Shown here: one piece after another, positions 1-64,000 of the stretch | Layout of the letters: the number at the start of each line of letters is the position of its first letter | Numbering within the stretch: the stretch's first letter is position 1 | DNA from: Promethearchaeota archaeon | Lineage (GTDB): Archaea; Asgardarchaeota; Lokiarchaeia; Sigyniarchaeales; SOKP01 | Length of the DNA: 64,000 nucleotides | Assembly: GCA_016840085.1 (NCBI GenBank) | Contig: JAEOTA010000081.1 | Span: forward strand, 1-64,000 | Reading direction: 5' to 3' | Position numbers and translations under genes: made by a program | The notes under the pieces: generated by a model | What the model saw: only the letters and a program-made list of their open reading frames with translations | Told to the model about the DNA's origin: nothing | Database searches by the model: none

Positions 1-127
1 ATATAAATTTGTTTTGGGGCATAATATTAGATCTATTCCTATTTTATCGGGTCTTATCGGTATCTTCTTAATCTTCATGAATTAACTATTTTTAAACTAT
101 GTTATGCAAGTGATCTGATTTTCAACC
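1..127 (-). pseudogene. Degenerate paralog of the small Cys-rich ORF at 30916-31230, running off the window edge
   Basis: Minus strand reads VENQITCIT*FKNS*FMKIKKIPIRPDKIGIDLILCPKTNLY versus IEYQISFTAQLKNSDYLNVKKISIRPDKIGIDLILCPKTNLH at about 31100-31230; two in-frame stops. Confidence 0.7.
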
Positions 128-399
128 TGACCTATCTTGCTACAATTAGAGAAATACTATCGATTACATAATAAAATTACAATGTTAAAAACTTATTTTA
201 AAGAAAATGAAGATGGGCTTTCAACTATTTGAAAGCGTAATTGTGTATCCCGTTATAAAGATCGGAGCAATAGATCAGAATTCTTCTGGAATCCCGTAAA
301 TTGTGTAGCCTCTTCAGGTGGTAATATAATATATCTGATATGATAATAAATGGAGCTCATCAAAAAGACTAAGTTGAAGATGGGATTAAGAAAAAAAAA

Positions 400-461
400 A
401 GGAAAAAATACTAGGCGTCTGTCTGATGACGCCGTGCGGTGGAGGTATTTGTTGCCTCCTA
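400..461 (-). ncRNA. Candidate small two-hairpin RNA
   Basis: GC-rich hairpins ggcgtc/gacgcc and ggaggta/tgcctcc in AT-rich DNA; minus-strand TATA-like CTTAAATA at 483-490; T-tract downstream on the minus strand. Confidence 0.35.
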
Positions 462-546
462 TGTTAATTATCTAAGTGCTCCTATTTAAGTCTATGGCTA
501 TTAGAAAGTCTACTTTTTTCAATATTTTCTTCAATTTCTGAGAAAA

Positions 547-807
547 ATGGTCTTTTCAAAGATTTTTGCTTTATATAGATCTACGAATAATTTGTATAAA
601 ATAACTAATACGCAAATAAATAATATGAAAAAAAAACAGACAAAACATATTCCTAACCATTCAGCATTTATAATTATTAAATTCAAAACAAATGAGCAAT
701 TAAAAAATTTAATTGATAATGAAGATTTCCATCTCTTTAAATCTAAGTTAGATAGTATTGCAGTTAAGAATGGGGGAAAATGTGAGTTTTTTACTACATT
801 ATTATAA
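547..807 (+). CDS. Small hypothetical protein (true start probably later, MKKKQ)
   Basis: ORF track only. Confidence 0.4.
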   Translation: MVFSKIFALYRSTNNLYKITNTQINNMKKKQTKHIPNHSAFIIIKFKTNEQLKNLIDNEDFHLFKSKLDSIAVKNGGKCEFFTTLL

Positions 808-857
808 ATTTATAGCCTATTTTTTTATTTAAATAACCTTACCCTATTCTCTACATT

Positions 858-1274
858 GTGTCGACTGAAGCAAAACATAAGAAAAGTGATCTAAAAAAAT
901 ATCTACCGGTAGTTCATACCAGGAATGGGACCTATAATTTTAATCCTGACTTAATATATCGCTCCTTACTAAAAGAAACAAGCATTAGTGAAACTAATGC
1001 CACACAAATCACTAAAGAAGTGATCCAATTCCTCATTTCTGCTCATCTGAATATTATAACTGCCCCCTTAATTAGAGAAGTCACCAATATCTATCTTTTG
1101 AAGCGGGGGCTGGAAAAAGAACGATTACAGTATACTCGAATCGGGTTGCCGTTCTATGATCTCCATGAAAAGTTTCAAAATCCTGCTGATAACAGACATA
1201 TCATTTCAGATATCATTAATTGGGTGATTACCGAATACCATGCGGTTAATAAACTGATTAAAAAAGCTACTTAA
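858..1274 (+). CDS. ATP-cone domain protein
   Basis: VVHTRNG...FNPDLIYRSLLKET...ITAPLIREVTNIYLL...RIGLPFYD resembles the NrdD N-terminal ATP cone. Confidence 0.75.
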   Translation: MSTEAKHKKSDLKKYLPVVHTRNGTYNFNPDLIYRSLLKETSISETNATQITKEVIQFLISAHLNIITAPLIREVTNIYLLKRGLEKERLQYTRIGLPFYDLHEKFQNPADNRHIISDIINWVITEYHAVNKLIKKAT

Positions 1275-1318
1275 ATATACAATGAATTATTATACAATTC
1301 TTCCTTAAAAAATATAAA

Positions 1319-2032
1319 TTGAGAGAGATCACACATAAAGGTTTGGCTCGATTAGTAGGATTATATGGATCTCATACTATAGATTCAGATAACTTGCAAA
1401 TACTCGAGATTTCATCAGTAGAACCAGATACAATAAACAGAGAGGGGTTACGCAAGGGTATGCTCGAAGCGATAATGACATCAATCGGATGGTTTGCTGA
1501 CCATACTGATAGAGCAAAGGAATTATCTATTCAAAATATTAATAAAACCTCTGAAGCTTATAATTCTGGTGATCAGTCTTGGTCTCGTTGGCTTGGATGG
1601 GTCTTTCATTTTATTACTGATTGGGCGACACCATATCATTCTTCAAATACAATGTCTAAATATATTTTAGACTCAAAAAGAGATGTGGTTAATAAGGAGT
1701 CTGAAAACAGTGGTATCTCCTTTTGGACTATATTAGATATATTTCTTAACCTTGTCCAGTTCAAAGCAGATCATGACAAGTTTGAAGATATATGCGAACA
1801 ACGTTGGCAACAAAACGAATCTATAATTAAAGACAATTTTATCAAATCTAGGGAAAATAGCATATCTTTCGTAGATTTAAAAATATTTAGCGAAAAAATG
1901 GATGAATTACGGGCTAAATACGAGAATAAACTCCTTGATTGGATTACGCATAGCTCGGATCAGGAATTTTCACTGTATATGACGGATATAGCAAAAGTAA
2001 TGGATATTGCCTGCCGGATAGTTTTAGGATAA
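1319..2032 (+). CDS. Zinc-dependent phospholipase C / S1-P1-like family protein
   Basis: N-terminal TH, EPD, LGWVFHFITDWATPYH and HDKFE motifs. Confidence 0.7.
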   Translation: MREITHKGLARLVGLYGSHTIDSDNLQILEISSVEPDTINREGLRKGMLEAIMTSIGWFADHTDRAKELSIQNINKTSEAYNSGDQSWSRWLGWVFHFITDWATPYHSSNTMSKYILDSKRDVVNKESENSGISFWTILDIFLNLVQFKADHDKFEDICEQRWQQNESIIKDNFIKSRENSISFVDLKIFSEKMDELRAKYENKLLDWITHSSDQEFSLYMTDIAKVMDIACRIVLG

Positions 2033-2157
2033 AATATATCTCTATGTTATGCACCTCTTGTCGCTTTTAATTTTTGATCCGATAAATATTTATATTTACA
2101 AGCAGATATTCATTCTCAAAAAAGACTCAAGAGCGATTAGATGAAGCCGCATATACT

Positions 2158-4959
2158 ATGACACTTACAATAATTTCTACCTTAATCACTTTAGCATTTT
2201 CATATGGCACATCTGCAATTTCAGGAGGTATTCCAGGGACTTTAACTTCCAACCTTATAAAAGTAGCGACTGCGGTAGGGACTGAAGTATTCGAAGAATT
2301 ATATATTGATCCGTGGATCTCCGCATATTTCTCGAATAAAGTGAAAGAAGCAGGCGGGAGTGCCTATGAACAAATACTGTGGAGCACCTTTGCCGAGACA
2401 TTCAGAGAATCTGCTGTAAGTTCAGCTACAAGGATTATCGGTTCGATTCTAATTAATACCCAGACTCAGAATCAAATAAGCCAGTCATTGCAAATTACAT
2501 CCCAAGAGTCAATTATGGACTTTCAACAAGCGAAACAAGAATTCCTAACTCAGCAGGGGCAGGCTAGTGCGCGAGGAGATCTCATCGAATCTGCGGTATC
2601 TTCACTTTTATTATTTGCGGGTACTATATTAGGTGGATTCTTCGGCGGATCACTCACAACTACGCTCTCCAATACATTGATAGTTCTTGGAACTAATGTT
2701 GATGTTGCTCAGGGAGTATTTTCAATTGCGCTGGATAAAAAGGCTGAGCCTTCGACAATTTTCCAGACCTCAGAAGGAGGGCTATTCTTCGGCGAAGTAT
2801 CCGATTTCAGGACTTATTCGGTAATCTCTGAATTACAACGCATCCTCGAGGGTAGAGATTCGTGGAAGACCCGAATTTCGTCACAAGATAAAGGCTTCAC
2901 GCTTCAAGACGCTCAATATCCAGACATGTCTGATATGACTCTTAGAGAAATTCTCAAGCTTCTTAGCACGACCACCTACGAAGGTAAAATCATTTATGAT
3001 CCTCAAGGTGGACCATTTGGTAGTATCAACCATAAGATCATAGACATTATTTTAGCCAAGCAGAAGGTTGGAATCCCTCTAACTCAATTTGAGAGCACAA
3101 TTATTGGTATAGGTGCATGGACAATGGGTGGAGAGAAACATGCCGTTGAGAATAGTTTGGATAAAAGGTTTAATAGGTACGAAAGGCTTTTTGAATTGTA
3201 TCGCGAAGATAATAGGATAATCCGTATAGAGTGTGTAAACGCAATAAGTAGGTTATACAATGCTATTGACTTAGAGTTTCCTACATTTTCAGCTAAAAGA
3301 CAATTTAATTTGCATTATGTTGAGAAAGCGTTAAATAATATTAGGAGCGGTAAACATAGAGTGATTGGATATAAAAAGATACAAAGAATGATAGAAAGCA
3401 CTCTGCTAGCTATTGAGCAGAAAATTTTAGATAAGAATAGTAAGACTTTAGAGGAATTAAAGAAATATAGTAAGCTTTCGCTTGCATTAGAAAGAACTTT
3501 GGTTAGACGTTTAAAATTGAAATACGATGCCACCCATGGTCGTATGACTCTTTATCATAGGGAAGCATTATTCGAAGAATTAAGGGGATTGTTTATATAT
3601 CAGAGGGAAGGCTATACTCGTGGTTTTATGATGCCACTAGAAAGATTTATGAAGCTTATTGATAGACCTTTCGTCAGTGAAGGGTTATTAAGGGATAGCC
3701 GGATATCTAGGAGAATAAACGCTGGAGATCTTATAGACATTGATTTTCATATTCAGGATATTACTTTAGAAGGCCTCAAGGCTATTGGATTCGAGACGAC
3801 TTATAATAAGCTTAAGACAATTAAGGCAAAAGCATCTAGGATTATTAAGGAGTTTATGTTTAACAACCTTTATGCTGAGCCTTATATATCTCAAGAAGAT
3901 ATTGATATAAGTACTCAAGAAGGGATTGATTATGTTGGTCATAAATACGATTTAATCCGTTCAGTTGCATATGCTATCTACAGAGTCCAGTACTCAGACA
4001 GATTTTTACTTACAAAGACACCATACGTGAATTTCCAGAAATTTATGAAATATTACCTTATGGAGCCTAATGCTATTACTATAAGGAAGGTTCAAGATCT
4101 CATTGATATATTCAGTAATCCTAAAGATTTTAATCCAAACGACAAGTCAGTGAGGGATTTAATGAACAAATTAGATAGATATAAGGATACTTTTGCTAAA
4201 GTCGCTCCGACAGTTGTTGGAACATATACACATGCTCTTGAAGAGTTAGCTGTTTTAGAGTCATTTATTCTCGATAAAAAGCTTGATATTACACACGAGG
4301 AGGAAGTAGATGAATATGGTCATCAGATTGATTTAATGCTCCATATAGACAAAAGCTTCCGAACACAATTTGCTGCGGCAATTAAGGCGAAATATAATCT
4401 TGATTTAAAAAATATAAAGACCATAAATTTTGACTTTTCCAATGCTTACAACCCAAGGAAGACAAAACATGTCTGGGAGAAATTCTTTAAGAATTACCAG
4501 TCAAAAGAATCTGTATTTTTTGTTATACTAACTAATCAGAAATTATATGATAGGACTCGGGCAGACAAGTTTATAGCAAAGTTAGACCCAATTCTAGAGA
4601 AAATGGATGCTAGTTTATATCCCGAACACATTAGAATTATTACTATGGATGAATTTATGTCATTCTACGGGATTAAAGGCGAGCCGTTAGAAAACCTGCA
4701 AGCTATTCGGAAGCTAAAAGATCAAGCACTCTCTCATAATCCTGAAATATCAAATGAGGCTTTTGAGAAACTATTTGCGTTATATAAAAAAGCAAAACTT
4801 ACTCTTAAATTGATTAAGACTGACCCTGGGAACGTTGTGAATATTTTAAAGACAAGCCAATTGGACTTGACAAAGTTTATTGGGGATCCAAGCAAAAAAA
4901 TCGACGATTTTTTTAAATTCTTTTTTATATTAATTTCTTTAGTTTTGTATTTATATTAA
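2158..4959 (+). CDS. Large protein with a hydrophobic N-terminal region and a putative C-terminal PD-(D/E)xK nuclease; possible polymorphic toxin or toxin fragment
   Basis: Gly/Ser/Thr-rich hydrophobic helices; C-terminal GTYTH...HE...GHQIDL...INFDFS...K pattern; visibly higher GC than flanks. Confidence 0.5.
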   Translation: MTLTIISTLITLAFSYGTSAISGGIPGTLTSNLIKVATAVGTEVFEELYIDPWISAYFSNKVKEAGGSAYEQILWSTFAETFRESAVSSATRIIGSILINTQTQNQISQSLQITSQESIMDFQQAKQEFLTQQGQASARGDLIESAVSSLLLFAGTILGGFFGGSLTTTLSNTLIVLGTNVDVAQGVFSIALDKKAEPSTIFQTSEGGLFFGEVSDFRTYSVISELQRILEGRDSWKTRISSQDKGFTLQDAQYPDMSDMTLREILKLLSTTTYEGKIIYDPQGGPFGSINHKIIDIILAKQKVGIPLTQFESTIIGIGAWTMGGEKHAVENSLDKRFNRYERLFELYREDNRIIRIECVNAISRLYNAIDLEFPTFSAKRQFNLHYVEKALNNIRSGKHRVIGYKKIQRMIESTLLAIEQKILDKNSKTLEELKKYSKLSLALERTLVRRLKLKYDATHGRMTLYHREALFEELRGLFIYQREGYTRGFMMPLERFMKLIDRPFVSEGLLRDSRISRRINAGDLIDIDFHIQDITLEGLKAIGFETTYNKLKTIKAKASRIIKEFMFNNLYAEPYISQEDIDISTQEGIDYVGHKYDLIRSVAYAIYRVQYSDRFLLTKTPYVNFQKFMKYYLMEPNAITIRKVQDLIDIFSNPKDFNPNDKSVRDLMNKLDRYKDTFAKVAPTVVGTYTHALEELAVLESFILDKKLDITHEEEVDEYGHQIDLMLHIDKSFRTQFAAAIKAKYNLDLKNIKTINFDFSNAYNPRKTKHVWEKFFKNYQSKESVFFVILTNQKLYDRTRADKFIAKLDPILEKMDASLYPEHIRIITMDEFMSFYGIKGEPLENLQAIRKLKDQALSHNPEISNEAFEKLFALYKKAKLTLKLIKTDPGNVVNILKTSQLDLTKFIGDPSKKIDDFFKFFFILISLVLYLY

Positions 4960-5034
4960 TTTCATTACAAGGTATTTTGTAAGTATGGTCCCTCCATAGA
5001 TTTAAATATTAGAAAAATTTGATTAATTATAGCC

Positions 5035-5745
5035 TTGTCAGAAATTAGAGAACTTTTGAAATTATTGGAAAATACTACAGAAGAGAAGGTTGATTACAAG
5101 GGACAAGTTATTCACTTCCAAGGTTATAGCTTCTTATTTCGAGATCGGTGGTTAAAGGATCGTAAGCCATATGTGACTGGTCTACATAGTAGTAAATTTT
5201 CTTCGGTGGGTTATTGGCGAAGAATAATAAGAGGTACTATAGAGAATCTTGATAAAATAAAAAGCCTTAATGACCTTAATTTAGAAGATACTAAACTTGA
5301 TTATATTTTTGGTGGGTCTTTAAAAACATTACTTCCAACCTTAAAATTTGGTGGAGATGAGACTTTATTTAAAGTCTGGATGTTCGTCAAGACGCCTGAA
5401 GGATATTTGTTTCCCGCTACTTTTTATTACGGTAAATCGGGGACATCTGTAGGCGGTTGGAGAATGGATAGGGCTAAGGATGTCTTTCCTCCGGCGTTTT
5501 ACTCGATTATCAACTTTAGCCCGTTCAATTTTAAACCAAACGAACTCGATGCGTTTATCGAAGCCTTAGAACTTTCACTCAAAATGGTTCCCGTTTCCGA
5601 TTATTATGGGATCTATTATGGGGAAAATGGTTACACTCTCATGGGTGCAAAAGATAACAAACCACTCTTTATGGAACTTGGTTGGTCATACGATAAACGA
5701 AAAATTGAAGAGTATATCGAACTTGCAGCAGAATTTGGATATTAG
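5035..5745 (+). CDS. Hypothetical protein, paralog of the N-terminal domain of 47696-48757; putative immunity protein
   Basis: Shared GSLKTLxPTxKF...LFxVWMxVxTPxGxxFPAxFYYGKSxxxxGGW motif. Confidence 0.65.
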   Translation: MSEIRELLKLLENTTEEKVDYKGQVIHFQGYSFLFRDRWLKDRKPYVTGLHSSKFSSVGYWRRIIRGTIENLDKIKSLNDLNLEDTKLDYIFGGSLKTLLPTLKFGGDETLFKVWMFVKTPEGYLFPATFYYGKSGTSVGGWRMDRAKDVFPPAFYSIINFSPFNFKPNELDAFIEALELSLKMVPVSDYYGIYYGENGYTLMGAKDNKPLFMELGWSYDKRKIEEYIELAAEFGY

Positions 5746-5965
5746 GGCTTTTTTTACAACTCTCTTTAGACTGGTCAGTTTAATTTAGCAAAAAAAAAAC
5801 CAAACACATAGATCTTTTTATTTCATAAATTTTTTTCCAAATTTTTCATTTTTTAAATGTATTTTCTATCGATTTTCTTAATTTATTATATGCAAAATAT
5901 TAATAAATATAGTTATACATATAACTCTTACAAATTGCACAGAAAAATGAAAAAAATTGAGGTGA

Positions 5966-7003
5966 ATGATGCAAGAGTTGGAGAAATATCGATTGACATT
6001 GCAAACGAAACTTTTTGGGTGAAACTGTAAATTATCTGCTGAAAAACTTGAAAAACTAGTAACAAACGTCGGCTTGAATGGAGATATTGAGGATTCAGCA
6101 ATTATTCCCGTGCCGAATAGTAACCTTGTTATGGCTAAAAATATAGATATCTTTACACCTATTATTGACGATCCAGAAATCATGGGTGAAATAGCTGCTG
6201 CTAATGTAACTAACGATATTTTTGCACTGAATGTTCCAGAGATCTCGGGAATGCTTGTGTTCTTAGGTTTAAAGAAGAATATGCCAATGTATATAGCAGA
6301 AGGACTATTGAGTGGGATCAAAGACTTTATGGAGAAAAAGCTAAATTCTAAAGTTATTGGAGGTCATACAATATACTCAGAATGGCCCCTTATAGGTGGT
6401 GAAGCTTCTGGATTCGTTGAAAAAGATAAACTTATTAAAAAGGATTTCGTGAAAGATGGAGATAAATTGATTTTAACAAAACCAATTGGAAATCAAGCAA
6501 TAATGGCAGCATATAGATTACAAAAAAACAACCCTGATCTCTTAGAGGACTATTCTATGACAGAAATTGATAAAGCTATTGATATAGCTGTTGAATTAAT
6601 GATAACTCCTCTTAAAGATGTGGTAAAAGCAATACATACTTATCGAGATGTATCATTTATTCACTCAATGACTGATGTTAGCGGTTTTGGTCTTGCTGGT
6701 CATTTGAGAGAAATATTACTAAAATCACATCTTTCAGCAACTATTGAGAGGATTCCAAGTATTATGTTAACAAGAGATTTATCTTATGAATTTGGGTATA
6801 AATATGATGAATGTGAGATGCCCGAAACTGCTGGTGGTATGCTTCTATCTGTTGATCACAAATATGCTGATGAATTCTCAGAAAGATTATCAAGTGAATT
6901 TGGTGTGTCAAATTGGATTATAGGTTCAATCGATAATCTTAGTAAACCTATGTATGTTCGCGTTGTTAAAAATGTTGAGCATATTCAATTAACTAAAATT
7001 TAA
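5966..7003 (+). CDS. selD: Selenophosphate synthetase, selenoprotein (copy 1; Sec UGA at 6020-6022)
   Basis: SD GAGGTGA then ATG 5966; reads YRLTLQTKLFG-U-NCK in frame with ORF 6074-7003; DIFTP, GGHT, LTKPIG and TDVSGFGLAGH motifs; 3' SECIS. Confidence 0.95.
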
Positions 7004-7073
7004 TGATGTCTATGATTTAAGCTGAAACACAATAGTGGTGGCTTATTGAGAGATCCATTGCAAAATGGCATCA
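7004..7073 (+). promoter_or_regulatory. Eukaryote-like SECIS element of selD copy 1
   Basis: ATGA (7012) ... TGAG (7047) core, TTAAGC/GCTTAT helix, unpaired AAA, apical mini-stem CAC/GTG, closing TGATG/CATCA. Confidence 0.9.
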
Positions 7074-7297
7074 AAATCAATTGATTAACTTTTTTATTTG
7101 GGTTTTTTTAAAATTATTTAATATTTATATATTCAAGAATGGGAAAAAAAGTATTAATATTATAAGAAAAAGCATATTTCTTAATTTATTCATTTTTCCG
7201 ATAAATAGAATCGAAAATTTTAATATAATCACACAATTTGATTTCCCTAAGGAATTATTCTAATTTATATAATAAAAAATAAAAAAAGCTGAGGTGT

Positions 7298-8326
7298 ATG
7301 ACAAAAGAATCGGGATATAGGTTAACCACAGATGTAAAAATACACGGATGAAGCTGTAAACTAGGACAAAACGATTTAAATGATTTATTAGCTAAAGTGG
7401 GATTAGCAGGAGATATTGAAGATGCTGCAATTATACCAATTCCCAATAGTGATTTAGTTCTTGTCAAAAGTATTGATGTTTTCACTCCAATTATTGATGA
7501 ACCCGATATAGCAGGTCAAATTGCTGCATGTAATGTAACTAATGATATTTTTGCTATGAATGTACCTGAGATCTCAGGAATGCTTGTATTTCTCGCAATA
7601 AGTACACGCACTCCAATAGAAGTTGCTGAAGGAATTTTAAGGGGAATAAAATATTTTATAGAAGACAAGATAAATTCTAAGGTGGTTGGTGGACACACAA
7701 TTTATAGTGAATGGCCATTAATGGGTGGTGAAGCTTCTGGATATATACATAAGGATCAAATTATTCAAAAACAAGGTGTGAAGAAAGGAGACAAATTGGT
7801 TTTAACCAAACCAATCGGATTACAAGCTATTATGGCAGCTTATAGGATTCTTAAGGATTTTCCAGAAATGATAGAACATTATTCTTCAGATGAACTCCAA
7901 AAATCTATAGATCTTGCTATTAAAATAATGACGACTTCTAATCAGGATGTTGTAAAAGTAATTCACTCTTACAATGATTTCTCATTTATTCATGCGCTAA
8001 CGGATATCACCGGATTTGGTTTAGCTGGTCATGCTTCTGAAATGCTTCAAAATTCAAATTTATCTGCCATAATTGATACTGTTCCTTCGATAAAACTTTC
8101 TAAAGATTTATCTGAAGAGCTAGGATATGCTTTTGATGATTGCACTTGCCATGAGACCGCGGGAGGAATGCTTATTGCTGTTGATCCTACTAACGCAGAA
8201 GACTTTACTACAAGACTTACAAGCAGTAAAATCTCCAATTGGATCGTTGGAATGATAGACAAGGTTCATCCTGGGCTTGTCAGAGTTTCAAAAAATGTTC
8301 ACAATATTGAAATTACAAATATTTAA
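7298..8326 (+). CDS. selD: Selenophosphate synthetase, selenoprotein (copy 2; Sec UGA at 7349-7351)
   Basis: SD GAGGTG then ATG 7298; reads YRLTTDVKIHG-U-SCK in frame with ORF 7397-8326; all SelD motifs present; 3' SECIS. Confidence 0.95.
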
Positions 8327-8327
8327 A

Positions 8328-8397
8328 GATGTTAATGATATAAGCTTAAACATTTCAAATGGGTGCTTATTGAAAATTCCACCTGCAAGGTGGCATC
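8328..8397 (+). promoter_or_regulatory. Eukaryote-like SECIS element of selD copy 2
   Basis: ATGA (8335) ... TGAA (8371) core, ATAAGC/GCTTAT helix, AAA, apical stem CATTT/AAATG, closing GATG/CATC. Confidence 0.9.
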
Positions 8398-8407
8398 AAA
8401 ATTAGAA

Positions 8408-9217
8408 CTACTCTCTTTCTTTTATTTTGCCATTAAGTTTTATAACAATCTCTCTAATTTCATCTAAGGTTTTATCAATCAATTCTTCTCCATTTTTTAC
8501 ATTAAAGGCGGTTATTGAAACCTCAACTTCAACGGACAAGCCAATGCGAGGATGGGTTTTAATCCACAATTGAGGATATTTTTTTTCTAATTCACTTGTA
8601 TATGCTGCTATCTGACTTTCCCCTATTCCTGAAAATAAAAATCCTTTTTCTATGAATTTTCCTTTTTCCTTTTTTAAAATAGGTGTTATTACATTTCTAA
8701 ACATTGACTTCATCTCTGTAGGTACACCAGGTAAGATAAAAATAGTAGTTTTATCCTCCTCAATTTTAACTCCAGGAGCAGTGCCTACAGTATTGGGTAA
8801 AGAGATAGAATTTTGAGGGAGATATGCCATTTTTTCTCGTTCTTTAGTCATACCCTCGAGTTGTAATAATCCTTTTTTATGGGCATGCTCATAAGCTTTT
8901 TTAATAGAATTATAGGCATGTTTATTTAACTCTAATTTCCTATTCAAACCATTAGCTATTCCCTGTAAAGTCATATCATCGAAAGTGGGGCCAATTCCCC
9001 CTGAAGTTATGACAATATTTGGTTTACGTTTTAATATATCTCTTATTGTATTTGATATTGTTTCTAACTTATCTCCTATAGTAGTTATTCTCTTTACTAT
9101 ATGTCCAAATTTCGTTATTCTTTTTGCCACCCAATTTGAATTTGTATCTTGAGTTTTTCCGATAAGAATTTCATTGCCAATCATCAATAACTCGATTTCC
9201 ATATTTCTTCCTTTCAA
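8408..9217 (-). CDS. CinA-like / molybdopterin-binding domain protein
   Basis: IGNEILIGKTQDTNS, SGGIGPTFDDMT, GTAPG and LPGVPTEM motifs. Confidence 0.9.
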   Translation of the reverse strand: MKGRNMEIELLMIGNEILIGKTQDTNSNWVAKRITKFGHIVKRITTIGDKLETISNTIRDILKRKPNIVITSGGIGPTFDDMTLQGIANGLNRKLELNKHAYNSIKKAYEHAHKKGLLQLEGMTKEREKMAYLPQNSISLPNTVGTAPGVKIEEDKTTIFILPGVPTEMKSMFRNVITPILKKEKGKFIEKGFLFSGIGESQIAAYTSELEKKYPQLWIKTHPRIGLSVEVEVSITAFNVKNGEELIDKTLDEIREIVIKLNGKIKERE

Positions 9218-9292
9218 ATTTCTTGATAGTTGAATTTTAAAAAATTTGATATATTAAATCTTTTATACAAATACAAAAAAAAAAACCAAAAA

Positions 9293-9844
9293 ATGACAAT
9301 AGAAATAGATGACAGTGGAACAGGAGATCTTGTAGGAAATGCATTTATAGGTTTTTTGAGAAAGAAAACTGGAGAATTGATATTTCGAACTTTGCCCTTA
9401 GATTTATTTAAAGGAGAAAATTGGAAAAATAAAAAGCTACTTAAAGTAACTGTTGATTTAGTTAAAGATGGTTTAAAAGAATTAAAATTTCAAAAAGATA
9501 CTGAAATTATCAAGCTTTGTAGAGGAAATATATTTGATAAAGTAAGAAAATATTTTTTAGAAGAAGGAATAAACTACGAAGATGCCATTGTCGAGGGAAA
9601 ATTACAAGATGCTGTTGAAGGAAAATTAGTGGATCACCTTCGAAACGATTTGGGTGTAAGATCAAGAAGCTTATCAACTAAAAGCGGTGCGAAGAGATTC
9701 TTTGTATTATTTAATTGGGTTTGTTATGATTTTTTCAATAGAGAAAAATATGTGAAATCTGGATTCAAGAAATGGAATACTGTGTGGAGAGACCGAGGGA
9801 TCAAAAAATATAAAGAGATCAGGAATAATACACGTAAATCATGA
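9293..9844 (+). CDS. Hypothetical protein, possible RNase H-like fold
   Basis: MTIEIDDSGTGDLVG N-terminus resembles the first strand of RNase HII; start reassigned to ATG 9293. Confidence 0.55.
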   Translation: MTIEIDDSGTGDLVGNAFIGFLRKKTGELIFRTLPLDLFKGENWKNKKLLKVTVDLVKDGLKELKFQKDTEIIKLCRGNIFDKVRKYFLEEGINYEDAIVEGKLQDAVEGKLVDHLRNDLGVRSRSLSTKSGAKRFFVLFNWVCYDFFNREKYVKSGFKKWNTVWRDRGIKKYKEIRNNTRKS

Positions 9845-9962
9845 TTTCTTTTACTTTTGATAATTAATGATCAGTAATATTGATCAAATATATAAATAAT
9901 CATATCAACATTTACTATAACATTAAATGTATATACAAATTAAGAATTAGAGGAAGTTCAAA

Positions 9963-12488
9963 ATGGTTGGAGGGTCGCCAATGAAAAAACAAAATATAAT
10001 ATCTCCCCCTTCTAAAACAAAATCTATTGGTGCTGTTGCATTTCTAGCGCTTGGTATAGCATTGGTACCTACTGGCTTTTTCATGCGTGATTTCATTCTA
10101 AATGAACTTGACAAAGGGATTGCTGATGAAATTAGTATACCTGGTCCACATGACTCAAATTATAATGAATTTATATCTAACAATTATACTGGTGCAGTTC
10201 CTATGCATAGAAAATTCTACATGTGGAATTTAACTAACCCTTCTGAATTCATTGAAGGAATTAAACCAGTATACGATGAAGTAGGCCCGTATATCTTTCG
10301 GGAATTCACAACCAAATATCATGTGAATTATAGTACTAATTTGGAAGAAGTCTCTTATAAACAATATTCAACCTATATTTTTGAACCCAGTTTGTCTGAT
10401 CCCTCATGTAATCTTGATGATGAAATTACAAATATAAATCCTGCTTATTTAGGAGTTCTAGAACAGGCAGGAAGCGAAGCAAATTTAATTAAGGTTATGT
10501 TTCCAACTATTCTTTCAGAAGTTAAAGGCTTGTTTGAACAAGAAATATCTATTACGCTTAATGAACTTTTAACCACTCAGGGAATTTATGATATGCTTGT
10601 TGGAACCTTAAATGATATGCTTGGGGAATTGTTTTCAGGTATCCTAGGTGAAGAAGCTATTAACATGACTGCAACATGGATAGTAGACTTTATTATTACC
10701 TATATAGTGCCCTTAGAAGACCTTGTTGAATTCATGGTAGATGCAATGCCAAGCGCTGAAGAAATTTTCTTTGCAGAATGGGCAACTGATTATTTCCCTG
10801 AAGTTCAGGTGGATGTATCAATATTGTTTAGCCACATTTTAGATGTTATAAATGATCTTGTTGATTTTATCGTCGACCTTATTTTCTTTTGGGATGTGTT
10901 ACACCTTTTTGATGCTATCAAGGAGGCCCTTAAGGAAGAACTAATGAATATGTTTGAGACAGTATTTACAGATTCTCCATTTGCAGAAGCAGTTGCGGAG
11001 CTCTTTGAGAATTTGATCCGAGCATTAGGAGCAGAAATGGTTGATGAAGAAGGTAGCGAGTCTGGAGTAGGAGTTGAAATTGATGGTCGGAACCCATATA
11101 ATTACCCTGGTCCACAAGCAGACTTAAACATAACTAATTATTATAAAAATGGAGAATCTGGGATAACTCAAGAACAATGTCAAGCTCTTTGGGATCCAAA
11201 CAACCCAAATTCGCTTCTAGGTATGGATGTAAGCGTAAATCCAATATGGTTTGAAGCACTTATAGGATATGAAGAAAGTCGATCTTTTATTATGGATACT
11301 TTTGGTCTTAATGAAATCCAATTAGATTTAATTTTAGGTTGGATAGATACCAGTTTAAATGGTTGGCTTAAAAATATATGTGAATATACAATAAAAGAAT
11401 GGAATAGTGAATTAATCACTTCAAGAACAGTTGAAGAGTGGCTCTTCACAGCTATAGACAACCTAGTGAATGAACAAGATCCAAACCAGGCAAAAGTTGG
11501 ATTTTTCGCTAATTGTATTTCAGAAGAAGAAGCTGAAGCGGAAGGTATGAAAAGTGTTACTGTAAATACAGGTAAAACTGATATTAGTAAAGTGTACGAG
11601 ATTACTAAATATGATGGTGAGTCCATTATTACCATGTGGCAAGAAGATGAACTTGTTCAAGGAACAGGGGGTACTCAGTTTTGCCCTGGAATTTCGAAAT
11701 CAGATAATCTTTTTGTTTTTGTCTCTGATTTATTAAGATCAGTAGAATTACTATACACAAATACGACTAGTAAATATAATATTGAATTACTAAGGTACGA
11801 ATTATCAGAAAATACATTTGGTACAAATACTAACTATTATCAGCCCATTAAAGGTTTGGCTAATGTTACTCTGATACAAGGAATACCTGTTTTTTTCAGT
11901 AAACCACATTTTCTTGATGGGGATAATTATTTAATAAACTCTATAAATGGATTAAACCCTAATAAATTACATCATGATACTTATCTTGATGTGGAACCAA
12001 TGACTGGTGCTGTTATGAATGCTGCTGAGAGATTTCAGATCAACCTTATGGTGAATAAAACAGATATCTGGTATTCGACTTGTAGGGAAGGTTTTATGCC
12101 TATTTTTTGGCTTGAATTTGGCGGACAAATTGATGAAGATTTAGCACAAGATTTCAAAAAATTGGTTTATGGCACCCAAAATTTGAGTAAGGGTTTGCAT
12201 CAAGGAATACTTGGAGTGGGAGCTCTCCTTGTTATCCCGGGTGTAATGTTTACAACAACCCAGAACCGGAAACGAATAAATACTAAAAAACAGAAGTTAA
12301 CATTAGGTGCTAAAACTCCTAAACTCCATAAGCAAGAGCCTCCCAAACTTCAAAATAGTGAACCTTCAATTTCTCCAAGCGATAAAAAACAAAATCTTTT
12401 AAGTAATGAAATACCCGATTCTTTAGATGAAAAATCGCCAATATCTTCTACTGAGGAGAAACCTGAGTTTCAAGATGGTAAAGGATAG
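9963..12488 (+). CDS. CD36/SR-BI/LIMP-2 family membrane protein with a large insertion
   Basis: Two terminal TM helices; FYMWNLTNP, EVGPYIFRE, GTGGTQF, PVFFSKPHFLDGD and HDTYLDVEPMTG...RFQINL motifs. Confidence 0.85.
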   Translation: MVGGSPMKKQNIISPPSKTKSIGAVAFLALGIALVPTGFFMRDFILNELDKGIADEISIPGPHDSNYNEFISNNYTGAVPMHRKFYMWNLTNPSEFIEGIKPVYDEVGPYIFREFTTKYHVNYSTNLEEVSYKQYSTYIFEPSLSDPSCNLDDEITNINPAYLGVLEQAGSEANLIKVMFPTILSEVKGLFEQEISITLNELLTTQGIYDMLVGTLNDMLGELFSGILGEEAINMTATWIVDFIITYIVPLEDLVEFMVDAMPSAEEIFFAEWATDYFPEVQVDVSILFSHILDVINDLVDFIVDLIFFWDVLHLFDAIKEALKEELMNMFETVFTDSPFAEAVAELFENLIRALGAEMVDEEGSESGVGVEIDGRNPYNYPGPQADLNITNYYKNGESGITQEQCQALWDPNNPNSLLGMDVSVNPIWFEALIGYEESRSFIMDTFGLNEIQLDLILGWIDTSLNGWLKNICEYTIKEWNSELITSRTVEEWLFTAIDNLVNEQDPNQAKVGFFANCISEEEAEAEGMKSVTVNTGKTDISKVYEITKYDGESIITMWQEDELVQGTGGTQFCPGISKSDNLFVFVSDLLRSVELLYTNTTSKYNIELLRYELSENTFGTNTNYYQPIKGLANVTLIQGIPVFFSKPHFLDGDNYLINSINGLNPNKLHHDTYLDVEPMTGAVMNAAERFQINLMVNKTDIWYSTCREGFMPIFWLEFGGQIDEDLAQDFKKLVYGTQNLSKGLHQGILGVGALLVIPGVMFTTTQNRKRINTKKQKLTLGAKTPKLHKQEPPKLQNSEPSISPSDKKQNLLSNEIPDSLDEKSPISSTEEKPEFQDGKG

Positions 12489-12530
12489 AACTAAATTCTA
12501 TTATTAATTATTTTAAGAAGGTGGTTTATC

Positions 12531-13232
12531 CTGAAAACTTACAAAAAAAAGAACTCTATTGATCACGAATATGAAATTATAGAATGTATTAAAGATAATC
12601 CTGGAGGAGTCACAATTTCAGATATAGTTACTCTTACAAAATTTTCAAGAAATACTGTTTCTAAATACGTTCTAAGTCTTGAACGCACAAATCAAATCTT
12701 CAGTAAGAAGGTGGGGGCTTATAAGTTACTTTTTGCGAAGAAGGAAAAATATATCCCCTTTGAAATGGCTATTTCGTATTATAAAGCTCTTTTATCGAAC
12801 TTTAAAAAATATATTCCGAATAGGGAAGAATTAGCACAAAAAATTGGAAGAGAGGCTGTAAAAGATATAAAATTTGCGTTTGGACCAACCACTCTTAAAC
12901 AATTGAAGGGCTTAAAAGGGCACCCTATCTCCCGAATATTTTTAGAAGGTTTTAAGAACTTTTACTCTGCTTATGACATATTCCAACCAAATATTGAAAT
13001 CACTATTTTAAAAATTGATCAAGAGGGAAAAAATGCAACTTATAGATTTAAAAATTCTATATTTTTAGAAAATAGTAATGATTTCATATACCACATTTAT
13101 ATCATGTGTGGAATTTCTGAAGGAATACTGAATCGAGCATTGAAAAGAGAAGTCTTATGTAAAGTTGACCAAATCTATATATCTGATAAAAAAGAAGAAT
13201 CTTTTTTCGATCTCATTATAAAATTAGAGTGA
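12531..13232 (+). CDS. Winged-HTH plus V4R/HNOB-like domain regulator (probable CTG start)
   Basis: Frame is open upstream of 12711 and encodes IKDNPGGVTISDIVTLTKFSRNTVSKYVLSL (HTH); SD AAGGTGG precedes CTG 12531. Confidence 0.7.
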   Translation: MKTYKKKNSIDHEYEIIECIKDNPGGVTISDIVTLTKFSRNTVSKYVLSLERTNQIFSKKVGAYKLLFAKKEKYIPFEMAISYYKALLSNFKKYIPNREELAQKIGREAVKDIKFAFGPTTLKQLKGLKGHPISRIFLEGFKNFYSAYDIFQPNIEITILKIDQEGKNATYRFKNSIFLENSNDFIYHIYIMCGISEGILNRALKREVLCKVDQIYISDKKEESFFDLIIKLE

Positions 13233-13928
13233 ATGTTAAATAAAATGAAAATTGTGGTATTTGCTCCTCATCCTGATGATGAAATTTATGGATGTGGTGG
13301 AAGCATCTTAAAATGGATGGAAGAAGGTCATGATGTTCATATCGTATATGTGACAGATAATAGAGCTTTTTTATGGTGGGGTAAAAAAGATAACGCTATT
13401 ATTGAGGAGGAAGCAAAAGATTATATTAACTTAACCGAAGATGAATTAGGTAAAATAGGATTACAAGAAGCAAAAGAAGTTGCTAAAGCATTTGGCTTTC
13501 CAGATAAAAATGTTCATTTATTTAAGTTTCATGATCAAGGTGCTTCAGAAAAAATCGATGTAGGCATTGAACTTTCTAAAGATATTATTAAAGATGCTGA
13601 GAGAATTGTTTTACCAAGTAATAATAATAATCATGCAGATCATCAAGCAACACATACAATTGTGAAAGAAACTGCGAAAGAATTAAATTTAAAAGGTACA
13701 GAATTTTACGTATATGGCATATACAACGTAATAAAAGTACCAAAAGAGAAACAAATTAAAATAAGAATTAGTAAATATCAAGATAAAATCTATGAATTAA
13801 TGAAAGGTTATAAAACGCAATTGTGCTTAAAGGATTCAAGGTTAGGTTGGCAAACTTTTAAATTTAAAAGAGCTGAGCGATTTGCAATATTCAAGTTAGA
13901 TGATGCTGGGAAATTTTATAATTTTTAA
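13233..13928 (+). CDS. PIG-L/LmbE family deacetylase
   Basis: APHPDDEIYGCGG and HADH motifs. Confidence 0.9.
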   Translation: MLNKMKIVVFAPHPDDEIYGCGGSILKWMEEGHDVHIVYVTDNRAFLWWGKKDNAIIEEEAKDYINLTEDELGKIGLQEAKEVAKAFGFPDKNVHLFKFHDQGASEKIDVGIELSKDIIKDAERIVLPSNNNNHADHQATHTIVKETAKELNLKGTEFYVYGIYNVIKVPKEKQIKIRISKYQDKIYELMKGYKTQLCLKDSRLGWQTFKFKRAERFAIFKLDDAGKFYNF

Positions 13929-13947
13929 CTAAAAGAAAAAAGAAAAT

Positions 13948-14637
13948 TTATTCAATTTTTGCTCCACAATTAGGGCAGATCTTTTTATTCCCTGCTATTT
14001 CAGCTCCACAGGCAAAACAAATCATTATTTTTCTATCTTCTGGTTGATCAAATTCAAATCTATCTTGATTTGATGAAGAATTTTGTCTAGGTATCTGTTC
14101 TTGTTTTTGTGTTGAGATTTCTGATTTTTCTATTTGACTAAGACGTTCTTGTACAAAATCTTTATCATGAGGGGTAATAATTTTAAAACCATCTGAAGCT
14201 TTAACTTCTTTAAATCCATCAGGTATATTCTTAAATTCTGAATCTTCAATAACTTTCATGTTATTAAGATCAACATTTTCTTCTGGTTTTTTTATTTGAA
14301 CTTCCCCCTCATCAGAAATAGTACTTTTATCTTGGTGCATTTCATAACTAGAAAGTTCAGGTCTTAATTCTTCTTGAGCTTCAATTTCTTCTCTAAATAC
14401 TTCTTCTTTTGATTTATCCCCTTTTAATTGTTTAATATGCTCAAAAATTCCCTTTGTCCTATTAATAAGCATATTTTTAAAAGAAGCTTTTAAATTCCTT
14501 GATTTTGAGAAATTAAGAGTCATTTCAGATATTTCCAGCCACAATTTAATTGCAGCTTCAATCTCCTTACGGTTTTCTAAACTTTTTGCCATTGCAACTT
14601 TTTTTCCTAATTCTTTATTAAATTTTGTAATATCCAT
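13948..14637 (-). CDS. Protein with an N-terminal MIT-like helical bundle and a C-terminal zinc ribbon
   Basis: AMAKSLE...AAIKLW helix pattern; CFACG...CPNCG. Confidence 0.6.
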   Translation of the reverse strand: MDITKFNKELGKKVAMAKSLENRKEIEAAIKLWLEISEMTLNFSKSRNLKASFKNMLINRTKGIFEHIKQLKGDKSKEEVFREEIEAQEELRPELSSYEMHQDKSTISDEGEVQIKKPEENVDLNNMKVIEDSEFKNIPDGFKEVKASDGFKIITPHDKDFVQERLSQIEKSEISTQKQEQIPRQNSSSNQDRFEFDQPEDRKIMICFACGAEIAGNKKICPNCGAKIE

Positions 14638-14807
14638 TAATGACTCAATTCATTCTTCTGTAAAATCCAAGATAAACAAATAAATGCTGACTATTAAATA
14701 TTTATTAGAGTTTGACCTAAAAATTAAAATGTCCAAACTCTACTATTTTTTTAAGAGTACATAAGAATATTATCTCTGACATTATAAATTATCTAAAGAA
14801 AGCTAAT

Positions 14808-16697
14808 ATGTCGCTAAACCCATTTTCGTCAAATGAGATAACAACATTAAGAAAATTTATCGAACAAAATGGTTGGAAAATAAAGGGGGTTATTGAGAAT
14901 TACTTTCGATATAGTTTAAAAAAGGAGAAAATAGTTATACTCACAATAAAGTTTCCCGTATTACTTCCTGTTAGAATTAATATCCCATTTGAAGTTGTGA
15001 GTTTTCGAGTTGCTTTAGCTTTTCAGATATGGAATTTAGATCAAAATAATTACAACAATATACTCTATTTTATGAAAACTCTAAGAAATTTAGCTTTATC
15101 TTTAGATCTTGAACATAATTTTCCAATTCAAGGAAAAGAACAGAACTTAATTAACTTACTAAACTTATTAATGCCAGAACTTATAAAAGATGAAAATGAG
15201 AGTACTTGGCTAAACCGGATCAGGATTTCGTTAATGAATAAAAGAGACAAGTTAAGTGAATTTTCATCTGATAATCTTGAAAGAATAGTCGAATCAATTA
15301 AAAGAACAGGATTAGAACCAAGTTTTAAAGTGCCCTGGGAATTGAAACAAGGTGTTCCTAAAATTAGAACCTCTGAAACACTCCTTTTTTCAAATAATGA
15401 TAATAATGAAGAATTTTTCATTCTAGAGAAAGGATATTTTACATATTTCAAAGATTTTGAATATCAGAAATTGTATATCAGAAGTTTCTTTGACACATAT
15501 TCTCCATATCTCTTAAATGAGTTATTTAATGATGTTCCAGATTTTAAGTTAGAATTGTTAATTGAAAATTGGATAAAATTTTCAAAAATAATCTTAAAAT
15601 CTATAATAGAAATTATTGAAAATGGAAAAATCAACTTAAATGAATTTATTAACTTTAGGTTAACAAAAGAATTAAGCTTCTATAGTAAAAACTTTATCTT
15701 AAACAAAAATAATTTTCCTTATTCAGCACTATGTTATGAGAGTTCTATTGCCAAAGAAACTTTTTCTATTCATAATGATCTTTTTAATAAGCCACCGACT
15801 AATTTTGAAGTTATTGAATCTATTAATGAATATACTAATGCTGAAGAACTGATAAATAATTATCGATTTGAAGAAGCTACTAATTTATTAAATGATGCGC
15901 TCAAAGTTTTTAATAAGAATCAACAAAAAAAAGTGGTCGTATCAATTCTTCTGAAATTAAGCAAAATTGCGACACTCTTAAATAGTGAAGAAATTGCCAT
16001 AAATTACCTAGAAAATGCTCTTGGAATAGCTAAATCAGGAGAAGTTCCTATAGAATTTATCATTAGAATACATTATAAATTAGGCAAATCTTATTTTAAA
16101 AGAAAAGAATTTGAGAATGCATTAAATCATTTTAATATAATTATAAACTTTTTAGAAAATGAGAAAATTCCATTCAAAAAAGAAGAATATTTAGGATTAG
16201 CTTATCTTTATAATGGATTAATCGTTCTAGAACAAAATAAAATTGTTGAAGCGAAAAATAATTTCAAAAAAACAGTCCAAATAGGAAATAACTCAATCAA
16301 AACAAGATTAAAATATTTTCTCCTTCGTGCTAAATATTTTAAGAACCAAGGTAACTTATCACAAACTCAAAAATTTTTAAGATTTGGAATAAATTCCATT
16401 GGACTCGAGTTCAATAATGAGCCTTATAAAAATGTTTTAATCGACCTAATTCTTGAATTGGCAGAATTTTATATCCATTATAGAAAAGACTCGAAAAAAG
16501 CAATATATCTCTTAAAAAGTGTAGAAAATCACTTTTTTCCAAAAGATATAAGCGACATGCGTAGAGCTATACGTTGGAATTTATTAATGAGTGATTATTA
16601 TAACTCAGTGATAGAAGATCGTAAAAATTCTCAATTCTACTTAAAACAAAGTCAAAAATTAAAAATTCAACTTCAAACAATAGGAGTAAGTGAATAA
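14808..16697 (+). CDS. TPR-repeat protein
   Basis: C-terminal TPR-like repeats such as YKLGKSYF...ALNHF. Confidence 0.7.
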   Translation: MSLNPFSSNEITTLRKFIEQNGWKIKGVIENYFRYSLKKEKIVILTIKFPVLLPVRINIPFEVVSFRVALAFQIWNLDQNNYNNILYFMKTLRNLALSLDLEHNFPIQGKEQNLINLLNLLMPELIKDENESTWLNRIRISLMNKRDKLSEFSSDNLERIVESIKRTGLEPSFKVPWELKQGVPKIRTSETLLFSNNDNNEEFFILEKGYFTYFKDFEYQKLYIRSFFDTYSPYLLNELFNDVPDFKLELLIENWIKFSKIILKSIIEIIENGKINLNEFINFRLTKELSFYSKNFILNKNNFPYSALCYESSIAKETFSIHNDLFNKPPTNFEVIESINEYTNAEELINNYRFEEATNLLNDALKVFNKNQQKKVVVSILLKLSKIATLLNSEEIAINYLENALGIAKSGEVPIEFIIRIHYKLGKSYFKRKEFENALNHFNIIINFLENEKIPFKKEEYLGLAYLYNGLIVLEQNKIVEAKNNFKKTVQIGNNSIKTRLKYFLLRAKYFKNQGNLSQTQKFLRFGINSIGLEFNNEPYKNVLIDLILELAEFYIHYRKDSKKAIYLLKSVENHFFPKDISDMRRAIRWNLLMSDYYNSVIEDRKNSQFYLKQSQKLKIQLQTIGVSE

Positions 16698-16712
16698 AAA
16701 GATAGCTATTAA

Positions 16713-16922
16713 TTATTTTTTTCTCGAATATTGGGATCTTTTAGCTCCAAGACTATCTTGCTGTCCTCCAAAACGACCGTTAACAATTCTAGCTACATAT
16801 AATTCTCTAAATCGTGTTCGTGGAGGCTTTTTCTTTTGAGCATTAACTCCTGTCCTTTCAATTTTAGGAGTCTGCATCTTAACTTTTCCCGCTTTGGTTA
16901 ATGAACCATGTGAACCAGGCAT
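16713..16922 (-). CDS. rps30e: Ribosomal protein S30e (eS30)
   Basis: SHGSLTKAGKVKMQTPKI signature. Confidence 0.95.
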   Translation of the reverse strand: MPGSHGSLTKAGKVKMQTPKIERTGVNAQKKKPPRTRFRELYVARIVNGRFGGQQDSLGAKRSQYSRKK

Positions 16923-17094
16923 TTTTTTTTAATCTCTTAAATTTTATAATCAAATACTTTTTATAATTATACAAATAATTTCAAATTCTTAAATTTTATT
17001 ATCTTATTCTCATCTTAAAGATTGGACTCCAATTTTTTATTAAATTTATAATTTTTTCATTAAATTATATTGAATATCAAATCGCTTAAAAAAA

Positions 17095-17253
17095 ATGTCT
17101 GATAAAAATTCGAATAAAGAGGAAATTAATAACTCTGAGCAAGAAGAAGCAAAAATACTGTATGGAATTAACAATAAAGTCTGTTTTGCCTGTGGTCAGA
17201 AATTAGATAATGATTCAGAAGTCTGTCCTTATTGCAATACTCCTATTAAATAA
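17095..17253 (+). CDS. 52-aa zinc-ribbon protein (not in ORF track)
   Basis: MSDKNSNKEEINNSEQEEAKILYGINNKVCFACGQKLDNDSEVCPYCNTPIK*. Confidence 0.7.
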   Translation: MSDKNSNKEEINNSEQEEAKILYGINNKVCFACGQKLDNDSEVCPYCNTPIK

Positions 17254-17848
17254 TTTTTTTAAGAGTTATAACTGTTTTTTTCATTTTTTTCTTAGATTTA
17301 AATACAAAAGATAATAGTACCCAGAGAACTGAATAAATGAGAACATTTCTAATGTATATTAATATATCTTCATTATAATAAGCTAATTTTAGAAAATATA
17401 CCAAAAATAACCATATTATATTCAATGGAATAACATATAAAGCAAACTTTTGAGAAAGAGTTTCCTTTTTTCTCCAAATTAAATAAATATCAACTACTAG
17501 AGGAGTTATATGAATATAATCGTAATAGATATACAATATAAAAAATTCATAAATAACAATCATTCCTACAGGTATAATTGAATAAATTAAGAAATTGTTA
17601 ATATAGGGATTCTTGCGATAAAACAGCCATGCAATTGAAAATGAAAAATACCATTGACTAATTGTAAAAATGATTACATTTGCCCCAGGTGTTCCATGTT
17701 GCTTGGGCCCATAAAGAAAAGTATCAAGAGGCTGCCAAGAAAAAGGTAATAAGAATTGGAAAATTAAAGATATTATAGCAGCAATAATTAATTGGATAAC
17801 AGTAATAGTTCGTAGATTTAAGTTTGAAATTTTATTAACTTCTTTCAT
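17246..17848 (-). CDS. Multi-pass membrane protein
   Basis: Several hydrophobic segments. Confidence 0.7.
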   Translation of the reverse strand: MKEVNKISNLNLRTITVIQLIIAAIISLIFQFLLPFSWQPLDTFLYGPKQHGTPGANVIIFTISQWYFSFSIAWLFYRKNPYINNFLIYSIIPVGMIVIYEFFILYIYYDYIHITPLVVDIYLIWRKKETLSQKFALYVIPLNIIWLFLVYFLKLAYYNEDILIYIRNVLIYSVLWVLLSFVFKSKKKMKKTVITLKKII

Positions 17849-17939
17849 ATGTTTTGTATATAATTTTACACGATAAATAATAAATCCTAAAATGATTGAA
17901 TCTTTTTTACCCTTATATATTAAAATGGTGAATTAAACA

Positions 17940-18560
17940 ATTTCAGAAAAAGAAAAAGAAATTTTTAACAAAACTAAAGGTCAACGAAAGTCAATTTACC
18001 TTTCCAAACCAAGAATTCCCCCCTTAGAGGAATCAAAATGGGATGATGATGCTCGCAATTTAATTGAGGGATGGCGAAAGTTGAATAATACTACTGGTGT
18101 TCTTAATATTTTAGCTACAATGGCGAACTATTCGAAATTGTATAATCGGTGGCGTGTTTTTGGCAATCATGTTTTATATAAATCCTCACTTCCTATTAGA
18201 GAAAAAGAAATGCTTATTTTACGTACAGGATGGCTCTGTAATTCGAAGTATGAATGGGCTCAACACACATTTATTGCGAAGAGAGCCGGTCTCAGTGAAG
18301 AGGAAATATTACGAATTAAGGAAGGTCCTGATGCTGAAGGTTGGAGCTCTTTCGAATCAACATTACTTCGAACTGCAGATGAATTGTATGTTGATTCTTT
18401 CATAAGCGATTCTACATGGGAAGAGCTTGCTAAAACCTATAATACTCAACAACTAATGGATGTAGTTTTTACTGTTGGACAATATAATTTAACCGCAATG
18501 GCACTCAATTCTCTCGGTATTCAACTTGAAAAGGGTATGGAAGACTTTCCGGAGTTTTGA
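17940..18560 (+). CDS. Carboxymuconolactone decarboxylase (CMD/AhpD-like) family protein, probable ATT start
   Basis: Upstream in-frame PRIPPLEE; REKEMLILRT...YEWAQH motif; SD GGTGA about 8 nt before ATT 17940, TAA at 17934. Confidence 0.8.
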   Translation: MSEKEKEIFNKTKGQRKSIYLSKPRIPPLEESKWDDDARNLIEGWRKLNNTTGVLNILATMANYSKLYNRWRVFGNHVLYKSSLPIREKEMLILRTGWLCNSKYEWAQHTFIAKRAGLSEEEILRIKEGPDAEGWSSFESTLLRTADELYVDSFISDSTWEELAKTYNTQQLMDVVFTVGQYNLTAMALNSLGIQLEKGMEDFPEF

Positions 18561-18619
18561 ATTTTTAAACCTAATTAATAATTATTTTTCCTTTTACTCA
18601 TTAATTAACCTCAAATATT

Positions 18620-19114
18620 ATGTTTAAAAGAGATTTAACGTCAAAAAGAATTGGTGAAATAATCGAAAATAATGTAAGATTAATAGAAAACAATAAAATA
18701 AAATCAGGAGATATCGTCTATTGCACAAGTATTTGCGAGGATGTAATATTTGTTGAGGGACCAGAAGATAAGTTTTTTAAAGATTATCACAATTTAAAGA
18801 AATATGAGAGATATCCACCTTTTCCGGGAGATATTATTTATAGAACCATTGATGGAAAAGTTGGGAAGTGTGGGGTAGCAGAGATTGTAAAGATCTCAAG
18901 CGGGTCCTGCTTTACTGAGTTTAAAGTTAATGGCAAGAATAAAAAAAGTCGCCAGCGTGTAGAATACTTAGAATATTTAGCTCGTTCGTATGGATTTAAA
19001 GTAGAAAAAAATAAGGTGAAAAAGGGATATTTGTTAAAATTTTTTGGAGATTTACAAGAAGAAGTTGATGATTTTGTCTCGCTTTGTTGTCAAAATGATT
19101 ATATTTTATGGTAA
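18620..19114 (+). CDS. Hypothetical protein
   Basis: ORF track. Confidence 0.6.
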   Translation: MFKRDLTSKRIGEIIENNVRLIENNKIKSGDIVYCTSICEDVIFVEGPEDKFFKDYHNLKKYERYPPFPGDIIYRTIDGKVGKCGVAEIVKISSGSCFTEFKVNGKNKKSRQRVEYLEYLARSYGFKVEKNKVKKGYLLKFFGDLQEEVDDFVSLCCQNDYILW

Positions 19115-19260
19115 AGAAACAAAGAATTTTTGAATTCTTCAATCTTTATAAATGGAGTTATTGACATAAAGATATAATTTAAAGATAATTCTATGGTTTC
19201 AAAAAGGGAAATCAAAAAAATATAAATTTTACAAATTCTTTTGTGATTTAAATAACGTAA

Positions 19261-19424
19261 GGGGACTTAGTGTAGTTTTTTTAGCAATATCGCTTAAAAT
19301 GCACAACCCGGTAGCACGACAGGCTCCAGATCCTATATGCAAACTTGTTCGTGCAGACACCTGTTAATCGGGGGTTCAAAAGCAAGCAAGATTTTCTTGT
19401 TTTCGGAAACTCCCTCAGTCCCCA
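19261..19424 (+). tRNA. tRNA-Trp(CCA) with three introns: 15/16 (19276-19306), 37/38 (19330-19358), 59/60 (19381-19410)
   Basis: Removing the inserts gives a 74-nt cloverleaf: GGGGACT/AGTCCCC acceptor, GTGT/GCAC D stem, ACAGG-CTCCAGA-CCTGT anticodon arm, GGGGG-TTCAAAT-CCCTC T arm. Confidence 0.9.
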
Positions 19425-19672
19425 CTTTTTTGAATACTTCTAACAATCATATTTAGATTTATAAATTAGACTTCTAACTAAATAAAAAATGTAAATTTAA
19501 TATTTATATTAAAATAAATTTTCCCTTTATCTTTTAAATGTAATCTAATACACCAAAATCTTTCTTTTTTGTAATTAAATATAAGTTTTTTCTTATAAAA
19601 TTTAATAGTTCAATTAATTTAGGCGGAATTTCTTCTATAAATCGTGGAATTATTAATCCGAGGTGAAATTGT

Positions 19673-19873
19673 ATAATAAGTTGGAAATTATTTAAGGAAA
19701 CATATAAATATGTTTGTGGTAAATGTGGGTATTTTCAATGGGAGAATAGAACTATTTGTGAAGGATGTGGGAGTAGTAATACCCTTAGGAAAGTCAACAA
19801 AAAAGATTGGAAAAAGACTCAAATGCATGAAGAAATAAAAAAGATTGATCGTTTTGAAGAGTTATTTCGATAA
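19673..19873 (+). CDS. Small CxxC-CxxC zinc-finger protein, probable ATA start (not in ORF track)
   Basis: IISWKLFKETYKYVCGKCGYFQWENRTICEGCGSSNTLRK...; SD GAGGTGA; no in-frame ATG/GTG/TTG before the zinc finger. Confidence 0.6.
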   Translation: MISWKLFKETYKYVCGKCGYFQWENRTICEGCGSSNTLRKVNKKDWKKTQMHEEIKKIDRFEELFR

Positions 19874-20006
19874 GACATTAAATTACTTAGAATTAGCTTT
19901 ACTTTCACTTTTTCGAAATCAAACTGATTGAGCAGTTCACCCTCAGCCCCCATTTACTCAAATAATATTTAAAATAATTAATAAGACTAATTATTAAATG
20001 GACGAA

Positions 20007-21935
20007 TTATAGGTTTTTCAACCTTTCTTGTTCTTTTTGCTTCTTTCTTTCAATTTTTTTCCTTTGTTTTTCTAGCTTTTTTCGCCTTTTTGCTTCTTGT
20101 TTCGCTTCTTTTTCTCTTAGCTTTCTTTCTTGTTTCAGCCTTTCAAGTTCCAGTTTTTCTTTTTCAATGGCTTCTATTTCTGCTCTCTTTCTTTCTACCC
20201 GTTCCTTTTCTAATCTGATCTCCTCTTGTCTTTCTCTTTCAATTTTTTCTAATTGAGCTTTTTCTGCTTTTTCTTGCTTTAATCTTTCTCTTTCTTTTTG
20301 TTCTCTTTCATGACGATCTCTTTCTTGTCTTTCCCTTTCTCGCCTTTCCCTTTCCTTTCTCTCCTTTTCTTCTCTTTCTCTCCTTTCTTTCTCCAAGCGA
20401 ATGCTCTCTAATCTTTCTCTTTCTTTTCTCTCTTCTTCTTCGATTTCAAAAAACCATGAGTCTACTTTTTGAATTAATTCCTGTTTTTCTTTTAGTGGCA
20501 ATCCGAAACTTGGGTCTTTTTTCAGGTAAATATTCGCATATTTACTCATTTCCCATATTTTTGTCTGATGCGTCGTGGTAGCACTAACCCCTATCTGTCT
20601 CATACTCTCCCTAGCGATTTCAAAAGCTTGTCCAATAGATCGCATCTCATAATTTTCTTCAATAACCTTTTTTAAATATGTTAGAATTTGTTTGATATCA
20701 GCTACAGGTGGATTGGGTAATGATTTAAATTCAACCTTTTCAGATTTTAATGTTTCTAGCTCAAATTTTTCTTGTTTATATTCAGGTGTTGCTGCGATTT
20801 TAACTTCAGGACTTCGAGTATCATTTTGTTGAAGATATATGGGTTGTTCTACCATTTTGGGAGGAACTAAGGGTTCTTTTTTTGCTTTTCTCTTAAATTG
20901 TATTGGCCAACTGGCAAATGCGTACTGGCGATCTTCTGCAGAAGCAAAAATTGAATGTTTAGATGGCTTTCTAGTAGTTGATTCTCTTTGTTTAGGAGAA
21001 ATTTGGGCAATACCAGAGCTTAACATGGGTGATGCTTTTTCTAATATTGAGAATAGATACATTGGATCAAACTCCAGATTAGAGTAAATGCTTTTCAAAG
21101 AATTGATATTACTTTCAATTATACTTAGATTTACCTGAGAAAGTGTTTCCTGTAAAATTTGATCAGCTGCAAAGATAATCCCATTTAATCCTGCTGCTGA
21201 CATTAAGTAGGAATCATCTGGTTTTCCTCTTATTTTATCAGAAACTAAAATTTGATTGTAAAAATCCCAATGAGTACTCAATAGCATATGACCATCTTTA
21301 GCAATTTGATAGGAATCATCATTACAGATTGTTTCCATCATCTCTAAAAATATGTCCTTATAGGGTATGAATATATTTCTCATTAAAGCACCCTTTATGA
21401 AAGTTTTATGATTCTCTGATTTAAAAGATAAGTCGACTGGAACTTTAATCACTTTTTCTGCAATTATAACATCTTGGTCATCTTCTAAAGTAACATTTGT
21501 GGATGTAGCCATGTGGTCATAAGCAAAGTTAGATAGTATTAGTCCCGTTAAAATTCTATTGTCAGTAATGTACTTACCAGATTCTAATTCAAATTTTAAA
21601 AAATAATACCCCAAACCAAAAAGGTAATAAAGAGTTCCTCTTTCAATCTCAATAGAATAGTCATAACCAGTGAAGAAGATAACTGTATCTGAAATAATAC
21701 TTGATACTTGATGATGAGCATACATTCCTAAGGTGGGATAACCTAACAAGTCTCCCCAACTGGGTATCATAAAAAGCGAATTGCTTGGAAATAACTTATT
21801 CTCCAATTTCTGTTTTTCAATTCTTTCTTTTTCAAGCCGTTCTTTTTCAAGACGCTCTTTTTCTAACCTTTCCTTTTCCAACTTTTCCTTTTCAAGTCTT
21901 TCTTTTTCCGATTGGTCTACATTTATATTCTCCAT
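20007..21935 (-). CDS. Hypothetical protein with charged E/K/R low-complexity termini
   Basis: EKERL repeats at the N-terminus and a long E/R/K-rich tail. Confidence 0.8.
   Translation of the reverse strand: MENINVDQSEKERLEKEKLEKERLEKERLEKERLEKERIEKQKLENKLFPSNSLFMIPSWGDLLGYPTLGMYAHHQVSSIISDTVIFFTGYDYSIEIERGTLYYLFGLGYYFLKFELESGKYITDNRILTGLILSNFAYDHMATSTNVTLEDDQDVIIAEKVIKVPVDLSFKSENHKTFIKGALMRNIFIPYKDIFLEMMETICNDDSYQIAKDGHMLLSTHWDFYNQILVSDKIRGKPDDSYLMSAAGLNGIIFAADQILQETLSQVNLSIIESNINSLKSIYSNLEFDPMYLFSILEKASPMLSSGIAQISPKQRESTTRKPSKHSIFASAEDRQYAFASWPIQFKRKAKKEPLVPPKMVEQPIYLQQNDTRSPEVKIAATPEYKQEKFELETLKSEKVEFKSLPNPPVADIKQILTYLKKVIEENYEMRSIGQAFEIARESMRQIGVSATTTHQTKIWEMSKYANIYLKKDPSFGLPLKEKQELIQKVDSWFFEIEEEERKERERLESIRLEKERREREEKERKERERRERERQERDRHEREQKERERLKQEKAEKAQLEKIERERQEEIRLEKERVERKRAEIEAIEKEKLELERLKQERKLREKEAKQEAKRRKKLEKQRKKIERKKQKEQERLKNL
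21805..21905 (-). repeat. Coding 15-bp tandem repeat (EKERL)n
   Basis: About six degenerate copies in the translation. Confidence 0.75.
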
Positions 21936-22088
21936 CTACTTAATATCAACTCAGAATATAATTGAAAAATTTAAAAAAATGATTTCTGAAATTATTATAA
22001 TAATTGATAGCTATTAATTTATGATTTTCTCATCATTTTTATTTAATGCCCACAATTATAAAAAAAAAAAGGTAAGTTTGTGAACTTT

Positions 22089-22583
22089 TTATCGAAGTAA
22101 GAAAAGTATTTGAGTTTTCAATTCCTCGGGAGGAGTTACCCCCGGATCATCTAAATATAATTCATAGGCAATGCCAGATGTCTCATATCCATTCTTTTGA
22201 GCCCATTGAGTAAGTGCGTTATATGCGGGTTCAATTTTATCATAGGGGCCAGTATGAATGCAACTAGCATATTTTCCAGCAGGGATTTCACTTGTTTTTA
22301 TATCATCTTTTTCAAGAAGTTTTTTAGAAAAAGGGATGCCAATCTCTACATCCATATTTTGCATATCTAAATTAAAATATCCCGCGAAAGGAGCACCTGC
22401 AGGGAATTCTCCTTTCTCCCCCAAATATTGCATGATCTTCATGTAGGATTCTCCCAGTAGTTGAGGTAATTGTTGTACTGAGGTTTTTGTACGTATAGAT
22501 AAAACTAACTGAGTAGATCGCTCTAATTTTTCACAATTATACGACATAGAACTTCCTCTTATATTTATTGATACAATTTTCAA
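22089..22583 (-). CDS. GyrI-like small-molecule-binding protein
   Basis: PAGAPFAGY, IPAGKYASCIHTGPYD and YELYLDDP...ELKT motifs. Confidence 0.9.
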   Translation of the reverse strand: MKIVSINIRGSSMSYNCEKLERSTQLVLSIRTKTSVQQLPQLLGESYMKIMQYLGEKGEFPAGAPFAGYFNLDMQNMDVEIGIPFSKKLLEKDDIKTSEIPAGKYASCIHTGPYDKIEPAYNALTQWAQKNGYETSGIAYELYLDDPGVTPPEELKTQILFLLR

Positions 22584-22843
22584 TTATTAATTATGAAAAT
22601 AAGCATATGTAAGTTTTAAAATTAAATGATCTTTTTTAAAAGAATCTCAGTAGTAATTAAGTGATTTATTTAAAATCAGTAATTCATTTTTACTTTTTTT
22701 ACGTGAAAGCTGTGTTTCACGATCTTATTTATGATTAATTTTCTTGTAATCTTAATTTTAAAATAGTAATTATAAAATATTAAAAATGAATATGAAGAAT
22801 ATATCAACAATTGAATCTAAATAGATAGAGTTTTCATGTAATA

Positions 22844-23221
22844 ATGTATCGAATTGAGAAAATAGGTGAAAACCAGTACTATATAAAAGCTCTAGGCACA
22901 TTTCCACCTTCAGTTGCAAAAAAATTCATAAAAGATTTTGAAGAAAAATTAAAGGATGTAAGCTTATTTTCTGTGATTGTTGATGGTTTAGATGTTATTT
23001 TACTCAATCTTAAATCTTTCGAAATTATTTTAGAATTTCTTAGAAAAAATAATGAGAAATTGATTAAATCTGCGTATATTATTTCCAAAAATCTTATATT
23101 AAAGAAAGAGGTCCAAATATTATTAGATAGAGCGGAATCTCCTAAAAGGAAAATTGTTAAAAATCTTGAAGCTGCAAAAGAATGGATTGGTGTTAAAGAA
23201 ATTATAATAGAAAAAGACTAG
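22844..23221 (+). CDS. STAS/SpoIIAA-like small protein
   Basis: Ends with EAAKEWI; alpha/beta pattern. Confidence 0.55.
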   Translation: MYRIEKIGENQYYIKALGTFPPSVAKKFIKDFEEKLKDVSLFSVIVDGLDVILLNLKSFEIILEFLRKNNEKLIKSAYIISKNLILKKEVQILLDRAESPKRKIVKNLEAAKEWIGVKEIIIEKD

Positions 23222-24069
23222 CTATTTTGCTTTTTATTTAATTTTTGACTATCTTCTGCAGTAAAAGCTGTTAAAAATATAATTCCTAAGACGATTACTA
23301 CAAATCCAACAATTTGGAATAATGTAATAATCTCACTTAAAACAATGGAGCTTATTATAACTGCTATTATTATACTTGCTGATGTAAAACATGGCACAAC
23401 TATATTTGCCTTAGCTTTAGCAAATGCATATTGAGAAATCAGAAGAGTTAAAGTAGCAAGAAGAAAAGTAACAAAAGTAAAAGTTAATGTTATTGTAGTA
23501 TTAGGAATGGCAGTAATTCTTTTTGTGACTGTTTGAAAAGCCATAAATGTTCCTGCTGTAATTCCTAATATCAAACCTGCTGCTTTATAACCATTTAACT
23601 TTGAAATAATAATAGCTATGAATTCAAGAACAATAAAACTAATTGAAGTTATGAGAAAAATATCAATTTTAAAATTGTTATATTTAACTTCGCTCGGATT
23701 TACATTAAATAAGGTGATTAAGATAGTTCCTAAAATAATTAATGTAATTCCGATTATTTGTAATTTTGAAATAGTTTCTTTTAGTATATAATAAGAGAAT
23801 ATTGCTAATATAACCAAACCTAAACCTTCAATTGGGGCTATTAAATTAATAGGGGCAAAAAATAGAGCAGCCCATTGAATAAACATATAGATAGAGGTTA
23901 AAATTGTACCAAATATCCAGATGCCTGTGTGTTTATTTTTAACATTTACCTTTCCCTGATCTTTAAAACCTTCAATAGCATATTTCTGAATACCTTTACC
24001 CAAATAAAGAATCGCATATGCAATAAATCCTATTGATAAGCCTATTATTATTCTTATGTCAGAACTCAT
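23218..24069 (-). CDS. DMT/EamA-superfamily (NIPA-like) transporter
   Basis: About nine TM segments; GIQK...W..G, APINLIAP, ILKE motifs. Confidence 0.8.
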   Translation of the reverse strand: MSSDIRIIIGLSIGFIAYAILYLGKGIQKYAIEGFKDQGKVNVKNKHTGIWIFGTILTSIYMFIQWAALFFAPINLIAPIEGLGLVILAIFSYYILKETISKLQIIGITLIILGTILITLFNVNPSEVKYNNFKIDIFLITSISFIVLEFIAIIISKLNGYKAAGLILGITAGTFMAFQTVTKRITAIPNTTITLTFTFVTFLLATLTLLISQYAFAKAKANIVVPCFTSASIIIAVIISSIVLSEIITLFQIVGFVVIVLGIIFLTAFTAEDSQKLNKKQNS

Positions 24070-24098
24070 TTTTATCTCACAGAATTATACAAACTTAT

Positions 24099-24386
24099 TT
24101 AGAGAGTTATTAGTTTATATCCTTGTTCAATATATTTTGTCATGCTAGGGTGTCCCATCAATTCAGCACAAGTAGAAAACCCTAATTTTTCTACTTCTTC
24201 TAAAGAGCCCATTTTATTACTACATGCTTTACAAAAACAATTTATTAATCCATAGTTTTTCAATTCTTGGTACTTAATATAAAACGGATTATTTTTAGAT
24301 TCAAATTGATTTGCTAATTTGGTTGCAGAACCTTCAACTATAACTTTTACATCATGCCCTTTTTCACTCATATATTTAGTCTTCAT
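24099..24386 (-). pseudogene. DsrE-like protein, probably 5'-truncated
   Basis: KVIVEGSATK, CFCKACS, GHPSM...GY.LITL motifs; first strand and helix of the fold appear to be missing. Confidence 0.5.
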
Positions 24387-24487
24387 ATCTAGAATATATT
24401 AATAATAAATTGATTTGTATTATATCACTAAATATTTAACCTTTTTTTACATAATTCTATTATAAAACTGCTGATGGAATTATAAAA

Positions 24488-25684
24488 TTAGTCTGCATTA
24501 ACTAATACATAATTTACTTGAAACGAATTACTATTTCTTAACTTTAAGTTAAAAATATAACCTTCATAGAGATTATAGTTTGTACTTAAAATTGGTGTGA
24601 ATACATAAAAATTATTTTGCTTTCTATGACTCCTATTCTTATTTTTATAAAGTCGAATGTTATAAAGATTATGTCTTAAATAATAACCAAGTTCTCTAGC
24701 TTTATGCCTATTTTGATTTTTGTGAGCAGATAAACCAATAGTGGGCAATTCTCCCATATTAATTAATATAAAATAGATTTGATCTGCTAATTCAATAGAC
24801 GATGTATTTCCAACAATAATTTCTCTTGATTGACAAACCCAACCATCACCTTTTAACCAACCATTTATAAGTTCTCTTAATAATTCTTCTGAGGTAGAAA
24901 ACAAAAATGGGTGTATTCTTTTTCTAGAGGATCCTGTGTTAAATAAGTTAAATATTAATTCTCCCAATTGAGTATTATAAAAATTAATTCGATATGCATT
25001 TCTTTCAGGGATTCCAATTACTTTAGGTTTAATACCAAATATTTCTTCTCCATAACATGTAATATTATTTAATAGACATTTTTCATTAATCCCGATAGTA
25101 AATGAAACACCGCTACATTTTTTATTATATCTTTTATCAGACGTAAATAATATCATTCCTTCAGCAAGATAATATCCAAACCACCTGAAGAGTTGTTTTG
25201 TGAAATCTAAAATTCCAAGAATTTTCATTCGTATTTTATTTGAAAATGTATTTACAAATTCTTCGGTTTTCATCTTAGATTTTGTATTTACTTGATGATG
25301 TTTTGGAATCAGAAGGAAATCACCATTTTTTAAATGCTCACTACTAAGAATTTCAATATTTTTTTCTAATACTCCTAGATTTATCTTACTATACTTTCTA
25401 CGGCAATAATCTCGAATTTCTTTACGAATCACATAAAATTTTTGATTCTCTATGGATTTTATTTTAAAAACTTGACCTGTGCATCTAATTTCTTTAATTA
25501 TTCCTCTATACATAACTTTTTTAACGTCTTGGACTTGATCTGTCATAGACGAATTAACATATATTTCTTCCCCAACTTTTATCTCTGAAATTGATTTTGC
25601 ACTAGTATTCCCTAGAATTACTTTAATATCAGGTGGAAAACCCTTATATTGGGTATTTTTAGAAATTTTAAGAATATTGTTCAT
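24488..25684 (-). CDS. Free-standing intein-derived Hint + LAGLIDADG protein
   Basis: Block A-like GFPPDIKV...KSISEIKVGEEI; WFGYYLAEG and LINGWLKGDG; block F/G-like YEGYIFNLKL...FQVNYVLVNAD*. Confidence 0.75.
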   Translation of the reverse strand: MNNILKISKNTQYKGFPPDIKVILGNTSAKSISEIKVGEEIYVNSSMTDQVQDVKKVMYRGIIKEIRCTGQVFKIKSIENQKFYVIRKEIRDYCRRKYSKINLGVLEKNIEILSSEHLKNGDFLLIPKHHQVNTKSKMKTEEFVNTFSNKIRMKILGILDFTKQLFRWFGYYLAEGMILFTSDKRYNKKCSGVSFTIGINEKCLLNNITCYGEEIFGIKPKVIGIPERNAYRINFYNTQLGELIFNLFNTGSSRKRIHPFLFSTSEELLRELINGWLKGDGWVCQSREIIVGNTSSIELADQIYFILINMGELPTIGLSAHKNQNRHKARELGYYLRHNLYNIRLYKNKNRSHRKQNNFYVFTPILSTNYNLYEGYIFNLKLRNSNSFQVNYVLVNAD

Positions 25685-25862
25685 ATTGTAATATCCAAAA
25701 TGATTAACAACAATATAAATTCAGAAAGAGTGGTGATTTTTCATCGAATAATTCCAAAAATCATAGAGACTTTTGTAAATAGCTAAATATTAAAAATTGT
25801 ACAATATTTGTAAATATAAGAGAAATCATATATATTTAGATTGTTTTATTTTAAATCAATAT

Positions 25863-28800
25863 TTAATTGTATAATTTCAACAATTTTTCAGATATATAAT
25901 CATTAATTAAAATCTTTTCCTCCTCTGTTATTTCAAATAAATTATATATTAAATCATTTAATTGATTGATTTTTTCATCAACATCTTCGTTCAATTTTTC
26001 TAATTTAATAATATCTGAAACGATTTGTTCAATTAACTTAATTTTTTTAAGTTTAAAGTCGTTTAATGATCCTCTTCGCAGAATAATAGGTAGATTTTTT
26101 ATAAATGTTGATCCAATCTCAATTTCATTTTCTTTTTTCTTACCCATAATATCTATAAAATATCGCATTAAGTTAGAATTAAGCACAGCGGTCACATACT
26201 TCAAAGAAAAAGCAGTAGATTTCTTTTTTGTTATAAAATAAGTGTTATCAACATAAGTTTTATTATCTACATATGTAAAATTATATACTAATCTTGGTAT
26301 TCTGTATCCTATATATATAACCTCATCAAATTTATCAATATTTTTTTCACTTTCCTTTTTAATTTCAATTAAATCTGATTTGGACATACTGTTTGATAAT
26401 AAATATCTCTTTAGTTTAGTATCATTCCAAGCTTTTTCTCTATTATGTATTATAACAATATATTTATTAATTAAAGGTTCAACACAAAACTTTCTTATTT
26501 CACCCATTTTACGATATTTTCTTAAGTATTCTTCAGGTATTTGTGTAGGCTTCTCATCAAATATTAAAATAGGCTTATGTTTCTTTCTAAATGAATTTGA
26601 ATATTGATTGCAGTTATAATCATCACCTAATTTTGTTTTAAATTTCTTAATTTTCATAAAGAGTTCTTTATGCAATTTTGGAGTAAATGCCCAATTTTCA
26701 TCATTTTTCCAATTTCCCAAATCAAATTGTCCTGCTTTTTCTAAATAATCATTTAAATCAAGACTCTTCAATTCCCTTGCAAAATCCTCATCAAATAAAA
26801 AGACTTCAAAAAAATTAAGCTTTCTTAAAGGTTGTTGTTTAGTATAAGATAAAATTGAATTATGAATATCCACTCCTTTAAACAATAATTGTTCCCTGAA
26901 GTCAATAATTTTTAATAATTTTACTCGCTCTTTAAAAAATTTTTTTAGATAATTAGCATAGGCAGATTCCAGCCAATATCGAGAAGTAATAAAGGTAAAA
27001 TATCCTCCCTCTCTTAATAACTCATAACTACGTACAGTAAAATCATAATGTACATCACCTTGACCATGGTGATATTTATTTAATATTCCTAATTTTCCAA
27101 TTATCTTCTGCTCTAATTTAGGGGCGAAAGTTATTCTAAAATATGGTGGATTTCCAATAATAATATCAAAACCATTTCTTTTTTCAAATACTTCTGGATA
27201 TTCCATAATCCAATGAAAAATGCCTAACTCTGTCAAGTTCTCAGTATTAACTTTTACCCCTTCTTTCGATAAGTCATTCACTAAAGCTTCATTTAGCTTT
27301 TTATTAAAATCTTTAGTTATTATATCTATATCTTTTTTTAGGTTTTTCTGTTTAAGAGGATCTTCTATTGAATAATACTGTTTGATTAATTCATTTCTTT
27401 CTAAAAAAATGTCTATTAAATTACCCTTCTTAACCCATGAACTGATATCTTTAGGGTCTATTTTAATAGTTTCAGTATTTGTATACCCAATTAATGAATT
27501 CCCTTTTCTTATATTGAAATCTATGTTAGGTAATGGCTCGGGTTCCTGTTTTTCAATAATCCATAACCATAATCTTAACTTACAGATATCTACTGCAGGT
27601 TCCTTTATATCAACCCCGTATAAATTATTTTGAATAATTTCTTTTTTAATATCATAATTGGATTCTGATAATTCAATTTTCTTTAGGATATTCTTTCTGA
27701 TATTGAATAAAATATTTCCACAGCTTAATAGAAATGCACCAGATCCAACAGCAGGATCGCATATTTTTAGTAGCTTAATAATCTGTAAGTATACCTTTTT
27801 TAGAATTAATTTATCAAGATCAAATATATCGTTAAAATTTTCAATATATTTCCACTGAATATCTTCCCTTTTCTTTAAAAATTCAATAACTTGATTTTTT
27901 AGATATGCTTCAATAATTCCCTTAGCCATATATTCTGTAATTACTTGTGGAGTATAATATACTCCACTTCCTTTTCTATCTTCAATTGTTTTTTCGAAAA
28001 TATGCCCTAAAATTTCAGGATCAATTGTATTATCTATTTTGTAATTTTTCTCTAAATTTTCATATTCTTTCTTGAAATTAAAAGTTCTGAGAAATTGTAT
28101 AGCTTGTATAAAAGATTCTCTTTGAATTTTTAAACCTTTATTATCAATCTCCTTTTTTCTAAATAAATCTCCATTTAAAAAGGGAATTTTTTCATAAATT
28201 TTGGGGAGATTTTCTCGTATATTTAACGGAGTGTTTAAAGTCTCAAAAAACAATTGATTGATTCTGTTATAAAAATCTTCAGGTTTAGTATTTTTCAAAA
28301 AATTAAGGATATCATCTTTTATAATTCCATATTCAGATAAGATTCTTATAAATATTAAACGTGTGAAGTTTAATCTGATAAAATCTTTTTTTTCCTGTTT
28401 AGTTGAAGCAAATACCACATTGTTTAAAAGAGAATCTTCCTTATATATAGATTTTTTTTTATTTTCTTTATCTATATATTCCCCTCCATGAATTAAAGCA
28501 ACATACCAATTATAGAATTTTTCAGTGATATCTACTGCTTCTTCTATAGGTATTTCACGTATTTTTTCGGCTTTATAAACATTTTCCATTAATTTAAAAG
28601 CTTCTTTCACAGAGAACTCTTGCTCTACAACTCTTATCTCTCCTTTTATTTCTATTGCTTTTATGAAGATCCATTCCTTACCATTTGTCACTAATGCATT
28701 ATTTTGATTACCAATATTGATATCAGATATCCATAGTTTTGCTTGGTTTATGCCATGATCCTTTTTAGCCCTTAGATCTTCATTAAATGGCTCCCATTCA

Positions 28801-29120
28801 ATAAGAAGATTTTTATTTATTTTCATATCTTTTGAAGATATAAAGCCATCTGGTTTCCTCAAATTCCCAAGACTTGTTTTCTTATGAATTTCAGCATGAA
28901 GCTCAATGTCAGGAAGAAATTTTTTAATATGTGGTTCTAGTTTATTTCTTGTATAGGATTCAGGATCACTCTCAATAATTAAAAATTTTGATTTTAAAGG
29001 CTTTCCTTCTTTTATCACTTGTTGATTTTCTTTTTTAATTCCCTCCAAAATGGCACTTTGTAAGATATTAGAAATTTCTTCGTTTGAAAAACTATTATAA
29101 TTAATAATTTCGGCAGTCAT
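25863..29120 (-). CDS. Type IIG (Eco57I-like) fused restriction endonuclease / N6-adenine methyltransferase
   Basis: N-terminal PD...IEWE nuclease-like region with LVTNGKEW; GVYYTP, ICDPAVGSGAFL and FDIIIGNPPY; TaqI-C-like C-terminus. Confidence 0.9.
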   Translation of the reverse strand: MTAEIINYNSFSNEEISNILQSAILEGIKKENQQVIKEGKPLKSKFLIIESDPESYTRNKLEPHIKKFLPDIELHAEIHKKTSLGNLRKPDGFISSKDMKINKNLLIEWEPFNEDLRAKKDHGINQAKLWISDINIGNQNNALVTNGKEWIFIKAIEIKGEIRVVEQEFSVKEAFKLMENVYKAEKIREIPIEEAVDITEKFYNWYVALIHGGEYIDKENKKKSIYKEDSLLNNVVFASTKQEKKDFIRLNFTRLIFIRILSEYGIIKDDILNFLKNTKPEDFYNRINQLFFETLNTPLNIRENLPKIYEKIPFLNGDLFRKKEIDNKGLKIQRESFIQAIQFLRTFNFKKEYENLEKNYKIDNTIDPEILGHIFEKTIEDRKGSGVYYTPQVITEYMAKGIIEAYLKNQVIEFLKKREDIQWKYIENFNDIFDLDKLILKKVYLQIIKLLKICDPAVGSGAFLLSCGNILFNIRKNILKKIELSESNYDIKKEIIQNNLYGVDIKEPAVDICKLRLWLWIIEKQEPEPLPNIDFNIRKGNSLIGYTNTETIKIDPKDISSWVKKGNLIDIFLERNELIKQYYSIEDPLKQKNLKKDIDIITKDFNKKLNEALVNDLSKEGVKVNTENLTELGIFHWIMEYPEVFEKRNGFDIIIGNPPYFRITFAPKLEQKIIGKLGILNKYHHGQGDVHYDFTVRSYELLREGGYFTFITSRYWLESAYANYLKKFFKERVKLLKIIDFREQLLFKGVDIHNSILSYTKQQPLRKLNFFEVFLFDEDFARELKSLDLNDYLEKAGQFDLGNWKNDENWAFTPKLHKELFMKIKKFKTKLGDDYNCNQYSNSFRKKHKPILIFDEKPTQIPEEYLRKYRKMGEIRKFCVEPLINKYIVIIHNREKAWNDTKLKRYLLSNSMSKSDLIEIKKESEKNIDKFDEVIYIGYRIPRLVYNFTYVDNKTYVDNTYFITKKKSTAFSLKYVTAVLNSNLMRYFIDIMGKKKENEIEIGSTFIKNLPIILRRGSLNDFKLKKIKLIEQIVSDIIKLEKLNEDVDEKINQLNDLIYNLFEITEEEKILINDYISEKLLKLYN

Positions 29121-29475
29121 TCAAAATCTTAAATTTGAGTTTTTTATTTTGGTAATTATAATATTTTTTTTATACTTTAATTGGTAAAGTATGCCCAAAA
29201 AGGATGTAAAAAATTATATAATACTTAGGTGACATAATTGTTAAAAATACTTCAATCTATTTAAATGAAAAATAGAGGATGGTTGCAAAATTCAGTGATG
29301 GCAAATATATCGAACTAATATAGTTGTCTAGATGTGGATTTTATATCTATTTTCTAGCAAATAACAAAGAGACTAATATAAAATTCTTTATACTATTATT
29401 TGGAGTTATTACAAGGGATTTTAATAATATGAACAAAATGACTTCTATTCACTTCCTACCTTCACTCTATATTAA

Positions 29476-29862
29476 CTCCAAAAAGAAATCATAAAGACAA
29501 TTGCTGGTTTTTTGAATTTTGAGGGAGGTACTTTATTTATTGGTGTAGATGATAATGGAAATATAATAGGATTAAAAAATGATTATAAATTATTAGGAAG
29601 AAAAAAAGATTTTGATGGTCTTTTAATACAACTTAATAATCTAATAAAAAAACATTTTAGGGGAAATATTTTTGCAGATTTTAATATTTTTTCTCAAGAA
29701 ATCGATGGGAAAGAGATATGTATAATAGTTGTCAAAAAAAGTTCGACACCCATTTTTTTAAGACCAGAAGGGGATTTTTATATTAGATCCGGCACATCTA
29801 CTAATAAATTAAATACTGAAGACTCGGTTTTATATATCAAAACTCATTTTAAGAAATGGTAA
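29476..29862 (+). pseudogene. AlbA_2 (Schlafen-like) domain fragment
   Basis: LQKEIIKTIAGFLNFEGGTLFIGVDDNG...FYIRSGTST; the N-terminal E.K motif is absent. Confidence 0.7.
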
Positions 29863-30174
29863 AATATTTCATCCTATTCAGAGGAATTCATTCTAATTAA
29901 GACTTTTATAGATCATTTAACTTTTGATATAAATCATTATCATTCTAATATATTCAAAAATAAAGAAATATAGGCATATAAGATGATACACTTAAAATTA
30001 TTTATTTTGGAAGTTTAATATCAACACTATAAGGTCTGGTATGGACATAAAATCTGTAATCTTAAACCTCATAAATCAACATATTTGATAATTAAAGAAG
30101 AAAGATAAAACTATTGTTTATTTATTCCATAGAAAAAAAATAAAAAAAAAAGATTTAAATTAAGGAAAACTGGG

Positions 30175-30777
30175 TTAATGAGGACCGTCAGGGATATTTT
30201 TGATTAAAAAAAGGTTAATAGGAGAAATACCACCAAGATCTACATTAGGATAACAAGCAGCAAGATAATCAATCTTTAAATCTGTAACCCCTAGGACAGT
30301 ATCGAAGTCTATATAATCTACATATTTATAATTTGGAATAGGAGCTAAAACAGAGACATATTCATCCTCATCACCAGTAAAATAATACCACTGAGCAAAT
30401 CCGTCCCAATAACGTATAATGATATTAAGTGCTTTATGAGTGTCACTATGATATCTAAGCACCATTTGCACTGAATTACCTTTTCTTGCACCACAACTTG
30501 GTCTTGTGAACCATATACTAGTTTCAAGACCATTTTCGCCTGACCAGTGAATAACATTCCCATCTACGGACCTAAAATGATCTAAATCATCGGTTGTAAC
30601 ATCATCACCTTTTAAATATTGACTCGGGTAAACAACGCACCCACCAGAACCTTCAGGATTCATTAAAAGACTATCGGCAGGCCTTCTAACTATGATGGAA
30701 GGTATAATTCCGAGTATCGCAATGATTGCTATACTCAAGACTACTATTATTGATTTTTTGTATTTGATATTTAACAC
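30175..30777 (-). CDS. Secreted or membrane-anchored hypothetical protein
   Basis: N-terminal signal/TM segment. Confidence 0.6.
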   Translation of the reverse strand: MLNIKYKKSIIVVLSIAIIAILGIIPSIIVRRPADSLLMNPEGSGGCVVYPSQYLKGDDVTTDDLDHFRSVDGNVIHWSGENGLETSIWFTRPSCGARKGNSVQMVLRYHSDTHKALNIIIRYWDGFAQWYYFTGDEDEYVSVLAPIPNYKYVDYIDFDTVLGVTDLKIDYLAACYPNVDLGGISPINLFLIKNIPDGPH

Positions 30778-30915
30778 CTTTTTATTTTAATGATGTGTAA
30801 ATTCTTTAAATTATTTATTTTTAGATTTTGGTCGTTATAAAAAGATGTTATTTGAATATTTAAATATTATGCTTGAATTTGTGATCATTAAAATTCAATC
30901 TCTACCTATACAGTC

Positions 30916-31230
30916 TTAACGTAATGATCGTTTTTTCTCATCGATAGGAAGCTCAGTAATAAATTTGTTAGAAAGATCTTTTATCAGTTTATCTTTAATA
31001 GGATCTGCCTTGCCAAACCGATGACCTGTAAAATTGCACTGAACAAATTTTTCATCATCTGATTCATAATACCCACATCTGCGGCAAAATAAATCTTGTA
31101 AATGCAAGTTTGTCTTTGGGCATAATATTAGGTCTATCCCTATTTTATCGGGTCTAATCGATATTTTTTTTACGTTCAAGTAATCACTATTTTTCAACTG
31201 TGCTGTGAAAGAAATCTGATATTCAATCAA
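30916..31230 (-). CDS. Small Cys-rich hypothetical protein
   Basis: CPK...CRRCGY...CNF; paralog remnant at 1-127. Confidence 0.65.
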   Translation of the reverse strand: MIEYQISFTAQLKNSDYLNVKKISIRPDKIGIDLILCPKTNLHLQDLFCRRCGYYESDDEKFVQCNFTGHRFGKADPIKDKLIKDLSNKFITELPIDEKKRSLR

Positions 31231-31594
31231 ATCTATCTTACAATTATTAGATAAATACTGTCGATTTAATAATAAAAGTTCAATATTAAAAATTTATTTT
31301 AAAGAATATATTTTAAGGGGAGATCACGTAATAAATATAAGAAACTTATTATCAAGAAGGAATATAGAAAATTTCCTTTCTACTGGAATGAATCTAGATC
31401 AATTTTTTTTTTTCTAAATTTATTTTTACAGATTTTCTCGAATTCTTCAAGATGATCTCTAAATCTAAGATTAATGTCTTATGATTATGAAATAAATGGT
31501 TCTCTAATCGTCTATGATGATAGGGAGATATTTTGGGATGTAATAGTATCAATTATTCTGGATAATCACTACACATTTGAACTATTAAAAAAAA

Positions 31595-32619
31595 TTATTC
31601 AAGTAGATCTCCAACTTTATTAGGATCTTGGATAAGTCCCGCAAATGCCTGAGTCCGTTCAGTTGAATTTTTAAATGTTCCATAGGGATTTTCTGCTATG
31701 AATCTATAGGTCATTTTCTTAACATTTCGCTTGTCTTTCCATGCTTCTAAGGATGGGAAGTAATGATAATAAAATGCGCCTGTAAATCCGATAAGACACA
31801 GGGGTATTATTATAAGGAAAAAGATACTGAGTAATGGATGAAATATCCAGACATATACTTCAGAAAATTTAAATATTGTAAATATAATATAGGTAGCAAG
31901 GTCGCAAAAATGAAAAACAGGCCATGTCTGTGAATGAAATAGTGCCAATTTTTAACTTGTCGGTAATGTATCGCTAATCCTATGGCAATAAACGATAACA
32001 GTACAATTGTCGTTATACCAGTATAGTCATGTAAGAATTGAAATTCTGGAAAGAAGGCTCAAATGGACATAAATAAGATTGAAAATAGCACTGAGGGAAA
32101 AAAGAGATACATCCCAACTTTTTCTTTAGGTAATAGTTTTACGGGTAATTCTAGTCGTTCTTTCTTGATCTTAATTTTTTCAGGCTTTTCTCTTGTAAAC
32201 CTTTTCTTTAATACTGGTGCAATTAATTCTTTTTCTTTTGTAATCGCTTCTACTTGTTCGATTTCTTGCTCAATAGGAGATTCTAGATAAGTTAGGAATT
32301 CATTGCGCCATTCTTCTAAGGTAGTAAAGATCTTATCTTGATACTTACTTTCAAAATAATCTTCGGTCTCTCCAAGATCTTTTAACATATCATAATCAGA
32401 CTCAATCTGACTTTTTAGATTATCTTTAAATTTATCTATTTCATCAGTCTTTTTATATATACTCTCTTTATAGAGCAAATCTCTTTGTTTTTGATAAGAT
32501 AATAAATATTTATAGAGTCCAAAAACAATAGAGGTAGTAGTTACTATTGAATCATCAATACCTAAAAAATCTGAAAGCTCTTTTATCCGTTGATTGACCT
32601 TTTTATGAATTTCTGTCAT
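31595..32619 (-). pseudogene. Disrupted membrane-protein gene (premature TGA at 32059-32061 plus a frameshift near 31950)
   Basis: Hydrophobic reading continues past the TGA (AFFPEFQFLHDYTGITTIVLLSFIAIGL) and then switches to the frame of ORF 31595-31948 around an A-run. Confidence 0.6.
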
Positions 32620-32945
32620 TCTGACTCATCATTTTAATATTTAATTTGTATTTTTATCTTTACTAATAATATTCCTACAATAATTAAAGGAAAACTCCCC
32701 TATTTAAAATTTATAATATGAAAAAACCCAGGTGAATTTTCATGGTGAAAATTGAATCAGAACGGTTGGCGTTGTTACATCTATAACTCAGGTAAAACTT
32801 AATATATTAGCACAATACGTCTTATAGCAATGTCTTTACCAAAGATGTATTCTATATCAAGTGAATACTGGAGTCTCATTTCTACTTTCCATTGCTCATT
32901 TGAGAGAGCATATTAATCCAAATTTATAAAAAAGAAAAAAAGTGA

Positions 32946-33114
32946 TTAGATACAAAATTCAGTGATGGCGAAATGATCTGATCAGAATTTGTTTCATAAT
33001 CATTAAAAATAAGGATTTCCCAAACCAAATAAATTAGAACACCTTAATTTCCGATGGAAAATGATTTAGGAATGGCGAAAGATTTAAAACCCATCACTGG
33101 GTTTTGTAACTACC
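32946..33114. mobile_element. Degenerate MITE-like element with terminal inverted repeats
   Basis: TACAAAATTCAGTGATGG (32951-32968) versus CCATCACTGGGTTTTGTA(ACTACC) (33091-33114); solo copy of the same end at about 29278-29302. Confidence 0.6.
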
Positions 33115-33142
33115 CAAAATAGAGTGTATATAAAATTTAAAA

Positions 33143-33523
33143 ATGATTGAAAAACGATTAAATAATAATTTCTTGAATGAATTTAGAGATTATGCTTTTT
33201 CTAAAATTAAAGAAGATAAATTATACCTTGTTGGATCCACACGATTTAAAGATTATTTCATAAAAATTGAATCAGTATTACAGATTAAATATAAGAAATT
33301 AGTTTCAATTTGTTCTATTGATGGATTATTAAATAAGGAAAAATTTTCAACCGAAGAATGGGAAATATTACAGGAAATTGCTTTAAGAAAGTTAGAGAAT
33401 CAGGAAGCTATCCTAATATTAGATGTAAATGATTATATTGGGCAGCATTCAAGAGAAGAAATTGAATATTTTAAAAATCGTCTAAACCTTCCTGTCTATT
33501 ACTTATCAAATTTAAAAGTTTGA
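33143..33523 (+). CDS. Hypothetical protein
   Basis: LYLVGSTRF...YIG.HSREEIEY pattern, possibly nucleoside deoxyribosyltransferase-like fold. Confidence 0.6.
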   Translation: MIEKRLNNNFLNEFRDYAFSKIKEDKLYLVGSTRFKDYFIKIESVLQIKYKKLVSICSIDGLLNKEKFSTEEWEILQEIALRKLENQEAILILDVNDYIGQHSREEIEYFKNRLNLPVYYLSNLKV

Positions 33524-33722
33524 ATAACTTAAGATTAAATTCAATCTCCCAAAGATTTCCGTCGGCTATATAAACAAAAAATTCATAAAAAAGCGTCTAA
33601 AATTTTCAAATAAATTATTAAATCAATTAAGTCGTCAAATTAAAAATAAAAAGTTGACTTTAAATCGTAGAAAAATCAAATAATGAGAAGGAAAGTTAAA
33701 ATATTAAGGGTTTAAAATTATA

Positions 33723-34688
33723 ATGGAATTGTTCCAAATATTTTGGGACGATCAGAAAAACTTATTCTTAGAGTTTAAAAAAGATGAGGAAGAAAAACAA
33801 CTTCTACTTCCTAAGAAAATAAGAACAATAAATTTACAATTTGAAATTTCTAAAAATATACGGCAAAAATCGCCACCTTATTTAATTTCAATACATAGAT
33901 TATATTACACTGCAGAGACATTTTCATTTACTATTGAATTGGATGAGTTAGCTAATGTTGATGAACTTCACATTAAAATTTTGCGTATAGTAATTATATT
34001 AATTTCTGGTCAGCGAATCCAGTATACTTTTACACAGAGCTTTAGCATGTCTGATATTACCCTCAATGAAGATTGCTATATTGGGTATAATTATGAAGAT
34101 TTGAAATTGAAACCTAATATTAAAAACAAGATAACTCAAGAAAAAATTTTTCATGAGATTAAAACAAATATAGATGGCAACGAAGAACGAAGAACTGAAA
34201 TCTATGAAAAAAGTAAAGTGGAGGAGGTTATTAAGGATAATGGTTTAATATCAATGATCTACGAAAGTAATAAAACATTGAAAAGCATTGCGCAAGAATT
34301 AAAAAACATATCTTTGACTTTACAGAATTTACCTAATAATGTTGTTTCATATAGCTCTTCGGTTCCGGTTATTAATAGTCAAAAAGGGGGAATTGAAAGG
34401 ATAAAAATACCTATGAAACCAGCTTTAATTCAAGGACAAATGTCTTCAGCGAAATTAATGGTGATTAGAGAAATGAAGTCTATATTTGAACAAAGTATTG
34501 ATGAGAATTCTAACTTTAATGTTAAAGCTATATTAAAACCTTTAGCTGAAGATGAACTAAAAGATATAACGCTCAATGATGATGAGTTAAAGAAAAGAGA
34601 AGAAGTAGCAATAAATAATCAGATTATAAGGCTTAAAAAACATCATGAACAAGAAATTCAATTGGAAGATTTGAAAAAACCTGAATAA
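33723..34688 (+). CDS. Hypothetical protein
   Basis: ORF track. Confidence 0.65.
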   Translation: MELFQIFWDDQKNLFLEFKKDEEEKQLLLPKKIRTINLQFEISKNIRQKSPPYLISIHRLYYTAETFSFTIELDELANVDELHIKILRIVIILISGQRIQYTFTQSFSMSDITLNEDCYIGYNYEDLKLKPNIKNKITQEKIFHEIKTNIDGNEERRTEIYEKSKVEEVIKDNGLISMIYESNKTLKSIAQELKNISLTLQNLPNNVVSYSSSVPVINSQKGGIERIKIPMKPALIQGQMSSAKLMVIREMKSIFEQSIDENSNFNVKAILKPLAEDELKDITLNDDELKKREEVAINNQIIRLKKHHEQEIQLEDLKKPE

Positions 34689-34830
34689 AATATAATCCTC
34701 CTTACATTTAAAAAGCCTCATCTACTACAAAATGAATAACTATTATAACTTTGAGTTTATTAACAAATTTTAATTATTTTTAAATATTTAGATAAAAAAG
34801 AGGAAAATAATTCCATAGAGGTTAAGAAAA

Positions 34831-35607
34831 ATTTTACTGAACTATTTTATCGGAACTGCCGGAAGTGGAAAAAGTACATTAACTGGAGAATTAAAAGAAT
34901 ATATGATAAATAGAGATCCAGAAATTTCTGCGATTACTTTAAATTTAGACCCTGGAGTTAGGATAATATCGTATGCTCCGGATATTGATATCAGAGATTA
35001 TCTTATTCTTGAAGAAGTTATGGAAGAATACGGTTTGGGTCCTAATGGTGCAATGATTTTAGCGTCTGATCTAATGGTCAATTATTTAGATGAATTAAAA
35101 GACGAAATCGATGAATTCAATCCTGATTGGGTATTTGTGGACACTGCTGGACAACTTGAGCTTTTTGCATTTCGTGAGACAGGGCCATTAATTGCAAGTG
35201 CTTTAGGATTTGGCGACGTTCAGAGGGCTGTATCGTTTCTTTTTGATTCTAATTTTGTTTTACGACCAAATGGATTTATATCTACTTTACTTCTAGCTGC
35301 TTCTGTACAATTTAGGTTTAGAAACATATCACAAATAAATGTCTTATCTAAGGTTGATCTCATTGATGAAGATCAAATCAAAATGATCGTTAATTGGAGT
35401 CAAGATTTCCAAGCTTTAGAAGATTCTACTAGTGAAAGAGAAAAAGGATTAATACGAGAATTATCTATGTTGATATCTGAAGTATTTGTCCAAATGGGTT
35501 CGACAAGTGAATTAATTCCTTGTTCAATCAAGGAAGAACAAGGTTTAGATCTCCTATTTGGGCATCTACAGAGAGTTTTCGATTCCGACAAATCAAGTTT
35601 TTATTAA
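34831..35607 (+). CDS. GPN-loop GTPase, probable ATT start
   Basis: Walker A GTAGSGKST lies upstream of the first ATG; NLDPG, LGPNGA and DTAGQLELF motifs; TAG at 34816 then SD GAGGT and ATT 34831. Confidence 0.9.
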   Translation: MLLNYFIGTAGSGKSTLTGELKEYMINRDPEISAITLNLDPGVRIISYAPDIDIRDYLILEEVMEEYGLGPNGAMILASDLMVNYLDELKDEIDEFNPDWVFVDTAGQLELFAFRETGPLIASALGFGDVQRAVSFLFDSNFVLRPNGFISTLLLAASVQFRFRNISQINVLSKVDLIDEDQIKMIVNWSQDFQALEDSTSEREKGLIRELSMLISEVFVQMGSTSELIPCSIKEEQGLDLLFGHLQRVFDSDKSSFY

Positions 35608-35657
35608 TTATCTTTAATTTTAGAAAATAATTCAATGAAAAATTTTTTAAAAAGACA

Positions 35658-36755
35658 ATGAAGATAATAGGGCCAATCGCGGGAATAGGGAGTAGATTAC
35701 GTCCCTTTACCTTTAATAAGCCAAAAGCATTTATACGAGTTGCAGGTAAGACAATATTAGAACATATATTAGATAAATTAACCTATACATTTGATTTAGA
35801 TACTGAGTTAATCCTAATAGTTGGATATAAGAAAAGACAAATTATGGAATATATTAAAAAGAATTATAGCAATAAATTTAAACTTACCTTTATTGAACAA
35901 ATCCCACGTGGGTATAAGGAAGATATTCCGTATTATTGGGGCCTTGGAGAAGCTGTATATTTAGCACACAGAAGATTTGGAAAAAAGGAATTTAAATCTA
36001 ATGAAGAGAATAAAAGAGCGGGATCTCTGATTTTTCTAAGTGATATGATATCGATTGACGAATATTCATATTTAATGTATAGATATTATGAATCTGGCGT
36101 AGATGGGATAATAACTGTTATGGAAGTCTCAAAAGAAAATGCCAGCTCTTACGGTATTGTTGTTGTTGATAAAGATAATATTATAACAAAATTAGTAGAA
36201 AAACCAAAAGAGTATATCTCAAATCTTGCTATCGTAGGAATTTATGCCTTCTCTAATACTACGACTCTCGCTCTTTTTAGAAATTTAAAAAAATATTTAG
36301 ATCAGAGAGATGAAGATTCTGGTGAAGTTTATATGACTGAGAGCTTACAAGATTTAGTAAATGATGGATTTAAAATATCGGCTGTTACCCATAAGCAAGG
36401 AGTCCTTGATTTTGGAAGACCCTCTGAATTATTAAATGGAAATAGATACCTTTTGGAAACTTATTCTGTTAAAAGAGAAGATTTTCAAGAATTAAACATA
36501 TCTGTTGAACGATCTCATCTAAAAAATCCTATTAATATTGGAAAAAACACAAAAATCATTAATTCCGTCATAGGACCATATGTTTCAATAGGGAATGATT
36601 CATATATATCGAATTCTATATTAAATGATTGTGTTATTGAAAAGAGAGTTATTTTAGAAAATATAATTAGTGAAAATTCAATTATAGGAAGCGATGTAAG
36701 AATTGAGAATATAAGCAAAGATAATTTAATTATTGGAGATAAGAGCTCCTACTAA
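35658..36755 (+). CDS. Sugar-phosphate nucleotidyltransferase (glucose-1-phosphate thymidylyltransferase-like)
   Basis: AGIGSRLRPFT..PK, VEKP, C-terminal hexapeptide repeats. Confidence 0.9.
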   Translation: MKIIGPIAGIGSRLRPFTFNKPKAFIRVAGKTILEHILDKLTYTFDLDTELILIVGYKKRQIMEYIKKNYSNKFKLTFIEQIPRGYKEDIPYYWGLGEAVYLAHRRFGKKEFKSNEENKRAGSLIFLSDMISIDEYSYLMYRYYESGVDGIITVMEVSKENASSYGIVVVDKDNIITKLVEKPKEYISNLAIVGIYAFSNTTTLALFRNLKKYLDQRDEDSGEVYMTESLQDLVNDGFKISAVTHKQGVLDFGRPSELLNGNRYLLETYSVKREDFQELNISVERSHLKNPINIGKNTKIINSVIGPYVSIGNDSYISNSILNDCVIEKRVILENIISENSIIGSDVRIENISKDNLIIGDKSSY

Positions 36756-36951
36756 AAAAGCTCTATCCTACGAAAAGTGCATCTATTAACCGGCTTTCTC
36801 ATAATATTATATTAAAATTCTAAATTTACGAATTGTAATTTCTAAATATTATTATTAAATATTAAAATATAGAAAGATTAAAATACTAATTAATAATAAC
36901 AAGATTTTGATTATATAAAAAATATAATTATTACATGGAATATGATTAGTC

Positions 36952-38334
36952 ATGTCATATCATATCGCGTTCGATATTGCTCATAAACCAAGAGGTCAAA
37001 TTGATGAAAACCTTACTGAGATACGAGATCATCTCAATTCGAATGGTTTTGTATGTTATAACTTTTTAGAAGTTCCAATTACAGAAGAATCATTAATACC
37101 GTATGATATCTTAGTTTTTGTTTGTCCCGATTTTGCTAAAATAGCGCCTCTGGAAATTACTGAAATTATTAATTGGGTTACGAATTCTGGAGGAGGTTTG
37201 TTATTATTATCTCATGCTGGTGGAGATAGAGGGCGAGGAAGTAATCTGTCTGAAATCTCTGAGCAATTTGGGATAGCTTTTGAAAGTGATCAAGTTCTAG
37301 ACGAAAGAACTAATTTAGGAATAGAAAATATTCCGTTAATCTCTACTTTTAATATACCACATCCAATAACTGCTGATATAGATACTATATGCTATAGATC
37401 AGGGTGTTCACTTACTATTATTGGTAGTGGTGCATTAGCAATTGCATCATCTAATGAAAGTTCAGAGCCATTTTCTTGTCCCTTGATATGTGTGTCAGAC
37501 CTAGGAAATGGTAGAGTATGTTGTATTGGAAGTTATGAAATGTTTAGAGATAATATCGGCGGAGGTTTTCAATGCAGTGATCATCCAAATTTAGCTATAA
37601 ATATGTTTAAATGGCTCGTTTCTGACTATCGCATGGAATTAAGGGCAACTATTGATGTTCCAACCCCTATTCCTCAAAGATCTGATATTTCAACTTCAGT
37701 TATAGAACAACCAGACTATTCACGCATTTCTACTCCTAGTGAAAAAAGAAAAATAGATATTGATTTTTCAATGAAAATTTCTAAAAAAAGTGAGTTAATG
37801 GAATTATTAAAGATATTTCAAACTCAACTTACTACAATTAAAACTACAATCGATAAATTAATAGAAACAGCTTCTATCTCTCAAGACGACGTAATGGAGT
37901 TAAAAAATATAGAAATCTCCCAAGTGCCTGAAAAAAAAGGAGTAGATGAAGAAGTTTCACTAGAACCATCTCAAACTCCAGAAAAAGTTGATACAAAAAG
38001 TATTCTACAAGAACTTGCAAATATAGATCCTACATTAACAGATTTACCTCCAAAACCAGAAAGTATGAAAAAGGAAGAAACTGATGAATTAGGATTGAAA
38101 CCTGTTCCTAAACTTAAAACAAAAGATAAAAGTAAAAAAGAATTAAAAAGTGAAAAGAAAGGTTTGGAAACAAAATTAACTTCTGTTAAAGACCTATTAA
38201 ATTTTATTGATAAAAAGCACTCTTCGGGGGCATTAGATGATGAGGAATATGCTAAACGCTCCAAAAAATTACAAAAAGATTTAAAGAAAACTAAGAAAAG
38301 AATTGATATTCTCGATAAATTATTAGTAAAGTAA
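36952..38334 (+). CDS. GIFT/IFT52-like (GldG/DUF4350-type) domain protein with a coiled-coil C-terminus
   Basis: FDIAH, GGGLLLL, FGIAF, HPIT, GNGRV..IGS..MF...N...N.F.WL pattern. Confidence 0.65.
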   Translation: MSYHIAFDIAHKPRGQIDENLTEIRDHLNSNGFVCYNFLEVPITEESLIPYDILVFVCPDFAKIAPLEITEIINWVTNSGGGLLLLSHAGGDRGRGSNLSEISEQFGIAFESDQVLDERTNLGIENIPLISTFNIPHPITADIDTICYRSGCSLTIIGSGALAIASSNESSEPFSCPLICVSDLGNGRVCCIGSYEMFRDNIGGGFQCSDHPNLAINMFKWLVSDYRMELRATIDVPTPIPQRSDISTSVIEQPDYSRISTPSEKRKIDIDFSMKISKKSELMELLKIFQTQLTTIKTTIDKLIETASISQDDVMELKNIEISQVPEKKGVDEEVSLEPSQTPEKVDTKSILQELANIDPTLTDLPPKPESMKKEETDELGLKPVPKLKTKDKSKKELKSEKKGLETKLTSVKDLLNFIDKKHSSGALDDEEYAKRSKKLQKDLKKTKKRIDILDKLLVK

Positions 38335-38362
38335 TTATTAAAAAAGTTATTAAAATAATTTC

Positions 38363-39679
38363 TTAATTTTTAGGTTTAAATTCATCTGGAACGTACGGTT
38401 GAGCATAGTGATTCACAATTTCAAAGAATTCCCTATCACTCACACCTTTAGTAATTTTTTTTAATTCTTCTTTAATAATATTAAAAGATGCTCTTAATTC
38501 TTCCTTAGATGTAGATTCATGCTTTCTTTTTACATCAGTAACAATCTTTTTAATAATCTCATCGGGAATATCTAAATCAAGAACCTTAATTTTTTGCTTT
38601 AAAGCATGTAGAATTGATTTAGAACCTGAAAACTTGCCCAAATAAAATTTTCTCCTCCTTCCAACCATACGAGGATTAATAGGTTCATATGTTAAGGGAT
38701 GTGCTAGTATTGCTGCTATATGAAGTCCACTTTCATGCGAAAATGCATAATCTCCAACTATTGGTTTATATTGTGATAAAGGTTTGCAAAAATACTTTTC
38801 ACATATCTCACTTAATTCGGGTAATTTTGTTAAATCTATTCCTGTTTTGATTCCTACTCTCTCTAATATTGTGGCAACTTCTTCCAAAGCAGCATTTCCA
38901 GCGCGTTCTCCATATCCATTAATGCATGTATGAGGATATTGGCACCCTTCAAATACTCCTGTAATAGTATTCGCCACAGCTAATCCAAAATCATTATGGG
39001 TATGGATCCCCATTGGGACTTTCTGTTTTAATGGATTTATTATTTCCTCTTTTATCCGTTTTATTAAATAAGAAGTTGATTGTGGTGTTAAGATCCCAAC
39101 TGTATCCCCTAATACTATCCGTTCTGCTCCAGCTTTAATTGCAGTATTAAAAACATCTTTAAGATGTATAAAATCACATCGTGTTCCATCTTCAGAAACC
39201 CAATTGATTTTAAGACCATTATCTTTTGCATAATGAATAGCTGATTTAATCTGTTTTAATTGTTCATCTGCTGTCTGTTTTAAGGTTTTTCTAAAAATAG
39301 GAGATATTGGCATAAATATAACGATTTCTTTAAGATCTGCATCAATACATGCATTAATATCATCTTTCCGTGGTCTAGCTATTCCCAATATTGTTGATCT
39401 TTTGAGATTCTCCTTTACAATGGACTTTACAATTTTCTTTTCTGAATCTGAAACAGCTGGAAAACCTACTGCTATTAATTTTACACCTATTTCATCCATT
39501 AATTTAGTTAAATGAATTTTTTCATCAAGAGTTAAATAAACCGTTGGGCTCTGTTCACCATCTCTAAGAGTTTCATCCCAAATCTCAACTTTATCGGGTA
39601 AATCGTATTTTTCTAATACGATTTCATTGTAATCGATTAACAATTCTCTAAGTTCTTCCTTTGTAAATTTATATGACAT
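38363..39679 (-). CDS. Homocitrate / 2-isopropylmalate / citramalate synthase family protein
   Basis: DETLRDGEQ, HTHNDFGLAVAN, GERAGNA and HESGLH motifs. Confidence 0.9.
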   Translation of the reverse strand: MSYKFTKEELRELLIDYNEIVLEKYDLPDKVEIWDETLRDGEQSPTVYLTLDEKIHLTKLMDEIGVKLIAVGFPAVSDSEKKIVKSIVKENLKRSTILGIARPRKDDINACIDADLKEIVIFMPISPIFRKTLKQTADEQLKQIKSAIHYAKDNGLKINWVSEDGTRCDFIHLKDVFNTAIKAGAERIVLGDTVGILTPQSTSYLIKRIKEEIINPLKQKVPMGIHTHNDFGLAVANTITGVFEGCQYPHTCINGYGERAGNAALEEVATILERVGIKTGIDLTKLPELSEICEKYFCKPLSQYKPIVGDYAFSHESGLHIAAILAHPLTYEPINPRMVGRRRKFYLGKFSGSKSILHALKQKIKVLDLDIPDEIIKKIVTDVKRKHESTSKEELRASFNIIKEELKKITKGVSDREFFEIVNHYAQPYVPDEFKPKN

Positions 39680-39965
39680 ACTTTGCGCCTTAATATTATT
39701 GATGATAATAAAAATTATGGAAGGCAAATAAACTTCATTTTTAAAAATAAAAAAGCTCTACTTGATAAAGCAATAATAATTTTGAAAATTGAAAAAAATT
39801 TTGAAAAGAAAAAATTTATGCTGTTTATCAGTGTAAAATCAAATTTTCTGAGAAAAAAGATTTAAATCTTCAATTTCTGGAAGATCGATATTAAAGTATA
39901 TGCTTAACTGAATTAATATTGAACTGGTTGTAGCGAGGCACAAATATCGAATAATTGAAAAAGAT

Positions 39966-40394
39966 TTACTTTATCACATCTGTTATGAAGCAAGTTTCCA
40001 CTATCTTTACTCCTTTTATCTGAGAAATCTTTTCCTCAATCAGCGGATTGAATAACTCTATACTTCCGATTTCAACTTTCATAAAAAGACCACAATCCCC
40101 AGAAAGTCTCCAGATATTTGTAATTTCTTCTATTTCTAATAGCTCTTTTAATATTCTTTTTATTTCTTTGAAATCTGGTTCAACCTTTACAGTAGCTCTA
40201 GTACGTGGCTTATTATCTATATTATATTCAATAGTAAATTTCTTTATAACGCCCTCATCATTTAACTTTTTTACCCTTCTTCTAACTGTAGCTTCTGTTT
40301 TACCTACTTGTACTGAAATATCATTAAACGACATTCTACTATTATCTTTTAATAATTCGAGGATTTTGATATCAACTATGTCCATAATGATCAA
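39966..40394 (-). CDS. Lrp/AsnC transcriptional regulator
   Basis: DIKILELLKDNSRMSF...TVRRRVKKL...GVIKKFT. Confidence 0.9.
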   Translation of the reverse strand: MIIMDIVDIKILELLKDNSRMSFNDISVQVGKTEATVRRRVKKLNDEGVIKKFTIEYNIDNKPRTRATVKVEPDFKEIKRILKELLEIEEITNIWRLSGDCGLFMKVEIGSIELFNPLIEEKISQIKGVKIVETCFITDVIK

Positions 40395-40853
40395 ATTAAC
40401 TTTTATATTCTTTTTTTATAAGTAATTTATCTTAATTAATAAATATAATGATTTAATTATTAAAAAAAAAATAACAAATCTTTAATTTGATTCCCTAAAT
40501 CACAAATTTTATTCTCATTTGAAAAAATTCATGTTTGAAATATCCTAAATTAGTTTATTAAACTATTAATATAATCTCATAGTTTACTTTTTTTGATAAT
40601 TTTATTTGATTTGAATTTGGAATGCGAACTAAAAGTATCCATTTCTTACAATTTATATTACAAATTCTCATTATTTTGAAAATAGATGAAAATATTCATT
40701 TATCATTATAAAATGAGTTTATTCTGTAAATCCTTTTTTCAATAAATTTACTGCTTTTTCTTAAAAAAGAGCATAAAAAATAATATTGATATGTAATAAT
40801 AATATTAATAATACATAATTTCTGCAGATGGAAGATATTGAAAGTGGTAAAAT

Positions 40854-41648
40854 ATGTCAAAAGAAATTCCAGAAAACGTAAAGGAATCTTTAAAGGCTAT
40901 TGGGTTAACCGATTATGAGATAGCCATCTATTTAACTTTAATTTCTAAAGGTCCAATGGATGCTAGAGAACTTTCGGATGCGTCCGGTGTTCCCTACTCA
41001 CGGATATATAATATTCTTACACAGCTTGAAAAGGAGAAAATGTGGATAATAAAGGAGGAAGAATCCAGACCTAGTCGCTATTTTGCCAAATCACCTGATG
41101 AGGCTTTGGTTATTGCAAAAAAGCAATATAGTGATAGCTTTAACGATGACTCTAAAAAAATTATTCATACATTAACCCCAATTTATCAATCACATGACAC
41201 ACCAATAAAGATTGCCTTGTATGTTCACAGAGGTAGAGACGTTTGTATTAATCGAGCCCTCTCCTTAATTAATATGGCAAAAACATCACTTTATTTTACT
41301 TCTACGAAATATGAATTTTTAGAACTATTTTATGATGACATAAAGAAAGCCAGAGCTCGAGGTGTTACTGATTTAAAACTGTTAGTTGAGGCTGAATCTT
41401 TGGAAGATAAAAATATTAAAGCTTTACTTAAGAAATACAGCACTCTATGTGAAATAAAGTGGAGAGATCAAATTTTTGGAAGTTCAATAATAATAGATGA
41501 AGGAGAGGATGCATTCATAATTCTTTCAGAAAGATTTTTTCCTGAAAGAATGTCTTATTTTGGTATAGCTACTGATCATGTGGCGTTTGGACCATCAGCC
41601 TTGTATTATTTTAATTATCTTTATACCACAGCAAAAGAAGTAGATTGA
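40854..41648 (+). CDS. TrmB family transcriptional regulator
   Basis: LKAIGLTDYE...SGVPYSRIYNIL. Confidence 0.9.
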   Translation: MSKEIPENVKESLKAIGLTDYEIAIYLTLISKGPMDARELSDASGVPYSRIYNILTQLEKEKMWIIKEEESRPSRYFAKSPDEALVIAKKQYSDSFNDDSKKIIHTLTPIYQSHDTPIKIALYVHRGRDVCINRALSLINMAKTSLYFTSTKYEFLELFYDDIKKARARGVTDLKLLVEAESLEDKNIKALLKKYSTLCEIKWRDQIFGSSIIIDEGEDAFIILSERFFPERMSYFGIATDHVAFGPSALYYFNYLYTTAKEVD

Positions 41649-42020
41649 CATTTCAGCAAAACGGAGTCAATTAATAAATAATTCAACAACTTTGGAATAG
41701 ATTTGTAAAAAGGACACTATAAACTGCTTAAAATCGGTAATAGGAATTTTCCCCTATCTGAATAGTCTATCATTTTACTTCTTTCCCTCTTATTTGGTGT
41801 ATTTGGTAATTTTTTTAATACGCTTTACTTGGCAATTCGCACATACTAACCCTTCTGGATTCAGAGTGAGTCCGTTTTAAATTAATGTTCTGGTAGCACA
41901 ACAAAATTATCTCTATAAATCAGCTAAAGAAGCAAAATTAAATTAACCCATTTTGGAAAAATGAAGTTATTTGCTTCATTTTTAAAAAAAAGAATTAGAC
42001 TAAAATGAAATTAAAAATTT

Positions 42021-42275
42021 TTACCATTTAATACTTATTGCATTTTCTGGACATACATCAACACATTTAAGACAACGAGTACAAACGGATGGCCAAATTG
42101 CTGTTATTTTCCAATGCTTAGGATCATATATGTCTTCTTCCTGATTTTTTAAATCTTCATGCCTTAAAAATACACAAGGATCACAGACATTAAGACATCT
42201 AGCACATTCTCTTGGATCTACATTACCCTCAGGTCCACATTTTGAATAATCAATTTTTATTTTTGTTTTTCCCAT
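42021..42275 (-). CDS. Ferredoxin-like 4Fe-4S protein
   Basis: CARCLNVC and CTRCLKCVDVCP. Confidence 0.85.
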   Translation of the reverse strand: MGKTKIKIDYSKCGPEGNVDPRECARCLNVCDPCVFLRHEDLKNQEEDIYDPKHWKITAIWPSVCTRCLKCVDVCPENAISIKW

Positions 42276-42283
42276 AAGACCAC

Positions 42284-43153
42284 CTAAAAATGTCCATCAA
42301 ATCCCGGAAATTCTTGTCTTGGTATAAGCTTTAGAGCATCATGTTCGCAAGCATGACGACATACTCCACACCCAAAACACTTATTGTAATCAATTATAAC
42401 TCTCTTAATGGAGGGGATATAACGTATAGCATTCCATTGGCACATAGAAACACAAGCTTTACACCCTTGGCAATTGTCTTGATCTAAATGAATAATATAT
42501 TCTGCTTTGGACATTATCATTAAATCAAAATCGTTTCTCAATCGTAGTGCTCCACATTCAGGACTTTCACAATTACATATCGCATTTATATATGGGTAGG
42601 GTTGATACCAAACAGTAGATACTAATCCATTTTTGTTATGTTGCTCTATTCTTTCCATTGCTTCTTCCCGAGAGATACGATGTGCTCTCTCTTTTGGTAT
42701 AAATCTTGGGAGTTTTTCTAATACTTCTGAAAGTACTCCAAAATTAATACAACATTGATAATTTACACCTCTTTGCATCTTGCGACACATACAATATGTT
42801 TCAACAATAGGTTCCGCTGCTAGTTCAGAAAGAATAATCTGAGCATCTTCCATAGGAATTACTTGCCCAATATGACCATCTGCTCTAATAGGGTTTGGAT
42901 GTCTGATAGTGCCATGAATCATTCGCTCAACAGCCCAGCGAAGAATTTTTCCAATAATGGGCATTTGTAATTTATAACCCAGACCCTTGGAAGATAATCC
43001 CGCAATTTTTCGAATATATACAGCTTCAAAATTCATCCACTGCTCAGTTAGATATTCTTTAAGATTATGTTCGTCAGCAAGTTGATCTGAATAATTCTTT
43101 GCGTTTAAGTACCATTTATGCCCAATTCCATGTTTCATACACCATTTACACAT
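42284..43153 (-). CDS. 4Fe-4S binding protein
   Basis: MCKWC..HG, CMCR, ICNC and two C-terminal ferredoxin motifs. Confidence 0.85.
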   Translation of the reverse strand: MCKWCMKHGIGHKWYLNAKNYSDQLADEHNLKEYLTEQWMNFEAVYIRKIAGLSSKGLGYKLQMPIIGKILRWAVERMIHGTIRHPNPIRADGHIGQVIPMEDAQIILSELAAEPIVETYCMCRKMQRGVNYQCCINFGVLSEVLEKLPRFIPKERAHRISREEAMERIEQHNKNGLVSTVWYQPYPYINAICNCESPECGALRLRNDFDLMIMSKAEYIIHLDQDNCQGCKACVSMCQWNAIRYIPSIKRVIIDYNKCFGCGVCRHACEHDALKLIPRQEFPGFDGHF

Positions 43154-43238
43154 TTTTTTATCTCCTATAATTCTCAAAATATTTATTTCTTTATTTTAGA
43201 TTAAATGATAAATTATATAAAACTTTTAATTTTAAGAA

Positions 43239-44165
43239 TTAAGTATTAGATGCCCGAAAACTTCTTAGATGCTCCATCATCCCCGATCCAATTTCTCCAG
43301 TATCTCTATTTTTCATAATAACCATCTGTTCAAAAAGTTCAGTAAACCCTCCCTGAAAATTCCGAACAAACCGAATAAAAGAATTCTTTCTAATTCTTTC
43401 TGCTTTAATTTTTAATGTTTCTCCGTCTGATCCCGTAATAAAATATTCTGTCTTAAGGGGACTGTGAAATTGGTCATTATCATTAATTGTTTTAATATCT
43501 AATTCGGAAATAGGAATATTCCCTGATTTTTTTGAGATAGAACCAGATAAATCAAAATTATCACCTATATAATCTTTACGGAATCCACATGACCATTCTT
43601 TGAATTGAAAATGACCTGCATACCACTTATCAAACTGATGCCAATTTCGGAAACCCCAACTCTTATCTCGTTGTCCATGTCCATTTATATTTATAGTTGT
43701 CCCATCTTTCATTATTAAGATTCCTTTCACGATTCCTGATGCTTCAAAATGTTGTTGCCATGACGCAGAAGAATCCCTTCCAAAATAATATGTTGTAAAC
43801 CTAGTCTTAAATTGAATATTAATTTTTAATTTTCGAGAGTTATATATGATTTCCCATGTTTTAAATGGTTCAACTAACCTATAAGAAAGGTTTTTGTTCG
43901 AAAGCATGGTATTAATATCCTCCTCGTAATGATGAAGTGGTGGTTCTTTATAATAAACTTCATTTCTTTCTTTTAGAAATAGTAAAAATACGAATTCTCT
44001 TCTCTTTGCATTAGGGACTATCCCAATAGTTGAAAATCCTGAAACTTTATTTTCGATATCTACCCAATTAAAGTAATACGATTCTCGCCACTTTAGTTCA
44101 CTAGTTGGTTTGTGCAATAGTTCATCTATCTCAATTAAGGGTGAGTCTGATACTTTAGAATTCAT
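43239..44165 (-). CDS. AttH/tocopherol-cyclase-like beta-barrel protein
   Basis: WRESYYF, HFE..G, GQRDKSWG.R.W motifs. Confidence 0.65.
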   Translation of the reverse strand: MNSKVSDSPLIEIDELLHKPTSELKWRESYYFNWVDIENKVSGFSTIGIVPNAKRREFVFLLFLKERNEVYYKEPPLHHYEEDINTMLSNKNLSYRLVEPFKTWEIIYNSRKLKINIQFKTRFTTYYFGRDSSASWQQHFEASGIVKGILIMKDGTTININGHGQRDKSWGFRNWHQFDKWYAGHFQFKEWSCGFRKDYIGDNFDLSGSISKKSGNIPISELDIKTINDNDQFHSPLKTEYFITGSDGETLKIKAERIRKNSFIRFVRNFQGGFTELFEQMVIMKNRDTGEIGSGMMEHLRSFRASNT

Positions 44166-44170
44166 AGATC

Positions 44171-45328
44171 CTAATCCTCTGGTAATAAATAAAGTGATGG
44201 TCCTTCTTTCTTTTTCTTTGCTTTACTTCGAAAGAATCTTGGAATACCTGGGTCAAAATCACTTTCTAGGAATTCTGGTACATATTTATTCATTGTTTTA
44301 TCAGTAAGATTCCAATCTATTTCATCGGTTATACCCACATAATTAGTATATCTCGCATATCCATAACAATAAGCATAAGAACCTGCTATTAACCTCTGCT
44401 TTTTATCCCATTTAGAAAATTTTAAAAATAACTCCTTGTTTGCCTTAACAGCGTAATCGTTAAATTGATCTAAAATATCAAAATTAAGGGGAATTACATC
44501 ATTCCCTTCTCTCGTTAACAATGCAGCACCTGTAATATTATCCGTGAAATCAATGGGTTTTGATTCTAAAGATACAAATTCATCCAATTCTACTTCAACA
44601 TTTTTTAACCTTAAGACAAATGCAATATTTGTATAAGGTGCTTTTACTTCAGTGGCAGACCAAGAAAAATGGGGCTTCTCTCCATTATAAAGATGCAATA
44701 TTTCTCGAAATACTAAAATTTCATCTTCGTCTACTTTATAAGGGCCATGATCACATATTTTTGCTCTTGCCTCACATTCGTCCATATATGAAACCAATTC
44801 TATATTAGCCATCGTTCGTTTAATTTTCTTAGCTTGTTCTTTAGGAATATCAATAATTTGACCTAATGTCCAATCTATGTCTGATTGATCTAATGCAATA
44901 TTTTTTTTATCTGAATCAAATACAGATAATTTGTTATTTGGAAAATAGGATGATGCCAATCTTTTCCAAAAATCAAGTATGAACATCGTTTGTTTTCTTT
45001 TTTCCTCACTTTCACTCCTAGGATCTCCATTATTTCTTTGAATTTCCCCCATACGACCTGCCATATAATAGAGTGGAATGTAAAAAATACTTAATGCTTG
45101 AATTTCTGAAAGAATTTTTCTGCTTTCTTTTCCAATCTTTTCCGAAGTGGCTTTTTCTGATACTTTTTTTAATATATTATAAAGAATATCATATGAATTA
45201 TAAAAAGAAACACAAATATAAGCAGTAACAGGGAATAATTGTGATTCTAATAGACCTCTTTTGGAAACTTGGTAATCTATTAATTCAGAGGCGTGTTTAA
45301 TTATTTTATTAGCTTCTTGAACATTCAT
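44171..45328 (-). CDS. Hypothetical protein linked to the PEP-utilizing module
   Basis: ORF track; divergent from the swivel and ATP-grasp genes. Confidence 0.7.
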   Translation of the reverse strand: MNVQEANKIIKHASELIDYQVSKRGLLESQLFPVTAYICVSFYNSYDILYNILKKVSEKATSEKIGKESRKILSEIQALSIFYIPLYYMAGRMGEIQRNNGDPRSESEEKRKQTMFILDFWKRLASSYFPNNKLSVFDSDKKNIALDQSDIDWTLGQIIDIPKEQAKKIKRTMANIELVSYMDECEARAKICDHGPYKVDEDEILVFREILHLYNGEKPHFSWSATEVKAPYTNIAFVLRLKNVEVELDEFVSLESKPIDFTDNITGAALLTREGNDVIPLNFDILDQFNDYAVKANKELFLKFSKWDKKQRLIAGSYAYCYGYARYTNYVGITDEIDWNLTDKTMNKYVPEFLESDFDPGIPRFFRSKAKKKKEGPSLYLLPED

Positions 45329-45489
45329 AATTCTATTTAATTACATTATAGGTTGTTGATAATTATTCAACTTAACTATATTTAAAATTATTAACCCAAA
45401 TCGTTCTTTTTAATAAAATTTAAGTAAAATATAAAAAATAAAAGATCAATTAGCATCAATTATTTTGGATTCTATTAGGGATATAATAC

Positions 45490-45846
45490 ATGAAGAAAAT
45501 TGGTGAAGGCTTATCTTGTTCATCAAAAACAGAAGTTGCTGGTGAATTAGTCTATATTCAAACTATTGAAGATGTGATTAACCTGTTCGATAACGCTTCT
45601 GGAAAGATATGCATAGTTGAAGATGCAGGAATTACAACATTAAGTCCTATTTTATCAGAATTGGTAGGAACGATCTGTACTTCTGGTTCTGCTGGATCAC
45701 ATCTAGCTATTGTTTCTAGAGAATTTGGGATTCCTTGTATAATGAGTACTAAATTTTCAATCGATAATCTTTATACTTTAAACGGAAAACTCGCTAAAAT
45801 TGCTTTTGATGGAGAAGATAAAGGAATTCTCTATTTAAGTGAATAA
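45490..45846 (+). CDS. Stand-alone PEP-utilizing enzyme mobile (phosphohistidine swivel) domain
   Basis: GSAGSHLAIVSREFGIPCIM. Confidence 0.9.
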   Translation: MKKIGEGLSCSSKTEVAGELVYIQTIEDVINLFDNASGKICIVEDAGITTLSPILSELVGTICTSGSAGSHLAIVSREFGIPCIMSTKFSIDNLYTLNGKLAKIAFDGEDKGILYLSE

Positions 45847-45886
45847 TTCTTTATTTTATTACTATTAGATTTATAATGTTTGAAAA

Positions 45887-46864
45887 ATGACTTATGTGGA
45901 ATTCTTTTCAAATTCTAAACCAAATCCAAACTTATTTGGAGGGAAAGGTTCAAATTTAATTAAATTGCTTAAATTGGGCCTTAATATACCTCCTGGATTT
46001 ATTGTAAACACAGAATCATATAAGAAATTTCTTGAAGATTCACATTTAAAAGAACAAATATTTCAAATCCTTTCCACGGAATATGAACAGAAAGATGTTC
46101 TGGCTCTCTCAGAGAAAATAAAAAACCTATTTCAAGATTCAAAAATACCACAAAAAATTATAAATGAAATTAAAGAAGCTTATCAAATTACTCGCAAGAA
46201 AATTGGTAAAAAAATTTCTTTTTCTGTAAGATCCTCAGCCAATGTTGAAGATTTAAAAGATTTTTCATTTGCTGGCCAAGCTGAAAGTTTTTTAAATAAA
46301 AAAACCTTGGAAGAAATTTTAGAATCATTAAAAAATTGTTGGATATCCCTATTTTCACCTCGGGCATTACTTTATATTCTACAAACTCGAAAATATAATA
46401 AAGAAATTTCTTTAATTGACCTGAAAATGGCAGTGATTATTCAAAAAATGGTGTGCTCTCAAATATCAGGTGTTTTATTCACTGCTAATGTGTTAAACAA
46501 TTCTCAAAATCAGATGTTAATAAATTCTACATGGGGTCTAGGTGACACTATTACAAATGGTACTATTATACCAGATCTAATAGTTTTGAATAAAGAACCC
46601 TTTAATATCATAAAAAATGTGATAGGAAAAAAAGAAAAAAAGTCTATTCCTAACCCTTATGGTTGTTCCACAATTTTAATAGAAACAGAGCAAGAACTAC
46701 GAGATAAATGTTCTTTGAATGACTCACAATTACGGAATCTCTATGATCTTGGATTAAAACTAGAACACGGTTTTCATTACCCTCTAGATATTGAATGGGC
46801 TATAGAGAATAAAATCCTCTATACTTTACAATGTCGATCAATCACCACGTTAAGAAAAAGGTAA
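45887..46864 (+). CDS. Stand-alone PPDK/PEP-synthase N-terminal ATP-binding domain
   Basis: GGKGSNL, SVRSSA..ED...SFAGQ, QKMV...SGVLFT and DIEWA...LQCRSIT motifs. Confidence 0.9.
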   Translation: MTYVEFFSNSKPNPNLFGGKGSNLIKLLKLGLNIPPGFIVNTESYKKFLEDSHLKEQIFQILSTEYEQKDVLALSEKIKNLFQDSKIPQKIINEIKEAYQITRKKIGKKISFSVRSSANVEDLKDFSFAGQAESFLNKKTLEEILESLKNCWISLFSPRALLYILQTRKYNKEISLIDLKMAVIIQKMVCSQISGVLFTANVLNNSQNQMLINSTWGLGDTITNGTIIPDLIVLNKEPFNIIKNVIGKKEKKSIPNPYGCSTILIETEQELRDKCSLNDSQLRNLYDLGLKLEHGFHYPLDIEWAIENKILYTLQCRSITTLRKR

Positions 46865-46890
46865 TAAAAAGAGAAAAAATCTATATTTAT

Positions 46891-47346
46891 TCATTTTAAA
46901 AAAGTTCTTTTTCCTAAATAAATAAAAAGTTCTGATAACTCAAAAATAGTCAACGGCATAACCATTTGAGCCATACTTGTACGAAGATCTTCTTTGTCTT
47001 TACCAGCCAATATTAATTTCCGTATATCTTCAACATAATCATCCATATTCAAAAATAATATTTCTATTTTATCAACCCCTGTAAGTTCTTCAATATCCTT
47101 ATCCAGATGCTCCTCTACTTGATTAAGCAACCCTAACTTTATTTTTGGAGATAAATCATATTTGGTTATAAGACGATTACACTCTTCTATAATAATATTT
47201 AAACTTAAATTCCAATCAGCATTTTCCTTATATTTTGGAATAAGAATATCACTAATAATCACTTCAAAAAGAGTTCTTGGCGCTCTTTCATCAAAATCAA
47301 CTTGTTCCCCATTGCTCAATTCAACCTTAATAATTTGATCACTCAT
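46891..47346 (-). CDS. Hypothetical protein
   Basis: ORF track; SD-like GAGG upstream. Confidence 0.7.
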   Translation of the reverse strand: MSDQIIKVELSNGEQVDFDERAPRTLFEVIISDILIPKYKENADWNLSLNIIIEECNRLITKYDLSPKIKLGLLNQVEEHLDKDIEELTGVDKIEILFLNMDDYVEDIRKLILAGKDKEDLRTSMAQMVMPLTIFELSELFIYLGKRTFLK

Positions 47347-47695
47347 GCCTCATCTCAACTTGAATCGAAAATTGTGTTCTTAATAATTAATGGACTAATA
47401 TCTAATAAATATTTTCATAACTCAAACTGCTTTAAAACTTTAATAATCACTAAGTGTAGTTTTTCGATTAATTTGATAATATTAATTCTTTTGATTGAAC
47501 TCAATAACCTATTGACACTTATAGAGCTTGCCAAGAAAAGAAAATCAAAATTTGATGAATTAATAATACTTTATGATAAAGCTTCAGAAGAATTCGATAA
47601 ATTGAAGGTGACTGGTATTATAGGCGGATATATAGGAGATTTAGTCTAGGAATAAATTTAAATATGTTTTTTTTCCTTTTTATTATAGGAGCCAT

Positions 47696-48757
47696 ATGAA
47701 AATCTCAGAATTAATAAAATTATTATCAAAAGCAGCAGAGGGTAAGGACTCAATCGCTGAAGGAGCTGTAGGATCTAATTTCTTTGGCTTTGTTTTCAGG
47801 GATGTAGTTTTTGTGGAGGACCTCCTCGATCTAGGTTATTTAAGTCAATTTTGTAATGTTGGAACTATGCCGATGTTTCTACATAATTTCAGCGGGGACC
47901 CAGACGCTTTTTTTAAATATTCTGACTTAAGTTTTGATATTTCTTGTATTGGATCATTAAAGACTCTGGTTCCCACAATTAAGTTTTGTATGGATGATTT
48001 ATTATTTGAGGTCTGGATGTTAGTAAGGACGCCAAAAGGGGAGGTCTTTCCTGCTTCTTTTTACTATGGAAAATCACGTCTAGCCATTGGAGGTTGGAAT
48101 ATTAATACTATAGAATTATTTCATAAGATTAAATTTTATTTACCTAAGGAGCTTAACGAGTTTACAACAGTCAATCCTTTTGATTTCACGGTCGAGGAGC
48201 GAGACCATTTAGCAAGTTCTTTAGAATTAGCCCTTCAAAAAGTTAAACCATCTGATTTTGAAGTGACATTTAGAGACGAATATGGAGATATTTTTTTAGC
48301 TATTCAGGAGGGAATACCTGTTTTTAAAAGAATTAATGATGAAGATTATTGGCCTATTGAAATTATAGACCAAGGATCTTGGAGGTATTTAGATCTTTTT
48401 GAAGAATTAATTAAGGATCAGCTAACCTTAGATGATAAAAATAGATTAGAAGCAGATCTAACTTCTTTAGAATTTAGAACGCTCAGAAAAAATTTAATTA
48501 TGAAGTGTTACGATAAATTAATTGATCTTGCTTATCAACAGGGTTCTCGTCTTGCGTTTCAAGTGTTAGGAAAGTTACTTCTAAATGAGGGGATAAAGAT
48601 TTTCGATGATCTTAGAAGACTAATTCTAGATAATTCACGATGGATAGACGAACGCGACAAATTGAAGATGAAAAAAGATAGATGTAAAAGAAGAAATAAT
48701 TTAATTAATTTTAGAACAAGATTATTAAAGAACAAGGAGGATATGATTGCACAATAA
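47696..48757 (+). CDS. Paralog of 5035-5745 with an extra C-terminal helical domain
   Basis: Shared GSLKTL...FPASFYYGKS...GGW...PFDF...LELAL motif. Confidence 0.7.
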   Translation: MKISELIKLLSKAAEGKDSIAEGAVGSNFFGFVFRDVVFVEDLLDLGYLSQFCNVGTMPMFLHNFSGDPDAFFKYSDLSFDISCIGSLKTLVPTIKFCMDDLLFEVWMLVRTPKGEVFPASFYYGKSRLAIGGWNINTIELFHKIKFYLPKELNEFTTVNPFDFTVEERDHLASSLELALQKVKPSDFEVTFRDEYGDIFLAIQEGIPVFKRINDEDYWPIEIIDQGSWRYLDLFEELIKDQLTLDDKNRLEADLTSLEFRTLRKNLIMKCYDKLIDLAYQQGSRLAFQVLGKLLLNEGIKIFDDLRRLILDNSRWIDERDKLKMKKDRCKRRNNLINFRTRLLKNKEDMIAQ

Positions 48758-48831
48758 TTTTTAAAAAAGAAGATTAAGTTATTTGAGATTCATTTTTAAT
48801 TTATTCATCATAAAAGAGGTTAGATTTTATG

Positions 48832-48860
48832 TTTCCTTTTTTCACGTGAAAAAAAGGAAA
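48832..48860. promoter_or_regulatory. Near-perfect palindrome directly upstream of a TATA-like box
   Basis: TTTCC TTTTTT CACGTG AAAAAAA GGAAA followed by TTTTTATAAG. Confidence 0.45.
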
Positions 48861-48890
48861 TTTTTATAAGGGAAAAAAATTCAACATATT

Positions 48891-49063
48891 ATGATGAAAG
48901 AATCGGAACACCGTGATTTAAATATATTCTTATACCTAATGCCGAACAATCGGCTAACCTCAACCCTTAACCCTGAGCATCAGTTCTCTCGACTGGGCGG
49001 GTAATTATTAGATAAATACGTCTCCTCTTTTTGTTTTCAGTTTTTCGCGGTGTCCGCTTCTTT
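48891..49063 (+). other. Structured element (candidate ncRNA) containing a 37-aa ORF that ends in RLGG
   Basis: Closing helix AAAGAAtCGGA.CACCGTGA / TCGCGGTGTCCGcTTCTTT; internal hairpins; ORF 48891-49004; T-tract downstream. Confidence 0.4.
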
Positions 49064-49440
49064 ACTACTTCTTTTTTTTAATAAATTTTATGTTATTTTT
49101 ACGTTTTTTTTGTTTTTACTATTTAAAATCTAATACTGAAAAAATGGAAAATGCAAAAAAGAGACATAAAGGTCAATTACCTTTCTGTATATTGTCGAAA
49201 TTTTATAAAAAACATCTATATTTTATCATTTTCTAGTTTAAATTTTACATTTTTACAATTTAAACGAGACATAATCATAATCTTGAATTTTAGCATCAAA
49301 TTGGAACATAACTGTTTTTATAAATCTTGAGATTATTCTCATAAAAACATTCTTCAAAATTTTTTAATAGATACTTGGTTTCCGAGGATAAATAATGAAT
49401 TAACTGCTTAAATAAAGAATAACCCGTACTAGGTAAGAAT

Positions 49441-50634
49441 TTAGGGTTTAATTAAATTAGGAAGATATTTCTCATTAGATATTTCTATTAATGATTTTGT
49501 ATAATCAGTTATTTTTTTTGCGATTTCTGGATGGGATAGCATTTGAACTTCAATTTTTTCACCTCGATCCCATAATAAATAAGGAGTCTCTTCATATGGG
49601 ACATTTTCTTTAATTTCCTTTATCCAACTATCTGGTAATTCATTTTTTAATTGAACATCAAGCATTTTAGCTAAAAATAAAGTCCAAGCTCGTGGAACTA
49701 CAGATATTAAATAACCACCTCCTCCAAATGCTACCCATCTATTTTGACAAAATTCACGAGCACTAGTTTTGATTGTTTGAGCAATATCTCTATATGCTGC
49801 TATTGAAAGACCCATTTCAGTTAATGGATCATTGAAATAAGTATCTACACCTAACTGAGTAAATAATATATCGGGAGAGTATGCTTCTAATAGTTTAGGA
49901 ACGGTTTTTCTAAATAGATTTATAAAATTCTTATTATTTGTGCTAGGAAGCAAGGGAAAATTAATAGAATAACCTTTTCCCTTTCCTTCTCCGTTTTCAT
50001 TAATAAAACCTGTACCTGGAAAAAGAAATCTTCCATCTTGATGAAAAGATATTTTTAAAACATTAGGATCATCATAAAACAACCATTGAACACCATCTCC
50101 ATGATGACAATCAATATCTAAATAAGCTATTCTTATATCTTTTTGCAAATTTTGAAGGTGTTTTATTGCAACTCCAATATCATTAAAAATGCAAAAACCT
50201 GAAGCTTTATTTCTTAATGCATGATGAAGACCGCCAGCGGGATTAAACGAAACTTTAAAATCCTCTTCATTCCAAACTTTTTCTGCTGCTAAAATACTTG
50301 CACCACAGACTAAAGCAGATGCTTCATACATACCCTCAAATGCAGGAGTATCTCCGGGACCTAGTCCATAAATATAGGGAGAAATTGTGTTATCTCTTGG
50401 ATTTTCGCTCAATTTCCTAACAATATTGACATATTCTAGGGAATGAATTCGTTCTAATTCATTATTCGTGGCCATCCGAGGTTTTATTATCTCTAATCTG
50501 CTACTATTTAAAAGATTTAATTTATCCATAAGGCTGTATGTAAATTTGAGCCTTAGAGGTCTAAAGGGATGATCCTTTCCAAAATTATATTTCTGATATT
50601 CATCTGTATAAATTAGACCAACTCTATCGACCAT
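49441..50634 (-). CDS. Class I HDAC / AcuC-like deacetylase
   Basis: HPFRPLR, GGLHHA...SGFCIFND, DIDCHHGDG, FPGTG, GVD...DPL and GGGGY motifs. Confidence 0.95.
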   Translation of the reverse strand: MVDRVGLIYTDEYQKYNFGKDHPFRPLRLKFTYSLMDKLNLLNSSRLEIIKPRMATNNELERIHSLEYVNIVRKLSENPRDNTISPYIYGLGPGDTPAFEGMYEASALVCGASILAAEKVWNEEDFKVSFNPAGGLHHALRNKASGFCIFNDIGVAIKHLQNLQKDIRIAYLDIDCHHGDGVQWLFYDDPNVLKISFHQDGRFLFPGTGFINENGEGKGKGYSINFPLLPSTNNKNFINLFRKTVPKLLEAYSPDILFTQLGVDTYFNDPLTEMGLSIAAYRDIAQTIKTSAREFCQNRWVAFGGGGYLISVVPRAWTLFLAKMLDVQLKNELPDSWIKEIKENVPYEETPYLLWDRGEKIEVQMLSHPEIAKKITDYTKSLIEISNEKYLPNLIKP

Positions 50635-50843
50635 TATAGTTATTAAAATTTAACCTCCTATTAATCTTTTTAAAGTATAAATTATAAGTTTATCTCAATC
50701 TTCTCTTGTATAAATCGTATTTTTTAAACAGAAGTAATAATATTTAAGAGAGGTGTATTATCAAAATATTATAAGAAAAAATAAATATTTGCAAAAAAGT
50801 TCATATAAAGATAATTCTTTTAAAGATAACCTATGCTTTAACC

Positions 50844-51398
50844 ATGTCCCAAGTATTTAAGAGTTTTTTAGATCGAGTTGCTCGTGAATCTGAATTTAAG
50901 CCGCTTAAGAATCAATTACTCAATTATTTAAAAAAAGAGAGTGAAAATAAATACAAAAACTATCCCAGATTATTAGAATTAATGAAAAATTATTGGCCTA
51001 AATATCAAGACCGTTCTCGTATTTCTCATCTTTTAAAAGATCATTATGAAGAGATTTTTACTTTTTATTTGAATAGTTTTTTTCATTTTCGAAAGCGGGG
51101 ACTTTCATATTTAGAACCAGAAGCCCCAACTCCAGTTGATTTTAAGCTCGTTTTCAAATATCATTATAATTCTAAAGAGATTGAGGTTGTTGAGGAAATA
51201 ATGAAAAAGCAAAAGATTGAAGGAAATACAGAATCGATACTAAAGCGAGTTTTTATTTTTGCTATTAGTTCTTTTGGTTTTATGGTTGAGCAAATATTTG
51301 AAAGGCCATTTGCCTTTCAATTTTTTGATATTACTTCAAATCTTCTTCCTAATAATGAATATGAAGTAATTGCTATTATATCTGGAAGAGAACAATAA
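50844..51398 (+). CDS. Hypothetical protein
   Basis: ORF track. Confidence 0.6.
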   Translation: MSQVFKSFLDRVARESEFKPLKNQLLNYLKKESENKYKNYPRLLELMKNYWPKYQDRSRISHLLKDHYEEIFTFYLNSFFHFRKRGLSYLEPEAPTPVDFKLVFKYHYNSKEIEVVEEIMKKQKIEGNTESILKRVFIFAISSFGFMVEQIFERPFAFQFFDITSNLLPNNEYEVIAIISGREQ

Positions 51399-51422
51399 AA
51401 AACTGTTGTTTATATTTATTAG

Positions 51423-51854
51423 CTATTTGTTATTGCTTAAAAATGAACTTAAATCCATGATATCATCGCCTCTTTTAACTTGGATCTTGCTTTTAATTCC
51501 TTTAATTTTTCGTTCTAGAAACATAATAGCATCAAGCGGAATTCTTCTAGGAATTCCTCCTCTTTGTCTAATAATCGCTAATAGATAGTCTATATTTTGC
51601 AGTACATCTGGACTTATCAATTCATTATATATTGCTTGGTAGACATTTGACTCTCTAACTTTTAAATTGTTCAAGTGATTGTATGCTTCAGGGGCTAATA
51701 CTACTTTTAATATAAATTCGATTTTTTCTGACATCGAAACGACTTTATCTTTTACTACATCTTGTTGCCTTTTAGCTTCCATTAATGCTTTCATTTTTCT
51801 CATGCGAATTTTTTCTAGTTCATGTTGTTCAAAGTTTCTATTAGTTTCATTCAT
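51423..51854 (-). CDS. PDCD5-like DNA-binding protein
   Basis: ELEKIRMRKM...ILKVVLAPEA...KIQVKR. Confidence 0.75.
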   Translation of the reverse strand: MNETNRNFEQHELEKIRMRKMKALMEAKRQQDVVKDKVVSMSEKIEFILKVVLAPEAYNHLNNLKVRESNVYQAIYNELISPDVLQNIDYLLAIIRQRGGIPRRIPLDAIMFLERKIKGIKSKIQVKRGDDIMDLSSFLSNNK

Positions 51855-52030
51855 TTTCTTATCTATCTCTGTTATTTTGTTCTATTAATTATAGTTTAAT
51901 TTAAGATATACATCTTGTCATTAATTTGTTAAATTAAAACTCAATAAATAAATAATGGTGGCTAAAATAATAATTTTTTGAAGAAAAATTCCTTTTTCTT
52001 CTAATAATTAAATCTTAAAATTAGTAAAAA

Positions 52031-52190
52031 TGGTCCCTCCCCCCGGAATCTAGCTAGATCTGAAGTAGATCCGTATTTCGAGCCGGGGACCGCTCGGTTT
52101 CAATTTCGGCTGACGTAACTTCATTAGCTACCAGCTTTAGTACGCGATATTATCTACAGCCGAGCACTCTGACCACTGAGTTAGGGAGGG
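52031..52190 (-). tRNA. tRNA-Tyr(GTA) with two introns, 37/38 (52099-52153) and 59/60 (52048-52076); CCA encoded
   Basis: Spliced 76-nt cloverleaf: CCCTCCC/GGGAGGG-A-CCA, ACTC/GAGT, CTCGG-CTGTAGA-CCGAG, CCCGG-CTCGAAT-CCGGG. Confidence 0.9.
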
Positions 52191-52472
52191 GATGTGTTTT
52201 AAAATTATATAATAATTTAATTAATTTATTTTTTATGATTTTCAATTTAGAGTAAATAATAACAAGAATTATTTTATTCTATACTTTTTTTAATACTCAT
52301 AAATAACCCTCTTTTGTTTAAGAAAACTTATTAAACAAAAAATTTTCCTATATTATTAACATAAAAATTTCCAATAAAAGATCGCAAAATACTTTTGTTG
52401 TGAAAAATTTAATTAATTAATGAATAGTTTTATAAAATTAAACTAATATTTTTTTAAGAAAGGTGATGAATA

Positions 52473-53012
52473 ATTAGAGAAGAGACTGATTATACAGAAT
52501 CTATTGAGAGTTATAAAAACGATCCAAACGTTATTCTAGAACCATGGGGTAGAAGTATAGATCATTTACGATTAACCATTATTGGTAAAAAAGGAACACC
52601 TTATGCTGATGGAAAGTTCGTTTTTGAAATCAAGTTCCCTGAGAACTACCCGTTCGCTCCGCCCTACGCTTACGCAGTTACTTTAATGTGGCACCCTAAC
52701 ATTGATTCATCTATTCCACCAGGGAAATTGAATATATGTTTAGATTTAATTAATCCAGATTTAGTAGGTAAAGTTGATGCGAGTACAGGAGCAAGCGGAT
52801 GGACACCTTCAAAAACTCTAACTAATATTATTGAAGCACTGAAGGGCATGATGCATATAGAGTTATGTGAATATCTCGCATAACGTGTAAAGCCGCCCTT
52901 CTTTAATCCTGGCGATCCCCTTAATCATGAAGCAGGTGAACAGTATTTTCGTGCTTTAAAGAAATTTGAAGCTAAAGCTAAAAGCTGGACAGCCAAATAT
53001 GCCATCGACTAG
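52473..53012 (+). CDS. Ubiquitin-conjugating enzyme E2, split by a BHB intron (52861-52890); probable ATT/ATA start; about 169 aa spliced
   Basis: GTPYADGKF...FPENYPFAPP...WHPNID...NICLDLI...WTP...; after the insert, EPPFFNPGDPLNHEAG...KAKSWTAKYA. Confidence 0.9.
52861..52890 (+). other. Putative 30-nt BHB intron in E2 mRNA
   Basis: GC-AUAU-AG^A-GUUAUG...CAUAAC-GUGU-AA^A-GC; contains an in-frame TAA at 52881. Confidence 0.85.
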
Positions 53013-53084
53013 AGGAATTTAACTATCTTTTATTTCCTATTTTTATTTTTTATGTTTTAATTTATTTGGTTTAAGAAATTCAAA

Positions 53085-53119
53085 CTCATATTTCATAGAT
53101 TAGCTCATATCTCATAGAT
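53085..53119. repeat. Direct repeat CTCATAT(T/C)TCATAGAT x2, period 19 bp, upstream of the Fe-S gene
   Basis: Seen in sequence. Confidence 0.55.
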
Positions 53120-53210
53120 CACCTGTTATTATTAATAACCCAATTTCTTTAAATTGTTAATCCAAATATTTATTATAACGATTTGATTAAAGCAAATAAT
53201 TAATTAAAAA

Positions 53211-54092
53211 GTGGATTTATTGCTAAAAAAATCGACAGGGTTAAGATCTAAGGTTATAAAGATGGATAAATTTGATATCTCTTCTTTTACAGATATTTTA
53301 GCTGATAAGGCTGGAAAAATAATTCCAGAAATTTTCAAGGGTGTACAAAAAGCAAGAAGAGATTATAAAAATGAAATTAAAATACTTCCAGATGAGATTA
53401 AATATGCATCTGCAGAGTTATGGGAAGAGATTATTGGAAAAGCAATATCATTGGGAATAGATTTAATAGGATTTGCTCCTATTGATGAGAATTTAATTTT
53501 TGAGAATGATTATGTTGGTGGAATCGAAATGTTATATGAAAACGGAATTGTATTAGGTATGGAAATGAATTATGATGCAATAAATACTGCACCTAAACCC
53601 CCAGCAGGTTTAGAATCATTAAGAATTTATGCGGAATTAGGTAATGCTACGAATAAATTAGTTGATTTTATTCGTTCAAAAGGATATAAAGCAATTGCTT
53701 GTCATCCTTTAGGTGGTCCTATACTTTATCCCGCAATGGCAGTTAAAGCAAAATTAGGAAAAATAGGAAAGCAGGGTCTTTTAATCACAAAAAAGTATGG
53801 TCCCCGGCAAAGGTTATCTATTATTGCAATAAATGCTACTCCCCTTCCTGAAAATCAATGTGAAGATTTTGAAATTTCTGAGTTTTGTGAGAGATGTAGA
53901 AGATGCATTCATTTTTGCCCTGTTAATGCAATTTTTGAAGATCCTCTTGTCAAAAAAAATGGAACAATAACCCGAATCGATAGCAACAAATGTTTTGAGT
54001 ATTTTTACGAAACTACTGGTTGTTCAGTATGTATTGAAACATGTCCCTTTCATAAAATTGGTTCTGAAGTACTTTATTATAGACAGCTATAA
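53211..54092 (+). CDS. QueG / reductive-dehalogenase-like Fe-S protein
   Basis: AKLGKIGKQGLLIT..YGPRQR; FCERCRRCIHFCP and GCSVCIETCPF. Confidence 0.85.
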   Translation: MDLLLKKSTGLRSKVIKMDKFDISSFTDILADKAGKIIPEIFKGVQKARRDYKNEIKILPDEIKYASAELWEEIIGKAISLGIDLIGFAPIDENLIFENDYVGGIEMLYENGIVLGMEMNYDAINTAPKPPAGLESLRIYAELGNATNKLVDFIRSKGYKAIACHPLGGPILYPAMAVKAKLGKIGKQGLLITKKYGPRQRLSIIAINATPLPENQCEDFEISEFCERCRRCIHFCPVNAIFEDPLVKKNGTITRIDSNKCFEYFYETTGCSVCIETCPFHKIGSEVLYYRQL

Positions 54093-54126
54093 CAAATTCC
54101 CTAAATTATATTTAAATTAAGTAAAC

Positions 54127-54747
54127 ATGCGAAATATTTCTTTTAAAGATAAGAAAGTAATCATTTTTGATTTAGATGGGACTATTGTATACTTAAAAGC
54201 GGATTGGATATCTTTGAAAAGAAAACTAGTTGAAAAATATAATAAGCTTTATGATGATTATTGCAATTTTGATAGCGTGTCTGTATGTCTTAGTAAAATA
54301 GTAGAAAGAGAAGATGAAAAAGCGCTTGCAGATTTCATTAAAATTATTCGCCAGTATGAACTTGAAAATATCGAAGAAAACAAACCAATTAAAGAGTCAA
54401 TTTTTTTTATTAATAATAAAGAGTTATTTGGTATAGAAGAAAAGAGTAAATTCGTAATTTTGTCTCTTAATACAAGAAGTACTATAATCAAATCATTAAA
54501 ATTAGCGAAAATATTCAAAAAAATTGATTTTATAGTAGGAAGAGAGGATGTCCGAAAATGGAAACCAGATCCAGAAGGAATTTTTAAAATAAAAGCTCAT
54601 TATAATTTGAGAAATGAAGAAATGATTTATTTTGGGGATTTGGAAAAAGACATGATAACTGGGAAAAATGCTGGTATTGAAGCTTACTATATAGATGATT
54701 TAATTAATCTTGTTAATAAAAAGAAGTCTGGATTAAAAACTATCTAA
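54127..54747 (+). CDS. HAD-superfamily hydrolase
   Basis: IFDLDGT, KPDPEG and GD...D motifs. Confidence 0.9.
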   Translation: MRNISFKDKKVIIFDLDGTIVYLKADWISLKRKLVEKYNKLYDDYCNFDSVSVCLSKIVEREDEKALADFIKIIRQYELENIEENKPIKESIFFINNKELFGIEEKSKFVILSLNTRSTIIKSLKLAKIFKKIDFIVGREDVRKWKPDPEGIFKIKAHYNLRNEEMIYFGDLEKDMITGKNAGIEAYYIDDLINLVNKKKSGLKTI

Positions 54748-54767
54748 ATTTGTTCCATAATAAGTTA

Positions 54768-55367
54768 TTAGATTTTCATAAAGGTAAAGACTTCATCCTT
54801 TTTTTCAATATATTTGAACAAACCATAATTAGTTACTTTTGTAATAATTTGATCGTCCTTTAGATGATGGTCATCAACTGATAACCATCCATTATCTTTT
54901 AAAACTCGATACAATTCTCTTAAAATATTTTCTGGATCTGATAAGTGATGAAAAATATCCAATAAAAGAACTACATCAACGGTATTATCTTCTAGTTTTG
55001 TATTACATTCAGTTAGAATTGTTTCAATATTACAAAGTCCTCTTTTTTCTGCTCTTTTTTTGACATCTTCAATAGCTAAAGGATGAATATCAGCTGCATA
55101 TACTTTTCCTGTCTTACCAACTGCCTCTGCTGCGGCAATAGTATAACTCCCTGGACCACATCCATAATCTAATACAAAATTTCCTTTTTTTATTTTAGTT
55201 TTTTCTATTTTTAGATTTGGTGGATAGTTTTTATCACGTTTTTCAAAATGTTTAATCATAAATTTAAAATGAGTTTTGCTCATGGGTTTATCTTTTTCCC
55301 TTTTTTCTGGAATTACTAACACCCCTATTTTAAATATTAATATAAGAATAAAAAAATGGAATTTCAC
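54768..55367 (-). CDS. Class I SAM-dependent methyltransferase (true start probably downstream of 55367)
   Basis: VLDYGCGPG and RVLK..G motifs. Confidence 0.9.
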   Translation of the reverse strand: MKFHFFILILIFKIGVLVIPEKREKDKPMSKTHFKFMIKHFEKRDKNYPPNLKIEKTKIKKGNFVLDYGCGPGSYTIAAAEAVGKTGKVYAADIHPLAIEDVKKRAEKRGLCNIETILTECNTKLEDNTVDVVLLLDIFHHLSDPENILRELYRVLKDNGWLSVDDHHLKDDQIITKVTNYGLFKYIEKKDEVFTFMKI

Positions 55368-56977
55368 ATAAAAGTGATTATAACATTATATTTTTTAATC
55401 TCTGATTCTGCTAGTGCTTTTCCCAAAGGAGTTAACATAATTATATCATTTGATTTTATTTTTACTGAAGTTAACTTAATATCAGGATCTTTTAGTGAAG
55501 GCATGTACGGATTCCAATAAATCTCTTTAGTCATTGGATTAGTAATCATCCAAAATTCTGGATCTAGTTTGTGTCCTGAAACTTCCATTGCGTTAAATAT
55601 ATAACCAATATCAGCGTCAAAAGGCACTACAATTTGTACATTTTCTTCACCTTCAATCTTTCCACATGCTAAACAATCATCTCTTTTTATGATGTTTAGA
55701 TGATCAAATTGACCGTAAATGCCATTGTAATTCACATAGGGAGGATCCATCGGAGATCCAATATTTCTGCTGTTAACTCGAAATAATAGTTTGAGTGCTT
55801 CTTGAGATTGGATACTTGCAATTACGGAACTAACTGTTTGGATTGCTGCTATTTTATTTCCGAGAATATTTTCCATTTCTTCAAATTTGTAATCTGGACC
55901 AAAAGTGTTTCTGATATTATTTTTCCATTCTTCAATCTCTGCTTCAGTTAATGTATCTCTTTTCTCTGGAGATACATTTTCATTAAATACTCGCTCTCTT
56001 AATTGTTCTAACTCCTCTTGAGCTAATTCTTTTAGTTTAAGAACGTCAACATTTAAATTAAGATCAGGTTTATGTCCATATTTTTTTTCAAAATTAACTT
56101 CAGCTTTTATAACACAATGATTTCTATTACGGGGTAACCCTTTTAACGTGCACGCTGCAACTAATTTATCGTCAGCTGGAGGAATTGGAACTAAGCATCT
56201 ATAACATGGAGTTTGATCTAAAAGTTCGGGGGCATATTTCCAATCAAAAACCATTTCAATCTCTCTTCTGAATTTTTCTTTTAATGGATTAATTTTTTCT
56301 TCATTTAACCGTTCTATTTCTTCTTCTAGGTCTTCAATTCTTTTCTGGGCTTGAAAATATTCAGGGTATTCCATTTCAGTAATTTCCCAAAGTCTTGCTT
56401 CTACTAAATTATCGATCTCTCTTTCTTTATCTTTATATTGTAAACCAGAACCCTCAGGGATTACAATTTGAACATGACCTTCAAAAGCATGTGTAGCTCC
56501 TTCGACCATAGGTTTTTTTAGTCTAAGACAGATTTTATTTAAGTCCAATCTAGCATTAAAATTATCTAATGCTCCTATAACTACATCTGCTTCTTCATAT
56601 ACAGCCATAGGTAATTTTTGAAGCTTTTCAAAATAAAAATCAACTTTTAGAAAAAGATTCATTTCTTTCAATCGTTCTGCTGCCACTTCAGCTTTAGGTC
56701 GTCCCTCATCTCCCGGTTTAAATAGCATTTGTCTAGATAAATTTGAGGTTTCAATAGTATCTAAATCCACTAAGATCAGTTTACCTATACCCATCAGAGC
56801 GAAATCTTTTGCGATTTCACAGCCCTTCACGAAAATTATTGTTTATAATATTCCTAATGCGCCTACTCCGATGATTAAAATACATCCCTTATTTATAACA
56901 TCTTGATCCCAGCCATCAATTAATTGTTGTCGGGCATACATGCGCGACTTAACAAAATCTTCTACTTTTTCAGTCAT
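55364..56977 (-). CDS. Ubiquitin-like activating enzyme E1 (Uba3/Uba2-like), split by a BHB intron (56825-56854); 527 aa spliced
   Basis: Exon 1 MTEKVEDFVKSRMYARQQLIDGWDQDVINKGCILIIGVGAL joins GCEIAKD; D..E.SNLSRQ, ALDN..AR, PCYRC, catalytic ACTLKGLPRNRNHC and CLACG motifs. Confidence 0.92.
56825..56854 (-). other. Putative 30-nt BHB intron in E1 mRNA
   Basis: GGC-GCAU-UA^G-GAAUAUUAU...AUAAUUUUC-GUGA-AG^G-GCU; contains an in-frame TAA. Confidence 0.85.
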
Positions 56978-57110
56978 TTTTAATGCCTTTATTTGTGGGT
57001 ATTATAATAATATTATTTTTTCATCAGAATTTAAACTCTTTTAGTTAATTTTAGAGATAGGTTATTTTTAATTTCCCTTTATGAAATCAAAATTCTATTC
57101 TTTATTTTAA

Positions 57111-58307
57111 CTATGAAATCGTAATAGAATATGGGTGTAACCCTACACCCTCTATCCCATCTGCCAATATGGCTTTTGGGACTGCTTTTTTAAGGATATT
57201 ATATGCACCATTTACATCCGCATTGATAATAATCCCTTCTTGACTGTGATATAAACCCCTACAAATACGCTTTCCTTGAAATTTTTCATGTTTTTTTATA
57301 GATTCATTATCTAAGAAACTACATCTCGAAGTGAAAGATTCTGGCTCTAATATAACATCAATCTCGATTAACTCTGATTTATATTTAATTTGGGACATAA
57401 ATTTGGAAAAAGGAATTTGGACAAAGTTTTGGTTATTACGCTTTCCAATTTTTATTTTATGTTTCCAAGATTTATTATAACCAATGACTATCGTTCCAAA
57501 ATTGTGGTTAATGCAATAATTTATCACTGCTCTCGAAATTTTATGGAAGATATCATTAATTTTATTGTTTCTTTTCCGGGTTAGCCATTGCATTCTTTTT
57601 GTTTCAGAACCGATCCCTTGCTTATCCTTTTTGCTTTTATATCTAGCAAGTTGTTTGTTGTAGAATTGATTAATAGATTTCACAACACCACCTTTAATAA
57701 CAACAGGTTGTAACCCCGCATTATTTACCATAGTTATGATATTGTTCAACCCCAAATCAATCCCAATAACTCTCTTTTTATCTAAATTCAAATTTTTTAC
57801 TTCCTTTTTATAAATAATTTCTAAGATATAATATAATCCTTTTGGAATAATTCTGACGTGGTGTAATTTACTTTTTATACGGGTTTTAACGGGAGGTAAT
57901 TGAGTTTTTTTCGGGAAATAAAGAAAAGCTCCCTTGATCATGCATTGTTGATTCGTAAAAATAATCATACACTCGCCATCTTTCTTTTTGTAACGTGGCG
58001 GTTTTGGAGATCCTAAGTAATTCTCTGGCTGCTTTTTGTGGTTTTTAAGAGATTGGAAAAATGATTTCCAATTTTTATCCACGAGTTTTAAAATTTGCTG
58101 AGCAGTTTGTGAAGGGAGCTTTTTATATGGTTCTTTCTCTTTTAGCATATACCATAAGTCGTAATATCTCAACCAATTACCTAAATAAAAAAACTCTTGT
58201 CTCACATAATAATTGGCAAGATTATAGAGATTTTTAGATAAATGACATAGATAAGATAATTGTGGAGTGTTCTTTAATTGAATCTGTTCTGTTAACCTCA
58301 TTTCCAT
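57111..58307 (-). mobile_element. tnpB: IS200/IS605-family TnpB without tnpA (IS1341-like)
   Basis: SKNLYN.ANY, LPSQTAQQ, GIDLG, IGYN..WK, ESFTSRCS and NADVNGAYNI motifs; terminal hairpin GGGTGTA/TACACCC. Confidence 0.92.
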
Positions 58308-58485
58308 AATATTGAAGGAGAATTTCAGATTTAAAAGAAAAGAGACTGAAGATTTATATTTGATAAAAGAATTTAAAAAAATTAAGGGAAATTAAGAATT
58401 CTCTAGAGATATAAAAAGTATATAGAAAATGATACGTATTAAGCCTATAAAAAAGTATAATTATTAAAATTAAAAAAGCAATATT

Positions 58486-61400
58486 TTAAGTTTTTTTACT
58501 TTTATCAGCTTTTTTAATCATTTTTTTAAGATTATCAATTTCTTCCCTTTCTTTAGCTTGTTTTAATCTTTTTTGTTCTTTCTTCTTTTCCATTTCCTTT
58601 TTCTCAATCTCATCTATAAGTTCTTGTTTAATTTTAATCAAATCACTCATTTTCTTACTGAATTCTTTTGCTTCATCTTTGATTTGTTCTTTTTGCTTTT
58701 TTTCTTTTAATTTTGCTTTACTCCGTCCCTCTTCAATCATTTTCATAACTTTATCTGTATCAATACTAACTTCACTAATTGCTTGTTTCATTTCGGCATC
58801 TTTAGATTCTCTTCTACTTTTTTCTAAGGACCTTTGTTTTTCTAATTGCTTTTGAATTTCATTAATTCGTGATTCCTCGGCTTTAACTCTTTCTTCCAAA
58901 ATCTTAGCATTTTTTATTTCGGTTTCAATATATTTTATCTCTTCTTTCCATCCAATTTCTTTAAATTTAGAAATAGCTGTATTGAACTTTTCATAAGCAT
59001 TTTCAAAATCATGATACGCTGCTAATCTCTTTCCATCATCAATATATTTTAATCCTTCATCTCTAATTTGATCAAAATGTTTCTTTTTAACAAATAATTC
59101 TCTATATTGTTTTTCTTGTCCACGCTTCAGTTGTTCTTGTTCCAATCTTTTCCTTCTTACCTCTTCTTGAAACTTTTCATATTCTATTTGTCTTTGTATT
59201 CGAGCCTCTTCCTCTAACTTCTTCTTTTTAATATAATTAACTTGTTCTTGTTGTAAATCTTTGATTAATGCATTTAAATTATTTATTTCTGGTTCCCATC
59301 CTATATTTTCAGCTAAAATATTTCTTGCTTGGACATATAAAGAAATTGCATTATTAAAATCTGGATTAAGTTGTTTCAAGTATTTTCCGGCTTCGTCGAG
59401 CAAAGAATAAGCAGATTCCCTGACAGTCATTTGTTCTTGAATCATTCTTTCCCTTTGTTTTTGAGCTAATAATTGTGCTCTTTTCTTTTCTTCTTCTTGC
59501 CTTTTTCTTTCATCTATAAGAATTTTTAATGCTTTTTCTTCTTCTAATTTCTCAAATTCTTTCTGAAATTTTAATTCTTCTTGTTCTACTTCTTGCTTCT
59601 TTAATTTATTAACCTTAAGAATCATATTATTAATAGAATCTGTTGGAAACTGTAATTCATTCAAGATTAATCCTGCTTTTCTATATCTTTCAATAGCGTT
59701 TTCATAATTCGATGCTTTTAGAAATTTCTCTGCATCATCAAGGATTTTAAATGCAGATTCTTTCCTCTTCTCAAGTCTAGCTTTCAATTCTTCTTTCTCC
59801 TGGATCTCGATTTGCTTATTCTGTAATCTTTCTCTTTCGTTTTTAAAAAAAGTAGATATTTGTTCTTCAAACTCCCACACCTCTCTTTCTCTCTGTATAC
59901 TGAGTTCTAAATCCTTTTGTCTTTGTAATTGATGGTCTTTTTTCTTCTCTCGGACTTTTTGAATTGTTTCTCTAATTGCTTCTGTTGGGAATGAAATTTC
60001 GTTTAAAATTAATTCTGCTGTATGATAATATTCAAGTGCTTTATTATATCGCGCTTGATTCATATATATCTCTGCTTCATCTAGTATACTAAAAGCCTCA
60101 TCTTTTCTCTTTTCCATATAAGCACGATGCTTTTTTTGTTTTTCAAGTTCATTCTGCTGACTCTTCATTCTCAATTCATTAATTTTTATGCTTTCAGCTA
60201 TTTTTTGTTGAAAATCAAATTGTTCACGCTCTTTCTGAAGTTTAGATTCTAACTCCATTTGCTTTGTAGTTATTTCTTCCCTACTTTTCATTTGAACCTT
60301 ATAAATCATATCTCTAATCAAATTTGTTGGAAATCCTATTTCACTTAAAATTAATTCTGCTTTATGATACATTTCAGTTGCTTTATCATATTCAGCTTGC
60401 TTTAACAACTTTTCAGCAAGATCCATAATCTCAAAGGCTTCTATTTTACGTGATTCCATTTTCTGTAATAAATTTTCGCGTTCTTGTATTTTTAATTCTT
60501 TTAATTCTAATCTTTTCTTTTCTCTTAACATACTTTCAGAGATCTTTGATTGAAATTGTTGTTGTTCTTGTTGTTGGTTAATCTTCAATTCTTGTTCTAT
60601 TTCTTTTTGTTTTTCTAAATCTCTCTTTCTCTTTTCAATTGTATTTATCGTATTAGTTAATAACTTCAGATATTCACGGGTCCAACCTATTTCAGTTAAT
60701 ATATGAATCGCATGTTGATAACTTACTAATGCATTATCAAAATCTTTGTGTTTAACTGATTCATACCCATTATTAATTAAATTAAAAGCTTCTTGTTGCT
60801 TGACTAAATTTTGAGCACTTATGAGTTTTTGACTTTTTAAATTTTCTTCTTCTTCTATTGCCATTGCTCTTTCTTTCTTTCTGTATAATTTTATTTGTTC
60901 CATAAACTCATAATTCGCTTTTTCCTTATCTATTGATTCTTGTAGTAATTTTGCCTTTTGTATATCATCTTCTCTCTTTTTTTTCATGATATTCTGAATT
61001 GCATTTTCAAGAATGGGTATTTCATCGTCCCATTGAATTTGGGCAAAATTGTTTGCAACATCTCGATATATATCAATTGACTCTTCAAATCTTCCTTTCG
61101 AGAGTAAATCTTGAGCTTTATCCAATAATTTAAAACCCTCTTCTCTTTTTTTCTCTCTATATACTAATTCTTCTTCTTTTTTTCTTAATTTTATCTCTCT
61201 TTGTCTTAATTTTTCACGTTGAGTTTTCATTTCTTCTGATATAAGTTCATGAAATAATTTTTCTTCCTTTTCTCGCTCAAGACTTGCTTTTAATTCCATC
61301 TGTTTTTTAACTTCCATCTTATATTTTTTATTCTCAACCTCATTAATAGATCTTTGAATTAAATCAATTTCATCATGCCATTGAATCTCTGTAAAAATAT

Positions 61401-64000
61401 CCGTAGCGTTATAGTATACTGTGATTGCTTTATCAAAATCATTTTGTTCAATATGTTTTTGTGCTTCTTCTAAAAGTTTGAAAGCTTCTTCTTTTCTCTT
61501 TTCAGTTATTAATCTAATTTCTTCCAGTTTTCTCAGTTCCTCTTGTTTTTCTTTCATTTTAAGCTGTTCTAATTTCATTTTTTCTGTTATCTGTTGTTGG
61601 AATAGGCGCTCTTCTTGTTCTCTTCTAAGATTTAATTCGAGTTCTTTTAATTTATTCAAATCATCATCTCTCTTTTTCTCCTGGATTTTTTGAATCATTT
61701 CTCTGATAATAGTTGTAGGAAAAAAAATTTCATTGAAAATTAATTCTGAATTACGATAAAGTTCAATTGATTTATCATATTCACTTTGATTTAATAACTC
61801 TTCAGCTTGATCCATAATCTCAAATGCTTCTATTTTACGTTTTTTCATTTTTTGTAACAAATCTTCACGTTTTTGAACTTCAATTACCTTAGAGTTTAAT
61901 CTTTCTTTCTCTTTTCGTATATAGTTTGAAATTTTATTTTGAAATTGTTCCTCTTCTTTTTGACGGTTTAATGCAGCTTCAAATTCTATCTGCTTTACCT
62001 TTTCCTTTCTTTCTTTGCTTTCTTGAATAGATTGAATTGTGTCTTTTAGTAATTTTAAATAATCTTCTCGCCACCCTATTCCTTTTAAGATATTTATTGC
62101 ATTTTCATAATTTTCTATAGCTTTCGCGAAGTTTTCTTCTTTGAGAATATTTTCGGCTTCTTCAATAATATTAAATGCTCTTTCTTGTTCAACTAAATTT
62201 TGGGCTGAAATTTTTTTCTGTTTTTCAAGTATTTTTTGCTCTTTTAATGCTTCTACTTTTTCTCTTTCTCTTTGAAGTAGAATCTTGTTCATAAAAGCTT
62301 TATCAACAGTTTCTTTTTCAATTGCCTTTTGTAATAATTTTTGTTTATAGAGTTCATTCTCTCTCTTTTTCTCTTTTATATCCTCTATTGTAGTTTGAAT
62401 AATTGGAATTTCTTCTGTCCATTGAATTTGAGCAAAGATATTGGCTACATCATAATATATTTCAAGAGTATTATCAAACTTTCCAAAAGAAAGGAAATTT
62501 TGAGCTTTTTCTAGCAAATCAAATGCTTCATTCTTTTTATTTGCTTGATAGGCTCTTAAATTCTCTTTTTCACTTAATGCAATTTCCTTTTCTTTCAATC
62601 TTTCACGTTGAGCTTTCATTTCTCTAGTGATGAGCTCTTGAAACCTTTTTTCTTCCTTTTCATGCTCAAAATCAGCTTGAATTTTCAATTGTTTTTGTAA
62701 TTCGGCCTCTTTTTTCTGATTTTCAATTTCTATAATAGAATTTTGAATTAAGCTTATTTCGTTTTGCCAATTCGCATCTGCAAAAAAATTGATAGCATAT
62801 TGCAATATTTCAATAGCTTTATCAAAATAACCTTGTTTTAAATTATCCTGTGATTCCTCTAATAATTTAAAACCTGATTTTCTTCTTTCTTCACGATATT
62901 GTAATTCTTTTTCCCGTCCTCTTAATTCAATTTCTTGTTTTTTCAGTTTTTCTCTTTCTTGTTTTAAATATTTTGTAATTTGCTTTTGAAAATCTTCTTC
63001 TTTTTTTTCTCTTTCTAAAGTTTCTTGCATCTTTTTTTGTCTTAAAATCTTTTGATCACGTTTTAGTTCTTCAACTTGATGTATAGAATTTTCAATCAAA
63101 GGAATTTCCTCAGTCCATCGTATTTCAGCAAAAATATTGCCTGCATTTTGGTACTCCTCGATTGCATTATTATATTCACCTCTTTTAACGAAACTTAATG
63201 CTGAATCTAGAAATTCAAAAGCCTTTTTCCTCCGCTCCTTAAAATATTTTACTTCTTCCTCCTTTTCCTTTAATATGATCTCTTTTTTCTTTAAATGTTC
63301 ACGCTCTTTATTTAATTGAGTAGCAATTTGCTTCTGAAAATCAATTTCAGCTTCTTCCCTTTTTTCCAAACGTTTTTGGTCTTCATATTGCTTCTTGAGT
63401 CGAGAATCTTTTATCTTCTCTATATTTAATATTGTATTCTTAATTGTATTAATGTAAGTTTCCCACCCTGTTCCTAAATCTTCAAGAATTACCAACCCTT
63501 CTTTATATTCATTGATAGCTCTTTCAAAGTTTTTTTCTTTTAAAATTTCATCTGCTTTATCTAAAATTTTAAAGAGATCCTTCTCTTTTTCTGCATAATC
63601 TCTTTTTTTTAATTCAAATTCTTCCCTTTTATTCTCTAAATCTTTAGCAGATTCTATTGCTTGCTTCATTTCCTTTAAATAAATAGATTCTTGAACTCTA
63701 AATAATTCTCTTTCTCGTTTTTCTTTAAGACCCTCAGTTTTTTTCTCTCTTTCTTGTTTTTCCTTTATCCCATTTATTAAATTAATCACTGGTTGAATAT
63801 AAGAATCCCATTCTATTGATTTGAGGAGCTGAATCGCTTCTTCAAGTTTCTCGATTGCGTGATTATAATCTTTTTCTCTTTCAAACTTCTTTCCTATATC
63901 AATTAAATTGAAAGCTTTTATTTGTACTTGCTCTTCTATTCTCTTCTTTTCTTCAAACTCAATAAGTTTTTTTCTTTGTAAATCTGCTTCTGAAGTTAAA
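58486..64000 (-). CDS. Giant repeat protein (more than 1830 aa; 5' end outside the window) built from TPR/MIT-like helical units and coiled coils
   Basis: Frame is open to the window edge; recurring unit of about 115 aa, AF.LL..A......F..AI..Y..A..IF.EI.W. Confidence 0.85.
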   Translation of the reverse strand, partial: LTSEADLQRKKLIEFEEKKRIEEQVQIKAFNLIDIGKKFEREKDYNHAIEKLEEAIQLLKSIEWDSYIQPVINLINGIKEKQEREKKTEGLKEKRERELFRVQESIYLKEMKQAIESAKDLENKREEFELKKRDYAEKEKDLFKILDKADEILKEKNFERAINEYKEGLVILEDLGTGWETYINTIKNTILNIEKIKDSRLKKQYEDQKRLEKREEAEIDFQKQIATQLNKEREHLKKKEIILKEKEEEVKYFKERRKKAFEFLDSALSFVKRGEYNNAIEEYQNAGNIFAEIRWTEEIPLIENSIHQVEELKRDQKILRQKKMQETLEREKKEEDFQKQITKYLKQEREKLKKQEIELRGREKELQYREERRKSGFKLLEESQDNLKQGYFDKAIEILQYAINFFADANWQNEISLIQNSIIEIENQKKEAELQKQLKIQADFEHEKEEKRFQELITREMKAQRERLKEKEIALSEKENLRAYQANKKNEAFDLLEKAQNFLSFGKFDNTLEIYYDVANIFAQIQWTEEIPIIQTTIEDIKEKKRENELYKQKLLQKAIEKETVDKAFMNKILLQREREKVEALKEQKILEKQKKISAQNLVEQERAFNIIEEAENILKEENFAKAIENYENAINILKGIGWREDYLKLLKDTIQSIQESKERKEKVKQIEFEAALNRQKEEEQFQNKISNYIRKEKERLNSKVIEVQKREDLLQKMKKRKIEAFEIMDQAEELLNQSEYDKSIELYRNSELIFNEIFFPTTIIREMIQKIQEKKRDDDLNKLKELELNLRREQEERLFQQQITEKMKLEQLKMKEKQEELRKLEEIRLITEKRKEEAFKLLEEAQKHIEQNDFDKAITVYYNATDIFTEIQWHDEIDLIQRSINEVENKKYKMEVKKQMELKASLEREKEEKLFHELISEEMKTQREKLRQREIKLRKKEEELVYREKKREEGFKLLDKAQDLLSKGRFEESIDIYRDVANNFAQIQWDDEIPILENAIQNIMKKKREDDIQKAKLLQESIDKEKANYEFMEQIKLYRKKERAMAIEEEENLKSQKLISAQNLVKQQEAFNLINNGYESVKHKDFDNALVSYQHAIHILTEIGWTREYLKLLTNTINTIEKRKRDLEKQKEIEQELKINQQQEQQQFQSKISESMLREKKRLELKELKIQERENLLQKMESRKIEAFEIMDLAEKLLKQAEYDKATEMYHKAELILSEIGFPTNLIRDMIYKVQMKSREEITTKQMELESKLQKEREQFDFQQKIAESIKINELRMKSQQNELEKQKKHRAYMEKRKDEAFSILDEAEIYMNQARYNKALEYYHTAELILNEISFPTEAIRETIQKVREKKKDHQLQRQKDLELSIQREREVWEFEEQISTFFKNERERLQNKQIEIQEKEELKARLEKRKESAFKILDDAEKFLKASNYENAIERYRKAGLILNELQFPTDSINNMILKVNKLKKQEVEQEELKFQKEFEKLEEEKALKILIDERKRQEEEKKRAQLLAQKQRERMIQEQMTVRESAYSLLDEAGKYLKQLNPDFNNAISLYVQARNILAENIGWEPEINNLNALIKDLQQEQVNYIKKKKLEEEARIQRQIEYEKFQEEVRRKRLEQEQLKRGQEKQYRELFVKKKHFDQIRDEGLKYIDDGKRLAAYHDFENAYEKFNTAISKFKEIGWKEEIKYIETEIKNAKILEERVKAEESRINEIQKQLEKQRSLEKSRRESKDAEMKQAISEVSIDTDKVMKMIEEGRSKAKLKEKKQKEQIKDEAKEFSKKMSDLIKIKQELIDEIEKKEMEKKKEQKRLKQAKEREEIDNLKKMIKKADKSKKT

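What the first reader, a model, noticed from the sequence alone, without database searches (positions are those of the whole stretch)
52861..52890. tRNA-type (BHB) intron inside the mRNA of a ubiquitin-conjugating E2
Seen: the E2 frame hits TAA at 52881, yet the typical E2 C-terminus (PFFNPGDPLNHEA...AKSWTAKYA) resumes in the same frame right after. The intervening sequence forms a full bulge-helix-bulge: outer GC/GC, central AUAU/GUGU, two 3-nt bulges AGA and AAA, inner hairpin GUUAUG/CAUAAC. Established: the archaeal splicing endonuclease EndA cuts after the second nucleotide of each bulge and RtcB ligates. Applying that rule removes 52861-52890 and gives ATA G|AG CCG = MHIEPPFFNP with no stop. 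Inference: this is a spliced protein-coding gene. The best-known archaeal mRNA intron precedent is cbf5 in Crenarchaeota.
Basis: partly seen in the sequence, partly recalled or inferred. Interest (0 to 1): 0.95.

Follow-up and report, generated by a model that had tools for sequence, protein, structure and literature searches.

The report
tRNA-type intron splitting Asgard E2 gene
The ubiquitin-conjugating (E2) gene of this Loki-type Asgard archaeon is interrupted by a 30-base intron of the kind normally cut out of tRNAs; in the papers I could search, an intron like this inside an archaeal coding sequence is documented for only one gene family (cbf5).

Summary
Confirmed. Bases 52861-52890 are a 30-nt insert with an in-frame TAA. 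Removing them at the EndA cut sites gives a 169-aa E2 colinear with 48 intron-less orthologs. Thirteen other distinct inserts (29, 30 or 32 nt) sit at the same nucleotide in other Promethearchaeota. All break the frame, all end in an AA^A bulge, and the intron half of the central helix tracks changes in the exon half. This is very probably a spliced bulge-helix-bulge (BHB) mRNA intron (about 95%); I found no RNA evidence for this genome. Relatives carry similar inserts at 7 more sites of this gene. This genome has others in E1, rps3 and more genes, the same size (about 30 nt) as its tRNA introns. Carriers are not a clade and flanks look co-converted, so lateral spread is likely; a GIY-YIG-like gene adjoins E2 in some carriers but not here. 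Caveats: the catalytic EndA subunit lies in an apparent assembly gap, and the BHB fold is 3.4 kcal/mol above the predicted optimum. A regulatory ubiquitin 'gate' is not supported. The scan has noted such introns before, including in E2 genes of other Loki genomes.

The parts
52462..52466 (+). GGTGA ribosome-binding site
   Evidence: sequence; present before the gene in all 30 genus loci
52473..52860 (+). E2 exon 1; probable ATT start; HPN motif and catalytic Cys (52737-9)
   Evidence: Pfam UQ_con E=7e-21, profile positions 17-108 of 140; ATT/ATC at this place in the genus loci; database proteins start here
52841..52847 (+). 5' arm of 7-bp exon-exon outer helix
   Evidence: 90% of cells paired across 10 carriers
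52853..52858 (+). exon side of h (2 bp) and of central helix H (AUAU, 52855-8)
52859..52861 (+). 5' bulge AG^A; predicted cut after 52860
   Evidence: EndA rule (PMC2738675) agrees with the ortholog-defined boundary
52861..52890 (+). 30-nt BHB intron: 9-bp hairpin 52862-84, in-frame TAA 52881-3, intron side of H (GUGU) 52885-8
52889..52891 (+). 3' bulge AA^A; predicted cut after 52890
   Evidence: AA^A in 14 of 14 distinct same-site introns
52891..53012 (+). E2 exon 2 (last 39 codons and TAG); holds 3' arms of h (52892-3) and of the outer helix (52895-901)
   Evidence: completes the UQ_con profile to 139 of 140; 97% identical to the closest relative G024
56825..56854 (-). separate 30-nt BHB-like intron with TAA in the neighbouring E1 (ThiF) gene, splitting the GxGxxG motif; E1 exons 56977-56855 and 56824-55364
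   Evidence: absent in 26 genus orthologs, present in G024, G033, G018

Best explanation
A short, probably selfish archaeal BHB intron inside the E2 coding sequence, removed routinely by the tRNA-splicing machinery. The pre-mRNA folds exon and intron into helix-bulge-helix-bulge-helix (motif shown; selection on it shown by covariation). The (alpha-beta)2 EndA cuts after the second base of each bulge and RtcB joins the exons, giving the 169-aa E2 (inferred from established chemistry). Unspliced RNA would give a 136-aa fragment lacking the C-terminal quarter of the fold. The intron comes and goes among Lokiarchaeia (patchiness shown). It most likely moves at DNA level with about 30 nt of flank, at times helped by a neighbouring GIY-YIG-like nuclease that is later lost (inferred, about 55%). 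Odds that it is a spliced BHB intron at all: about 95%.
For: 48 intron-less orthologs define exactly this boundary. 14 distinct same-site inserts of 29, 30 or 32 nt, all frame-breaking, H 4/4 in 12; two bacterial chance hits to the same pattern have H 2/4. Central helix: 38 of 40 cells paired, with two-sided changes CG6/UA3/UG1 and AU5/GC5. Gene-wide: 22 inserts at 8 sites, 13 meet H>=3 and h'>=3, against 0 of 264 shifted positions. Exon 2 stays conserved in carriers. RtcB and EndA beta are in the genome; all 5 relatives tested have alpha and beta. The genome's tRNAs carry inserts of about 30 nt. Mobility: carriers rejected as a clade, p-AU 3e-86, 7-8 changes; intron 26/30 identical to that of L143, whose synonymous codons match only 40% away from the site but 8/10 near it; 7 of the 10 codons around the site differ from intron-less sister G024, mostly towards carrier alleles; GIY-YIG-like ORF or remnant beside E2 in 3 same-site carrier lineages and in none of the intron-free E2 loci searched.
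Against: No transcript evidence was obtained here. The catalytic EndA alpha gene is not in this assembly; the whole conserved block around it, A-ATPase genes included, is also missing, so a gap is likely. The BHB is not the predicted optimal fold. The GIY-YIG-like gene is absent from this genome and from most carriers, and is named from motifs only, with no Pfam or PHROG hit. Donor-like flanks could reflect selection for the outer helix, and repeated loss could explain part of the patchiness. Carriers are kin, so counts overstate independence.
Confidence: 0.84

Rival explanations
1. The intron is spliced and is a selected regulatory gate that couples ubiquitin-system output (E1 and E2) to tRNA-splicing activity.
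For: Both E1 and E2 carry a stop-containing 30-nt intron, against about 1% of genes in the census. The weak central helix could make splicing conditional.
Against: The two introns do not travel together: G024, G033 and G018 have only the E1 intron, and carrier L144 has an intact 525-aa E1. Most species have neither. Unrelated genes are hit too (rps3, a small GTPase and others). E2 and E1 are at the 97th and 81st percentile of conservation, which suits a mobile element.
Confidence: 0.09
2. A disabling insertion; the gene is a pseudogene or makes a truncated E2.
For: In-frame stop; relatives have a second E2 paralog, probably in a gap at the C13 edge here; the BHB is not the optimal fold.
Against: Exon 2 is conserved in all carriers; 14 different inserts at one nucleotide with covarying helices cannot be random damage.
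Confidence: 0.04
3. Translational recoding (stop read-through or ribosomal bypass) rather than splicing.
For: This copy is a multiple of three with one stop and a hairpin.
Against: Same-site inserts of 29 and 32 nt need different frame changes; boundaries follow the EndA rule; no ortholog tolerates 10 extra residues here.
Confidence: 0.02
4. Assembly artefact.
For: Metagenome-assembled genome with 7.6% contamination; this exact allele was not found in another assembly.
Against: Homologous inserts occur in many independent assemblies; the insert is single-copy in the genome and not a duplication of its flanks.
Confidence: 0.01

Closest known systems
cbf5 pre-mRNA BHB intron of Desulfurococcales/Sulfolobales (Watanabe 2002; Yokobori 2009, PMC2738675)
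   Same: Short intron in a coding sequence, BHB-like junction, cuts between the second and third bulge base, host group with an (alpha-beta)2 EndA, present in some lineages and not others.
   Different: cbf5 has one site in one gene and its splicing is shown. Here: an Asgard host, 8 sites in one 169-codon gene across relatives, several genes per genome, a narrow 29-32 nt size class, signs of recent lateral spread; splicing not shown here.
Haloferax HVO_1309 5' UTR BHB intron (Schwarz 2020, PMC7714728)
   Same: mRNA substrate of the splicing endonuclease.
   Different: It lies in an untranslated region; the paper names cbf5 as the only other archaeal mRNA case.
Asgard non-canonical tRNA introns (bioRxiv 10.64898/2026.10.13.758758)
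   Same: [quoted passage not shown]
   Different: That study covers tRNA genes only ('mRNA' occurs 0 times) and found no general route of arrival.
Collaborative homing of a free-standing endonuclease with an ORF-less intron (phage S-PM2 F-CphI; from my own knowledge, papers listed)
   Same: ORF-less intron in a conserved gene with a nuclease-like gene next door in some carriers.
   Different: Those are group I ribozymes in phages; here the intron needs protein enzymes, and no nuclease gene is present in this genome.
HAC1/XBP1 unconventional mRNA splicing (own knowledge)
   Same: A short intron cut by a protein nuclease and joined by a tRNA ligase.
   Different: Cut by Ire1 at stem-loops and regulated; nothing here shows regulation or homology.

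Membership tests
Archaeal BHB (EndA/RtcB) intron | 4-bp central helix between exon and intron | tested here: met
   4/4 pairs (two G-U); 38 of 40 cells paired across carriers with two-sided changes
Archaeal BHB (EndA/RtcB) intron | two 3-nt bulges on opposite strands, flanked by h and h' | tested here: met
   AGA and AAA; h' 9 bp; h 2 bp plus a 7-bp outer helix; not the predicted optimal fold
Archaeal BHB (EndA/RtcB) intron | cuts after the second bulge base restore the host sequence | tested here: met
   product colinear with 48 orthologs; same rule fits 13 other same-site inserts
Archaeal BHB (EndA/RtcB) intron | host encodes RtcB | tested here: met
   C83:46555-47862, E=1e-166
Archaeal BHB (EndA/RtcB) intron | host encodes a catalytic EndA | tested here: inconclusive
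   only the beta-like paralog found; alpha and its conserved neighbourhood are missing from the assembly; 5 of 5 relatives have both
Archaeal BHB (EndA/RtcB) intron | spliced RNA or excised intron observed | not testable with these tools
   no reads available; no contig with these exons joined was obtained
UBC-fold E2 (PF00179) | profile match with HPN motif and catalytic Cys | tested here: met
Group I / group II self-splicing intron | ribozyme core of some hundreds of nt | tested here: not met
   30 nt; no Rfam match in 51800-57200
Collaborative homing cassette | endonuclease gene beside the intron-bearing allele | tested here: not met
   none beside this gene and no homolog in this assembly; present in L054 and L147/L209, remnant in L057
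Collaborative homing cassette | nuclease cuts the intron-less allele and spares the intron allele | not testable with these tools
   needs a cleavage assay

The most novel reading that the evidence does not exclude
Lokiarchaeia carry a population of mobile introns of about 30 nt, spliced by the tRNA machinery, that have spread from being a tRNA feature into many conserved protein genes (up to four in one E2 copy) and move between lineages by nuclease-assisted gene conversion. This would be a routine, spliceosome-independent mRNA splicing regime in close archaeal relatives of eukaryotes, with a testable route of intron gain.
Probability: 0.55. Interest if true: 0.85.

Novelty: new variant of a known kind. 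Interest (0 to 1): 0.72.

Why it matters
The papers I could search confirm archaeal coding-sequence splicing only for cbf5. If these inserts are spliced, Asgard archaea already process many mRNAs with the tRNA endonuclease and ligase, here in a eukaryote-type ubiquitin enzyme. That bears on how interrupted genes were handled before the spliceosome. It also makes the open question of how BHB introns arrive directly testable, because close relatives differ by single introns with traceable flanks. In practice, such genes are annotated as truncated E2s (136-146 aa database entries), which distorts Asgard gene inventories.

Tried and rejected
Motif-only genome scans for BHB plus joined ORFs were no better than control geometries and missed this intron under one filter, so no count rests on them. 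Exact look-ups of the unspliced product found nothing. The spliced protein has no reference and could not be looked up, so I have no RNA-derived contig; L243 proved to be a different strain at 81-87% identity, not a spliced copy. The intron consensus has no match in viral contigs and no second copy in the genome. L053, L213 and L215 are chance pattern hits. The G022 'split' E2 is a scaffold gap. ARAGORN scoring of tRNA deletions returned no scores, so Rfam alignments were used. The four LAGLIDADG hits lie elsewhere in the genome and were not followed up. No PDB hit at E<1e-22 (strict threshold). 375 kb aligned to G024 showed no other clear intron difference. Ten paper searches found no report of Asgard mRNA BHB introns; the library lacks most subscription papers.

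Full report
Observation. The E2 frame starts at a probable ATT (52473) behind GGTGA, reaches TAA at 52881-3 and resumes in frame to TAG at 53010-2. Deleting 52861-52890 gives a 169-aa protein. The junction forms h (2 bp), H (AUAU/GUGU), bulges AGA and AAA, and a 9-bp intron stem; a 7-bp exon-exon helix (52841-47 with 52895-901) encloses it. Shuffled inserts reach a 4/4 helix with a 9-bp stem in 4 of 200,000 trials. One caveat: the predicted optimum slips H by two bases, and the BHB conformer lies 3.4 kcal/mol higher.

Host. The nearest proteins and records are named Promethearchaeota/Lokiarchaeota. The assembly is 4.68 Mb, 98.8% complete by markers, 7.6% contaminated. This is the only E2 over the Pfam cut-off in the assembly, but relatives have a second paralog whose flank maps to the very edge of contig C13, so I do not claim it is the sole E2.

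Orthologs. All 29 genus loci first fetched, three more genus copies and 16 more distant ones lack the insert and join the two exons directly. The closest relative, G024 (98% identical protein), also lacks it. No ortholog encodes the 10 codons, so this is an insertion, not a nonsense mutation.

Same-site inserts. Pattern scans and protein look-ups gave 13 further distinct inserts at the same nucleotide, 29, 30 or 32 nt long. Seven GTDB species records other than this genome carry one, and one variant occurs in six assemblies. All 14 break the frame and end in AA^A. On the 10 aligned, H pairs in 38 of 40 cells: where the exon changes at the His wobble base or the next codon's first base, the intron partner changes with it. 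Kinship inflates such counts, but slid partners score far lower (covariation 0.27 against at most 0.12). Two bacterial chance hits have H 2/4. Varying length, conserved geometry and a conserved exon 2 are what splicing predicts, and they fit neither pseudogenisation nor recoding.

A hot-spot gene. A motif-free spliced alignment of the E2 loci found 22 distinct inserts at 8 sites (near codons 57, 65, 74, 108, 127, 130, 146, 160), mostly 30 nt. Thirteen meet H>=3 with h'>=3, against 0 of 264 shifted positions; several others have H 4/4 with a bulged stem. One contig carries four, another three. The real sites were allowed a few equivalent registers, which favours them slightly.

The genome. The neighbouring E1 has its own 30-nt stop-containing insert in its GxGxxG motif (56854-56825), shared with G024, G033 and G018 and absent in 26 others. 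A motif-free comparison with about half of relative G006 (931 orthologs) found 11 frame-breaking inserts; 8 are 30-31 nt; 7 of 11 pass the BHB test against 8 of 88 shifted controls, and 0 of 5 open in-frame inserts pass. The E1/E2 region was chosen on purpose. The rest gives about 0.5-0.7% of shared genes, so my extrapolation is 10-15 genes or more, since terminal exons and shared introns are missed. Several tRNA genes carry inserts of about 30 nt.

Machinery. RtcB is present. One EndA paralog is present; by my reading it lacks the catalytic His and is the beta subunit. All five relatives tested have alpha and beta. Alpha is not in this assembly, but neither are its conserved neighbours, A-ATPase subunits included, so a gap is far likelier than loss. 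Asgard EndA is reported as (alpha-beta)2 with the L1 loop linked to broad specificity (PMC5829648).

History. On the exon tree the carriers need 7-8 changes, and monophyly is rejected with the flanks masked (p-AU 3e-86). This intron is 26/30 identical to that of L143, whose synonymous codons match at only 40% far from the site but 8/10 near it. Against G024, 7 of the 10 codons around the site differ, five towards carrier alleles. Five of six carriers then in hand rank near the top for outer-helix strength. This fits transfer with a short co-converted tract; selection for the helix and repeated loss cannot be excluded. A 464-474 aa ORF with GIY-YIG-like motifs lies tail to tail with E2 in L054 and L147/L209, with remnants in L057 and in L150 (which has introns at other sites). 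It was not found in any intron-free E2 locus searched, nor in this genome. Pfam and PHROGs do not name it. L056 (no ORF) and L147 (ORF) are close relatives with nearly the same intron, which suggests the nuclease is lost while the intron stays.

Mechanism. Shown: the insert, its motif, selection on the motif, and patchy recurrence. Inferred from established chemistry: EndA cleavage and RtcB ligation to a full E2 message. Inferred more weakly: DNA-level spread. A regulatory gate is unlikely as the main reason, because the E1 and E2 introns assort independently and unrelated genes are hit.

Literature. Ten searches found only cbf5 (PMC2738675) and a Haloferax 5' UTR case (PMC7714728). An October 2026 preprint on Asgard tRNA introns does not mention mRNA and states that none of its newly identified sequences has been shown spliced. 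The 2009 paper notes that introns in other genes had been predicted. This scan's own notes list many similar cases, including E2 introns in other Loki genomes and one claim of spliced RNA; these are unchecked leads and were not used as support.

Verdict. Observation confirmed, interpretation supported. It works like the cbf5 intron and meets the structural membership tests; splicing is untested. New variant of a known kind; interest 0.72.

Noticed in passing
window 52031-52190 (-): tRNA-Tyr(GTA)-like gene of 160 nt, divergent from E2, with an anticodon-loop intron and a T-loop insert; missed by ARAGORN and Rfam. A tRNA-Tyr is called at this place in some relatives.
   Followed up: partly
window 52473-52475: The E2 seems to start at ATT/ATC in the genus loci examined, with no ATG nearby; several more distant relatives have Met here.
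   Followed up: partly
window 56825-56854 (-): E1 intron; two registers give the same product here, but only this one keeps the invariant Leu in G033 and G018; central helix 3/4 with a compensated A-U to G-C change.
   Followed up: yes
G000 C85:142161 and 142249, C9:138240, C6:14028, C24:30582, C51:58189 and 58260: Further frame-breaking BHB-like inserts of 30-38 nt found by homology (rps3 twice, a small GTPase, others).
   Followed up: partly
G000 C19:6047 (-), C49:147258 (-): BHB candidates with four G-C pairs before the Gly-Gly of a ubiquitin-like gene and in purA; not compared with orthologs.
   Followed up: no
L149, L150 (E2 codon 127): Open in-frame 30-nt inserts with a non-canonical junction (apparent 4-nt bulge); unspliced they would add 10 residues.
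   Followed up: no
L021 (G018), downstream of E2: Unidentified 343-aa ORF tail to tail with an intron-less E2; this genome carries the E1 intron.
   Followed up: no
window 52740-52800: Long loop between the catalytic Cys and the conserved Trp, the same length in all orthologs; resembles the Cdc34/UBE2G insertion (own knowledge).
   Followed up: no
window 57111-58307 (-); 58486-63999 (-): IS605-type TnpB gene directly upstream of E1; a repetitive charged protein of over 1,767 aa runs off the window.
   Followed up: no
G000 assembly: The A-ATPase/EndA-alpha block is missing despite 98.8% marker completeness.
   Followed up: yes

What the first reader, a model, noticed from the sequence alone, without database searches (positions are those of the whole stretch)
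52473..56977. Candidate system: splicing-gated ubiquitin cascade using tRNA-splicing machinery on mRNAs
Seen: the only two protein genes here with recognisable BHB introns are consecutive steps (E1, E2) of one pathway, about 2.4 kb apart. Both introns are 30 nt, in frame, carry a TAA, have GCAT just upstream and CGTG near the 3' end. Unspliced mRNA would give dead enzymes. Four of the five tRNA introns in the window are 29-31 nt. Inference A: EndA/RtcB activity switches ubiquitin-like conjugation on, analogous to non-spliceosomal HAC1/XBP1 splicing in eukaryotes. Inference B: a mobile class of about 30-nt BHB introns has spread from tRNAs into conserved mRNAs. Either way, standard gene callers would fragment such genes and hide Asgard eukaryotic-signature proteins. 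I cannot verify novelty without a literature search.
Basis: inference. Interest (0 to 1): 0.92.

Follow-up and report, generated by a model that had tools for sequence, protein, structure and literature searches.

The report
tRNA-type mini-introns in Asgard E1/E2
The ubiquitin-activating and ubiquitin-conjugating genes of this Asgard archaeon are each broken by a 30-base insert shaped like a tRNA intron, but so are at least 14 other, mostly housekeeping genes, so this points to widespread messenger-RNA splicing in a close relative of eukaryotes rather than to a ubiquitin switch.

Summary
Both inserts are real: E2 52861-52890 (+) and E1 56854-56825 (-). Each is 30 nt, in frame, carries TAA and has bulge-helix-bulge (BHB) geometry. 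Removal restores the intron-less ortholog. The E1 intron covaries with its exon across relatives.

The ubiquitin-switch reading is not supported. A genome comparison finds at least 19 such inserts in 16 genes, including single-copy EF-2, uS3, Rpo10 and AMP phosphorylase; six shift the frame. The E2 intron is absent from 31 congeners. Ten other E1-intron carriers have an intron-free E2, and a contig with two other E2 inserts has a clean E1. Proteasome, JAB and RING genes are essentially intron-free.

Best reading: tRNA-type mRNA introns removed as routine by EndA/RtcB, gained and lost site by site in conserved genes. No sequence link to tRNA introns was found. Relatives have two EndA genes; this assembly holds only the non-catalytic one. 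Public databases truncate both proteins.

No spliced transcript has been seen. The papers I could search report only cbf5 and a Haloferax 5'UTR intron. This scan found the same intron class before, in this and other Lokiarchaeia genomes.

The parts
52473..52860 (+). E2 (UQ_con) exon 1, ATT start, holds the catalytic Cys89 (ICLD)
   Evidence: Pfam; ATC/ATT start in 30 of 31 E2 loci read, and 37 synonymous vs 3 non-synonymous codon changes against the closest relative
52861..52890 (+). 30-nt BHB intron with in-frame TAA (52881-52883); found in this genome only
   Evidence: absent from 31 congeners and 18 other-family genomes; helix 4/4, inner stem 9 bp
52891..53012 (+). E2 exon 2 (PPFFNPGDPLN to the C-terminus)
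   Evidence: 9 synonymous vs 1 non-synonymous change against the closest relative
56855..56977 (-). E1 (ThiF/UBA-like) exon 1, ending GVGAL of the ATP-binding loop
   Evidence: called as a separate 41-44 aa gene in related contigs
56825..56854 (-). 30-nt relaxed BHB intron with in-frame TAA; shared with some congeners
   Evidence: 13 sequences carry it; compensatory A-U/G-C change between an exon wobble base and the intron; carriers not monophyletic
55364..56824 (-). E1 exon 2; best PDB matches are eukaryotic UBA1/UBA6
   Evidence: 87 synonymous vs 28 non-synonymous changes in 400 codons against the closest relative
53211..55367 (.). three intervening intron-free genes (4Fe-4S protein, HAD hydrolase, methyltransferase); E1 and E2 are not one operon
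52031..52190 (-). tRNA-Tyr(GTA) with introns 52153-52099 (55 nt, 37/38) and 52076-52048 (29 nt, T-loop)
19261..19424 (+). tRNA-Trp(CCA) with introns 19276-19306, 19330-19358 and 19381-19410

Best explanation
The two inserts are tRNA-type (BHB) introns in mRNA. They are two of at least 19 in 16 conserved genes of this Lokiarchaeia (Promethearchaeota) genome. The pre-mRNA folds a 4-bp helix between exon and intron 3' end, flanked by 3-nt bulges. The two-subunit splicing endonuclease EndA cuts after the second base of each bulge, and RtcB joins the exons, restoring the frame. This is routine maturation shared with multi-intron tRNAs, not a ubiquitin-specific switch. Introns are gained and lost site by site in conserved motifs that can supply the helix. 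The E1 intron is old and patchy, the E2 intron is recent and private, and they meet here because this genome is intron-rich. Shown: inserts, boundaries, structure, covariation, census, distribution. Inferred: actual splicing, the enzyme, and absence of regulation.
For: Boundaries predicted by BHB geometry equal those defined by intron-less orthologs. The motif-free census peaks at 30-32 nt. Six inserts are 31, 32 or 38 nt and shift the frame, two of them in single-copy uS3 and Rpo10. 18 of 19 have at least 3 of 4 central pairs, each matched to its own exon (67/76 pairs vs 38 when introns are swapped between sites), and all 19 have A as first base of the 3' bulge. E1 exon-intron compensatory change. 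Purifying selection downstream of both stops. EF-2 carries a 30-nt stop insert in 7 of 35 congeners, E1 in 3 of 30, E2 in 0 of 31. RtcB is intact. 35 of 40 relatives show two or more EndA matches.
Against: No transcript or protein evidence. The catalytic EndA subunit was not found in this assembly. One uS3 insert has only 2 of 4 central pairs. Splice registers were partly chosen for best BHB among homolog-equivalent boundaries, and PurA, AcsB and the monooxygenase were found by motif. E1 and E2 are hit repeatedly (2 and 3 sites in about 130 and 76 loci) while less conserved neighbours are not. 2-3 of 16 genes being ubiquitin-like is a post hoc excess (P 0.003-0.12 against conserved-gene backgrounds of 800-1150), so a mild bias is not excluded.
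Confidence: 0.75

Rival explanations
1. Ubiquitin-specific gating: regulated EndA/RtcB splicing turns on E1 and E2 together, like IRE1 on HAC1/XBP1.
For: Both genes are interrupted here and are the only such protein genes found in the window. A ThiS/SAMP-like Ubl gene also has an intron before its Gly-Gly. E1 and E2 are repeated targets.
Against: No other genome or contig has both. Ten E1-intron carriers have a clean E2, and L256 has two E2 inserts but a clean E1. Three Ubl-intron carriers have clean E1 and E2. Proteasome 1 of 141 matches interrupted across 31 genomes; JAB 0/7 and RING 0/4 here. The closest relative has a second, intron-free E1-E2 pair that falls in an assembly gap here. EndA is needed all the time for tRNAs and translation genes.
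Confidence: 0.04
2. Global coupling: splicing is partly rate-limiting, so EndA capacity or growth state tunes a set of translation, transcription, proteostasis and metabolic mRNAs, weak BHBs (such as E1's) most.
For: Introns sit in highly conserved genes (orthologs 73-95% identical against a median of 69%). The E1 intron persists across deep branches. Stem strength varies widely, from -1.0 to -9.0 kcal/mol. A regulatory role was proposed for the cbf5 intron (PMC2738675).
Against: The target set differs between close congeners (the comparison genome shows only 2-3 of its own), which is not how a conserved regulon behaves.
Confidence: 0.12
3. No splicing: the inserts are pseudogenising hairpin insertions, assembly errors, or are bypassed by readthrough or ribosomal hopping.
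For: No transcript seen; catalytic EndA subunit missing from this assembly.
Against: The E1 insert recurs in independent assemblies with covariation. Single-copy EF-2, uS3 and Rpo10 are interrupted. Frame-shifting lengths rule out simple readthrough. Downstream exons are under purifying selection. The geometry is that of the tRNA introns in the same window.
Confidence: 0.07

Closest known systems
cbf5 pre-mRNA intron of Desulfurococcales/Sulfolobales (Watanabe 2002; Yokobori 2009, PMC2738675)
   Same: Short BHB intron inside a coding sequence, often with a relaxed BHB needing a hetero-oligomeric EndA; interrupts a functional motif; gained and lost across lineages.
   Different: One gene and one site there, with splicing shown by cDNA. 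Here at least 16 genes in one genome, a tight 30-32 nt length, Asgard archaea, and no transcript yet.
Haloferax volcanii HVO_1309 5'UTR BHB intron (Schwarz 2020, PMC7714728)
   Same: mRNA substrate of the tRNA splicing endonuclease.
   Different: Lies in the untranslated leader and does not break a reading frame; single case.
Multi-intron, non-canonical tRNA genes of Asgard archaea and Thermoproteales (PMC11291895; bioRxiv 10.64898/2026.10.13.758758)
   Same: BHB introns gained repeatedly; no general copying route found in Asgard, matching the lack of similarity among the introns here.
   Different: Those papers treat tRNA genes only; the preprint has no mention of mRNA.
IRE1-dependent HAC1/XBP1 splicing (PMC13149111)
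   Same: Non-spliceosomal cut-and-ligate splicing of a coding mRNA; XBP1 is ligated by RtcB (my knowledge).
   Different: Uses a dedicated stress-activated nuclease on two stem-loops and one conserved target. Here the motif is a BHB for the housekeeping EndA, and the targets are many and not conserved.

Membership tests
Archaeal BHB (EndA-type) intron | 4-bp central helix between exon and intron, flanked by two 3-nt bulges, with an inner intron helix | tested here: met
   E2 4/4 with 9-bp stem; E1 3/4 with 8 of 9 (relaxed type)
Archaeal BHB (EndA-type) intron | Cuts after the second bulge base regenerate the intron-less sequence | tested here: met
   gives MMHIEPPFF and GALGCE as in orthologs
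Archaeal BHB (EndA-type) intron | Structure kept by covariation | tested here: met
   E1: 3 pairs with two-sided changes, 4/500 shuffles reach the score, only 6 distinct rows. E2 not testable (single sequence).
Archaeal BHB (EndA-type) intron | EndA and RtcB encoded; hetero-oligomeric EndA for relaxed motifs | tested here: inconclusive
   RtcB intact. The one EndA gene lacks the catalytic Tyr and His equivalents. 35 of 40 relatives have a second, higher-scoring match whose residues I could not read; it is missing from this assembly.
Archaeal BHB (EndA-type) intron | Spliced RNA observed | not testable with these tools
   no transcript data; no intron-less E1 above 88% identity in the protein collection
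HAC1/XBP1-type regulated splicing | Conserved target set co-regulated by the intron | tested here: not met
   E1, E2 and Ubl introns do not co-occur outside this genome
HAC1/XBP1-type regulated splicing | Stimulus-dependent splicing by a dedicated nuclease | not testable with these tools
   needs RNA data; the motif is that of the housekeeping tRNA enzyme
Transposed tRNA introns (Thermoproteales type) | Families of similar intron sequences at different sites | tested here: not met
   best pairwise score 29 vs shuffled 95th percentile 30; no second copy of either intron in the genome. Only the five window tRNA introns were compared.
E1/E2 ubiquitin-like enzymes | ThiF domain with GxGxxG loop; UQ_con domain with catalytic Cys | tested here: met
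   Pfam; PDB UBA1 matches; both complete only after intron removal

The most novel reading that the evidence does not exclude
Splicing of these mRNA introns is incomplete and condition-dependent, so the tRNA-splicing enzymes act as a post-transcriptional control over a set of Asgard mRNAs that includes ubiquitin E1 and E2: an archaeal forerunner of regulated non-spliceosomal mRNA splicing.
Probability: 0.1. Interest if true: 0.92.

Novelty: new variant of a known kind. Interest (0 to 1): 0.7.

Why it matters
Published work I could search documents endonuclease-type splicing inside an archaeal coding sequence for one gene (cbf5). A genome with at least 16 such genes, including translation, transcription and ubiquitin-system genes, would make mRNA splicing routine in part of the archaeal group closest to eukaryotes, by a route unrelated to the spliceosome. 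It also means databases hold truncated versions of Asgard proteins, as shown here for E1 (488 aa, ATP loop lost) and E2 (65 aa). The private E2 intron is a recent gain with intron-less orthologs up to 98% identical, a good case for studying how such introns arise. The specific ubiquitin-switch idea adds little.

Tried and rejected
Motif-only genome scans were too noisy. Even after an energy filter, several top hits were ordinary coding sequence: a sulfatase, a glycosyltransferase motif, a nonsense TAG at C60, and C4:82921, which is intact in the relative. ARAGORN and Rfam miss both window tRNAs. An alternative E1 register one base upstream was dropped: it has a weaker inner stem, no outer helix, and gives Phe for the invariant Leu in some relatives. 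A 7-bp outer helix around the E2 intron looked like exon co-adaptation, but 6-7 of its pairs exist in 8 of about 30 intron-less orthologs. The ATT start of E2 is not decay; it is conserved. Proximity of the two genes is not special: PurA and a zinc-ribbon gene carry introns 7.8 kb apart on C49. Searching the protein collection for a spliced, near-identical E1 found none. The catalytic EndA subunit could not be retrieved (one search returned only the structural one). I did not fetch more GTDB genome sequence by another route.
Full report
Observation. The E2 frame (52473-53012, +) and the E1 frame (56977-55364, -) each read through with a single TAA and match Pfam UQ_con and ThiF; E1's best solved relatives are UBA1/UBA6. 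Orthologs show that each stop lies in an exact 30-nt insert: 52861-52890 and 56854-56825. Both fold as bulge-helix-bulge. E2 has a 4/4 central helix and a 9-bp inner stem; E1 has 3/4, 8 of 9 and a 3-bp outer helix. Cutting after the second bulge base restores the ortholog sequence. Exons downstream of the stops are under purifying selection. The window's tRNA-Trp and tRNA-Tyr carry introns of 31, 29, 30 and 55, 29 nt. Protein relatives are labelled Promethearchaeota/Lokiarchaeota. The GCAT/CGTG likeness is in different registers and the two introns are 10/30 identical.

Distribution. The E2 intron is absent from 31 congeners and 18 other-family genomes. The E1 intron is in 3 of 30 congeners and 9 further contigs, some redundant. 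Its carriers are not one clade (3 changes, at least 2 forced by supported branches), so it is old and lost repeatedly, or moved. Its central helix shows an A-U/G-C compensatory change between an exon wobble base and the intron. All ten other carriers with a readable E2 have a clean E2. One contig has two E2 inserts at other sites and a clean E1, and two contigs have a second E1 site and a clean E2. The E1+E2 combination is unique to this genome among those searched.

Genome census. I aligned proteins from 76% of a congener to this genome with a motif-free long-gap model, then added motif hits checked against homologs or invariant motifs. Result: 19 inserts in 16 genes, namely EF-2 (2), uS3 (2), an 89-aa conserved ORF (2), Rpo10, AMP phosphorylase, acyl-CoA synthetase, a Ras-family GTPase, a ferredoxin-like protein, a zinc-ribbon protein, RNase HII, PurA, acetyl-CoA synthase beta, nitronate monooxygenase, a ThiS/SAMP-like Ubl, E1 and E2 (Pfam labels for eight; RNase HII and the CdhC domain; the others by motif from my knowledge). 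Thirteen are 30 nt, four 31, one 32 and one 38. Eighteen have at least 3 of 4 central pairs and all have A at the first 3'-bulge position. Among motif-free inserts 8 of 13 pass a strict BHB test against 0 of 26 ordinary indels. EF-2, uS3, Rpo10 and AMP phosphorylase are single-copy. The congener shows only 2-3 inserts of its own, so this genome is intron-rich.

Test of the ubiquitin idea. EF-2 has a 30-nt stop insert in 7 of 35 congeners and uS3 in at least 2, as often as E1 and more often than E2. Chosen in advance, proteasome subunits show 1 interrupted gene in 141 matches and chaperonins 0 in 88; JAB, RING and intact ubiquitin-family genes here have no internal stops. The Ubl intron occurs in 4 congeners and is absent in 5; three of the carriers have clean E1 and E2. 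The closest relative has a second, intron-free E1-E2 pair, which here falls in the gap between contigs C67 and C13. By established function EndA and RtcB must run continuously for tRNAs, and here for EF-2, uS3 and Rpo10, so they cannot serve as a pathway-specific switch (inference). A mild bias remains possible: 2-3 of 16 genes is a post hoc excess (P 0.003-0.12), and E1/E2 are hit at five sites while less conserved neighbours are not. Preference for highly conserved genes explains this as well.

Machinery. RtcB is intact. The single EndA gene in the assembly lacks the catalytic Tyr and His equivalents, as do its homologs, so it looks like a structural subunit. 35 of 40 relatives have a second, stronger match, which fits an (alpha-beta)2 enzyme, the type reported to cut relaxed BHBs in cbf5 (PMC2738675). 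The catalytic gene was not found here; an assembly gap is likely but unproven.

Origin. No intron resembles another, or a window tRNA intron, beyond shuffles, and neither has a second copy. Each 3' helix strand matches its own exon. Copying from tRNAs is therefore not shown, in line with the Asgard tRNA-intron preprint.

Comparison and novelty. Known mRNA substrates are cbf5 and a Haloferax 5'UTR (PMC7714728). Nine literature searches found no report of BHB introns in Asgard coding genes; subscription papers are largely outside the library. Earlier notes of this scan describe the same class on other DNA; I treated them as leads and retested those in this genome. Databases hold E1 as 488 aa and E2 as 65 aa, confirming that annotation hides these genes.

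Verdict. Observation confirmed. Spliced mRNA introns are very likely (about 0.9); routine housekeeping splicing is the best reading (0.75); ubiquitin-specific gating is unlikely (0.04). New variant of a known kind; interest 0.7, carried by the genome-wide intron class and not by the ubiquitin pairing.

Noticed in passing
window 52473-52475: E2 starts at ATT; 30 of 31 E2 loci read start with ATC or ATT, a conserved non-AUG start.
   Followed up: partly
L256 (E2 gene, about 8300-8460, -): Two further 30-nt hairpin inserts in E2 at new sites. One is in frame without a stop and has a poor central helix, so it would pass as a 10-aa insertion.
   Followed up: partly
L237, L275 (E1, near residue 149): A second E1 intron site in the VEGG motif, 39 and 32 nt.
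   Followed up: partly
L201:1210-1815 (G000:C79): The only EndA gene in the assembly lacks the catalytic Tyr and His; relatives have a second gene that is missing here.
   Followed up: partly
G000 end of C67 / start of C13: A Ubl-E1-E2-JAB cluster seen in the closest relative is cut by an assembly gap in this genome.
   Followed up: partly
G000:C19:6003-6056 (-): Intron just before the Gly-Gly of a Ubl; all five carriers have the exon codons that give a CCCC/GGGG helix, and the five intron-less genes do not.
   Followed up: partly
G030:C1:9788-10374: A proteasome subunit split with a stop and about 30 extra bases; possible further intron.
   Followed up: no
G000:C88 about 61700-61760: A 32-nt hairpin insert, relative to the congener, in a conserved stretch that looks non-coding; possibly a structured RNA.
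   Followed up: no
window about 48900-49010 (-): A GC-rich intergenic stretch, 29 nt longer than in the closest relative, with similar sequences on other contigs; may be a mobile-element end.
   Followed up: no
window 57111-58307 (-): An IS605/TnpB-family gene sits directly upstream of E1 and is absent from the related contigs fetched.
   Followed up: no

What the first reader, a model, noticed from the sequence alone, without database searches (positions are those of the whole stretch)
56825..56854. Second BHB intron splits the GxGxxG ATP-binding motif of the E1 enzyme
Seen: an upstream exon (ATG 56977) encodes the missing E1 N-terminus ending GVGAL. A 30-nt insert with TAA follows, then GCEIAK. 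The junction folds as outer GGC/GCU, central GCAU/GUGA (one G-A mismatch), bulges UAG and AGG, inner hairpin GAAUAUUAU/AUAAUUUUC. Standard EndA cuts give GCA TTA|GGC TGT = GVGALGCEIAK, the canonical E1 glycine-rich motif. The rest of the 527-aa gene is intact, which argues against pseudogenisation.
Basis: partly seen in the sequence, partly recalled or inferred. Interest (0 to 1): 0.95.

Follow-up and report, generated by a model that had tools for sequence, protein, structure and literature searches.

The report
tRNA-type intron in Asgard E1 gene
The only ubiquitin-activating (E1) gene of this Loki-type Asgard archaeon is broken in its ATP-binding loop by a 30-base insert that relatives keep in the RNA shape cut by the tRNA-splicing enzyme, so the message is very probably spliced, something the papers I could search report for just one other archaeal coding gene.

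Summary
Confirmed. A 30-nt insert with an in-frame TAA (56825-56854, minus strand) splits GVGAL|G of the single canonical E1. Removing it at the standard EndA cut sites gives 527 aa, the length of uninterrupted orthologues. I found 19 homologous genes with an insert at the identical site (14 distinct junction alleles) and 76 without. All inserts are 30 nt, contain stops and keep the bulge-helix-bulge, with compensatory changes including a synonymous exon base against an intron base. dN/dS is 0.05-0.13, so this is no pseudogene. The intron is patchy on the tree, and one close pair shows a recombination tract around the site. At least 11 similar inserts interrupt 9 unrelated genes of this genome, so an E1/E2 'ubiquitin gate' is unsupported. 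Not shown: no spliced RNA was found, and the catalytic EndA subunit is missing from this assembly with its neighbours (present in 5 of 5 congeners). The scan has noted such introns in at least 16 genomes; published coding-region precedent is cbf5 only.

The parts
56855..56977 (-). E1 exon 1 (41 codons: RMYARQQ helix, first beta strand, GVGAL of the glycine-rich loop)
   Evidence: collinear with uninterrupted orthologues and with human UBA1
56825..56854 (-). 30-nt BHB micro-intron, phase 0, in-frame TAA at 56845-56843
   Evidence: 14 distinct alleles, all 30 nt with stops
56854..56863 (-). 5' side of the BHB: outer helix 56863-56861, central helix 56860-56857, bulge 56856-56854 (cut between 56855 and 56854)
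56831..56853 (-). inner hairpin: arms 56853-56845 and 56839-56831 (8 of 9 pairs), 5-nt loop
   Evidence: 3 of 9 pairs change on both sides, 90% of cells paired
56821..56830 (-). 3' side of the BHB: central helix 56830-56827, bulge 56826-56824 (cut between 56825 and 56824), outer helix 56823-56821
56866..56874 (-).
   Evidence: 9 of 9 pairs in 18 of 19 carriers against 18 of 76 intronless genes
56791..56819 (-). exon-2 hairpin (56819-56800) and 3' arm of the extended stem (56799-56791)
55364..56824 (-). E1 exon 2 (486 codons): rest of the ThiF/adenylation domain, CxxC pairs, catalytic Cys266 (codon 56152-56150)
52861..52890 (+). second 30-nt BHB insert, in the neighbouring E2 (UQ_con) gene; same class, unrelated sequence
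   Evidence: absent from 29 congeneric orthologues

Best explanation
A real tRNA-type (bulge-helix-bulge) intron in the mRNA of the single canonical E1 of a Promethearchaeota (Lokiarchaeia) lineage. The pre-mRNA folds into a BHB held in place by a longer exon-exon stem. The heteromeric tRNA-splicing endonuclease EndA cuts after the second base of each bulge and RtcB ligates the exons, restoring the GxGxxG loop and a 527-aa enzyme. Shown: structure, its conservation, the exact junction, and selection on the protein. Inferred: cutting by EndA and joining by RtcB. It is one of a small, shifting population of about 30-nt mRNA introns in this genus, most simply tolerated passengers. Intron-bearing and intron-free alleles appear to be exchanged between lineages by recombination together with about 60 nt of flanking exon (direction unresolved).
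For: Standard cuts give exactly the 527-aa length and junction of uninterrupted orthologues. 19 carriers, 14 distinct junction alleles, all 30 nt with in-frame stops. On 8 alleles 91.8% of cells pair, 6 pairs change on both sides, slid controls give 34-45%; the central pair switches A-U to G-C through a silent GCA/GCG change in the exon matched in the intron. Three central pairs hold in 14, 14 and 13 of 14 alleles against 11, 14 and 5 for the slid register; RNAalifold picks the BHB register unaided. Flanking third positions differ at 0.17 among carriers against 0.41 elsewhere in the gene, and 0.49 among intronless pairs. dN/dS against this genome is 0.05-0.125, with the catalytic Cys and both CxxC motifs kept in all 14 carriers compared. 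Every database protein above 90% identity is a truncated 488-aa call, and the two I opened carry the insert; the genome has no second E1. RtcB and an EndA structural subunit are intact here; the catalytic subunit is intact in 5 of 5 congeners, including intron-carrying G024. Other genes carry the same kind of insert.
Against: No spliced transcript was found. The catalytic EndA subunit is not in this assembly, though its whole 13-kb neighbourhood is also missing. The central helix has a terminal G.A in the same-genus alleles, and single-sequence folding gives the BHB register low probability in most alleles. Median dN/dS among carriers (0.096) is a little above that of intronless pairs (0.064). 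Covariation counts include related sequences and are not probabilities.
Confidence: 0.9

Rival explanations
1. The mRNA is not spliced; the enzyme is made by stop read-through, ribosome hopping, or as two pieces (44-aa peptide plus a protein restarted inside the insert).
For: The insert is a multiple of three; in this genome a GTG inside the insert opens a 488-aa frame, which is what databases annotate.
Against: Stops differ between alleles (TAA, TAG, TGA) and 4 of 14 alleles have two; the GTG exists in only 5 of 14; take-off and landing codons do not match. Read-through would put 10 variable residues into the ATP loop. None of these routes explains exon-intron covariation or the fixed BHB spacing; other inserts of the class are 31 or 32 nt and shift the frame.
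Confidence: 0.04
2. A dead insertion in a pseudogene.
For: In-frame stop inside an essential motif; no RNA data; dN/dS slightly higher among carriers.
Against: dN/dS 0.05-0.125 at dS up to 1.7, with no other lesion in 14 full-length carriers compared; single copy; structure conserved through compensatory change.
Confidence: 0.02
3. The intron is removed, but by an enzyme or route other than EndA/RtcB.
For: Catalytic EndA subunit not found in this assembly; imperfect central helix.
Against: 4+3+3 geometry with cuts after the second bulge base fits EndA exactly; the catalytic subunit with Tyr, His and Lys motifs is present in congeners; tRNA genes here are intron-rich and need it.
Confidence: 0.03
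4. Add-on to splicing: the E1 and E2 introns form a regulatory gate that couples the ubiquitin cascade to EndA activity.
For: Both neighbouring genes carry 30-nt stop-containing introns here; G012 has a different 32-nt intron in E2.
Against: The E2 insert is in 1 of 30 congeners and absent from G024, which shares the E1 intron; the E1 intron is absent from 26 of 30; EF-2, uS3, RpoN, PurA, RNase HII, a GTPase and a ligase are hit alike.
Confidence: 0.1
5. Assembly or sequencing artefact.
For: Metagenome-assembled genome.
Against: Same-site inserts with different sequences occur in independent ENA, NCBI, JGI and Logan assemblies.
Confidence: 0.005

Closest known systems
cbf5 pre-mRNA intron of Desulfurococcales and Sulfolobales (PMC2738675; Watanabe 2002 and Yoshinari 2006 as cited there)
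   Same: Short (16-44 nt there, 30 nt here) BHB-type intron inside a coding sequence, removed by EndA; lineage-specific presence and absence.
   Different: Different phylum and gene; cbf5 is one gene with an old intron and a few losses, with splicing shown by experiment. Here at least 9 genes in one genome are hit, lengths cluster at 30-32 nt, presence is patchy within one genus, and splicing is inferred.
BHB intron in the 5' UTR of Haloferax HVO_1309 (PMC7714728)
   Same: EndA acts on an mRNA.
   Different: Untranslated region; it does not interrupt a reading frame.
Multiple non-canonical tRNA introns of Asgard archaea (10.64898/2026.10.13.758758; PMC11291895)
   Same: Asgard hosts, BHB boundaries, repeated gain and turnover, two-subunit EndA, unknown arrival route.
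   Different: Those studies cover tRNA genes only (no occurrence of mRNA or cbf5 in the preprint); here the host is an mRNA, and silent exon sites carry the structural constraint.
Canonical ubiquitin-like E1 enzymes (UBA1, UBA6, UBA3, UBA2)
   Same: Best solved-structure matches (UBA1 E = 3e-37, ahead of MoeB 2e-24), GxGxxG loop, catalytic Cys segment, CxxC pairs.
   Different: Single-chain 527-aa Asgard form; its cognate ubiquitin-like substrate was not tested.

Membership tests
Archaeal BHB (EndA-type) intron | Two 3-nt bulges on opposite strands separated by a 4-bp central helix | tested here: met
   3 of 4 pairs here (terminal G.A), 4 of 4 in L098 and L112; spacing fixed in all carriers
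Archaeal BHB (EndA-type) intron | Flanking inner and outer helices | tested here: met
   Inner 8 of 9, outer 3 of 3 plus a 9-bp exon-exon stem; outer helix 2 of 3 in the distant clade
Archaeal BHB (EndA-type) intron | Cuts after the second base of each bulge give the functional product | tested here: met
   Restores GVGALG and the 527-aa length of orthologues
Archaeal BHB (EndA-type) intron | Structure kept while sequence changes | tested here: met
   6 pairs with change on both sides in 8 alleles; slid controls far lower
Archaeal BHB (EndA-type) intron | Catalytically competent EndA in the host | tested here: inconclusive
   Only a subunit lacking the catalytic His is assembled here; catalytic paralogue in 5 of 5 congeners; its neighbourhood is absent from this assembly
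Archaeal BHB (EndA-type) intron | RtcB ligase in the host | tested here: met
   Full-length PF01139 match, no stops
Archaeal BHB (EndA-type) intron | Spliced RNA or in vitro cleavage observed | not testable with these tools
   No spliced contig or protein turned up; raw RNA reads are not available
Group I or group II self-splicing intron | Ribozyme core of hundreds of bases | tested here: not met
   Insert is 30 nt
Spliceosomal intron | Conserved GT...AG ends | tested here: not met
   Ends vary between alleles as unpaired bulge bases
Canonical ubiquitin-like E1 | Adenylation domain with GxGxxG, catalytic Cys segment and CxxC pairs | tested here: met
Canonical ubiquitin-like E1 | Activates ubiquitin and transfers it to an E2 | not testable with these tools
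   E2 gene 2.4 kb away; activity not measured

The most novel reading that the evidence does not exclude
Lokiarchaeia run a genome-wide, non-spliceosomal mRNA splicing system: a turning-over population of about 30-nt EndA introns in conserved genes, including eukaryote-signature genes such as the ubiquitin E1, E2 and a small GTPase. Each intron imposes RNA structure on silent exon sites and moves between related lineages as an intron-plus-flank cassette by homologous recombination, which offers a route for the open question of how such introns spread.
Probability: 0.55. Interest if true: 0.92.

Novelty: new variant of a known kind. Interest (0 to 1): 0.8.

Why it matters
In the papers I could search, splicing of an archaeal coding sequence is reported only for cbf5. 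If this holds, close archaeal relatives of eukaryotes routinely interrupt essential protein genes and rely on the tRNA-splicing enzymes to express them, which bears on how intron tolerance arose before the spliceosome. It also has a practical cost: databases list this E1 as 476-490-aa truncations lacking the start of the ATP loop, and marker genes such as uS3 and EF-2 look broken. The allele series gives a ready test (a natural compensatory pair) and a recombination tract that bears on how these introns spread.

Tried and rejected
Ab initio BHB scans of the window and genome were too noisy and showed no length peak at 30-31 nt, so I give no genome-wide count from them; they served only to pick candidates for homology checks. 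Candidate C70:19536-19565 was rejected: the frame is not conserved in relatives. Candidate C79:36877-36906 was left untested (no Pfam match). Searches for spliced RNA found nothing: the JGI pattern search with a 0-30 nt gap gave only 4 intron-bearing contigs, and no short protein matched a spliced carrier exactly. The catalytic EndA subunit was sought by Pfam, TIGRFAM, phmmer, motif and tblastn with congeneric copies, without success. A single recent origin of the intron is not supported by the trees (4 places, 6, at least 4 forced by starred branches; quick and FastTree trees only). Gain versus loss could not be settled. Six literature searches for Asgard mRNA introns returned no report; most subscription journals are not covered. 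Searches were slips with no result used. The spliced protein has no reference, so it was examined only inside scripts and not folded.

Full report
OBSERVATION. On the minus strand an ATG at 56977 opens 41 codons ending GVGAL; a 30-nt insert follows (56854-56825) with an in-frame TAA at 56845-56843; a 486-codon frame starting GCEIAKD runs to 55364. Removing the insert gives an open 527-aa protein. Exon 2 matches ThiF from profile position 32 onward. An uninterrupted orthologue matches human UBA1 best among solved structures (E = 3e-37), and the junction aligns to the glycine-rich loop of its active adenylation domain. The only other ThiF-like gene in the genome is 28% identical. Named relatives are Promethearchaeota (Lokiarchaeia) MAGs.

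STRUCTURE. The 91-nt region folds far better than shuffles (z = -4.84), and a shuffled insert rarely pairs this way at this site (p = 0.0005). New here: exon bases 56874-56866 pair with 56799-56791 over 9 bp, enclosing an exon-2 hairpin. One caveat: nearest-neighbour folding of single alleles mostly prefers a slid central register without bulges.

HOMOLOGUES. Of 30 congeneric genomes, 4 carry a 30-nt insert at the identical site and 26 are uninterrupted. Wider searches gave 19 carriers and 76 intronless genes, with 14 distinct junction alleles, including a distant clade at 72-75% protein identity. Every insert is 30 nt and holds one or two stops. Intact orthologues are mostly 527 aa, while all six proteins above 90% identity to this one are 488-aa truncations; those opened carry the insert. 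On 8 alleles the named structure pairs in 91.8% of cells, with 6 pairs changed on both sides, against 34-45% for slid controls, and RNAalifold recovers the BHB register by itself. The most telling change is a silent GCA to GCG in exon 1 matched by T to C in the intron. Bulge bases vary freely. Across 14 alleles the BHB central pairs hold 14, 14 and 13 times, the slid register 11, 14 and 5 times. These sequences are related, so the counts are not probabilities.

SELECTION. dN/dS against this genome is 0.05-0.125 over dS of 0.19-1.7; the catalytic Cys segment and both CxxC motifs are intact in all 14 carriers compared. The median among carriers (0.096) is slightly above intronless pairs (0.064), which may reflect closer pairs. 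Third positions in the 20 flanking codons differ at 0.17 between carriers against 0.41 in the rest of the gene; intronless pairs show 0.49. The extended stem is complete in 18 of 19 carriers and in 18 of 76 intronless genes. Silent exon sites thus appear constrained by the RNA fold, although shared transfer contributes to the same signal.

HISTORY. Carriers fall at 4 to 6 separate places on the protein tree (quick trees, midpoint root). The inserts are alignable without gaps, which suggests one origin. G018 shares its flanks with distant carriers (2 of 20 third positions differ from G033, 0.46 elsewhere) and not with its intronless sister G002 (14 of 20, 0.25 elsewhere). A closer intronless allele (L248) differs from G018 in an almost unbroken run of codons from about -16 to +5, but at about a fifth of third positions elsewhere (11 of 20 against 39 of 182, p = 0.002). 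That is the pattern of allele replacement by recombination with a divergent donor (inference); whether it brought or removed the intron is not resolved. One intronless clade keeps a carrier-type 3' flank (L029), which fits loss.

MACHINERY. RtcB is intact. The one EndA gene assembled here lacks the catalytic His of M. jannaschii EndA and looks like the structural subunit. Five of five congeners have a second, catalytic paralogue, including G024, which shares the intron. Neither that gene nor orthologues of its neighbours over 13 kb are in this assembly, so a gap is the likeliest cause; many tRNA genes here have introns. Two-subunit EndA is the usual Asgard state (10.64898/2026.10.13.758758), and some such enzymes accept relaxed motifs (PMC12397907).

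OTHER GENES. The neighbouring E2 has an unrelated 30-nt BHB insert at 52861-52890 that is absent from 29 congeners; G012 has a different 32-nt one elsewhere in E2. An even sample of 24% of congener G006 (602 orthologues) revealed two inserts in EF-2 and one in RpoN of this genome. Targeted checks confirmed inserts in PurA (31 nt; shared by G024, G033 and G002, absent in G018), RNase HII (in all five relatives, with varied sequence), a small GTPase and an acyl-CoA ligase (absent at that site in four relatives each). uS3 is split by inserts of about 31 and 30 nt; the exact register of the first was not resolved. That makes at least 11 inserts in 9 genes, a small share of the genome, in conserved genes of unrelated function. 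This argues for passengers tolerated where they can be spliced, and against a ubiquitin-specific switch.

MECHANISM. Pre-mRNA folds; EndA cuts after the second base of each bulge; RtcB joins the exons; the ribosome makes the 527-aa E1. Folding potential, junction and selection are shown; cleavage and ligation follow from established BHB chemistry and are inferred. Read-through, hopping and restart are disfavoured by variable and doubled stops, unmatched codons and a GTG present in only 5 of 14 alleles. I found no spliced RNA.

KNOWN AND NEW. It works like the crenarchaeal cbf5 intron (PMC2738675) and meets every testable sequence feature of a BHB intron; the enzyme test is inconclusive for this assembly. 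As of 2020, cbf5 and a 5' UTR intron in Haloferax were the only mRNA cases named (PMC7714728). The 2026 preprint on Asgard introns treats tRNAs only and leaves the arrival route open. My searches found no report for Asgard mRNAs, within an incomplete library. This scan has noted the same class in at least 16 genomes; those notes are leads, and one that claims RNA evidence for dnaG I could not check.

VERDICT. Real feature, very probably a spliced BHB intron (0.9); new variant of a known kind; interest 0.8.

Noticed in passing
window 52861-52890 (+): 30-nt BHB insert with TAA in the E2 gene; absent from 29 congeneric orthologues, including the closest relative G024.
   Followed up: yes
window about 52031-52192 (-): GC-rich tRNA-Tyr(GTA)-like gene, apparently with inserts in the anticodon loop and the T arm; ARAGORN found nothing, and my attempt to splice it by script gave no clean result.
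   Followed up: partly
window about 52461-52480 (+): The E2 frame has no in-frame ATG, GTG or TTG at its 5' end; a GGTGA motif is followed by ATA and ATT codons, so the start may be non-standard.
   Followed up: no
window 57111-58307 (-): IS605-type TnpB (OrfB, Cas12f1-like domain) sits 133 bp upstream of the E1 start, between it and a 1767-aa TPR/MIT repeat gene; in several carriers the repeat gene directly precedes E1.
   Followed up: no
L244 (G012:C5, insert starting near 68349, -): A different 32-nt BHB insert in the E2 gene of G012, at another position.
   Followed up: partly
G000:C4:16273-16302 and 16144-16173 (-); C69:52786-52816 (-); C49:147228-147258 (-); C83:76533-76562 (+); C24:30582-30611 (+); C6:13999-14028 (-); C85:about 142151-142280 (+): BHB-type inserts in EF-2 (two), RpoN, PurA, RNase HII, a small GTPase, an acyl-CoA ligase and uS3 (two), checked against relatives.
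   Followed up: yes
G000:C19:6018-6047 (-); C88:2583-2612 (-); C24:121176-121207 (-): Further candidates in a ThiS-like gene (removal restores a C-terminal Gly-Gly), a nitronate-monooxygenase-family gene and a ferredoxin-like gene; structure seen, orthologues not compared.
   Followed up: partly
L232 (G024:C78:59437-59880, -): G024 lacks this genome's GTPase insert but has its own 30-nt stop-containing insert further downstream in the same gene.
   Followed up: partly
G000:C79:3618-4223 (+) and L245: Only the non-catalytic EndA subunit is assembled in this genome; the block holding the catalytic subunit in G024 has no counterpart here.
   Followed up: yes
G003:C8:31062-31673; G005:C178:1635-2075: uS3 of G003 has an internal TGA and a match 30 nt longer than usual; the G005 match starts at position 48. 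Both may carry introns too.
   Followed up: no
E1 exon 2, about residues 170-245: A long charged insert lies between the adenylation core and the first CxxC; it is conserved in length across orthologues.
   Followed up: no
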